Source: Archaeoglobus fulgidus DSM 4304
Lineage (GTDB): Archaea > Halobacteriota > Archaeoglobi > Archaeoglobales > Archaeoglobaceae
Direction of reading: 5' to 3'
Length of the DNA: 32,000 bases
Assembly: GCF_000008665.1 (NCBI RefSeq)
Contig: NC_000917.1
Coordinates: 1,500,001 to 1,532,000 of the forward strand
Made by a program: the position numbers and the translations under genes. Positions 1-32,000 of this stretch are shown piece after piece (the stretch's first letter is position 1; every line of letters begins with the position of its first letter). Under the pieces are notes generated by a model, which worked only from the letters and a program-made list of their open reading frames with translations, had not been told where the DNA came from and did no database searches.

Positions 1-855
1 GAGGACTTCCTCGACATGACAGTCAGCCAGGCTCTGCTGTGGGCCTGCCAGAACATCGACCCGCAGGAGCAGCCGTCTGAAGCTGCACCGGCTGAGCCCT
101 ACATCATGGGTTCACACAGCGGTGAGGCAGGTTTCTGGGTATGCGGTCCTGAGGATCTGATGCCGGAGGAGTACGCAAAGCTCTTCCCGCTGAAGTACAA
201 CAGGATGACCACAGTCAAGGGACTCTTCGCCATCGGTGACTGTGCTGGTGCCAACCCGCACAAGTTCTCCAGCGGTTCGTTCACTGAGGGCAGGATTGCA
301 GCGAAGGCCGCAGTGAGGTTCATCCTCGAGCAGAAGCCCAACCCAGAAATTGACGATGCGGTCGTTGAGGAACTCAAGAAGAAGGCCTACGCACCGATGG
401 AGAGGTTCATGCAGTACAAGGACCTCTCAACTGCCGATGACGTCAACCCAGAGTACATCCTGCCGTGGCAGGGTCTTGTCAGGCTGCAGAAGATCATGGA
501 CGAGTATGCTGCTGGAATTGCAACAATCTACAAGACCAACGAGAAGATGCTGCAGAGAGCTCTTGAGCTGCTCGCCTTCCTGAAGGAGGACCTCGAGAAG
601 CTCGCTGCAAGAGACCTCCACGAGCTGATGAGAGCATGGGAGCTTGTCCACAGAGTCTGGACTGCTGAGGCACACGTCAGGCACATGCTCTTCAGAAAGG
701 AAACCAGATGGCCCGGATACTACTACAGAACCGACTACCCAGAGCTCAACGACGAGGAGTGGAAGTGCTTCGTCTGCAGCAAGTACGACGCTGAGAAGGA
801 CGAGTGGACCTTCGAGAAAGTGCCGTACGTGCAGGTCATCGAGTGGAGCTTCTAA
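1..855 (+). CDS. aprA: Adenylylsulfate (APS) reductase alpha subunit, C-terminal part; the 5' end lies outside the window
   Basis: The frame is open from base 1. It contains the flavoprotein motif GLFAIGDCAGANPHKFSSGSFTEGR and a C-terminal region ending in VIEWSF. This resembles AprA of sulfate reducers as I recall it. Confidence 0.8.
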   Translation, partial: EDFLDMTVSQALLWACQNIDPQEQPSEAAPAEPYIMGSHSGEAGFWVCGPEDLMPEEYAKLFPLKYNRMTTVKGLFAIGDCAGANPHKFSSGSFTEGRIAAKAAVRFILEQKPNPEIDDAVVEELKKKAYAPMERFMQYKDLSTADDVNPEYILPWQGLVRLQKIMDEYAAGIATIYKTNEKMLQRALELLAFLKEDLEKLAARDLHELMRAWELVHRVWTAEAHVRHMLFRKETRWPGYYYRTDYPELNDEEWKCFVCSKYDAEKDEWTFEKVPYVQVIEWSF

Positions 856-865
856 AGCTCTAAAA

Positions 866-877
866 TTTTTCTTTTTT
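866..877 (+). terminator. Oligo-T tract after aprA, a possible archaeal termination signal
   Basis: TTTTTCTTTTTT begins 11 nt after the aprA stop codon. Archaeal RNA polymerase commonly terminates at T-runs. Confidence 0.3.
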
Positions 878-890
878 CTAAATCTAAAAG

Positions 891-899
891 TTTTTATTG
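891..899 (+). promoter_or_regulatory. TATA-like box for the paaK-like operon
   Basis: TTTTTATTG is centred about 25 nt upstream of the ATG at 920. This spacing fits a leaderless or near-leaderless transcript. Confidence 0.35.
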
Positions 900-919
900 C
901 ATTGCCTTAACTCTGCATC

Positions 920-2221
920 ATGTACTGGAACCCTGCCATTGAGAGGCTAAATGCCAAGGAGCTTGAGGAGATACAGGAGCGCAAGCTCAAGGCCTTGGTA
1001 AGCACAGTCTATCAGTATTCCCCCTTCTATCGCCAGAGGTTCAGGGAGGCTGGAGTAACACCTGACGACATCAAAAGTCTGAACGATTTGCCCAAGCTGC
1101 CCTTCACGAAGAAGCAGGATTTGAGGGACACCTATCCCTTCGGAATGTTCTGCGTTCCGCTATCTCAGGTTGTGAGATTTCACGCTTCAAGCGGAACAAC
1201 TGGCAAGCCAACGGTTGTGGGGTACACTGCCAACGACATTCGCAACTGGGTTGAGAGCCTTTGCAGGGCTCTTGTTAGCTGCGGTGTGAGCAGCGACGAC
1301 ATAATGCAGATTGCCTACGGTTATGGGCTCTTCACAGGCGGTTTGGGCTTTCACTACGCTGCGGAAAGGCTTGGTGCTACTGTTTTGCCAATCTCAGCCG
1401 GAAACACTGCAAGGCAGATTGAGCTGATGAAGGATTTGGGCAGCACGGTTATGGCGTGCACGCCCTCTTACATGATTTACCTCGCTGAGTATGCGTCGCA
1501 GATGGGTGTTGACATCGCCGAGGACACGAATCTGAGGGCTGGGATTTTTGGAGCGGAGCCGTGGAGTGAGGAGACGAGAAAGAGGATTGAGGATAAGACC
1601 GGAATTACCGCATACGATGTTTACGGCACATCAGAGCTAAGTGGCCCCCTGTTCACGGAATGCACTGAGAGGCAGGGGCTGCACATCTGGGCTGACATGT
1701 TCCTGATAGAGATAATCGACCCCAAGACAGGGGAGCAGGTTGGTGAGGGAGAGAAGGGAGAGCTTGTTGTTACAACGCTAACGAAGGAGGCTTTACCGCT
1801 GATAAGGTGGAGGACTGGGGACATAACCTACATGGAGACCGACAAGTGCGCTTGCGGGAGAACTCATCCGAGGATAATGCGCATCCTTGGAAGAGCGGAC
1901 GACATGCTGATTATAAGAGGTGTCAACGTCTTCCCGAGCCAGATTGAGCACGTCCTTATGCAGATTCCGGAAGTGGGGGAGCACTACATGATAATCGTTG
2001 ACCGCCGCGAGGATGGGCTGGACGAGCTTACGGTGCAGGTTGAGCTGAGTGACAAGGCGGAGATAGACACCACTGGAGACATTCTGAAACTGGAGAAGAA
2101 AATTGCGGACAAGCTGAAGAGCGTTCTTAACGTCTGGGCAAAGGTTGAGGTTGTCAACCCAGGAACGCTGCAGAGGTTCGAGGGAAAGGCTAAAAGAGTA
2201 ATTGATAGAAGAAAGATATAA
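920..2221 (+). CDS. Phenylacetate-CoA ligase / coenzyme F390 synthetase family adenylate-forming enzyme
   Basis: 433 aa. It has the adenylation motifs SSGTTGKPT and YGTSE and a PaaK-like C-terminal domain ([11 protein letters not shown]). Confidence 0.85.
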
Positions 2222-2230
2222 GGTGATAGC

Positions 2231-2644
2231 ATGGTAAAGCAGATTTCCGTATTTGTTGAAAACAAGCCCGGAAGGCTTGCTGCGGTTACGGAGGTGCTTA
2301 TGAAGCACAACATAAACATAAGAGCCTTCACCATCGCGGATGCGGGGGACTTCGGAATAATCAGGATGGTTGTTGACAAAACCGACGAGGCGTATCAGGC
2401 CCTTAAGGAGGCCGGATTCACCGTCAGGCTGACGAACGTCCTCGCTGTGGAGGTCGAGGATAAGCCGGGAGCGCTGCACAGAATTGCCAAAGCGCTTGGT
2501 GACGCGGGTGTGAACATAGACTACGTTTACGCCTTCACGAGTGAGAAGCACAAGGCGTTGATAATATTCCGCGTTGACGATAGGGAGAAGGCAAAGGAAG
2601 TCCTCGAAAAACTGGGAGTTCTTTTCAAAGGAGAAATAAACTGA
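2231..2644 (+). CDS. Tandem ACT-domain protein
   Basis: 137 aa with two repeats of the ACT pattern (ISVFVENKPGRLAAVTEVL and AVEVEDKPGALHRIAKAL). GGTGAT (Shine-Dalgarno-like) lies in the 9-nt gap after the ligase gene. Confidence 0.75.
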   Translation: MVKQISVFVENKPGRLAAVTEVLMKHNINIRAFTIADAGDFGIIRMVVDKTDEAYQALKEAGFTVRLTNVLAVEVEDKPGALHRIAKALGDAGVNIDYVYAFTSEKHKALIIFRVDDREKAKEVLEKLGVLFKGEIN

Positions 2645-2645
2645 T

Positions 2646-3590
2646 ATGTCTTCAACCTCCACACCTTTTTTAAAGATAGGTATCTTTTTATCCCTCGTAG
2701 TTCTCGCAGGAACAGTCGGTTATCACTTCGTTGAAGGGTGGGACTGGTTCGACAGCCTCTACATGACTGTTATAACCATAACGACTACGGGTTACGGCGA
2801 GGTTAAACCAATGGGGCCGGGGGGAAGAGTAATTTCGATGTTGCTGATGTTCGTGGGAGTTGGGACATTTCTGTATGCCGTAAACGTGTTTATGGGGCTG
2901 ATAGTTGAGGGCAGAATTGAGAAAAGGTGGGAGAAGATGATTGAAAAAATGGAGGACCACTTCATACTCTGCGGATACGGGCTAATGGGAAGGGAAATAA
3001 TTAAAGAGCTTCCAAAGGACAAGGTAGTCGTTATCGACTCCGATATCGGTAAAGTATCGGCGGCGAGGGAGGATGGATACGTTGCTGTGCACGGTGATGC
3101 GACAGACGACTTTACGCTTGAAAAAGCTGGAATAGGAAAGGCTAAGGCGCTAATTTGCTGCATGAGCGATGCCAGTAATGCCTTTGCCATCTTAACTGCC
3201 AAGGAACTCAATCCGAGAATAAAGACTGTTGCAATCCTCAGAAGCCCGGATGCGGAGAAAAAGATGAGGAGAGTTGGTGTTGATATCCTTCTCTCCCCCT
3301 ACCGGGATGCGGCAAAGAAGATTATCTCCCTGCTTTCAGAAAAAGCCGTTGCAGAATTTGTTGAGACTGTTATAAGCGGGGCGAAGTCGCTGAACCTTGA
3401 GAAGGTTGTTGCCGATGAGTATATGGATGGAAAAACTCTGAGAGAACTTGACTTGAGGAGAAGGACTGGATGCATTGTTGTTGCAGTGGTGAGGAGGGGT
3501 GATGTGATACTGCCGGAGGCTGACACCAGGCTTGAAAAGGGGGATATTCTGTACATCCTCTGCTCCGGTGAAGCACCTCTCGAGCTTTAA
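2646..3590 (+). CDS. MthK-like two-TM potassium channel with RCK (TrkA-N/TrkA-C) domains
   Basis: The selectivity filter TITTTGYGE lies between two hydrophobic helices. It is followed by the Rossmann motif ILCGYGLMGREI and a TrkA-C-like tail. Confidence 0.85.
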   Translation: MSSTSTPFLKIGIFLSLVVLAGTVGYHFVEGWDWFDSLYMTVITITTTGYGEVKPMGPGGRVISMLLMFVGVGTFLYAVNVFMGLIVEGRIEKRWEKMIEKMEDHFILCGYGLMGREIIKELPKDKVVVIDSDIGKVSAAREDGYVAVHGDATDDFTLEKAGIGKAKALICCMSDASNAFAILTAKELNPRIKTVAILRSPDAEKKMRRVGVDILLSPYRDAAKKIISLLSEKAVAEFVETVISGAKSLNLEKVVADEYMDGKTLRELDLRRRTGCIVVAVVRRGDVILPEADTRLEKGDILYILCSGEAPLEL

Positions 3591-4642
3591 GCCACGCCTG
3601 TCTTCTCCACAACGAGCTCAAACTCTTCTTTTGTGGGTTTTACAGCTTCGAGAATTGTGAACCTCTTTTTTCTGAGCTTCGTCGCAAGCATCAATGCCTC
3701 TATCACCTGCTCCCTTGTCAGGCCGATTTCCTTTGCCGTTGTCGGGGCATGGACCTTCTCAAGCGACATCTTAATCTGCTCCCAGTCACCCCTCCCGTAG
3801 TACTTTTCGTGGAGGTACTCCATTATTATCGTACCGAGGGCAACCTGCTCTCCATGAGTGCCGTTCCCGTAGCCGAGATAATCGAGAGCGTGGCTGAACT
3901 TGTGTTCCGCTCCGCTTGCGGGTCTGCTTGAGCCCACGAAGGCTATAGCAACGCCGCTCATAATCAGTCCCCTCAGCAGCATCAGCAGGTGGGGCGGGAG
4001 CGTTAAATCAAGCTCATCGGCCTTGCTCACCATTAGCTGCGCTGGCATCACGGCAATAGATGCAGCAACCTCATTGTAATCCTCCCCAACCAAGTCTCTT
4101 GCAAGCTGCCAGTCCTTCACTGATGAGATGTTTGAAACGAGGTCACCGTAGCCGGACCTGAGCAGCCTGATGGGACAGTTCTTTATAATGTTCAGGTCGG
4201 CAATCACCGCCGACGGGGGGTTGGTTGAAATGGATATCGGCTTTCCGTTCTCCTTGAAGCTCGCCACCGGAGAAGCTATACCGTCGTGAGAGGCTGTGGT
4301 GGGCACGCTTATCATCGATGCGTTAAGCTCTGACGAAACAACTTTCGAAACGTCTAGAACCTTCCCCCCACCAACACCGACAACTGCATCATAGTCTGCA
4401 AAGCCTCCTCTCAGCACGATTTTCCTTGCCTCCTCCATCTTTGCCGACTCAACGAGCATCATGTCGTATTCGAAGTCCTTTAGTGTTTCTTTGAGATTGA
4501 CAACTACAAGATTCTTCACAACTTCATCCGTCAGGAGAAGAAAGTAGTTTGCATCCAAACTTCTCAGAACCTTCGGCAGTTTTGAAATCACGTTTTCGCC
4601 AATGTACACGTGATACGGAAGGTCAACCGTCTTGAATCTCAT
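3587..4642 (-). CDS. egsA: sn-Glycerol-1-phosphate dehydrogenase (archaeal lipid backbone synthesis)
   Basis: 351 aa in the iron/zinc alcohol-glycerol dehydrogenase fold (VGVGGGKVLDVSK). The length and N-terminus are typical of archaeal EgsA. Confidence 0.8.
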   Translation of the reverse strand: MRFKTVDLPYHVYIGENVISKLPKVLRSLDANYFLLLTDEVVKNLVVVNLKETLKDFEYDMMLVESAKMEEARKIVLRGGFADYDAVVGVGGGKVLDVSKVVSSELNASMISVPTTASHDGIASPVASFKENGKPISISTNPPSAVIADLNIIKNCPIRLLRSGYGDLVSNISSVKDWQLARDLVGEDYNEVAASIAVMPAQLMVSKADELDLTLPPHLLMLLRGLIMSGVAIAFVGSSRPASGAEHKFSHALDYLGYGNGTHGEQVALGTIIMEYLHEKYYGRGDWEQIKMSLEKVHAPTTAKEIGLTREQVIEALMLATKLRKKRFTILEAVKPTKEEFELVVEKTGVA

Positions 4643-4705
4643 GCTACCACCTCTTCGTAAAACCAGTGTGTACAGTCTGTGGAATTAGTATATAAATCTA
4701 ATCGA

Positions 4706-5089
4706 CTATTTCTCAAGCAGCATCATAAGCTCCTCCGGAAAGGCGGTGGAGAAGCAGGAAAGGTTACCATCGAACCCCGTGCAGAAAACGGGGACGAAAG
4801 TTACCCTGACGGGAGTTTTTTCCCTCATCGCATCAACATAGACGGGGATGTAGTTTTTCCTGATGAATTCCATGGCAGACTGGTTGCTTCTGAAGAACTC
4901 CTTAAATCTCTTGCATACCCCGCACTCGGACGTGCCTATGAACACGAACATCTCCTTTTTTTGCTCTTCAGAAAGCTTTTTCCCCTCCTGGTAGCTGTAC
5001 CAACCTTCCATTGAATCGCTTTGGCTGAAGAGGGAGACTGCGACCAGAGCAAGGGCAACAACTGCGAGTAGAGCGTAGATTGCCTTCAC
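4706..5089 (-). CDS. Membrane-anchored thioredoxin-fold protein (CxxC)
   Basis: 127 aa with the N-terminal hydrophobic helix AIYALLAVVALALVAVSLF and the motif ECGVCKRF. Confidence 0.5.
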   Translation of the reverse strand: MKAIYALLAVVALALVAVSLFSQSDSMEGWYSYQEGKKLSEEQKKEMFVFIGTSECGVCKRFKEFFRSNQSAMEFIRKNYIPVYVDAMREKTPVRVTFVPVFCTGFDGNLSCFSTAFPEELMMLLEK

Positions 5090-5137
5090 AGTTTTTGGAA
5101 TGAATAAAGATTTATCAATATTTTGCGAAATTTGTTC

Positions 5138-5875
5138 ATGGACGAAAAACTGTTGAAAACTATAGCCGAGTCAAAATACCTCGTCGCGTTAACGGGAGCC
5201 GGAGTGTCGGCTGAGAGCGGAATACCGACCTTCCGCGGAAAGGATGGGTTGTGGAACAGGTATCGTCCCGAAGAGCTTGCCAACCCTCAGGCTTTTGCTA
5301 AGGACCCTGAAAAGGTCTGGAAGTGGTACGCTTGGAGGATGGAGAAGGTTTTCAACGCTCAACCGAACAAAGCGCACCAAGCCTTTGCGGAGCTTGAGCG
5401 ATTGGGGGTTCTGAAATGCCTGATCACTCAAAACGTTGACGACCTGCACGAGAGGGCGGGAAGCAGAAACGTCATCCACCTCCACGGCAGCTTGAGGGTG
5501 GTGAGGTGCACATCCTGCAACAACTCCTTCGAGGTCGAATCTGCGCCGAAAATCCCTCCTCTGCCAAAATGCGATAAGTGCGGCTCCCTTTTGCGTCCAG
5601 GGGTGGTTTGGTTTGGGGAGATGCTCCCTCCCGATGTCCTGGATAGAGCGATGAGAGAAGTTGAAAGGGCGGATGTGATAATTGTAGCCGGCACCTCAGC
5701 GGTGGTTCAGCCGGCAGCATCGCTTCCGCTGATCGTTAAGCAAAGAGGAGGAGCTATCATCGAAATAAACCCGGACGAGACACCTTTGACACCGATTGCA
5801 GATTACAGCCTGAGAGGGAAGGCGGGGGAGGTCATGGATGAGCTGGTGAGGCACGTCAGGAAAGCTCTGTCTTGA
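5138..5875 (+). CDS. cobB: NAD-dependent protein deacetylase, Sir2 family
   Basis: It has GAGVSAESGIPTFRG, QNVDDLHERAG and the zinc ribbon CTSC...CDKCG. I prefer the ATG at 5138 (245 aa) over the TTG at 5123. Confidence 0.9.
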   Translation: MDEKLLKTIAESKYLVALTGAGVSAESGIPTFRGKDGLWNRYRPEELANPQAFAKDPEKVWKWYAWRMEKVFNAQPNKAHQAFAELERLGVLKCLITQNVDDLHERAGSRNVIHLHGSLRVVRCTSCNNSFEVESAPKIPPLPKCDKCGSLLRPGVVWFGEMLPPDVLDRAMREVERADVIIVAGTSAVVQPAASLPLIVKQRGGAIIEINPDETPLTPIADYSLRGKAGEVMDELVRHVRKALS

Positions 5876-7091
5876 GAAACTCTCTCAGGAAGACGGTTGC
5901 GTAGCAACCACGCGGCAGGTAAAAGCTGAATGTGCTGTCAGTAAAACTCAGACCTGTGTGCTCTATGAGAGTGTCCGCAGGTCTGTAGGAGCCGCTGGAT
6001 GAGAACTCCTTGTGCTTAGTCTTAAAGCTGCTAAGGTCTAAATTGTCCTCGCTGAGAAAATCGAGGGCTATTCTGCTCCACCCCTTCAGCTTCGTATCGT
6101 AACCAACAAGCGGCAAGGCCAGAGAAGCGACTCTCTCCTTTACGAGGAACCTAACTCTCGCCTCGTTAACTTCAACCTCGCTGCAGTCCGAGAAGGTTGG
6201 ACGTGTTTTGAAGGTCAGGTAGCACGCAAAGTCCCCCTCTTCCAGAGTTTTTAGGCTGCCGAACTGTCTTATCCTCTCTGAAAGGAGCCTGTTAAAGATG
6301 TAAGACTGGTAGGCGTGAACGAACATCATTTTCAGGTTTTTCGGCAGTGAGAGCAAAGCCTCCTCCTCGCTTTTTCCCTCTCTGAGCTTTTGAAGCAAAT
6401 TCCTCTCATATCGCAGGTATTTTGGCAGCTCTCTCAAACCGAGCTTTGCATCCCTCGTTTCCCACAGAATTTCCCTTATTTTTCTGACCTCCTCGTTCTC
6501 ACCCTCAAAGGGCTTTGCGACGTAAACCCAAAACGCCTCCTCGTAGTTATTCTGAAGAATGAGCTTCCCCACCTCATGCGTGATGAACCTTATTGAGCCA
6601 AAGCGCTGAAGACCGAAAAAATTTGGAGTTCCCTTCTCCATTAACTCGTTTCTCGTCTCCTGAAATATCTCTCCGTCCCTGCAGCCGTAAACCCTGATTC
6701 TGAAAAAGTTTCCGAGCAAATCCCCTAGCTGAATTGCTCTCCTTGCATATCCGATGACCTCTATCTTCGCGTCTTTCAGGTTTACTCTCTCAATTTCTTC
6801 TTTCTTTACTCCGTAAATGGAAAAATACTGCACAGTCAGCGCTCTTTTGTCCTTCGTCCCAGCGAAGCTTATCCTTTTCTGGCTTATGCCGAGAGCGTTG
6901 GAAAGCACTCTGGCGAAGTTAAGCGTATCCCAGTTTTTCTTTTCCACCCTGATTATCAGAAAATCCCCTTCATCGCTCAAATTAAACTCTGCAATCTCTT
7001 CGACGTAGAAATCCTCAGGCTCAGCCTTAATCTCTCCACCCATTCCGGGAGTAGAGGTGATGTAGCATTCGATGCCTACCTTTTCCTCCAC
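5856..7091 (-). CDS. truD: tRNA pseudouridine synthase TruD/Pus7 family
   Basis: 411 aa with the motif FAGTKDKRALT carrying the catalytic Asp, and a TruD-like N-terminus (IKAEPEDFYVEE). Confidence 0.8.
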   Translation of the reverse strand: MEEKVGIECYITSTPGMGGEIKAEPEDFYVEEIAEFNLSDEGDFLIIRVEKKNWDTLNFARVLSNALGISQKRISFAGTKDKRALTVQYFSIYGVKKEEIERVNLKDAKIEVIGYARRAIQLGDLLGNFFRIRVYGCRDGEIFQETRNELMEKGTPNFFGLQRFGSIRFITHEVGKLILQNNYEEAFWVYVAKPFEGENEEVRKIREILWETRDAKLGLRELPKYLRYERNLLQKLREGKSEEEALLSLPKNLKMMFVHAYQSYIFNRLLSERIRQFGSLKTLEEGDFACYLTFKTRPTFSDCSEVEVNEARVRFLVKERVASLALPLVGYDTKLKGWSRIALDFLSEDNLDLSSFKTKHKEFSSSGSYRPADTLIEHTGLSFTDSTFSFYLPRGCYATVFLREFLKTELS

Positions 7092-7154
7092 ATTGCAGCA
7101 TGACCCAATAGCTTTATATCTTTGCCTGAAGTAATTAGCAGAAAAAATAAAAAA

Positions 7155-7778
7155 TTAGGGATCGGTGTCGATCTCAATGGAGTTCTGAAGCTCGTTGTAT
7201 TTCCTCACGGTGGCTATGTTCCTCATCATGTAAGCCAAATCTCCCTGCAGCTTTAGCTTCCCCTGCATAATCATCGTCGTCGGGTCGATTTTCTTGAAAA
7301 TCATCTCTTTGAATGCCGCATATGGCCCGCTGAGCTTGAACTTCGCATCCTCCTTCTCGCCCGGAGCAACGGGCTCGGCGTGTCTCATCTCCCCATGCCA
7401 GAAGTCCAGCCAGATGTAGAGTGCCGCACCCTTCACCTCGTCAAGCTTGATTTCGGCAACCTTTTTTGTTAGCTCGTCATAGTTCAGCGAGTCTACATCC
7501 ATGTCCTCGTCGAGCGATAAACCGAGCTTTTGAAGGAAGACCTCTGCCGGGGTGCCCTTGAACTTCTCCCTCCTCTCCTTTGGTATTGCGTAAACCAGGG
7601 ACAGGAACCCTCTGAGGATTTTGGGGTTCTGAAAGTCCTTCAGGGCAGCCTCGTCTATTTCGGAAATAACGAGATAATCCCCCTCCCAGTTTGCCGCCAC
7701 CCTCTTGTACTCCTCATCGCTGTTAACGACTCTCAAAAGCTCGTCCAGCCACTCCTTCGACGGATACACAACTGCCAT
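7155..7778 (-). CDS. SCP2 (sterol-carrier-like) domain protein
   Basis: 207 aa. The C-terminal MQGKLKLQGDLAYMMR matches the typical SCP2 signature, and the N-terminal EWLDEL pattern fits too. Confidence 0.55.
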   Translation of the reverse strand: MAVVYPSKEWLDELLRVVNSDEEYKRVAANWEGDYLVISEIDEAALKDFQNPKILRGFLSLVYAIPKERREKFKGTPAEVFLQKLGLSLDEDMDVDSLNYDELTKKVAEIKLDEVKGAALYIWLDFWHGEMRHAEPVAPGEKEDAKFKLSGPYAAFKEMIFKKIDPTTMIMQGKLKLQGDLAYMMRNIATVRKYNELQNSIEIDTDP

Positions 7779-7858
7779 GTTTTTAAGTAGCCAGCACCTG
7801 TTTTAATTCTTTCTGATTTTTGATGATGATAATGGAAATAATCATTTTAAACATAAAA

Positions 7859-7866
7859 TTTATATA
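7859..7866 (+). promoter_or_regulatory. Canonical archaeal TATA box (TTTATATA)
   Basis: It is centred about 25 nt upstream of the ATG at 7887, inside a 108-bp AT-rich divergent intergenic region. Confidence 0.5.
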
Positions 7867-7886
7867 ATAATTGATTAACTTTTGCT

Positions 7887-9062
7887 ATGAGGCTCGCCTT
7901 GGCAGTACTGATTTTATTGCTGAGTATCGCACCAGCCATGGCCCTCTGCAGCTACGAGGTTGTTGAGGAAAGGTACGCTGACCCCTTTACGGTGGATATC
8001 AGCAGCATGCCGTCCTTGAAAGATTTGCCGGTTGACGACCCAAGCGATGGGATAGACTGGGTGAAGGTGCCTCTTCCTAAGCCATGCGTTAACGGAATGG
8101 GCAAGGATACGTTCATTATGGTGAGGAAGGGCTCTTCGAACAACCTTTTGATTTTCTTTGAAGGTGGAGGGGCATGTGCGGACTACGAAACGTGCAAGCC
8201 AATGCTCTGCACAGACCTTAAGAGCTGCAAGCCTCTGCTGGGAATTGGAAGCGTTGTTGCGCTGGAGTCAAATTTCTGTTTCCTCAAGCTTTACTACAGA
8301 GGAGGCATTTTTGACGTCAAGAAGGCCGAGAACCCGTTCAGGGACTGGACGATTGTGTTCGTGCCCTACAACACCGGCGACCTGCACATGGGGAACAGGG
8401 TAGTGAGATACTTTGATGATGGGAAGGAGAAGACGATATACCATGTGGGGTACGTCAATGCGATAGTTGCGATGAGGTGGATAAAGGAGAACGGTAACTT
8501 TGACAGGATTGTAGTTGCAGGTTCGAGCGCAGGCGGCTACGCAACTCTGCTTCACGGCTATACCGCGTGGAGTATTTTTGGTAAGCCTGTGACGGTGATA
8601 AACGACGCGGGGCCGGGAATAAATCCGGATAGCGACAGCAAGTTCCAGGTGAATGAGATTATGGAGAGGTGGGGGAGCAAGCAGAACTTCCCGCCTGAAG
8701 CGCTGCAGTATTTTGAGGGAAAAGACCCAGCCTACGCGATAGAGTACTTCCTAGATAAGTGCAGCGATTGCGTTTATGGCTTCTTCGAAGACCAGAAGGA
8801 TTTGGTTATAGGGAGTGTTTTCAGCGCTTACTGGCCCTGGCAGTTTAAAACAAGGCTTTTGAAGGTAACCGATGAGCTGAGGGATTACAGCGACAGATAC
8901 TGCAGATTCCTGCCCTACGACTACCAGCACACAGTCCTTACCGGCGGGCTGCTTTATCCGCTGCAGAAGGACCGCTTTTACTGCGAGAAGGTTGGCGGAT
9001 ACAGGGTTTACGAGTGGGTAAAGGAGTTGCTGAGGGGCAACTGTGTGGATTTGGTTGAGTGA
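7887..9062 (+). CDS. Secreted alpha/beta hydrolase resembling the pectin acetylesterase/Notum family
   Basis: It has the signal-like N-terminus MRLALAVLILLLSIAPAMA, then LLIFFEGGGACADYETC, the nucleophile elbow AGSSAGG and VINDAGPG. Confidence 0.55.
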   Translation: MRLALAVLILLLSIAPAMALCSYEVVEERYADPFTVDISSMPSLKDLPVDDPSDGIDWVKVPLPKPCVNGMGKDTFIMVRKGSSNNLLIFFEGGGACADYETCKPMLCTDLKSCKPLLGIGSVVALESNFCFLKLYYRGGIFDVKKAENPFRDWTIVFVPYNTGDLHMGNRVVRYFDDGKEKTIYHVGYVNAIVAMRWIKENGNFDRIVVAGSSAGGYATLLHGYTAWSIFGKPVTVINDAGPGINPDSDSKFQVNEIMERWGSKQNFPPEALQYFEGKDPAYAIEYFLDKCSDCVYGFFEDQKDLVIGSVFSAYWPWQFKTRLLKVTDELRDYSDRYCRFLPYDYQHTVLTGGLLYPLQKDRFYCEKVGGYRVYEWVKELLRGNCVDLVE

Positions 9063-9069
9063 TTGTTTT

Positions 9070-9603
9070 TTATTTTTCTTTTATTCTCATTTGCAGAATC
9101 TTAATGCGCTTTAGAAGTTCTGAAATATAGCCCAGGGTTTCATTTAGATCAGGGAAGTAATCGCTCGGATGTGCACACTCATTTCTCTTACTTAAGAGTC
9201 CTTTAAGAGTTTTCATTTCACTTTTATTCAAAATTCCAACGTCCTTTGCAGCTTCAATTATCTGAAAGTCAGGGTACTCTCTAAAGTCTTCTTTTTTTGA
9301 AATTTTCCATTTTTCTTTTTTATTTTTAATTTGAGGTATGTGTAATGCCAATATACTGTGAAGGAAATCGATAAAACCTGCCCATGCAAGGACGTGTGCC
9401 GCTCTAAAAAGACCGTTCTCCACACACCTCAAAGCTTCTCTGAACAATTCATCTTGCTCGATAGATAATCCATCCAGCTCTTTATAACTTTCATCTAATC
9501 TAATTATACGTGATTTCCCTGCGCTTTCGTATGTGCTTAGGAGCTTGTGGACTTCTGATTCATATTTTAATAAATTCTTAACCATATTTTCTAAAATATC
9601 CAT
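9070..9603 (-). CDS. HEPN-domain protein (Rx4H motif), putative RNase/toxin component
   Basis: KRNECAH is encoded at 9169-9186 and preceded by helical segments (FRAAHVLAWAGFIDFLHSIL). I prefer the ATG at 9603, 1 nt past the upstream stop; the alternative ATG at 9663 would overlap the upstream gene by 59 nt. Confidence 0.6.
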   Translation of the reverse strand: MDILENMVKNLLKYESEVHKLLSTYESAGKSRIIRLDESYKELDGLSIEQDELFREALRCVENGLFRAAHVLAWAGFIDFLHSILALHIPQIKNKKEKWKISKKEDFREYPDFQIIEAAKDVGILNKSEMKTLKGLLSKRNECAHPSDYFPDLNETLGYISELLKRIKILQMRIKEK

Positions 9604-9604
9604 G

Positions 9605-10210
9605 TCACTCAGATAGCAAATTTCTTTTAAGTGAACGAAACAATTTATCATAAACTTCTTCATCAGTTGTGGCAGGTAACTGAAGTTGGATGTTTACATT
9701 AATCGTTAGGCCCTTCGGTGTTTGTTTTTCCATTAAAGTTGTTAAACCCTCTCTGGAGGGAACAACCTCATTATGGGGGTATTCCTCACTATTGGACTCG
9801 AAGTCAGCAAGTTCACATAGAGCTTTGAATGTCTGAATCATTTTTTCGATGGTATTCTCTGCTTTTCCTGTTTGAGAAGCAAAAAAGTTTCTCAAAGCTT
9901 CTTTGTCTTTCCTATAAGCATCAGGATAAGTTTCAAACAATTCCTTATAGGCGTTTTTTATTGCTTCAGCCATTACTTTTGGTGCAAGATCTTTATCTCT
10001 GTATCTTGCCCATAATTCGGTCGGAACACCGCTACGGTCTATAAAACCTAACTTTTTCAATAGTGGGATTATCGAAGGGTCATTGGAGGAGGTAAAACCT
10101 ATAGAATTTATCCATTTTTGTGTTACCTTGGACGGAAGTCCTGCTTCCTGAATTTTTTGAAAGAATGGTTTTATCTTTCCAGGAACGGTCGTATAAGGAA
10201 ACTCTGCCAT
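9605..10210 (-). CDS. Hypothetical protein, DUF5343-like (assignment from memory)
   Basis: 201 aa from the ATG at 10210. It begins [30 protein letters not shown]...[18 protein letters not shown] and ends in the amphipathic tail [30 protein letters not shown]-like element (TTTATATT on the minus strand) lies at 10244-10251. Confidence 0.5.
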
Positions 10211-10404
10211 ATTTGAACACCGAATATTGTTTACTAAAAACATAATATAAATTTTTTGGTAAAATGAAATATGCGCATTCCAGTAAATAAACAAACGCCT
10301 TACTTCATAAACTACACGCAGAACACAACCCCTCTGTCAACCTAAAAAGTGTAGCCATGTATTTATGTAGTAAACCTTAAATCCGAAACCACAACAATTC
10401 CAAT

Positions 10405-10644
10405 ATGGGATACACCACAGTCAGAATCTCCGTTGAGGACAAGGAGAGGCTGAAGAGGATCGCAAAGAGACTGGGAAAAAGCCTTTCGGAGACTCTAAGC
10501 TATGCTATAGATGTTGCAGAAAGAGAGTCGGACAGAGTTAGAGGGGATGTTGACAGCGTTCTCCAAACTCTGAAATTTGGGAAAGATATAGGCAAAACCA
10601 ACGCCGAAAAAGTTGACGAGTACCTCTATGGCGGCTCTAATTGA
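10405..10644 (+). CDS. Ribbon-helix-helix (CopG/VapB-like) antitoxin
   Basis: 79 aa. TVRISVEDKERLKRIAKRLGKSLSETLSYAI follows an RHH pattern, and the gene overlaps the downstream PIN gene. Confidence 0.7.
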   Translation: MGYTTVRISVEDKERLKRIAKRLGKSLSETLSYAIDVAERESDRVRGDVDSVLQTLKFGKDIGKTNAEKVDEYLYGGSN

Positions 10645-11098
10645 CACTGGTATATTTTTTGGCTTTTACAGCTTAAAGGACGTGCATCACATGGATTCTG
10701 TGGCGATTGTAGTTCATGCAGTTGAGGGAAAGTGGGGCAGGCTGTTTGTAACGAACCACATTCTCGATGAGACACTAACGCTTCTGAAATACAAAAAGCT
10801 CCCAGCAGACAAATTCTTAGAGGGTTTTGTTGAGTCTGGTGTGCTGAACATAATTTACACAGACGACGAAGTTGAAAGAAAGGCTCTGGAAGTTTTCAAA
10901 GCCAGAGTTTACGAAAAGGGGTTTAGCTACACCGACGCCATCTCTGAGGTTGTTGCTGAAGAGCTTAAATTGAAGCTTATCAGCTACGATAGCAGATTTA
11001 GCCTTCCCACAATCGGGCGTGATTACTGGAAAAGTCTTGATGAGTCAGAAAGGAAGAGGATAAGTGCTATTCTGAGAGAGAAAGGTATCGACGGATAG
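10628..11098 (+). CDS. PIN-domain ribonuclease (VapC-like toxin)
   Basis: It has ALIDTGIFF, ILDETL, SYTDAIS and ISYDSRF, the acidic residues expected of a PIN fold. The ATG at 10628 overlaps the antitoxin by 17 nt; a TTG at 10613 is an alternative start. Confidence 0.75.
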   Translation: MAALIDTGIFFGFYSLKDVHHMDSVAIVVHAVEGKWGRLFVTNHILDETLTLLKYKKLPADKFLEGFVESGVLNIIYTDDEVERKALEVFKARVYEKGFSYTDAISEVVAEELKLKLISYDSRFSLPTIGRDYWKSLDESERKRISAILREKGIDG

Positions 11099-11124
11099 CA
11101 ACTTTTTAAACCCCCCAACCCGTT

Positions 11125-12534
11125 ATGGTTGTGGAACACAATCCCTTCGCCAAGCGCTACAGGAAAGGGATGAAAAGGATTGCCTTAGTTTACCCGAACA
11201 GGTATGTGGGCGGGATAACAAACCTCGGGCTGCAGTATATCTACGCCAGAATCAACGAAAGCGATGCGATCTGCGAGCGCTTCTACGCTGATGTTTTCGA
11301 CGGTTTGAGGAGTATCGAATCAGCCACTCCCCTCTCAGAGTTCGACGTGGCGCTTTTCAGCCTGCAGTACGAGACGGACTACTTCAAGGCCGTTGAAATT
11401 CTGAAGAGGAGCGGATTTAAGGGGCTGAAGATTGCCGGCGGGCCGTGTGTGATGGAGAATCCCCAGCCATTGATGGATTACTTCCATGCTTTCTTCATCG
11501 GGGAGGTTGAGGGTTACGTGGAGGAGTTGATTCACGCCAAAAATGCAGAGGAGCTCTCAGGCATCCCCGGTGTTTTCACGGGAAGGGAGGAGAAAGTAAA
11601 GAGAGTTTACGCAAAGCTGGACAGGCACATAGAAAAGGAGATAATAGGGGAGGGAGCTTACGGCAGGTGCTTTCTGCTTGAGATTGGCAGGGGGTGTGTG
11701 AGGAGGTGCAGATTCTGCATTGTGAGGCAGATTTACTTCCCGCCGAGGTGGAGAAAGAAGGAAATGCTGCCAGAAATTGGGGAGGAGAAGGTTGCGATAA
11801 TCGCCCCCTCCCCCTCAGACCATCCTCAGTTTAAGGAAATCCTGCAGCACTACGTTGAGCAGGGAAAGGAGGTATCGCCATCCTCTGTGAGAGCTGACAC
11901 GCTTGATGAGGAGCTTGCGGATTTGCTGAAGAAAGCTGGAGTTAAAACCCTCACCATTGCCCCTGAAACAGCTTCCGATAAGTTGCAGGAAGTGATTAAC
12001 AAGGGGATTGGGGATGAGGAGGTTATGAGGGCTGCAGAGCTCGCTTCAACACGCTTTGAGAAGGTCAAGCTCTACTACATGGTTGGTCTGCCGGGGGAGA
12101 GCTTTGAGGACGTTAAAGCCATCTTAGAGCAGGCGCTGAGGGTGAAGAAACTTGTGGGCAAGGTGGAGATATCCGTAAACCCGCTCGTTCCTAAACCCCA
12201 CACACCCTTGCAGTGGATGGGGTTTGGTGGTGAGGAAGAGTTGAGGGAGGGGATTAGCCACCTCAAAAAGAAGCTGGAATATCTGAGGAGGGAGGCGAGG
12301 AGAGCGGGGATTGGGGCGGACGTTTCCGGCTTCAAAGAGTTTGCCATCCAGACCATTTTGTCCAGAGGAGATAGAGAGGTGGCAGAGATGCTTGAAGGTG
12401 CCAGCTACAGAAAGTTTGAGAAGTATCTTAAGCCAATTAACCCGGATTCCCCACTGCCGTGGGATTTCATAGACCACGGCTACAGGAAGAGCACGCTTTT
12501 GAAGGAGTACGACAAGATAAAGAAAATTCTTTAA
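11125..12534 (+). CDS. Radical SAM protein with an N-terminal B12-binding-like domain
   Basis: 469 aa with the CxxxCxxC motif in GRGCVRRCRFC and a Rossmann-like N-terminal region (RIALVYPNRYVGG). Confidence 0.8.
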   Translation: MVVEHNPFAKRYRKGMKRIALVYPNRYVGGITNLGLQYIYARINESDAICERFYADVFDGLRSIESATPLSEFDVALFSLQYETDYFKAVEILKRSGFKGLKIAGGPCVMENPQPLMDYFHAFFIGEVEGYVEELIHAKNAEELSGIPGVFTGREEKVKRVYAKLDRHIEKEIIGEGAYGRCFLLEIGRGCVRRCRFCIVRQIYFPPRWRKKEMLPEIGEEKVAIIAPSPSDHPQFKEILQHYVEQGKEVSPSSVRADTLDEELADLLKKAGVKTLTIAPETASDKLQEVINKGIGDEEVMRAAELASTRFEKVKLYYMVGLPGESFEDVKAILEQALRVKKLVGKVEISVNPLVPKPHTPLQWMGFGGEEELREGISHLKKKLEYLRREARRAGIGADVSGFKEFAIQTILSRGDREVAEMLEGASYRKFEKYLKPINPDSPLPWDFIDHGYRKSTLLKEYDKIKKIL

Positions 12535-12555
12535 CTGCCTGTCCTATTTTTGCCG

Positions 12556-13302
12556 ATGAAGATTGCGATATCCGGCAAGGGTGGCGTGGGGAAAACAACT
12601 CTCGCAGCTACTCTCGCTTACCTCTTCGCTAGGGATGGTTACAGGGTCACGGCGATTGACTGCGATGCCGATATAAACCTCCCCTCTGCCTTGGGCGTGA
12701 AAGAGAAGCCAAAGCCGCTTTCAGAGCTTCACGAAATCATTGAAAAGAGGGTTGTGGGGCCGATGGGGACATACAAGCTCAACCCTAAGGTTGATGATGT
12801 CTTTGAGGAATACTCGGTTTACAACGAGGATGGTGTGAGGGTTCTCGTTCTCGGCACCATAGAGAAGGGGGGAGAGGGGTGCTTCTGCCCTGAAAACGCT
12901 TTCCTGAGGGCGATACTCAGGCACGCCATCTTCAAGAGGGAGGATGTGCTAATTCTGGACATGGAGGCCGGGATAGAGCACCTCGGCAGAGGGACGGCGA
13001 GGGGAGTGGATTTGCTGATAGCGGTAGTAGAGCCTGGAACGAGGGCTGTTGAAACTCTGGAGAGAATTGAGAAGCTGGGAAGGGACATTGGAATTGAGAG
13101 GATTGCCGTTGTTGTAAACAAGTTCATCGAGTCGGAGAGGGCGAGAGAGCTGATTTCGGGGATAAAGTATCCGATTCTCGGCGTTATCCACTACGACCAG
13201 TGCTTTGTGAGGGCTGATCTGGAGAACGTTCCGCCCTACACCGTCTGCGATTTGAAGCCATTTGAGGAGATTAAGAGGAGGATTGAGGAGTTCGTTCAAT
13301 AA
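12556..13302 (+). CDS. CooC-type MinD/ParA-superfamily P-loop NTPase (putative metallocentre maturation ATPase)
   Basis: It has the deviant Walker A ISGKGGVGKTT and the CxC motif GEGCFCPEN typical of CooC. I prefer the ATG at 12556 over the TTG at 12550. Confidence 0.7.
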   Translation: MKIAISGKGGVGKTTLAATLAYLFARDGYRVTAIDCDADINLPSALGVKEKPKPLSELHEIIEKRVVGPMGTYKLNPKVDDVFEEYSVYNEDGVRVLVLGTIEKGGEGCFCPENAFLRAILRHAIFKREDVLILDMEAGIEHLGRGTARGVDLLIAVVEPGTRAVETLERIEKLGRDIGIERIAVVVNKFIESERARELISGIKYPILGVIHYDQCFVRADLENVPPYTVCDLKPFEEIKRRIEEFVQ

Positions 13303-13336
13303 AATTTATTTGAGTTAGATGAGAAAGTGATTATAC

Positions 13337-13639
13337 ATGAGAAGAGAGGAAGCCCTGAGAAAACTAAGGGAGAGCAGGAAGGAGCTAAAAAAATTTGGAG
13401 TAAAAAGAATTGGTATTTTTGGTTCGATTGTAAGAAACGAGGCAAAAGAAGATAGTGATGTAGACATTTTCGTTGAGTTTGAGCCGGGAAAAGCAACCTT
13501 TAAAAACGTGGCTGGACTTGTTGACTTCCTTGAAAGTCTTTTTGGGAGAGAAGTGGACCTCCTGACACCTGCTGGAATCGAATCGATAAGGCTGAAACAT
13601 GTGAAAGAAGAAATAAGGAAGGAGATACAGTATGCCTAA
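13337..13639 (+). CDS. Minimal nucleotidyltransferase (MNT/MntA-type antitoxin)
   Basis: 100 aa with GIFGSIVRNEAKEDSDVDIFVEF, the GS...DxD pattern of the pol-beta nucleotidyltransferase fold. Confidence 0.8.
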   Translation: MRREEALRKLRESRKELKKFGVKRIGIFGSIVRNEAKEDSDVDIFVEFEPGKATFKNVAGLVDFLESLFGREVDLLTPAGIESIRLKHVKEEIRKEIQYA

Positions 13640-13700
13640 GCGTGGTGACAGAGAGTTTGTTCTCGACAGGGAATTGAAGGTTAAGGGTTATGTGAAATGA
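13632..13700 (+). pseudogene. Probable remnant of the HEPN (DUF86-type) partner of the MNT gene
   Basis: A 22-codon ORF (MPKRGDREFVLDRELKVKGYVK) starts in an ATGCCTAA overlap with the MNT stop, as intact MNT-HEPN pairs do. It ends in an ATGA overlap with the next gene, and no Rx4H region is present. Confidence 0.4.
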
Positions 13701-14344
13701 AGCTCGGCGTTGTAACGAGAAAGGGTAAAAGGCAGGACGACATAAGGATGTTCTCGCAGTTTTTCGAGGTTAAGGTTTACGAGATTCCGGAGGAGCTGCC
13801 GGAGCTCATAGACGAGCCTGCTGAAATTTTGAGGCTGCCGGATGACTTCGATGTGGACATGATCGTTTCATTTGCCGCTCACCCCGACATAAACCTTGAG
13901 CTAATAAAGCAGGCCGCAGAGAGAGGCATTGGCCTTGTCATCATTTCGGGAGGGGCGAAGGGAGGAGCTTACAAGCAGCTTAAGGAGGAGGGAGAGAAAA
14001 GAGGGGTCAGGGTCGTCTGGGAGGAAATCTGCTGCGCCACACCCAAAGTTGAGGACGAGAGAACGAGGGAATTTTTCGAGCACTTCGGCGCTCCTGAGGT
14101 TGAGGTGGAGGTTGAAAACGGAAAGGTGAAGGATGTGAGAGTGAAAAGGTCGGCCTTCTGTGGCGCCACTTACTACGTAGCAGAGAAAATAAAGGGGCTG
14201 AGCGTGGAGGAGGCTCCTACAAAGGCGGGCTACTACACCCAGATTTACCCCTGTCTGGCTCCGAGAGGTCACGAGGGCGGGATTCACAAGGCGGCGAGGG
14301 CCCACAAAAGAGCAGTGGAGAAGGCCATTGAGAAGTCTAAGTAA
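13697..14344 (+). CDS. Uncharacterised Cys-containing archaeal protein (possibly DUF166-type; low-confidence recollection)
   Basis: 215 aa with coding-like composition. Cysteines occur at EEICCATP, SAFCGATYY and IYPCLAP. I recognise no catalytic motif. Confidence 0.45.
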   Translation: MKLGVVTRKGKRQDDIRMFSQFFEVKVYEIPEELPELIDEPAEILRLPDDFDVDMIVSFAAHPDINLELIKQAAERGIGLVIISGGAKGGAYKQLKEEGEKRGVRVVWEEICCATPKVEDERTREFFEHFGAPEVEVEVENGKVKDVRVKRSAFCGATYYVAEKIKGLSVEEAPTKAGYYTQIYPCLAPRGHEGGIHKAARAHKRAVEKAIEKSK

Positions 14345-14363
14345 GAAATTAGTTTTGTTTTGC

Positions 14364-15188
14364 TCACGCAATTAACGAAACGCTCTCTAGGATGTACTTG
14401 GCTGAGATTCCGATAATAAGCAGGGAGAGCAGAATTCTTAGCTTTCTCTCCTCAACTCTTCCCTGCAGTTTGGATCCGATGAAAATCCCCATAGCACCTC
14501 CTGCACCCATAGCTATCCCGTTTTCAAGGTTTGGGGGATAACCCAGAGCCGTGTAGCTGGCCAATCCGAAGACTGAGGCTGCGAAAGTCCCGACGAGGTT
14601 TGCTCCGGCAATGGCCTTTATCGGCAGGCTGTAAAGGGATACGAGAATCGGCGCCATCAGCGCCCCACCACCAACGCCGTAGGCTGAGGCAACGATTCCG
14701 ATGGTGAATGAGGTTAAAGCGATGGCAAGCGGATTGAAGGTAAAAATACTGTTAGCGAAGCTGAACTCCACTTTCAGCGATGAGGATTTCAGAATTTTCA
14801 TTTCCCCTTCTATGCGCTGAGATTTCGATAAAATCAGCCTAATTCCAAGGTAAAGCAGCACTGCTGCCACAAAAGCCTTGAAAGCCCTAACGTCTCCGAG
14901 CAGGTGGATTCTGACGAGAGTGCCGAGATACATTCCTGGCAGGTAGCCGAGAACGAGAGCAATTGCGAGCGGAAGCAGAAACCTCTTCTCCCTCCAGAAG
15001 TTGTAAGCTCCGCCGGGAATTGAAAGAATGTTGTAGAGAAGGTTTGTTGAATTCGCAATAGGAGAGGTGACTCCGAGAACACTTAGCTGGAAGGGCAAAA
15101 GCAAGAAGGCTCCCGTAACTCCGGCTGGTGAGCAAATGAGTCCTATTATAAAGGCAGCGATGAAGGGGAGCAGAGGAATTTCAGGCAT
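14364..15188 (-). CDS. TauE/SafE-family (sulfite exporter-like) membrane protein
   Basis: 274 aa, polytopic and Gly-rich, with two homologous halves typical of the TauE/SafE 4-TM repeat. Confidence 0.6.
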   Translation of the reverse strand: MPEIPLLPFIAAFIIGLICSPAGVTGAFLLLPFQLSVLGVTSPIANSTNLLYNILSIPGGAYNFWREKRFLLPLAIALVLGYLPGMYLGTLVRIHLLGDVRAFKAFVAAVLLYLGIRLILSKSQRIEGEMKILKSSSLKVEFSFANSIFTFNPLAIALTSFTIGIVASAYGVGGGALMAPILVSLYSLPIKAIAGANLVGTFAASVFGLASYTALGYPPNLENGIAMGAGGAMGIFIGSKLQGRVEERKLRILLSLLIIGISAKYILESVSLIA

Positions 15189-15316
15189 TGGAATTCAAAC
15201 TCACACAATCTTTTAAGGATTTTGATTTAAGAGGGCGATAGCGAATCAGATAGGTAACTACGACAACAATGCCTGAATTGCAACTCTTAAGCCATCAAGT
15301 TTCATCACCAGCAATT

Positions 15317-15324
15317 TTTTAAAT
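15317..15324 (+). promoter_or_regulatory. TATA-like box (TTTTAAAT) for the second VapBC pair
   Basis: It is centred about 25 nt upstream of the ATG at 15345. Confidence 0.4.
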
Positions 15325-15344
15325 CAACATACATACATTCATAC

Positions 15345-15566
15345 ATGAAGAACATAATGGTGAGGGATGAAGTTTACGAAAAATTGCAGAAAATGAAGAA
15401 GGGCAGGGAATCCTTTTCAGATGTCATACTCAGGCTTATCGAAGGGAGAAAGAAGAGAGGAATTGAGATTCTTGAAAGGTATGCAGGCTCTCTCTCAGAC
15501 AGTGAACTGGAGAAGATTGTAATGGAGGAAAGGAGAAAATTCAGGGTGAGAAGCTTTGATTCTTGA
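15345..15566 (+). CDS. vapB: VapB-type antitoxin (small archaeal antitoxin family)
   Basis: 73 aa. IMVRDEVYEKLQKMKKGRESFSDVILRLIE is typical of archaeal antitoxins paired with PIN genes. It overlaps the PIN gene by 11 nt. Confidence 0.65.
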   Translation: MKNIMVRDEVYEKLQKMKKGRESFSDVILRLIEGRKKRGIEILERYAGSLSDSELEKIVMEERRKFRVRSFDS

Positions 15567-15966
15567 CACCTCTGTAATAATCCGCATTTTCAGGGACAGA
15601 AATTTTTTCGAAGTGCTTAAGGAGAGAATAGACGACGATGTGAAGATAACTTCCGTAACAGCCTACGAACTGCAGAGAGGGGCTGTTTACATCATGCTAA
15701 AGCATGGAAGAGATTATGAATTTAAACTCATTAGAGATTTTCTTGAAGAGGTGGAAATCCTGTCATTCACCCCAAAGGACTCCGAGATTTCGGCAATGAT
15801 ATGGGCTAAGCTGAGGGAAAAAGGGTATGAGCTAAATGATGCGGACATAATGATTTCAGCAGTGTCTATAAGAGAGAACGAGAAGCTTGTAACTCTCGAC
15901 AGAGATTTTGAATACATAAGCAGAGTTTCGGAGCTTGATGTTGACATCTTAGAGGAGGAATTATGA
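15556..15966 (+). CDS. vapC: PIN-domain ribonuclease VapC
   Basis: 136 aa with ILDTSVII, ELQRG, DADIMISAVS and VTLDRDF. It uses a TTG start. Confidence 0.8.
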   Translation: MILDTSVIIRIFRDRNFFEVLKERIDDDVKITSVTAYELQRGAVYIMLKHGRDYEFKLIRDFLEEVEILSFTPKDSEISAMIWAKLREKGYELNDADIMISAVSIRENEKLVTLDRDFEYISRVSELDVDILEEEL

Positions 15967-15983
15967 AATAAAAAGAGAAAATC

Positions 15984-16005
15984 GAATTTGAGATTTCTCA
16001 AATTC
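15984..16005. terminator. Perfect 10-bp-arm palindrome (GAATTTGAGA tt TCTCAAATTC) between convergent genes
   Basis: I read it directly from the sequence. It lies 18 nt after the vapC stop and is followed by TTT. It could act as a bidirectional terminator or as a protein-binding site. Confidence 0.4.
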
Positions 16006-16076
16006 TTTAAAAGGATGGTTTGCTGGAAATACCTGAACCTGTGGGGTGGATAAATGAGAAACCTGATATGGCACAG

Positions 16077-16880
16077 TCAGGCGTAGTAAACGTAAATACC
16101 CCCAAGAATCAGAAGGGTTCCAGTAATTGACCTCAATGTGAAAATCTCGCCTTCTCTGAGAAAAATGGCTGAAAGAAGCAGGGTGAAGAGGGGGTAGCTG
16201 CTCGTTATTGGCTCAACAACTGTGACGGGGACATCTTTGAGCACAACGTATCGGAGGAGGTGAGCAATACCCACAGTAACCCCAGCAGCAAGGTAAAACT
16301 TTGTGTGGGACAAATCTTTTCGCACTGCCAGAGGAGTCATTAAAATGGTTGAGAGTGCGAATCCAAGAAAAATTGCAAAGAGCGGGTTGTAATCAACAGC
16401 ATTTCCAAACTTCACGAAATAGGAGGAAAGGGCTGAGAAGAGGCCTGTCAGAATTCCGAGAGTCACACCAAAAGCATCAGCCTTCCCTTTCGGCCGTGAA
16501 ATTAGAACTATTCCTGCAAATATCAGCAGGGACATCACCACTACTCTAAGCGTAAGATACTCTCCAACGAAAATGCCAAGAAGGGCTGCGAAAAAGACTC
16601 TTGTTGCCGACAGGGGAGCGGACAGGTTGGCCCCAATCCTGCTTATGGCGTGGTAGAAGCAAATTCTTGCGACAAAGAAGTGCAGAACTCCTGCAAGGGA
16701 CATGTAGAGCAAAAACATTCCATCGAGAGTTGGATTGGCGACAGAAGGAATGAAAATTATAGTGGAGGCAAGCAGGCTAACGTAAATCCCGCTTATCGTC
16801 TCCGCCTCCCTGCTTCCAAGCCTTACGAAAATCTGATGGAAGCTGAAGAGGACAGGGATTAGGAGAACGAGGTAGTTCAT
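16077..16880 (-). CDS. EamA/DMT-superfamily transporter
   Basis: 267 aa with about 10 hydrophobic helices in a two-repeat EamA-like layout. Confidence 0.65.
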   Translation of the reverse strand: MNYLVLLIPVLFSFHQIFVRLGSREAETISGIYVSLLASTIIFIPSVANPTLDGMFLLYMSLAGVLHFFVARICFYHAISRIGANLSAPLSATRVFFAALLGIFVGEYLTLRVVVMSLLIFAGIVLISRPKGKADAFGVTLGILTGLFSALSSYFVKFGNAVDYNPLFAIFLGFALSTILMTPLAVRKDLSHTKFYLAAGVTVGIAHLLRYVVLKDVPVTVVEPITSSYPLFTLLLSAIFLREGEIFTLRSITGTLLILGGIYVYYA

Positions 16881-17506
16881 TTCACCCCAACCCTCGGGCA
16901 GCCCTTAATAGGACACTCATCGCAGAGAGGCTTCTGAGGCTTGCAGACTGTCTGGCCGAAGCCAACCATCGCCCTGTTCACCTTTTCCCAGAACTCCAAG
17001 GGAAAGAGCCTCTTCAACACCTCCTCCGTCTCCTCCGGTTTTGTCGTTCTGGCCCACCCAAGCCTGTTGGCTATCCTGTGAACGTGAGTGTCTACGGGAA
17101 TTGCAGGGATGTCCGAATACGCCAGCACAACATTTGCAGACTTCCTGCCTATGCCGGGCAGCTTTACAAGCTCCTCAAAGCTCAAGGGCACCTCGGAGCT
17201 GTAATCCTCAACAAGCTTCTTTGCAAGCTCCTTAAGCCTTTTAGCCTTTACTCTGTAAAAGCCCACACCCTTTATCAGCTCAGCTATCTCCTCCTCGCTG
17301 AGCTTCAGCAAATCCTCAGGTTTCTTTACCTTGGCAAAAAGGTTCTGGGCTGCTCTAACCGTCGCCTCGTCCCTCGTTCTTGAGCTCAGCAGCGCCGCAA
17401 CGAGGTGCTGGAAGGGAGTTTTAATCTCAGCCTTCAGGTGGTAAACAGGAGCCTTTCTTTTTATTGCCTCCCTCTCCATGACCTCTATTACCTCGATCGG
17501 GTCCAC
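16877..17506 (-). CDS. nth: Endonuclease III (HhH-GPD DNA glycosylase with a 4Fe-4S cluster)
   Basis: It has the helix-hairpin-helix LPGIGRKSANVVL, the catalytic-region motif VDTHVHR, and CKPQKPLCDECPIKGC (Cx6Cx2Cx5C). Confidence 0.85.
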   Translation of the reverse strand: MDPIEVIEVMEREAIKRKAPVYHLKAEIKTPFQHLVAALLSSRTRDEATVRAAQNLFAKVKKPEDLLKLSEEEIAELIKGVGFYRVKAKRLKELAKKLVEDYSSEVPLSFEELVKLPGIGRKSANVVLAYSDIPAIPVDTHVHRIANRLGWARTTKPEETEEVLKRLFPLEFWEKVNRAMVGFGQTVCKPQKPLCDECPIKGCPRVGVK

Positions 17507-17551
17507 ACTTCAGATGGGCAACCTTTTAAAAAGACTTTTCCGACTTGAATC

Positions 17552-18541
17552 ATGCCAAAGTTCGACTACGCCAAGGCTGGAGTTGACATCAGGGAGGAAG
17601 AGAGGGCGATTAAATCCCTCGCAAGCGTCATAAAGCACGTCAGGAGTGGTTTTGGCAGGCCGATTTTGACCTCTCACTATGCTGGTGTAATTGACTGCGG
17701 TGATTTCGGCATAACAATCACCACCGATGGAGTGGGGAGCAAGATTCTGGTTGCTGAGAAGATGAGAAAGTTCGACACCATCGGTATAGACTGCGTTGCT
17801 ATGAATGTCAACGATTTGCTCGCAATCGGCTCGGAACCGCTGGCAATGGTTGACTACATAGCCATTGAGAAGCCCGACGAGTGGATTATGGCCGAGATTG
17901 CGAAAGGGTTGGAGGAGGGGTGCAGAATTGCCAACATCACCCTTCTCGGCGGTGAGACTGCAACGCTGCCTGAAATCATCAGGGGATTTGATCTGGCTGG
18001 CACGGCAATAGGATGGGTAAAGAAGGATGCCATCATCACGGGAGAAAAGATAGAGGAGGGAGATGTTATCTTCGCCATACCGAGCAGCGGGATTCACAGC
18101 AACGGTCTTACCTTGGCCAGAAAGGTTGTTGAGGCTGCCGGGCTGAGCTACCACGACAAGTTTGGAGATAAAACCATTGGAGAGGAGCTGCTAACCCCAA
18201 CAAGAATTTACATGGAGATTCTTGACGTTTTAAGGGAATGCGAGGTTCATGGATTGGCGCACATAACCGGCAGCGGGTTGCTGAAGCTGAAAAGGCTGAA
18301 GAATATGAAATACGTCATTGACAAACCGCTAAAGCCGCAGGAGATTTTCAGGTTCATCCAGAAGCTTGGTGAGGTTGAGGAAGCGGAGATGTACAGAACC
18401 TTCAACATGGGTATGGGATTCATGGTGATACTGCCCGAAGATGAAGCTGATAAGCTGAAAAAGCTCTGTGAGGGAAGGGTTGTAGGTTACGTCGAAAAGG
18501 GAGAAGGAGTTTATGTGAAAGACTTGAGGCTCGACGCTTAG
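17552..18541 (+). CDS. purM: Phosphoribosylformylglycinamidine cyclo-ligase (AIR synthetase)
   Basis: 329 aa with [23 protein letters not shown] and SSGIHSNG. Confidence 0.9.
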
Positions 18542-19800
18542 CCTATTATGGTGTAATTGCTAAGATCAACTGCCTCCATTTTTTCCTGATGCTCTTTCAG
18601 GAAGCTTTTCACAAGCTCGGCAGCCATCTTCTTGCACTTCCCGCAGAGCAACCTCCCCTCCCTGCATTCTGCCTCAATCTGGTTTAGCTCCTCATCGCTA
18701 TCAATGAGGTGGAAGCTGTAAAGCTCGAAGACCACACATCTATCCGGCTCACCGCCAAGCCTTCTCTGCTCCTCGGCTGTCGCCCTTCCACCCGTGAAGG
18801 CCTTCATGACCTTCTTCGCTCCCTCTTCAGGAGGGTCGAGGAGGGAGATGTAGCTTTCAGGCTTGCTGGAGCTCATCTTCCCACCAGTAAGCCCTGTCGT
18901 AAAGCGGTGGTAGGTTGAGGATGGGGGAATGAAGGCAAAACCTCCAATTTCAACCTCTATCTTTCTCACAGCCCTCTCAATCTCCTCAGCTTCGCCAAAG
19001 ATGTCCATGTGCTCCTCGTAAATTTTCTTGTCGAACTCTAAATCCCGCAAACTGCTGAGATACTCCGCCCCCTTCCTGCTCCTAACTCTCACTCCTCCTT
19101 CAACTGGCTCGAAGCTGAAGATGCTGATTCTCGCCGCCAAGTCCCTCGTCAGTCGCATGTGGGGGTCCTGATCAGCCCCAACAGGCACCACCACTGGCTT
19201 TGGCCCTCCAAAATCGGAAAGCTGTGGATGGAGGATGTCAGCAGCCTGAATGGCTGTGACAAACATCTTAGCAAGGCTTGTGTCGGAGTTGAAGCCGTAA
19301 ATTGCCCTCAGCTCGCTGAAGTTCACCTCTGCCGAAAGCTCGAAGGCCAAGTCCTTTACGTGAGAGCTTTTGGACTGGAAGTAGATTACAGCATCCTCCC
19401 TAAGGCCGAGGGCGATGATGGATTTGATGTAAAGCATTCCGAGCTCCCTCGTCTTCTCCCAGCTCAAACCCCTTACCGAGTGAGCCTCCATGTCGGCAAT
19501 TGCTACAAAAGCTTTACCTCCCGCGCTCTGATGCCATACTATTTCATCCATCGTCATCTTGTGGCCGAAGTGAGGCAGACCAGAGGGCATGAAGCCTGAC
19601 ATAACCGCCCATGGCTCCTTTTTCTGCATCGCCTCGATAATTCTCCAATAATCCCTGTGGCCGAAAATCGCCCCTCTCCGCATCAGGATGTGGGGGTTGT
19701 CGATTTCAGGCAGCACCTCGCTGAAGGGCTGCATCCCGAACTCCTCTATGAGCTTGCTGTAGTCTATGACTCCCTCGACCTCCCATGGAGTAACGTTCAT
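18538..19800 (-). CDS. trpS: Tryptophanyl-tRNA synthetase (archaeal/eukaryotic type)
   Basis: It carries the class I motifs PSGLPHFGH (HIGH-like) and KMSSSKP (KMSKS). 420 aa. Confidence 0.85.
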
Positions 19801-19850
19801 GTGGTTCAGTAAGCAGCAGGTTAATATTCTTTGTGCAGACTTATTCCTGA

Positions 19851-20735
19851 ATGAGAGTTCAAAGGGTTCAGATAATGGGTGCAGGAGCTCTCGGTTCCCT
19901 TGTTGGGGCGCTGATTCAGCTTGCTGGCTATGATGTCATCTTTGTGGCGAGGGGGAAGCAGCTTGAGGCTTTGAAAAAGGGCCTGAGGGTTTCAGGGCTG
20001 AAGAATGCGGAGCTTAAGGTTTACTGCACCTCTCAGCCAGAGGATGCGGACATAACCTTCGTCACTGTGAAGGCCTACGATACCGAAACAGTGGCGAAGA
20101 AGCTGGCTGAGGTTGATGCTGGGGTGGTTTGCAGCCTTCAGAATGGTGTGGGGAATGAAGAGATTCTTGCAAAATACTGCAGGAAGGTTCTGGGGGGTGT
20201 TACGACCTACGGGGCGAACCTGAAGGACTACGGGCATGTTGTCTATGCGGGAGAGGGCTACACCTACGTTGGGGAGATGGATGGCAGAGTAAGCGGGGAG
20301 GCTGAGATGGTCGCTGAGGTTCTAAGAGATGCGGGGATGAGGGCTGAAGCTGTTAATGACATCGAGTTCAGGATTTGGGCCAAAGCTGTTGTCAATGCGG
20401 CGATAAACCCCATCACGGCAATATGCAGAGTCAAGAACGGTGAGGTGGTGAGAAACCCCCATCTGTGGGAGGTGGCAAGGGCTGTTGCCGATGAGGGAAG
20501 GCAGGTTATGGCGAGAATGGGCTACGAGTTCGATGCTGCTTCAGAGGTGAGGAAGGTTGCGGAGATGACCGCAGAAAACAGGTCATCTATGCTGCAGGAT
20601 TTGGAGAGAGGAAAGAGGACGGAGGTTGAGTTCATCAACGGGGCGATAGTGAAGAAGGGAGAAGAGTTCGGGATTGATTGTGCGGTTAACAGAACGCTGC
20701 TGAATCTTGTGAGGGGTGTGGAGAGTGGACTTTAA
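19851..20735 (+). CDS. panE: 2-Dehydropantoate 2-reductase (ketopantoate reductase family)
   Basis: It has IMGAGALGS, NGVGNEE and SSMLQDLERGKRTEVEFINGAIV. Confidence 0.8.
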   Translation: MRVQRVQIMGAGALGSLVGALIQLAGYDVIFVARGKQLEALKKGLRVSGLKNAELKVYCTSQPEDADITFVTVKAYDTETVAKKLAEVDAGVVCSLQNGVGNEEILAKYCRKVLGGVTTYGANLKDYGHVVYAGEGYTYVGEMDGRVSGEAEMVAEVLRDAGMRAEAVNDIEFRIWAKAVVNAAINPITAICRVKNGEVVRNPHLWEVARAVADEGRQVMARMGYEFDAASEVRKVAEMTAENRSSMLQDLERGKRTEVEFINGAIVKKGEEFGIDCAVNRTLLNLVRGVESGL

Positions 20736-21177
20736 CCTGCTGAGCGTTCTTCTTGTGTCAGCGATGCCCTTTTCCGAGCTAAGGGGGGCTATACCGCTCG
20801 CCCTCTACTTCGGCTTCAGCCCTGCTGAGGCATACCTGCTTTCAGTCTTGGGAAACATTCTGCCGGTCCCCTTTCTTCTCCTCTTCCTCGACTACCTCGT
20901 GAGAATTGCGACAAAAGTAGAGTTGCTGGCCAGAATTTACCGAAGGGTTGTGGAAAGGGTGGAGAGGAGAAAGGGAGTTGTGGAGAGATACGGCTACCTC
21001 GGCCTGACGATTTTCGTCGCCATCCCTTTGCCGGTGACGGGAGCATGGACGGGTACCTTGCTTGCTTTTCTGTTACAGCTCAACCGTCTCAAGGCTTTTC
21101 TCTTCATCTCCGCAGGCGTTTGCATTGCTGGCGTTGTGGTTCTTCTCGCCTCGATTGGAATAATCAGGCTTTTATAA
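20716..21177 (+). CDS. Small membrane protein, putative small multidrug-export family (COG2426-like)
   Basis: It has the SELRGAIPLA motif and four hydrophobic helices. The start is uncertain (ATG at 20716 or 20764). Confidence 0.55.
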   Translation: MWRVDFNLLSVLLVSAMPFSELRGAIPLALYFGFSPAEAYLLSVLGNILPVPFLLLFLDYLVRIATKVELLARIYRRVVERVERRKGVVERYGYLGLTIFVAIPLPVTGAWTGTLLAFLLQLNRLKAFLFISAGVCIAGVVVLLASIGIIRLL

Positions 21178-21226
21178 TTTATTACGAAACCAAAAGTTTA
21201 TTGGGAAAACTGCAGAACCTTAAAGC

Positions 21227-21700
21227 GTGATTGAGCTGTTCACCTCAACAAGAGTTCAGATTCTCTCAAAGCTGATTGAGAGGCCATACACAGCATCCGA
21301 GATAGCCAAGCTTACCGGCTACTCCAAAACAACAGTCAGCTACCATCTCAGCAAGCTGAATGAGGCTGGATTGGTGGAGAGGCTTGAGAGGGGAAAGTGG
21401 GTTTACTACAGGATTACTCCCAAAGGAGAGAGGAGGGTGAAGGTCGAGGCAGCAATTTCACTCGTTTCTCTTGCTGGAGCTGTGATTTCTGCCGTTGCCT
21501 TTGCAATGCTGAGATTGCAGGGGAAAGCGGTGGAAAAGTTTGCTGTTGCGGGGGAAAAGGAGGTGGTCCCGACCAGCATTCCGAAACGCGCTCCTGTGAC
21601 AATTCAGGAAGTTGGGGGCGGTATGGACTGGCAGCTTTTGCTCCTTGCAGCAGCCTTCGCCTTCCTGCTTATCTTCATCTTCATGAGATTCAGAAAATAG
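21227..21700 (+). CDS. ArsR-type winged-helix regulator with C-terminal transmembrane helices
   Basis: It has TRVQILSKLIERPYTASEIAKLTGYSKTTVSYHLSKLNEAGLV, then two hydrophobic segments (AAISLVSLAGAVISAVAFAML and WQLLLLAAAFAFLLIFIFM). It uses a GTG start. Confidence 0.65.
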   Translation: MIELFTSTRVQILSKLIERPYTASEIAKLTGYSKTTVSYHLSKLNEAGLVERLERGKWVYYRITPKGERRVKVEAAISLVSLAGAVISAVAFAMLRLQGKAVEKFAVAGEKEVVPTSIPKRAPVTIQEVGGGMDWQLLLLAAAFAFLLIFIFMRFRK

Positions 21701-21726
21701 TTATAATATTTTATGCCACTAAGATT

Positions 21727-22260
21727 ATGGGAAGACACCTGACTGTCTTCATCATCGCCCTCGCAGCAGTCTTTGCTGCATGCGCTGAAGAGAAGGAAAT
21801 GGCCAAAAGCCTGACTGTAAAATCTGCTTTTGAAAATGGAGGGAAGATTCCAGCCAAGTACACCTGCGACGGTGAAGACATCTCGCCTCCTCTTTACATC
21901 GAAGGTTTGAGGGAGGACGTGAAAAGTCTCGTGATAATATGCGAAGACCCCGATGCACCTATGGGCGTTTTCACGCACTGGATTGCATGGAACGTTGAGC
22001 CAACTTCAGAGATTCCCGAAAACGTTCCAAAGACCAAGTTTGTTGATGAGCCAAAGATGGTTCAGGGCAGGAACGACTTTGGCAAGGTCGGTTACAATGG
22101 CCCATGTCCGCCCAGTGGGGAGCACAGGTATTACTTCAGGATTTACGCAATTGACACCCTTCTGCAGGGGGATTACAGCAGGCAGGAATTGCTGCGTGCC
22201 ATTGAAGGACATATTTTGCAGTACGGCGAAATTTACGGCCTTTACAGCAGAAGCAGATAA
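21727..22260 (+). CDS. PEBP/YbhB-YbcL (Raf kinase inhibitor-like) family protein, probable lipoprotein
   Basis: It has the signal plus lipobox-like FIIALAAVFAAC, then CEDPDAPMGVFTHW and GPCPPSGEHRYYFRIYA. I use the ATG at 21727 rather than the ORF-track start at 21397. Confidence 0.8.
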   Translation: MGRHLTVFIIALAAVFAACAEEKEMAKSLTVKSAFENGGKIPAKYTCDGEDISPPLYIEGLREDVKSLVIICEDPDAPMGVFTHWIAWNVEPTSEIPENVPKTKFVDEPKMVQGRNDFGKVGYNGPCPPSGEHRYYFRIYAIDTLLQGDYSRQELLRAIEGHILQYGEIYGLYSRSR

Positions 22261-22278
22261 GTTGAATCAGAATTCAAC
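22261..22278 (+). terminator. Hairpin GTTGAAT-caga-ATTCAAC immediately after the PEBP stop codon
   Basis: The 7-bp perfect arms were read directly from the sequence, and a T-rich tract follows at about 22298-22305. Confidence 0.3.
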
Positions 22279-22362
22279 CAGAATCGGCATTTAAAATATT
22301 TTTTTAGCTTTCAAAACCTTTTCCGTTAATTTTTTATTCTTTTAAGCATCCTCAGTTAAGAG

Positions 22363-22938
22363 GTGGTCAAAATTCTGATTGAGGTTAGATTTCACGGTAG
22401 AGGTGGACAGGGAGCGGTCACAGCGGCTGATCTGCTCGCCGTTGCAGGATTTAAGGAGGGATACTACACGCTCTCCTTTCCAATGTTCGGAGCGGAGAAG
22501 AGAGGAACTCCCGTGGTCTCATTCCTCAGAATTTCCGATGAACCAATAGTTGCGAGGGACGAGGTTTACAACCCCGATTATGTCGTGGTGCTTGATCCAA
22601 CGGTGATGGAGACGGTCAACGTAGTTGCCGGGCTGAAGAAGGGAGGGATGCTGATAGCCAACTACCCTAAGAGTTCGGAGGACCTCAAGAAAGAGGTAAA
22701 GGCTGACGAGCTTGGAATAAAGGTTGCGACAATAAACGCCACAAAGATGGCCATGGAAGTGCTGGGAAGGCCTATAACCAACACGACGATGGTTGGAGCT
22801 TTTGGAGGTGCAACGAGGCTCATTGCCCTTGAAACGCTGCTTGAGGTAGTCAGAGAGTGGTTCAAGGGTGAGCTGGCAGAGAAAAACGCCAAGCTGGTTG
22901 AGGAGGCTTATCGCTACATGATGGAGGTGTGCAGATGA
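22363..22938 (+). CDS. porG: Pyruvate (2-oxoacid):ferredoxin oxidoreductase, gamma subunit
   Basis: 191 aa with the typical gamma-subunit N-terminus RFHGRGGQGAVTAADLLA. It is the first gene of a four-gene overlapping operon. Confidence 0.85.
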   Translation: MVKILIEVRFHGRGGQGAVTAADLLAVAGFKEGYYTLSFPMFGAEKRGTPVVSFLRISDEPIVARDEVYNPDYVVVLDPTVMETVNVVAGLKKGGMLIANYPKSSEDLKKEVKADELGIKVATINATKMAMEVLGRPITNTTMVGAFGGATRLIALETLLEVVREWFKGELAEKNAKLVEEAYRYMMEVCR

Positions 22939-23228
22939 AGATTAAAATCAATTTAGGAGCGATTTCGGAACCAATGCAGTCTGAAAACCTCAAAACGGGC
23001 GACTGGGGGACGCACTATCCTGTGGTTGACAAGGAAAAGTGCACAGCCTGCAAAACATGCGAGCAGTACTGCCCTGATCTGTGCATTGAGGTCAAGGAGT
23101 TTGGGGATGAGAAGTATGCAGTTGTGAACTACAACTACTGCAAGGGATGCGGCATCTGTGCCTCAGTCTGCCCCTTTGAGGCCATTAAGATGGAGCTGAA
23201 GGACATCTTCAAGTTTGATGCTTGCTGA
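22935..23228 (+). CDS. porD: Pyruvate:ferredoxin oxidoreductase, delta subunit (2x[4Fe-4S] ferredoxin-like)
   Basis: It has CTACKTCEQYCP and CKGCGICASVCP. The ATG at 22935 forms an ATGA overlap with the porG stop; a GTG at 22929 is an alternative start. Confidence 0.85.
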   Translation: MKIKINLGAISEPMQSENLKTGDWGTHYPVVDKEKCTACKTCEQYCPDLCIEVKEFGDEKYAVVNYNYCKGCGICASVCPFEAIKMELKDIFKFDAC

Positions 23229-23237
23229 GGTGGTAAA

Positions 23238-24413
23238 ATGAGGAAAGTGGTTAGAGGTTTTTACTCTGTCGCGTACTCGGTCAAGCTCTGCAAACCAAAC
23301 GTCATTTGCGCTTATCCCATCACTCCCCAGACGGAGATAGTTGAGAACCTCGCAGCCATGTATGCGAACGGCGAGCTGGGAGATGCTGAGTACATAACAG
23401 CAGAATCAGAATTTGGAGCGGCAAGCATGCTTGTCGGAGCTTCTGCTGCGGGAGCGAGAGTTTTCACAGCAACTTGCAGTCAGGGTTTAATTTTGATGAG
23501 CGAAGTTCTTTTCAACGCCGCTGGAATGAGACTGCCCATCGTTCTTGTTAACACCAACAGAGCTCTCTCAGCTCCGCTAAGCATCTGGAACGACCATCAG
23601 GACAGCATGGCGATGAGGGATGCAGGAATCATGCAGGTTTACGTTGAGAACAATCAGGAGGCCCACGACATGATTCCTCAGGCATACAAGGTCGCTGAAA
23701 ACAGGAAGGTTCTGCTTCCCTTCATGATATGCATGGATGGTTACAAGCTCACACACGCCTACGAGCCCGTTGACCTTCTTGAGCAGGAAACGGTTGACAG
23801 CTTTCTCCCACCATACGAGCCCGCTGCCTACATGACCACCAAGAAGCCCTTGGCCTTCGGCTGCTACGCCCCGCCGCACGTCTACATGGAGTTCAGGGTT
23901 GCGATGCAGCAGGCGATGGAGAGGGCCAGAAAGATAATGCTTGACGTCTTCAAAGAATGGGGAGAGCTTACCGGCAGAGACTGGGGAGGGCACATCACAG
24001 TTGACTTCCCCGACTCCAAAATCTTCGTGGTGGCGATGGGCTCCGTTGTTGGATTGCTGAGAAAGGTCGTCGAGGAGCTCAGAGGTGAGGGGCTGAGCGT
24101 TGGGCTTATCAAGATAAGAACCTTCCGCCCCTTCCCGGTTGAGGAGCTGAGAGAGGCTTTGAAGGATGCTGAGAAGGTAATTGTTCTCGACCGCTCCGTC
24201 AGCTTTGGATATGAGGGGCCGGTATCCATCGAGCTAAAATCCGCCATCTACGGGCACTCATCTGCAGAAATCTACTCCTTTGCGGTTGGGCTGGGTGGTA
24301 GAGATATGCCAAAGGACTTCCTTGAGAAAATCATCAGGGATGTTGCTGAGGGCAGGGAAAAGCCGGGATTTGCGTTTAAAGGTTATCAAGAGTTCGAGGA
24401 GGTGATACCGTGA
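23238..24413 (+). CDS. porA: Pyruvate:ferredoxin oxidoreductase, alpha subunit
   Basis: 391 aa with AYPITPQTEIVE and a transketolase-like domain. GGTGG (Shine-Dalgarno-like) lies upstream. Confidence 0.85.
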   Translation: MRKVVRGFYSVAYSVKLCKPNVICAYPITPQTEIVENLAAMYANGELGDAEYITAESEFGAASMLVGASAAGARVFTATCSQGLILMSEVLFNAAGMRLPIVLVNTNRALSAPLSIWNDHQDSMAMRDAGIMQVYVENNQEAHDMIPQAYKVAENRKVLLPFMICMDGYKLTHAYEPVDLLEQETVDSFLPPYEPAAYMTTKKPLAFGCYAPPHVYMEFRVAMQQAMERARKIMLDVFKEWGELTGRDWGGHITVDFPDSKIFVVAMGSVVGLLRKVVEELRGEGLSVGLIKIRTFRPFPVEELREALKDAEKVIVLDRSVSFGYEGPVSIELKSAIYGHSSAEIYSFAVGLGGRDMPKDFLEKIIRDVAEGREKPGFAFKGYQEFEEVIP

Positions 24414-25294
24414 AGTACTTCGGCAGCGGACATGGCGCTTGCCCCGGATGCGGTTTGCCGATTGCAGTCAAGACCGTTCTCAACTTGCTTGACGGCAAGG
24501 TCTTCGCAGTAAACTCCACAGGCTGCCTCGAAATCATAAGCTCCCAGTACGGCAAGAATGCATGGAACGTCCCCTACATCCATTCTCTCTTTGAGAATGC
24601 TGCCGCTGTTGCTGCAGGAGTTGAGGCTGCCCTAAGAGCCTTGAAAAGGAAGGATGAGGGGCATGTGGTCGTTTTTGCTGGCGATGGGGCAACAGCGGAC
24701 ATCGGCATTGGAACGCTGAGCGGAGCCTTCGACAGGAACCACGACATCCTCTACATCTGCCTTGACAATGAGGCTTACCAGAACACGGGGCACCAGCAGA
24801 GCGGCTTAACACCACCCGGAGAGTCCACCACCACAACACCCGCAGGAAAGGTTCTGCCGGGCAAGGTGGGGAGGAAGAAGGACATGATTTCTATTGCGGT
24901 AGCTCACGGCATCCCCTACGTTGCCTCATCCTCAGTCGGCTACGTTTCGGACATCCGCAGGAAGGTCAAGAAGGCTGTTAAGTTTGAGGGGGCCAAGTAC
25001 ATCCAGATTCACTCTCCCTGCGTCACGGGATGGGGAATTGACGGCAGCATCGCAATAAAGGTAGCGAGGCTTGCGGTTGAGACTGGCCTGTATCCCCTCG
25101 TCGAGTTCGAGTACGGGAAGCTGACTTCGGTGAGGAAAATTAAGGACAGGAAGCCTGTTGAGGAGTACCTGAAGCTGCAAAGGAGGTTCAGGCACCTCTT
25201 CACCCACGAAAAGGGCAGGGAGATGATTGAGACACTGCAGAGATTTGCGGACGAGAATGCGGAGAGGTACGGGCTTGATTTGAAGAGGGAATGA
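24410..25294 (+). CDS. porB: Pyruvate:ferredoxin oxidoreductase, beta subunit (TPP-binding)
   Basis: It has CPGCG, the TPP motif GDGATADIGIGTLS and LDNEAYQNTG. The GTG start overlaps the porA stop by 4 nt. Confidence 0.85.
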   Translation: MKYFGSGHGACPGCGLPIAVKTVLNLLDGKVFAVNSTGCLEIISSQYGKNAWNVPYIHSLFENAAAVAAGVEAALRALKRKDEGHVVVFAGDGATADIGIGTLSGAFDRNHDILYICLDNEAYQNTGHQQSGLTPPGESTTTTPAGKVLPGKVGRKKDMISIAVAHGIPYVASSSVGYVSDIRRKVKKAVKFEGAKYIQIHSPCVTGWGIDGSIAIKVARLAVETGLYPLVEFEYGKLTSVRKIKDRKPVEEYLKLQRRFRHLFTHEKGREMIETLQRFADENAERYGLDLKRE

Positions 25295-25917
25295 TTTTTT
25301 CCTTTATTTTTAAGGTTGCCGTAATAAGCAGCTCCGGCGCTTTAGCTCCGGGCCCTTTAACAGCAGCTACTGCCGCAATAGGCGTAAAGCGTGGCTGGAA
25401 GGGCGGTTTTTGGGTGAGTGTTGGTCATGCTGCTGTTGAGCTGCCCCTCGTCATTTTGATCGCAACAGGTGTGGCGGTGGTTCTTACTCATTCCTCAGCT
25501 TTATCGCTCCTCAGCGTTGCAGGCGGGGTGATGCTGCTCTCCTTTGCTTTTCTGACAGCCAAAAGCGCTTTTTCAAAAACTGAAGAGAAAGCCGAGAGCT
25601 CTGCCAACCCCTTCTCCACGGGAGTTGCCCTCTCAGCCCTGAATCCCTTCTTCATCGCCTGGTGGGCTGGTGTAGGAGCGGTGCTGATTACTGAAGCCAT
25701 CTCGCTCTGGGGATATGCGGGAATAGCTGTTCTCTACCTCAGCCACGTCTGGCTGGACTTTGCGTGGCTTATCTTGTTAGCTCACCTCACTTCAATGGCC
25801 ATTTTCAGCGCTAAAGCATACAGAGCGTTGCTTGTCGCACTCGCAGCTCTCGTTTTCCTCTTCGGAGTTGACTTCCTCCACTACGGTCTGTTCAGCAAGC
25901 ATCTTCTACCAATCTAA
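25291..25917 (+). CDS. LysE/RhtB-type translocator family membrane protein
   Basis: 208 aa with about six hydrophobic helices and ALAPGP near the N-terminus. It forms an ATGA overlap with the porB stop. Confidence 0.5.
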   Translation: MIFSFIFKVAVISSSGALAPGPLTAATAAIGVKRGWKGGFWVSVGHAAVELPLVILIATGVAVVLTHSSALSLLSVAGGVMLLSFAFLTAKSAFSKTEEKAESSANPFSTGVALSALNPFFIAWWAGVGAVLITEAISLWGYAGIAVLYLSHVWLDFAWLILLAHLTSMAIFSAKAYRALLVALAALVFLFGVDFLHYGLFSKHLLPI

Positions 25918-26729
25918 AGCCTGAGAATGTCCAGCTTCGGCATCTTAATTAGCCCTTTCGCCTCGGCCATTTCGTAGAGCTTTTTCAAAGCTGCATCAAC
26001 ACTTTCGGGCATGTTGTAGGTGTAGTCGTTGACGTACATCATTGCAAACCTCTTCGCCCTCTCCCTGTCCAGCCCCCTTGAGTACTTCATCGCATACTCA
26101 ATCGCCTCATCGGGATTTTCAATGGCAAAAGCTATGCTCTCCCTCATTGCCCTCAGAAACTCCTCCTGCACCTCTACGCTCAAATCTCTCCTTATGGCAT
26201 TGAGGCCGAGGGGGAGGGGGAGCTTTACCTGCTCGCTCCACCAATCCCAGAGGTCGAGAACGCATTTTAAGCCGTAATCTGCGTAGGTAATCTGTCCCTC
26301 GTGAATCAGCAGCCCAGCATCAACCTCTTCATCCAGCACAGCCTGAATTATCCTGTCAAAAGGCATCTCCACAGGCTCAAAATCTTCAACAGCAAGCTTC
26401 AGCAAGAGGTTTGCAGTGGTATATCTTCCGGGAACGGCTATTCTCTTTCCATCAAGGCTAATCTCGCTCTTGGCAACCACAACAGGCCCATAACCATCTC
26501 CAACACTCGCACCAGCTGAGAGAATTCGGTATTTATCATCAAGCAGGGCGTAAGCATGGGCAGAGATGGCGGTGACCTCGTATTCTGCATTAAAGGCCTT
26601 CCTGTTGAGGGTCTCTATATCCTCAATGACGTGCTCAATCTCCAGCCAAGTGTCAACCTTGCCATGAGTCATGGCGTAGAACATGAAGGCATCGTCAGCA
26701 TCAGGTGTGTGGGCAACTCTGATTTTCAT
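25914..26729 (-). CDS. MqnA/MqnD-family (futalosine-pathway menaquinone biosynthesis, periplasmic-binding-protein fold) protein
   Basis: 271 aa with the N-terminus KIRVAHTPDADDAFMFYAM and GLLIHEGQITY, which are characteristic of this family. I cannot tell which paralogue it is. Confidence 0.6.
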   Translation of the reverse strand: MKIRVAHTPDADDAFMFYAMTHGKVDTWLEIEHVIEDIETLNRKAFNAEYEVTAISAHAYALLDDKYRILSAGASVGDGYGPVVVAKSEISLDGKRIAVPGRYTTANLLLKLAVEDFEPVEMPFDRIIQAVLDEEVDAGLLIHEGQITYADYGLKCVLDLWDWWSEQVKLPLPLGLNAIRRDLSVEVQEEFLRAMRESIAFAIENPDEAIEYAMKYSRGLDRERAKRFAMMYVNDYTYNMPESVDAALKKLYEMAEAKGLIKMPKLDILRL

Positions 26730-26822
26730 GGGCTTTTTTGAGTGTGTTAGCTTTTAAAAGATTTGTTTTTACAGAGCTTTAGTGAAAGCGTAAAAGTCGC
26801 TTTAAATTCTCGAACACGAAAC

Positions 26823-26846
26823 TGTAGTATCCCTAAATTATTTCAC
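26823..26846 (+). repeat. Left terminal inverted repeat of the IS
   Basis: I aligned it by eye to the reverse complement of 27762-27785 (19/24 identical, and both begin TGT). Confidence 0.6.
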
Positions 26847-26865
26847 TACTAAACACCCACTTCAT

Positions 26866-27765
26866 GTGAGAAAACTAACGAACAAAAAGATCAGGTGGAT
26901 AATCAGACAGCTTGACAAGGGAGCTCCAGTAAAGGAAATAGCCGCTGTGATGAGAGTTACACCAAGAAGAATCTACCAGCTTAAAAAACAATATGAGGAA
27001 ACTGGCCAGATTCCAGAACTGAAACAACCGGGAAGAAAGCCCAAGGAAATAGACGAGGAAACAGAGCAAATCATCCTGCAAGCTTACAACAAATACAGAC
27101 TCAGCCCAGTACCTCTTGAAAAGCTGATAGAAAGGGATTACGGCATCCACATCTCCCATAATACAATCTACAAAGTTTTACTCAAACACGGTTTGGTGGA
27201 GGAGAACATGAGCAAGAAGAAACGAAGGAAATGGGTTAGGTACGAAAGAACCCACTCAATGTCTTTATGGCAGGGAGACTGGAAGAGGCTTGGAGAGAAA
27301 TGGATTATAGCCTTCATGGATGATGCTTCCCGCTTTATTACTTGTTACGGAGTCTTCGATTCAGCTACGACTGAGAACACGATTAGAGTCCTGAAAGTGG
27401 GATTCAGGGAGTATGGCATTCCGGATGAGATCCTCACAGATCACGGAACTCAGTTTGTTGCAGCTAAAAGCAGAGAGAAGGCCAAGCATAGATTCAGGGA
27501 GTTTTTGGCCGAGAATGGAGTAAGGCATGTTCTTGCCAGAATAAACCATCCACAAACGAATGGAAAGATAGAGAGGTTCTTTGGTTTGATGGAGCAGAAG
27601 ATCCATCTGTTTGATTCTTTGGATGAGTTCATTTATTGGTACAATTACGTTAAGCCTCACATGAGCCTGAATTTCGACGAATTGGAGACTCCCTATCAGG
27701 CCTTTTTGAGGAAGCTACCTGCTGAAAGGGTGTTTGAGTACGGGAGGTGGTTGTTTGAGGAGTGA
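26866..27765 (+). CDS. IS transposase (N-terminal HTH, integrase-core DDE domain)
   Basis: 299 aa with WQGDWKRL, LTDHGTQF and HPQTNGKIERFF, the D, D and E regions of the rve fold. It uses a GTG start. Confidence 0.85.
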   Translation: MRKLTNKKIRWIIRQLDKGAPVKEIAAVMRVTPRRIYQLKKQYEETGQIPELKQPGRKPKEIDEETEQIILQAYNKYRLSPVPLEKLIERDYGIHISHNTIYKVLLKHGLVEENMSKKKRRKWVRYERTHSMSLWQGDWKRLGEKWIIAFMDDASRFITCYGVFDSATTENTIRVLKVGFREYGIPDEILTDHGTQFVAAKSREKAKHRFREFLAENGVRHVLARINHPQTNGKIERFFGLMEQKIHLFDSLDEFIYWYNYVKPHMSLNFDELETPYQAFLRKLPAERVFEYGRWLFEE

Positions 27766-27785
27766 AATTAATTCGGGATATCACA
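27762..27785 (-). repeat. Right terminal inverted repeat of the IS
   Basis: It contains the transposase stop codon (27763-27765). It also supplies the last five codons and the stop of the minus-strand hydrolase ORF. Confidence 0.6.
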
Positions 27786-28466
27786 TTTGGGAATCAGCGA
27801 GGCAATTTCCCTACCTAAGGCGGGTGGTGTTGTTACATCAAACTCAGCTGTGATTACCAGAGTTGGGACTTCTATTTTGGGAAGCAAGTCTTCGTAGTTT
27901 ATCCTTCCCAGTTCGGCTGTCACCTTTGTGTAAAACTCCTTGTTGTTCTTTCTGATTATAGTTTTCACCAGCTCTTTCAGCTCAGGCCTGTCTTGGTGTA
28001 TGGACATTTCCGCTATGAATTCCGCAATTTGGGTCATGTCGGGTGAGCTTTCCAGCAGCTTCAATCTCTGCTCAAACATAGCCCTTCCTGCATCTGGGAG
28101 CTTGTGGAGGGTGTTTGCCAGAACGAGAGACTTCACCATCTCCGGATACTGCCTGTAGAACTCCATGCAGACAACTCCACCCATTGAGAGGCCGAGGAGG
28201 TTTGCCCTCTCAATTCCAAGGTGGTCTATGAGGTTTTTCACGTCTCTGGCGAAGTCCTCTACGGAAATGCTTTCAGGCACGTCTGACATTCCGAATCCTC
28301 TCAAATCGAGCGCAACAACTCTGAAGTGCTTGGAGAAGTCGTCATACTGAAAAGTCCACCCCTCTATGCAGTCCCCAAGTCCGTGGATTAAGATTAAGGG
28401 CTCCCCCTCGCCGCACTCGAAGTAGCGAAGCTTCAAACCATCCGAGTCGAAAAAGCCGAATCTCAT
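27768..28466 (-). pseudogene. Alpha/beta-fold hydrolase (MhpC/BphD-like) truncated at its C-terminus by the IS
   Basis: HGLGD and the nucleophile elbow GLSMGG are present, as is an acid candidate in AEFDVTTPP. The reading frame runs into the IS right end after ...ASLIPK and terminates as CDIPN-stop, so the usual C-terminal GH...E.P segment is absent. I prefer the ATG at 28466 because a TATA-like TTTTTAAATA (minus strand, about 28486-28495) covers the GTG at 28484. Confidence 0.65.
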
Positions 28467-28585
28467 AGCCTGAATTTTCTTCACTATTTAAAAAGCCAAT
28501 TACTTTTTTGTTTATCTATGCCTGTAACCTCTGGAGACAGCTGAAATGTCTATTTAAGCAAAAAAACAGAATATCAAGTCCTAAC

Positions 28586-29245
28586 TCATTTCAACGCCCT
28601 CAACATCCTCCAAACTTCATTCCTCTCAACAAAAATCCAGTACTTCTTCAACTCTCTCTCTGCCTCCTCGTATTCAGGATAGTAGAAGCCAACTGTTTCC
28701 CAGAAAAGCCTGCTGTGTTTTGGCTCAAGGAGATGAACAAGCTCGTGAACCACAATGTACTCTCTCAGCTTCTCTGGCAGAGCGAGAGATGCGAGGTTGA
28801 AGCTGAGGTTGCCCTTTGAGGAGCAGCTCGCCCACTTTGTCTTCTGCATCTTGATGAAGATTCTGCCGTAGTTTATGCCCAGAAGCCTTGAGTAAAAGGA
28901 GACATTTCTTTTCAGCTCCTCTCTCAAAATGCTGGCAAGATTCCTCTTCAGGTTCCTGAGGCTGTAATACTTAACCACTCCAACCTCCTCCCCCTCTTTG
29001 ATCTCGAAGCCCGAATCCTTAACGAGGTGGTAGAACTTTCCGTTAAGCAAAAGCATTCTCTCCTTACCTTTAATCTCCTCAGCCAGGCTCTCGATTTCAG
29101 CCCTCTTTTTCTTTATCCAATCAGCATGCTTGCTGATGAAGGAATCAACATCGAAATCTGGAGGAGCGACAACCCTAACCTTTCCATCTGCAAGAACCTG
29201 AATCCTCACATTCCTGACGTTTTTCCTCTCAACAACTACGTTCAT
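28586..29245 (-). CDS. YgjP-like (DUF45/M48-superfamily) zinc metallohydrolase
   Basis: 219 aa with WASCSSKGNLSFN and the HExxH motif in VVHELVHLLEPKHSRLFW. Its ATG overlaps the hsdR stop (ATGA). Confidence 0.8.
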   Translation of the reverse strand: MNVVVERKNVRNVRIQVLADGKVRVVAPPDFDVDSFISKHADWIKKKRAEIESLAEEIKGKERMLLLNGKFYHLVKDSGFEIKEGEEVGVVKYYSLRNLKRNLASILREELKRNVSFYSRLLGINYGRIFIKMQKTKWASCSSKGNLSFNLASLALPEKLREYIVVHELVHLLEPKHSRLFWETVGFYYPEYEEAERELKKYWIFVERNEVWRMLRALK

Positions 29246-32000
29246 GCCCCAATCTCCTCTCTCTCAGCCTGCCTTTTCAGGAATTTAACGATTTCATCCC
29301 TTGCAGTTTTAACATCCTTGAACCCGCCTCTCTCAATAAGGTAAAGCAAAACCTCCCTCTCAATTTCCTGCACAACTTCGCTCTTCTCATACCACTTCGG
29401 AAAGGTTCTCGCCTTAACAATGTCCATGATTGCCTTGGTTGCATCAACCAGCTCTCTCTCATTCGCTGCTGTTGCATGGGATTTCAGAAGTTTGAAAACG
29501 CCATATTCCTTTTCACTCAGCCTGAGCCTCTCCCTCTCCTTCCTCTCTTCATTAACTTTCTCTGCCAGTGAGAGAACTTCCCTATACACCTCATCAGCAT
29601 CTCTCCTCCTCTCGTTCCAGTCTTTAACGATCCTCTCAACTCTCGCAATCAGGTCCTCATCTCCCACTTTCCTCGCATAATTTCTTACCGGAAACAGAAT
29701 GTCGTAAATTCTTCTCTTCTCCTTCTTCTTCACTCTTTCAAGAAACTCATCGTTTATCTCAATGATGGGATAATCCTTCTTTATTCTCTGAACGTCAATG
29801 GTTTCGTGGATGAACTTCAAGGCTTCTCTGTAGAACTGATCCCTTTTCTGCTCAATCTCTGCCTCAAGCTGGTTCTCCCTCTGCAGATAGACGTGATAGA
29901 CCTCGCTGAGAAGGTCAAACTTCTCCTTGAACTCAATCCTGTCTTCGAGCAGAAGCCTGTAAAGGTTCCTTATTTCGGAATAAAGCTTTCTGAACTCGTC
30001 AGCTCTGGCAGAAATAACGAGAACGGCTCTATCAATCGTATCCCTGTCGTAGCTCAGCTCAAAATCGAAAAATCTGAAGGCTTCATCCAATTTTTTCCTT
30101 AACTCCTCCTTAAGCTCCTCTAATTCGTACGCTGCCCCCCTGATGTCCTCCTCCTCATACATCTCGAAGGCCTTCTTCAGAAACTTGAAGACTCCAACGT
30201 AATCAACAACCAGCCCAGCTCCCTTGAGGTTCTCCCCATCCTTAACAAAAGGCCTGTTGGTTCTCGCTATCGCCTGCAGCAATCTGTGCTCCTTTAATGG
30301 CTTGTCGAGGTAGAGGGTTTGCAGGATTGGAGCATCAAAGCCAGTGAGGAGCATATCCGTTACAATGAGTATTTTGGGATTCTCGTACTTTTTGAACCTC
30401 GTTATAATTTCCTCGTGAATCTCTTTTAGCTCGCTTTTGCCGTATTTTTTCCTCAACTTTTCCAGATAGTCCAGCAGTTCCTTTGAATCGTTCTGCTGGA
30501 AGGTCATCACGATTTCGGTTTCGTTTTCATTCAGGAATTTGTCCAAAGCCTGCTTGTAGTAAAGGCACGCGTTTCTGCTGACGGCAACAACCATCGCCTT
30601 GAATGGTTTAACGAATTGGATGTAGTGGCTCGCTATATCCCTCGCTATCCTCTCAATCCTCTTCTTGTCCTCCAGAATAACTTTAACCTTGTTCAGCCTC
30701 CTCTTCAGGTCCTGCTCCACCTTCTCTCTATACTCCTCAGGAATCTCCTCAAGCTTTGAGGAGAGGAAGATTTCCAGATTTTCCCTATCAAGGTGGACCT
30801 CATCGAGCCTCGACTGGAAGGCAATCTTAACGGTATAGCCATCATCTATGGAGTCGAGGATGAAGTAGCGGTCGAGGTATGGCTCGTCTGGATAGCCAAA
30901 GGCAAGGTAGGTATCTCTCCCCTTCTTTGCTATCGGCGTTCCGGTGAAGGCGAAGAAGCTTGCATTCTTCAGTATGCTCCTCATGCTTGCCGCAAGTTCC
31001 CCATATTGCGTGCGATGCCCCTCATCGATCAAGCAAACTACATCTCTCCTCTTCGCTATGCTCCAGTGCTGCTTCTCCATCTGCTCCCTCAGCTTCGCAA
31101 GCTCCTCCTCCCTGAACTTGTGTATGAGGGTTATGAAGAATCCCCGCTTGCCATCAGCATGGCTTAGAACCTCCTTGAGATGGTCAATACTCTCTATCAA
31201 CTCATAGCTTATTTTGAGGTTTTTCAGCTCATCTGAAAGCTGCTTCTGCAGCTCAACTCTATCAACTACGAAGAAGATTGAGGGATTTCCGATGAGGTCC
31301 CTTATCTTGAGGGCTGAGAAAATCATGGTCAGCGTTTTGCCCGTTCCCTGCCAGTGCCAGATTAGGCCTTTGTTCCTCTCCTCAAAGCCCTTAGCCCAGC
31401 CAACTGCCCTCTCAACGATGGAGTTAACTGCTCTGTACTGCATGTATCTCGGCAGAACCTTTGTTATCTCCCCATCCTGCTCTCTGTAAATGGTGAAGTA
31501 GCGGATGAGGTCCAAGAAAATCTCAGGCTTCAGGATGTCGAACTGAGGTTTCCACTCGTAAACCGGAACGCTCTCCTCCCACCTCACGATGGGAAAGTAA
31601 ACGAGCCTGTCAGCGAAGCTGAAACCAATCTGAACATACTTGAAAAGCTCTGGGGCTGATTGCTCATACCTCTTTATCTGAGCATAGCCTTCCTTCCAGC
31701 TTTTGGCCATCTTCTTGCACTCAATGATGGCGAGGGGGATGCCGTTAACAAAGAGGGTGATGTCCGGGATGATGTCGGCGAAGCTAACCTGCCTTGAGAA
31801 GACGAGGCTGTTGGCTTCAGGGTTTGCGTAATCTATCAGCTTTATGGTCTTAAGGATGCCTTCTGAATCCTTTATTGTTACTCCCTTCTTTATCGCATCC
31901 AGAATTTGCATTGAGCCCTCAACGTCAAAGGAGCGGGTTTCGAGGTAGTTCAAAACCTCCTTGATATCCTCATCATCCACATCGTTCAGCCTTTTTAATG
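29242..32000 (-). CDS. hsdR: Type I restriction enzyme R subunit (HsdR); the N-terminus probably lies beyond the window end
   Basis: It has a PD-(D/E)xK nuclease region (IIPDITLFVNGIPLAIIECKK), helicase motif I WHWQGTGKTLTM, motif II LIDEGHRTQ and TDMLLTGFDAP. The frame stays open to base 32000. Confidence 0.9.
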   Translation of the reverse strand, partial: LKRLNDVDDEDIKEVLNYLETRSFDVEGSMQILDAIKKGVTIKDSEGILKTIKLIDYANPEANSLVFSRQVSFADIIPDITLFVNGIPLAIIECKKMAKSWKEGYAQIKRYEQSAPELFKYVQIGFSFADRLVYFPIVRWEESVPVYEWKPQFDILKPEIFLDLIRYFTIYREQDGEITKVLPRYMQYRAVNSIVERAVGWAKGFEERNKGLIWHWQGTGKTLTMIFSALKIRDLIGNPSIFFVVDRVELQKQLSDELKNLKISYELIESIDHLKEVLSHADGKRGFFITLIHKFREEELAKLREQMEKQHWSIAKRRDVVCLIDEGHRTQYGELAASMRSILKNASFFAFTGTPIAKKGRDTYLAFGYPDEPYLDRYFILDSIDDGYTVKIAFQSRLDEVHLDRENLEIFLSSKLEEIPEEYREKVEQDLKRRLNKVKVILEDKKRIERIARDIASHYIQFVKPFKAMVVAVSRNACLYYKQALDKFLNENETEIVMTFQQNDSKELLDYLEKLRKKYGKSELKEIHEEIITRFKKYENPKILIVTDMLLTGFDAPILQTLYLDKPLKEHRLLQAIARTNRPFVKDGENLKGAGLVVDYVGVFKFLKKAFEMYEEEDIRGAAYELEELKEELRKKLDEAFRFFDFELSYDRDTIDRAVLVISARADEFRKLYSEIRNLYRLLLEDRIEFKEKFDLLSEVYHVYLQRENQLEAEIEQKRDQFYREALKFIHETIDVQRIKKDYPIIEINDEFLERVKKKEKRRIYDILFPVRNYARKVGDEDLIARVERIVKDWNERRRDADEVYREVLSLAEKVNEERKERERLRLSEKEYGVFKLLKSHATAANERELVDATKAIMDIVKARTFPKWYEKSEVVQEIEREVLLYLIERGGFKDVKTARDEIVKFLKRQAEREEIGA

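What the first reader, a model, noticed from the sequence alone, without database searches (positions are those of the whole stretch)
9070..10251. Two-gene cassette pairing a DUF5343-like protein with an Rx4H HEPN protein: candidate uncharacterised toxin/defence module
On the minus strand, a 201-aa protein ([17 protein letters not shown]...[18 protein letters not shown]...) ends with its stop at 9605-9607. The next ATG lies at 9601-9603, a 1-nt spacer that implies co-translation. The second protein (177 aa) carries KRNECAH at 9169-9186, which is the R-x4-H signature of HEPN ribonucleases, set in a helical context. HEPN proteins usually work as toxins or effectors in TA, abortive-infection and CRISPR-ancillary systems, each with a dedicated partner. 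Here the partner is none of the classic ones (MNT, RHH, AbrB) but a domain of unknown function. The pair has its own TATA-like element (10244-10251, minus strand) and sits among other TA modules. I do not recognise this pairing as a named system.
Basis: partly seen in the sequence, partly recalled or inferred. Interest (0 to 1): 0.8.

Follow-up and report, generated by a model that had tools for sequence, protein, structure and literature searches.

The report
DUF5343–HEPN two-gene toxin-like cassette
A small, horizontally mobile two-gene operon of Archaeoglobus fulgidus pairs a protein of unknown function (DUF5343) with a predicted HEPN RNase (AF_1680); the pair stays together in archaea and many bacterial phyla and is most likely an uncharacterised toxin–antitoxin or abortive-infection module.

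Summary
On the minus strand, gene A (10210–9605, 201 aa) matches Pfam DUF5343 (E 2.7e-57). Gene B (9603–9070, 177 aa) is AF_1680 and follows after a 1-nt spacer.

B is predicted to be all-helical. Its best PDB fold matches are almost all HEPN proteins, though weakly. R-N-E-C-A-H-P is its most conserved block (≥97% in 74 orthologs) and lies where HEPN catalytic motifs lie.

Synteny is complete. All 77 assessable B loci, from Archaea and more than 12 bacterial phyla, have a DUF5343 gene directly upstream. All 6 loci found through A have an AF_1680 gene directly downstream. Junctions are −26 to +14 nt. No third gene is conserved, and the module is AT-rich relative to its flanks in 61 of 66 loci.

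A has a winged-helix-like domain with a helical bundle, a disordered linker and a conserved β-strand/helix tail.

Best reading: a HEPN RNase effector restrained by a new kind of protein partner (TA/Abi). Nothing is tested experimentally. The pair is not wholly uncatalogued: A matches PADLOC's untested candidate PDC-M34A, and B defines Pfam PF27235 'AF_1680'.

It is a new variant of a known kind, of moderate interest.

The parts
10244..10251 (-). TATA-like element TTTATATT, preceded by an A-rich BRE-like stretch
   Evidence: Read directly. It lies 34–41 nt upstream of the ATG of gene A. Function is inferred, not tested.
10229..10235 (-). AGTAAAC heptamer between the TATA-like element and the ATG of gene A. 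An inverted copy lies at 10369–10375 before the divergent RHH/PIN operon. It may be a shared promoter or operator element.
   Evidence: 8 copies in the window against 2.3 expected, two of them in this 195-nt intergenic region. Its role is unexplained.
9605..10210 (-). Gene A: DUF5343 protein, 201 aa plus stop. Proposed partner or regulator (antitoxin-like).
   Evidence: Pfam PF17278 E 2.7e-57 and PADLOC PDC-M34A E 1.8e-56. Found directly upstream of B in 77 of 77 assessable loci.
9788..10198 (-). DUF5343 domain (aa 5–141). The model shows a winged-helix-like unit (α10-22, α31-36, α44-54, short β pair 57/63) followed by a helical bundle. It is basic (pI 8.9).
   Evidence: Model pLDDT is mostly above 90; pI. 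Only weak hints link it to the WH+helical (HA2) region of DEAH helicases and to FadR/MarR wHTH proteins. No significant fold match.
9722..9784 (-). Disordered, acidic linker (aa 143–163) that varies in length between orthologs
   Evidence: pLDDT below 50. These alignment columns are not conserved.
9608..9715 (-). Conserved C-terminal tail (aa 166–201): a β-strand-like stretch [11 protein letters not shown] followed by an amphipathic helix. Proposed HEPN-docking or oligomerisation element.
   Evidence: N173, L176 and F191 are at least 97% conserved, and N171, P179 and Y187 are nearly invariant. The helix 184–199 is predicted. The role is inferred.
9601..9607 (-). TGAcATG junction: stop of A, one base, start of B (translational coupling)
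   Evidence: Across 76 loci the junction is −26 to +14 nt, and 25 have a 4-nt ATGA/GTGA overlap.
9070..9603 (-). Gene B: AF_1680, 177 aa plus stop. Predicted HEPN-fold RNase (effector or toxin).
   Evidence: 100% identical to AF_1680 of A. fulgidus DSM 4304. Precomputed Pfam family PF27235 'AF_1680'. Model pLDDT 89 with HEPN top fold hits.
9076..9462 (-). Predicted HEPN core (aa 48–176): helices 48-62, 66-86, a helical insert at 89-121, then helices 127-144 and 153-176
   Evidence: Secondary structure of the model. The layout matches the HEPN description in PMC3710099. hhalign prob 97.4% for residues 50–154 against a second AF_1680 subfamily.
9166..9186 (-). R140-N-E-C-A-H145-P146: candidate catalytic Rx4H motif
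   Evidence: All seven positions are at least 97% identical in 74 orthologs. The motif lies at the end of helix 127–144 and the start of the following loop.

Best explanation
This is an autonomous, horizontally mobile two-gene operon of the toxin–antitoxin / abortive-infection kind.

Gene B (AF_1680) encodes a small HEPN-fold, metal-independent RNase. Its active site is built from R140, N141 and H145, probably in a dimer as in other HEPN enzymes.

Gene A (DUF5343) is made first, and B is translated by coupling from the same transcript. A keeps B inactive by direct protein–protein binding. The most likely contact is A's conserved C-terminal β-strand/helix tail, which is tethered through a protease-accessible disordered linker. 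A's basic winged-helix-like N-terminal domain binds nucleic acid, either its own promoter (autoregulation) or a foreign nucleic acid (sensing). Loss, degradation or re-targeting of A releases the RNase, and RNA cleavage arrests growth.

Shown: the two genes exist, their family assignments, strict co-occurrence, coupling, mobility, the invariant motif and the predicted fold.

Inferred: RNase activity, toxicity, that A is the inhibitor, which part of A binds B, and what the winged-helix domain binds.
For: - **Family and fold of A:** DUF5343, E 2.7e-57.
- **Family and fold of B:** model pLDDT 89.3, all-helical. Of the best 29 Foldseek PDB hits, almost all are HEPN proteins, with probability up to 0.99 and target-normalised TM up to 0.63.
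- **Motif:** RNECAHP is at least 97% conserved in 74 orthologs and is the most conserved block. It lies at the end of core helix 3, with N after R and an insert between helices 2 and 3, as HEPN is defined.
- **Link to a HEPN clade:** a member of the second PF27235 subfamily is named 'DUF4145 domain-containing' by UniRef. DUF4145 is listed as a HEPN family in PMC3710099.
- **Operon:** 1-nt spacer here. Junctions are −26 to +14 nt in 76 loci, 25 of them with a 4-nt overlap.
- **Synteny:** 77 of 77 assessable loci found through B, and 6 of 6 found through A. Pairwise identities of A and B correlate at r = 0.77.
- **Two genes only:** no third conserved gene and no Rfam RNA.
- **Mobility:** hosts span six archaeal lineages and more than 12 bacterial phyla at 45–55% identity. 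Flanking genes are unrelated between loci. Module GC is 36% against 49% in the window, and it is lower than the flanks in 61 of 66 loci.
- **Context:** the module lies next to VapBC-like, MNT and VapB/PIN genes here and next to HicB and MNT/HepT in L085. A few loci have BREX or type IIG R-M neighbours.
- **PADLOC:** A matches candidate PDC-M34A at full length.
- **Architecture of A:** folded basic domain, disordered linker and conserved tail.
- **Parallel case:** a second AF_1680 subfamily (about 248 aa; Burkholderiales, cyanobacteria, Acidobacteriota) also sits downstream of an overlapping gene for a roughly 200-aa partner. That partner is unrelated in sequence to A. By eye it has the same parts in reverse order: β-strand/helix, linker, winged-helix-like domain.
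- **Precedent:** in the type IX retron a winged-helix protein wraps and silences a HEPN nuclease.
Against: - There is no experimental evidence of toxicity, RNase activity or A–B binding.
- Sequence-profile support for HEPN is below threshold (HEPN_RiboL-PSP E 0.015–0.0016 in 2 of 22 members). hhalign against one HepT gave nothing. Foldseek E-values are only 0.08–1.
- A has no significant fold match in PDB or BFVD, so 'winged helix' rests on my reading of the model plus very weak hits.
- At 201 aa, A is larger than B. Neither A (median pI 8.7) nor B (7.0) shows the usual acidic antitoxin / basic toxin pattern.
- Most immediate neighbours are housekeeping genes. Only a handful of the 132 scanned match defence models.
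- Copies with a damaged A and an apparently intact B exist: a frameshift in L063, and a 32-aa in-frame deletion in A. fulgidus DSM 8774. This is unexpected if A is indispensable, although the C-terminal tail is kept in both cases and errors in assembled genomes cannot be excluded.
- B matches no PADLOC model.
Confidence: 0.55

Rival explanations
1. Sensor–effector abortive-infection system. A is not a constitutive inhibitor but a sensor or activator. Its winged-helix/helical domain recognises a viral nucleic acid or protein and then switches on the HEPN RNase. The module would be an antiviral defence system (PADLOC PDC-M34-like) rather than an addiction module.
For: A matches PADLOC candidate PDC-M34A. 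That candidate was derived from cassettes embedded in BREX, DISARM or type I R-M loci. Some loci have PglX, BrxH or type IIG R-M neighbours. The related 248-aa subfamily sits beside STAND NTPases. The module is absent from viral contigs and phage genomes, as expected for a host-side system. A is large and well folded, more like a sensor than a minimal antitoxin.
Against: The defence association of the immediate neighbours is weak. PDC-M34 has not been tested. B matches no PADLOC model, so membership of that candidate is unconfirmed. Tight translational coupling with the partner gene first is the classic antitoxin-then-toxin layout. This rival overlaps the best explanation, because many TA modules also act as Abi systems.
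Confidence: 0.22
2. Non-toxic RNA-metabolism pair. A is an RNA-binding adaptor (HA2-like winged helix plus helical bundle) that directs a HEPN RNase to particular cellular RNAs for processing or turnover. No toxin/antitoxin relationship is involved.
For: Some HEPN domains act in RNA processing (PMC3710099). There are weak HA2 / DEAH-helicase WH hits for A. Many neighbours are housekeeping genes, including tRNA synthetases and RNA-modification enzymes.
Against: The distribution is patchy, and the module occurs in different contexts even among Archaeoglobi. It is consistently AT-rich relative to its hosts. Degraded copies exist. The module sits among TA genes. These are marks of an accessory, selfish or defensive element, not of a core RNA-processing factor.
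Confidence: 0.1
3. B is not an active nuclease. The R-x4-H string is structural or used only for binding, and the pair has some unrelated function, for example as a DNA-binding regulatory complex.
For: No Pfam HEPN model reaches its threshold. The Foldseek E-values are not significant on their own. Four-helix bundles are common folds.
Against: RNECAHP is the most conserved block of the protein across Archaea and Bacteria. It has the canonical polar residue after R and the canonical position in the fold. The same motif (RRNMAAHPS) is kept in the distant 248-aa subfamily. Of the best 29 fold hits, almost all are HEPN proteins.
Confidence: 0.06

Closest known systems
HepT–MntA (HEPN/MNT) toxin–antitoxin systems (e.g. 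SO_3166/SO_3165; PDB 5yep, 7bxo, 7ae8)
   Same: A small single-domain HEPN protein with Rx4H is encoded as the downstream gene of a tightly coupled two-gene operon. The systems are very mobile and common in archaea and thermophiles. These proteins are among the best structural matches of the B model.
   Different: The partner here is DUF5343, not a minimal nucleotidyltransferase, so neutralisation by AMPylation is not expected. B has no detectable sequence similarity to a HepT. B also has a 47-residue N-terminal extension and a helical insert.
PADLOC phage-defence candidate PDC-M34 (Payne et al., bioRxiv 10.1101/2024.01.29.577857)
   Same: Protein A matches the PDC-M34A model over its full length, E 1.8e-56. 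PDC-M34 is a two-gene cassette, FAM_01148>>FAM_01657, with 97 RefSeq instances.
   Different: PDC-M34 is an untested candidate with no described mechanism. B and 21 orthologs match no PADLOC model. I therefore could not confirm that the second PDC-M34 gene is the AF_1680 family.
Type IX retron HEPN–WH effector pair (Retron-Kva2, bioRxiv 10.64898/2026.07.14.738597)
   Same: A HEPN nuclease is kept silent by a separate protein with a winged-helix domain that wraps around it and covers the active site. Release causes RNA cleavage and abortive infection.
   Different: The retron system needs a reverse transcriptase and msDNA. Its HEPN lacks the canonical Rx4-6H motif, and its WH protein has a different domain order. 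Here there is no RT, no conserved third gene and no Rfam RNA.
RnlA–RnlB / LsoA–LsoB
   Same: A HEPN RNase toxin is neutralised by direct binding of a dedicated protein antitoxin, with an anti-phage role (established knowledge; PMC8266594 listed).
   Different: RnlA is a large multi-domain toxin, the gene order is toxin then antitoxin, and there is no sequence relationship to A or B.
DUF4145-like HEPN clade (PF13643; Anantharaman et al. 2013)
   Same: Probably the nearest described HEPN clade. A PF27235 member (P0411) is named 'DUF4145 domain-containing' by UniRef, and one ortholog gives a weak DUF4145 hit (E 0.14).
   Different: The hits are far below threshold. DUF4145 proteins are described mainly as fusions to, or operon partners of, R-M components, not as partners of DUF5343.
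AbiEi/AbiEii
   Same: The upstream gene encodes a fairly large partner with an N-terminal winged helix for autoregulation and a C-terminal part that neutralises the toxin. The system acts as both TA and Abi (established knowledge, not tested here).
   Different: The toxin is a nucleotidyltransferase, not a HEPN protein, and there is no sequence relationship.

Membership tests
Pfam DUF5343 (PF17278), protein A | Match to the family HMM above the gathering score (27 bits) over the whole domain | tested here: met
   193.4 bits, E 2.7e-57. Residues 5–141 align to profile positions 1–139 of 140. All 22 aligned orthologs match.
Pfam AF_1680 (PF27235), protein B | Membership of the family as precomputed for the protein collection | tested here: met
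   P0001 is 100% identical to B. It is AF_1680 of A. fulgidus DSM 4304 and carries PF27235. The family name appears. The model is absent from the local Pfam copy, so I could not score it myself.
HEPN superfamily, protein B | [quoted passage not shown] | tested here: met
   The model (pLDDT 89.3) has helices 48-62, 66-86, an insert at 89-121, then 127-144 and 153-176. Of the best 29 Foldseek PDB hits, almost all are HEPN proteins, with TM normalised to the target of 0.45–0.63 and probability up to 0.99, but E is only 0.08–1. This rests on a predicted structure, not a solved one.
HEPN superfamily, protein B | [quoted passage not shown] | tested here: met
   R140-N141-E-C-A-H145 lies at the end of helix 127–144. 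It is at least 97% conserved in 74 orthologs and is kept as RRNMAAHPS in the distant subfamily.
HEPN superfamily, protein B | A second conserved acidic residue upstream, typically within Ex3[KR] in helix 2 | tested here: inconclusive
   Invariant D51-x3-R55, and E62 with R67, lie upstream. I could not establish from coordinates whether they are equivalent to the canonical Ex3[KR].
HEPN superfamily, protein B | Significant sequence-profile match to a curated HEPN family | tested here: not met
   HEPN_RiboL-PSP scores 15.6 bits against a cutoff of 28.4; the best E is 0.0016, in 2 of 22 members. Hypoth_Ymh and DUF4145 score only E of about 0.1. hhalign against one HepT gave probability 0.2%. No HHpred-type search against HEPN profiles was available.
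HEPN superfamily, protein B | Metal-independent RNase activity that depends on R and H, and dimerisation | not testable with these tools
   This needs biochemistry, or at least multimer modelling. Only single-chain prediction was available.
PADLOC candidate system PDC-M34 | First gene matches the PDC-M34A model | tested here: met
   PDLC04589, E 1.8e-56, residues 3–198 aligned to 4–207 of 208. PDLC04588, E 1e-24.
PADLOC candidate system PDC-M34 | Adjacent second gene matches the PDC-M34B model | tested here: inconclusive
   Neither B nor 21 orthologs match any PDC-M34 model at E up to 1. The family tables of the source paper are truncated in the held copy. The second gene of PDC-M34 may be a different family, or its model may be missing from the library used.
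Type II toxin–antitoxin module (functional class) | Two small adjacent co-transcribed genes with a conserved pairing and mobile, patchy distribution | tested here: met
Type II toxin–antitoxin module (functional class) | The toxin arrests growth, the antitoxin binds and neutralises it, the antitoxin is labile, and the operon is autoregulated | not testable with these tools
   Only indirect hints exist: the disordered linker in A and repeated AGTAAAC heptamers at the promoter.
Retron type IX | Reverse transcriptase and msr/msd non-coding RNA next to the HEPN and WH genes | tested here: not met
   No conserved third gene in 80 loci. No Rfam hit in 8800–10700.

The most novel reading that the evidence does not exclude
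DUF5343 proteins and the unrelated roughly 200-aa partners of the second AF_1680 subfamily may represent one undescribed class of HEPN regulators. Each would be a nucleic-acid-binding winged-helix module tethered by a flexible linker to a short β-strand/helix docking element, and the two families carry these parts in opposite order. Such a regulator would keep a DUF4145-like HEPN RNase silent until it meets foreign nucleic acid. That would define a new two-gene abortive-infection system shared by Archaea and more than a dozen bacterial phyla.
Probability: 0.25. Interest if true: 0.7.

Novelty: new variant of a known kind. Interest (0 to 1): 0.5.

Why it matters
HEPN RNases are among the most common effectors of prokaryotic conflict systems. 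The ways they are restrained are known for only a few partners: MNT AMPylation, RnlB binding, CARF ligands and the retron WH/msDNA cage.

This pair offers a compact (201 + 177 aa), very widespread and strictly co-inherited HEPN module whose partner has no assigned fold or function. Characterising it would give a function to two Pfam families of unknown function, DUF5343 and AF_1680. It would test an untested PADLOC candidate. It could also reveal another way of gating a HEPN nuclease, one that works in archaea as well as bacteria.

If it turns out to be a plain type II TA pair, the gain is an annotation, not a new principle.

Tried and rejected
**Searches that found nothing**
- NCBIfam found nothing for either protein.
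- Profile searches of A and B against PDB sequences found nothing meaningful. Nor did the C-terminal tail of A searched alone.
- Foldseek of the A model against PDB and BFVD gave no significant match.
- Neither A nor B was found in IMG/VR viral contigs. B was not found in GenBank phages, and A was not found in plasmids.
- Full-text searches for DUF5343, PDC-M34, PF27235 and AF1680/AF1681 found nothing relevant.
- Rfam gave no hit in 8800–10700.

**Ideas tested and dropped**
- A conserved third gene or a retron-like RT: none in 80 loci.
- N-terminal fusions of A among longer representatives: the extensions are not conserved and look like over-called starts.
- hhalign of the B profile against a HepT from L085 was negative.
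- hhalign of the A profile against the Ralstonia partner, and against the N-terminus of the 248-aa HEPN, was negative. The architectural similarity of the partners is therefore by eye only.
- Two look-alike neighbour proteins in L068 and L078 have no Pfam or PADLOC hit and are not detected by the A profile.

**Tools or data that were unavailable or limited**
- The representative search with the A profile counted 3,202 relatives but listed only close orthologs. The partners of distant DUF5343 relatives remain unknown.
- The supplementary tables of the PDC paper are truncated, so the families behind PDC-M34 could not be read.
Full report
**1. The observation**

The window comes from Archaeoglobus fulgidus DSM 4304: protein B is 100% identical to AF_1680.

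On the minus strand, an ATG at 10210 opens a 201-aa ORF that ends with TGA at 9607–9605. After one base, an ATG at 9603 opens a 177-aa ORF that ends at 9070. RNECAH is encoded at 9186–9169. TTTATATT lies at 10251–10244, 34–41 nt upstream of the first ATG.

The public annotation and the mechanical ORF list start B 20 codons earlier, at ATG 9663.

**2. What the two proteins are**

*Protein A*
- A is a full-length member of Pfam DUF5343 (E 2.7e-57).
- It matches PADLOC's PDC-M34A model end to end (E 1.8e-56).
- Its AlphaFold model has mean pLDDT 85. It shows a well-defined N-terminal domain (aa 1–140), a disordered acidic linker (143–163) and a C-terminal helix (184–199).
- The N-terminal domain begins with a helix, helix, helix, β-pair arrangement that I read as a winged helix, followed by a helical bundle. 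This domain is basic, with pI 8.9.
- The last 35 residues (…[23 protein letters not shown]) are as conserved as the domain itself.
- No significant structural neighbour was found in PDB or BFVD.
- The only recurring hints are very weak. They are Foldseek hits to the winged-helix/helical region of DEAH-box helicases and to FadR/MarR regulators, and one ortholog hitting Pfam HA2_N at E 0.03. I treat 'nucleic-acid-binding winged helix' as a lead, not a result.

*Protein B*
- B has only sub-threshold Pfam matches: HEPN_RiboL-PSP at E 0.015, and weak Hypoth_Ymh and DUF4145 hits in single orthologs.
- Its model (pLDDT 89.3, pTM 0.75) is all-helical.
- Of the best 29 Foldseek matches in the PDB, almost all are HEPN proteins. 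They include SSO P95883, the HEPN/MNT toxins 7ae8/7ae9, HepT 7bxo/6m6w, SO_3166 5yep, AF_0298 2hsb, T. thermophilus HEPN proteins and Csm6. Probabilities reach 0.99 and target-normalised TM 0.63, but E-values are only 0.08–1.
- Anantharaman et al. (PMC3710099) define HEPN by four features. These are a four-helix bundle of two hairpins, an insert between helices 2 and 3, an Rx4-6H motif at the end of helix 3 running into the loop, and a polar residue after R.
- In B, helices 48–62 and 66–86 are followed by a helical insert (89–121), helix 127–144 and helix 153–176. R140-N-E-C-A-H145 sits exactly at the end of helix 127–144.
- All seven residues of RNECAHP are at least 97% identical in 74 orthologs from Archaea and Bacteria. 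This is the most conserved block of the protein.
- Candidate equivalents of the upstream acidic/basic pair exist (D51-x3-R55; E62 with R67), but I could not verify their positions in the fold.
- A profile comparison with a single HepT sequence was negative. That is unsurprising between HEPN families, but it means the assignment rests on predicted fold plus motif.
- B's family is now Pfam PF27235, which is named 'AF_1680' after this very protein.

**3. Is the pairing real?**

Yes.
- A scan of one genome per species (GTDB) with the B profile gave 103 confirmed hits, of which 80 loci were fetched.
- In 77 of them, tblastn finds an A homologue immediately upstream on the same strand. In the other three, B lies within about 220 nt of the contig end, so there is no room to see A.
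- Conversely, six A orthologs taken from the A search all have a PF27235 gene directly downstream.
- The A-stop to B-start distance is −26 to +14 nt in 76 loci. Twenty-five of them have an ATGA/GTGA 4-nt overlap.
- Pairwise identities of A and of B across loci correlate at r = 0.77.
- Clustering all ORFs of the 80 loci shows no third recurrent gene. The next most frequent family occurs in 4 loci.
- Rfam finds no RNA element.

**4. What kind of element is it?**

*Host range.* The hosts span Archaeoglobi, Methanomassiliicoccales, Methanoperedens, Methanoregula, Thermoplasmatales and DPANN. Among Bacteria they include Chloroflexota, Acidobacteriota, Actinomycetota, Planctomycetota, Pseudomonadota, Bacillota, Thermodesulfobacteriota, Gemmatimonadota, Verrucomicrobiota, Lentisphaerota, Ignavibacteriota, Nitrospinota and Patescibacteria. 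Identity to the A. fulgidus protein is still 45–55%.

*Mobility.* Flanking genes differ from locus to locus, even within Archaeoglobi. The module has 36% GC against 49% for the rest of the window. It is more AT-rich than its flanks in 61 of 66 loci, with a median difference of −8 points. These features point to an autonomous, horizontally transferred accessory module.

*Viruses and plasmids.* The module was not found on viral contigs or in phage genomes, and A was not found on plasmids.

*Neighbours.* The immediate neighbours are mostly housekeeping genes. A handful match PglX, BrxH, type IIG R-M or SNF2/DrmD-like models. In the window the module is flanked by an RHH+PIN pair, with an MNT (PDC-S09) and a VapB+PIN pair nearby. 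In L085 it sits between HicB and MNT/HepT.

*Decayed copies.* B is truncated in L083 and A is frameshifted in L063. Both genes are damaged in L001. A has a 32-aa in-frame deletion in A. fulgidus DSM 8774.

**5. A wider family**

- B residues 55–166 match the phage family phrog_27609 (function unknown, E 5e-9).
- tblastn against plasmids found a distant relative on Ralstonia solanacearum megaplasmids.
- That relative is a 248-aa protein whose C-terminal half aligns with B residues 50–154. hhalign gives probability 97.4% and E 1e-11, and the motif RRNMAAHPS is included.
- This 248-aa type also carries PF27235. It occurs in Burkholderiales, cyanobacteria and Acidobacteriota. One member is named 'DUF4145 domain-containing' by UniRef, and DUF4145 is a HEPN family in PMC3710099.
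- In the four loci examined it is again the downstream gene. In three loci it overlaps a gene for a partner of 202–217 aa. In the cyanobacterial locus it follows a 406-aa partner after a 53-nt gap. None of the partners looked up has a Pfam hit.
- These partners are homologous to each other but not detectably to A.
- By eye they carry the same parts as A in reverse order: an N-terminal β-strand plus helix (KLRVVEFELEGSD--LQ-SL--IAAAL), an acidic/proline linker and a winged-helix-like C-terminal domain.
- This convergence is the main reason I propose that the β-strand/helix element is the part that engages the HEPN protein. It is an inference only.

**6. Mechanism**

The best-supported reading is a TA/Abi-type module.
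- B is a HEPN RNase with R140, N141 and H145 as catalytic residues.
- A is made first and in stoichiometric coupling, and it restrains B by direct binding.
- Loss or diversion of A frees the RNase.

Known HEPN restraint mechanisms give precedents for protein partners. They are MNT AMPylation, RnlB binding, and the winged-helix protein that wraps the HEPN active site in the type IX retron. DUF5343 is none of these.

The main alternative differs in A's role: sensor or activator in a defence system rather than constitutive inhibitor. It is not exclusive with the best reading. A housekeeping RNA-processing role, or an inactive B, is much less likely given the mobility, the AT-richness and the invariant motif.

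**7. Known or new?**

Both families are catalogued but uncharacterised. They are DUF5343, PF27235 'AF_1680', and PADLOC PDC-M34A.
- PDC-M34 is one of 145 untested 'guilt-by-embedding' candidates. It is a two-gene cassette with 97 RefSeq instances.
- B matches no PADLOC model, so I could not confirm that this pair is PDC-M34 in full.
- No paper in the searchable library mentions either family.

I therefore rate it a new variant of a known kind: a HEPN two-gene conflict module with a new partner. Interest is moderate. However, the pair is unusually clean, widespread and experimentally tractable.

Noticed in passing
window 9604-9663 (-): The public annotation of AF_1680 (197 aa, P0001) starts at ATG 9663 and overlaps the 3' end of gene A by about 59 nt. 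Ortholog N-termini and junction positions indicate that the real start is ATG 9603 (177 aa).
   Followed up: yes
window 10229-10235 (-) and 10369-10375 (+): Two inverted copies of AGTAAAC lie in the 195-nt divergent intergenic region. Each lies just downstream of a TATA-like TAT(T)TATG, one before gene A and one before the RHH/PIN operon. The window holds 8 copies against 2.3 expected. They could be a shared promoter or operator feature of the two TA-like operons.
   Followed up: partly
window 10405-11098 (+): A divergently transcribed RHH (PF01402) plus PIN (PF01850) pair lies here, a VapBC-like TA module. Its GC is about 44%, also below the local average.
   Followed up: partly
window 13337-14344 (+): A minimal nucleotidyltransferase (PF01909; PADLOC PDC-S09, E 1.9e-30) is followed by a DUF166 protein, not by a HEPN gene. 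It appears to be an MNT without its usual HepT partner.
   Followed up: partly
window 15345-15966 (+): A VapB-type antitoxin (PF02697) plus PIN pair lies here, a third TA-like module within 7 kb.
   Followed up: no
P0122 (A. fulgidus DSM 8774) and P0002: The A ortholog of strain DSM 8774 has a clean 32-aa in-frame deletion (residues 84–115) in the helical part of DUF5343 but keeps the winged-helix part and the tail. A metagenomic B variant (P0002) has a 17-aa in-frame deletion (residues 37–53).
   Followed up: partly
L083:4605-4904; L063:4370-4989; L001:4348-5498: Degraded copies exist. B is called as only 99 aa beside an intact A (L083). A is split by a frameshift beside an intact B (L063). 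Both genes are disrupted in an Archaeoglobi assembled genome (L001). Assembly errors cannot be excluded.
   Followed up: partly
L088:3000-4396 (Ralstonia solanacearum Po82 megaplasmid NC_017575.1, unannotated there); also L089, L090, L091: This is a second PF27235 subfamily, about 248 aa, with an N-terminal extra domain and an AF_1680-like HEPN carrying RRNMAAHPS. It is always preceded by a partner gene with no Pfam hit. The partner is about 200 aa and overlaps the HEPN gene in three loci; it is 406 aa with a 53-nt gap in the cyanobacterial locus. The partner looks like A with its parts in reverse order (β-strand/helix, linker, winged-helix-like domain).
   Followed up: partly
L088:4816-7449 (-) and L089:1-2846 (+): Large STAND NTPases lie beside the 248-aa subfamily. 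The Ralstonia one has TPRs and an N-terminal LRNKTRGHG (R-x5-H, HEPN-like). The Achromobacter one matches nSTAND_NTPase5.
   Followed up: no
L068:3511-4431 (-) and L078:3426-4364 (+): Proteins of about 310 aa lie directly upstream of the DUF5343 gene in two unrelated loci. They have no Pfam or PADLOC hit. By eye they have the same layout as A: winged-helix-like N-terminus, helical region, low-complexity linker, and a C-terminal β-strand plus helix.
   Followed up: partly
B residues 55-166: This region matches the phage protein family phrog_27609 (function unknown, 418-aa profile, positions 34–152) at E 5e-9, although tblastn found no relative in the GenBank phage collection.
   Followed up: partly
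PADLOC library versus protein B: A matches two models that are both labelled PDC-M34A (208 and 260 positions). B and 21 orthologs match no PDC-M34 model at all, although A-type orthologs are always followed by B. Either PDC-M34B is a different family, or its model is missing from the library used.
   Followed up: partly
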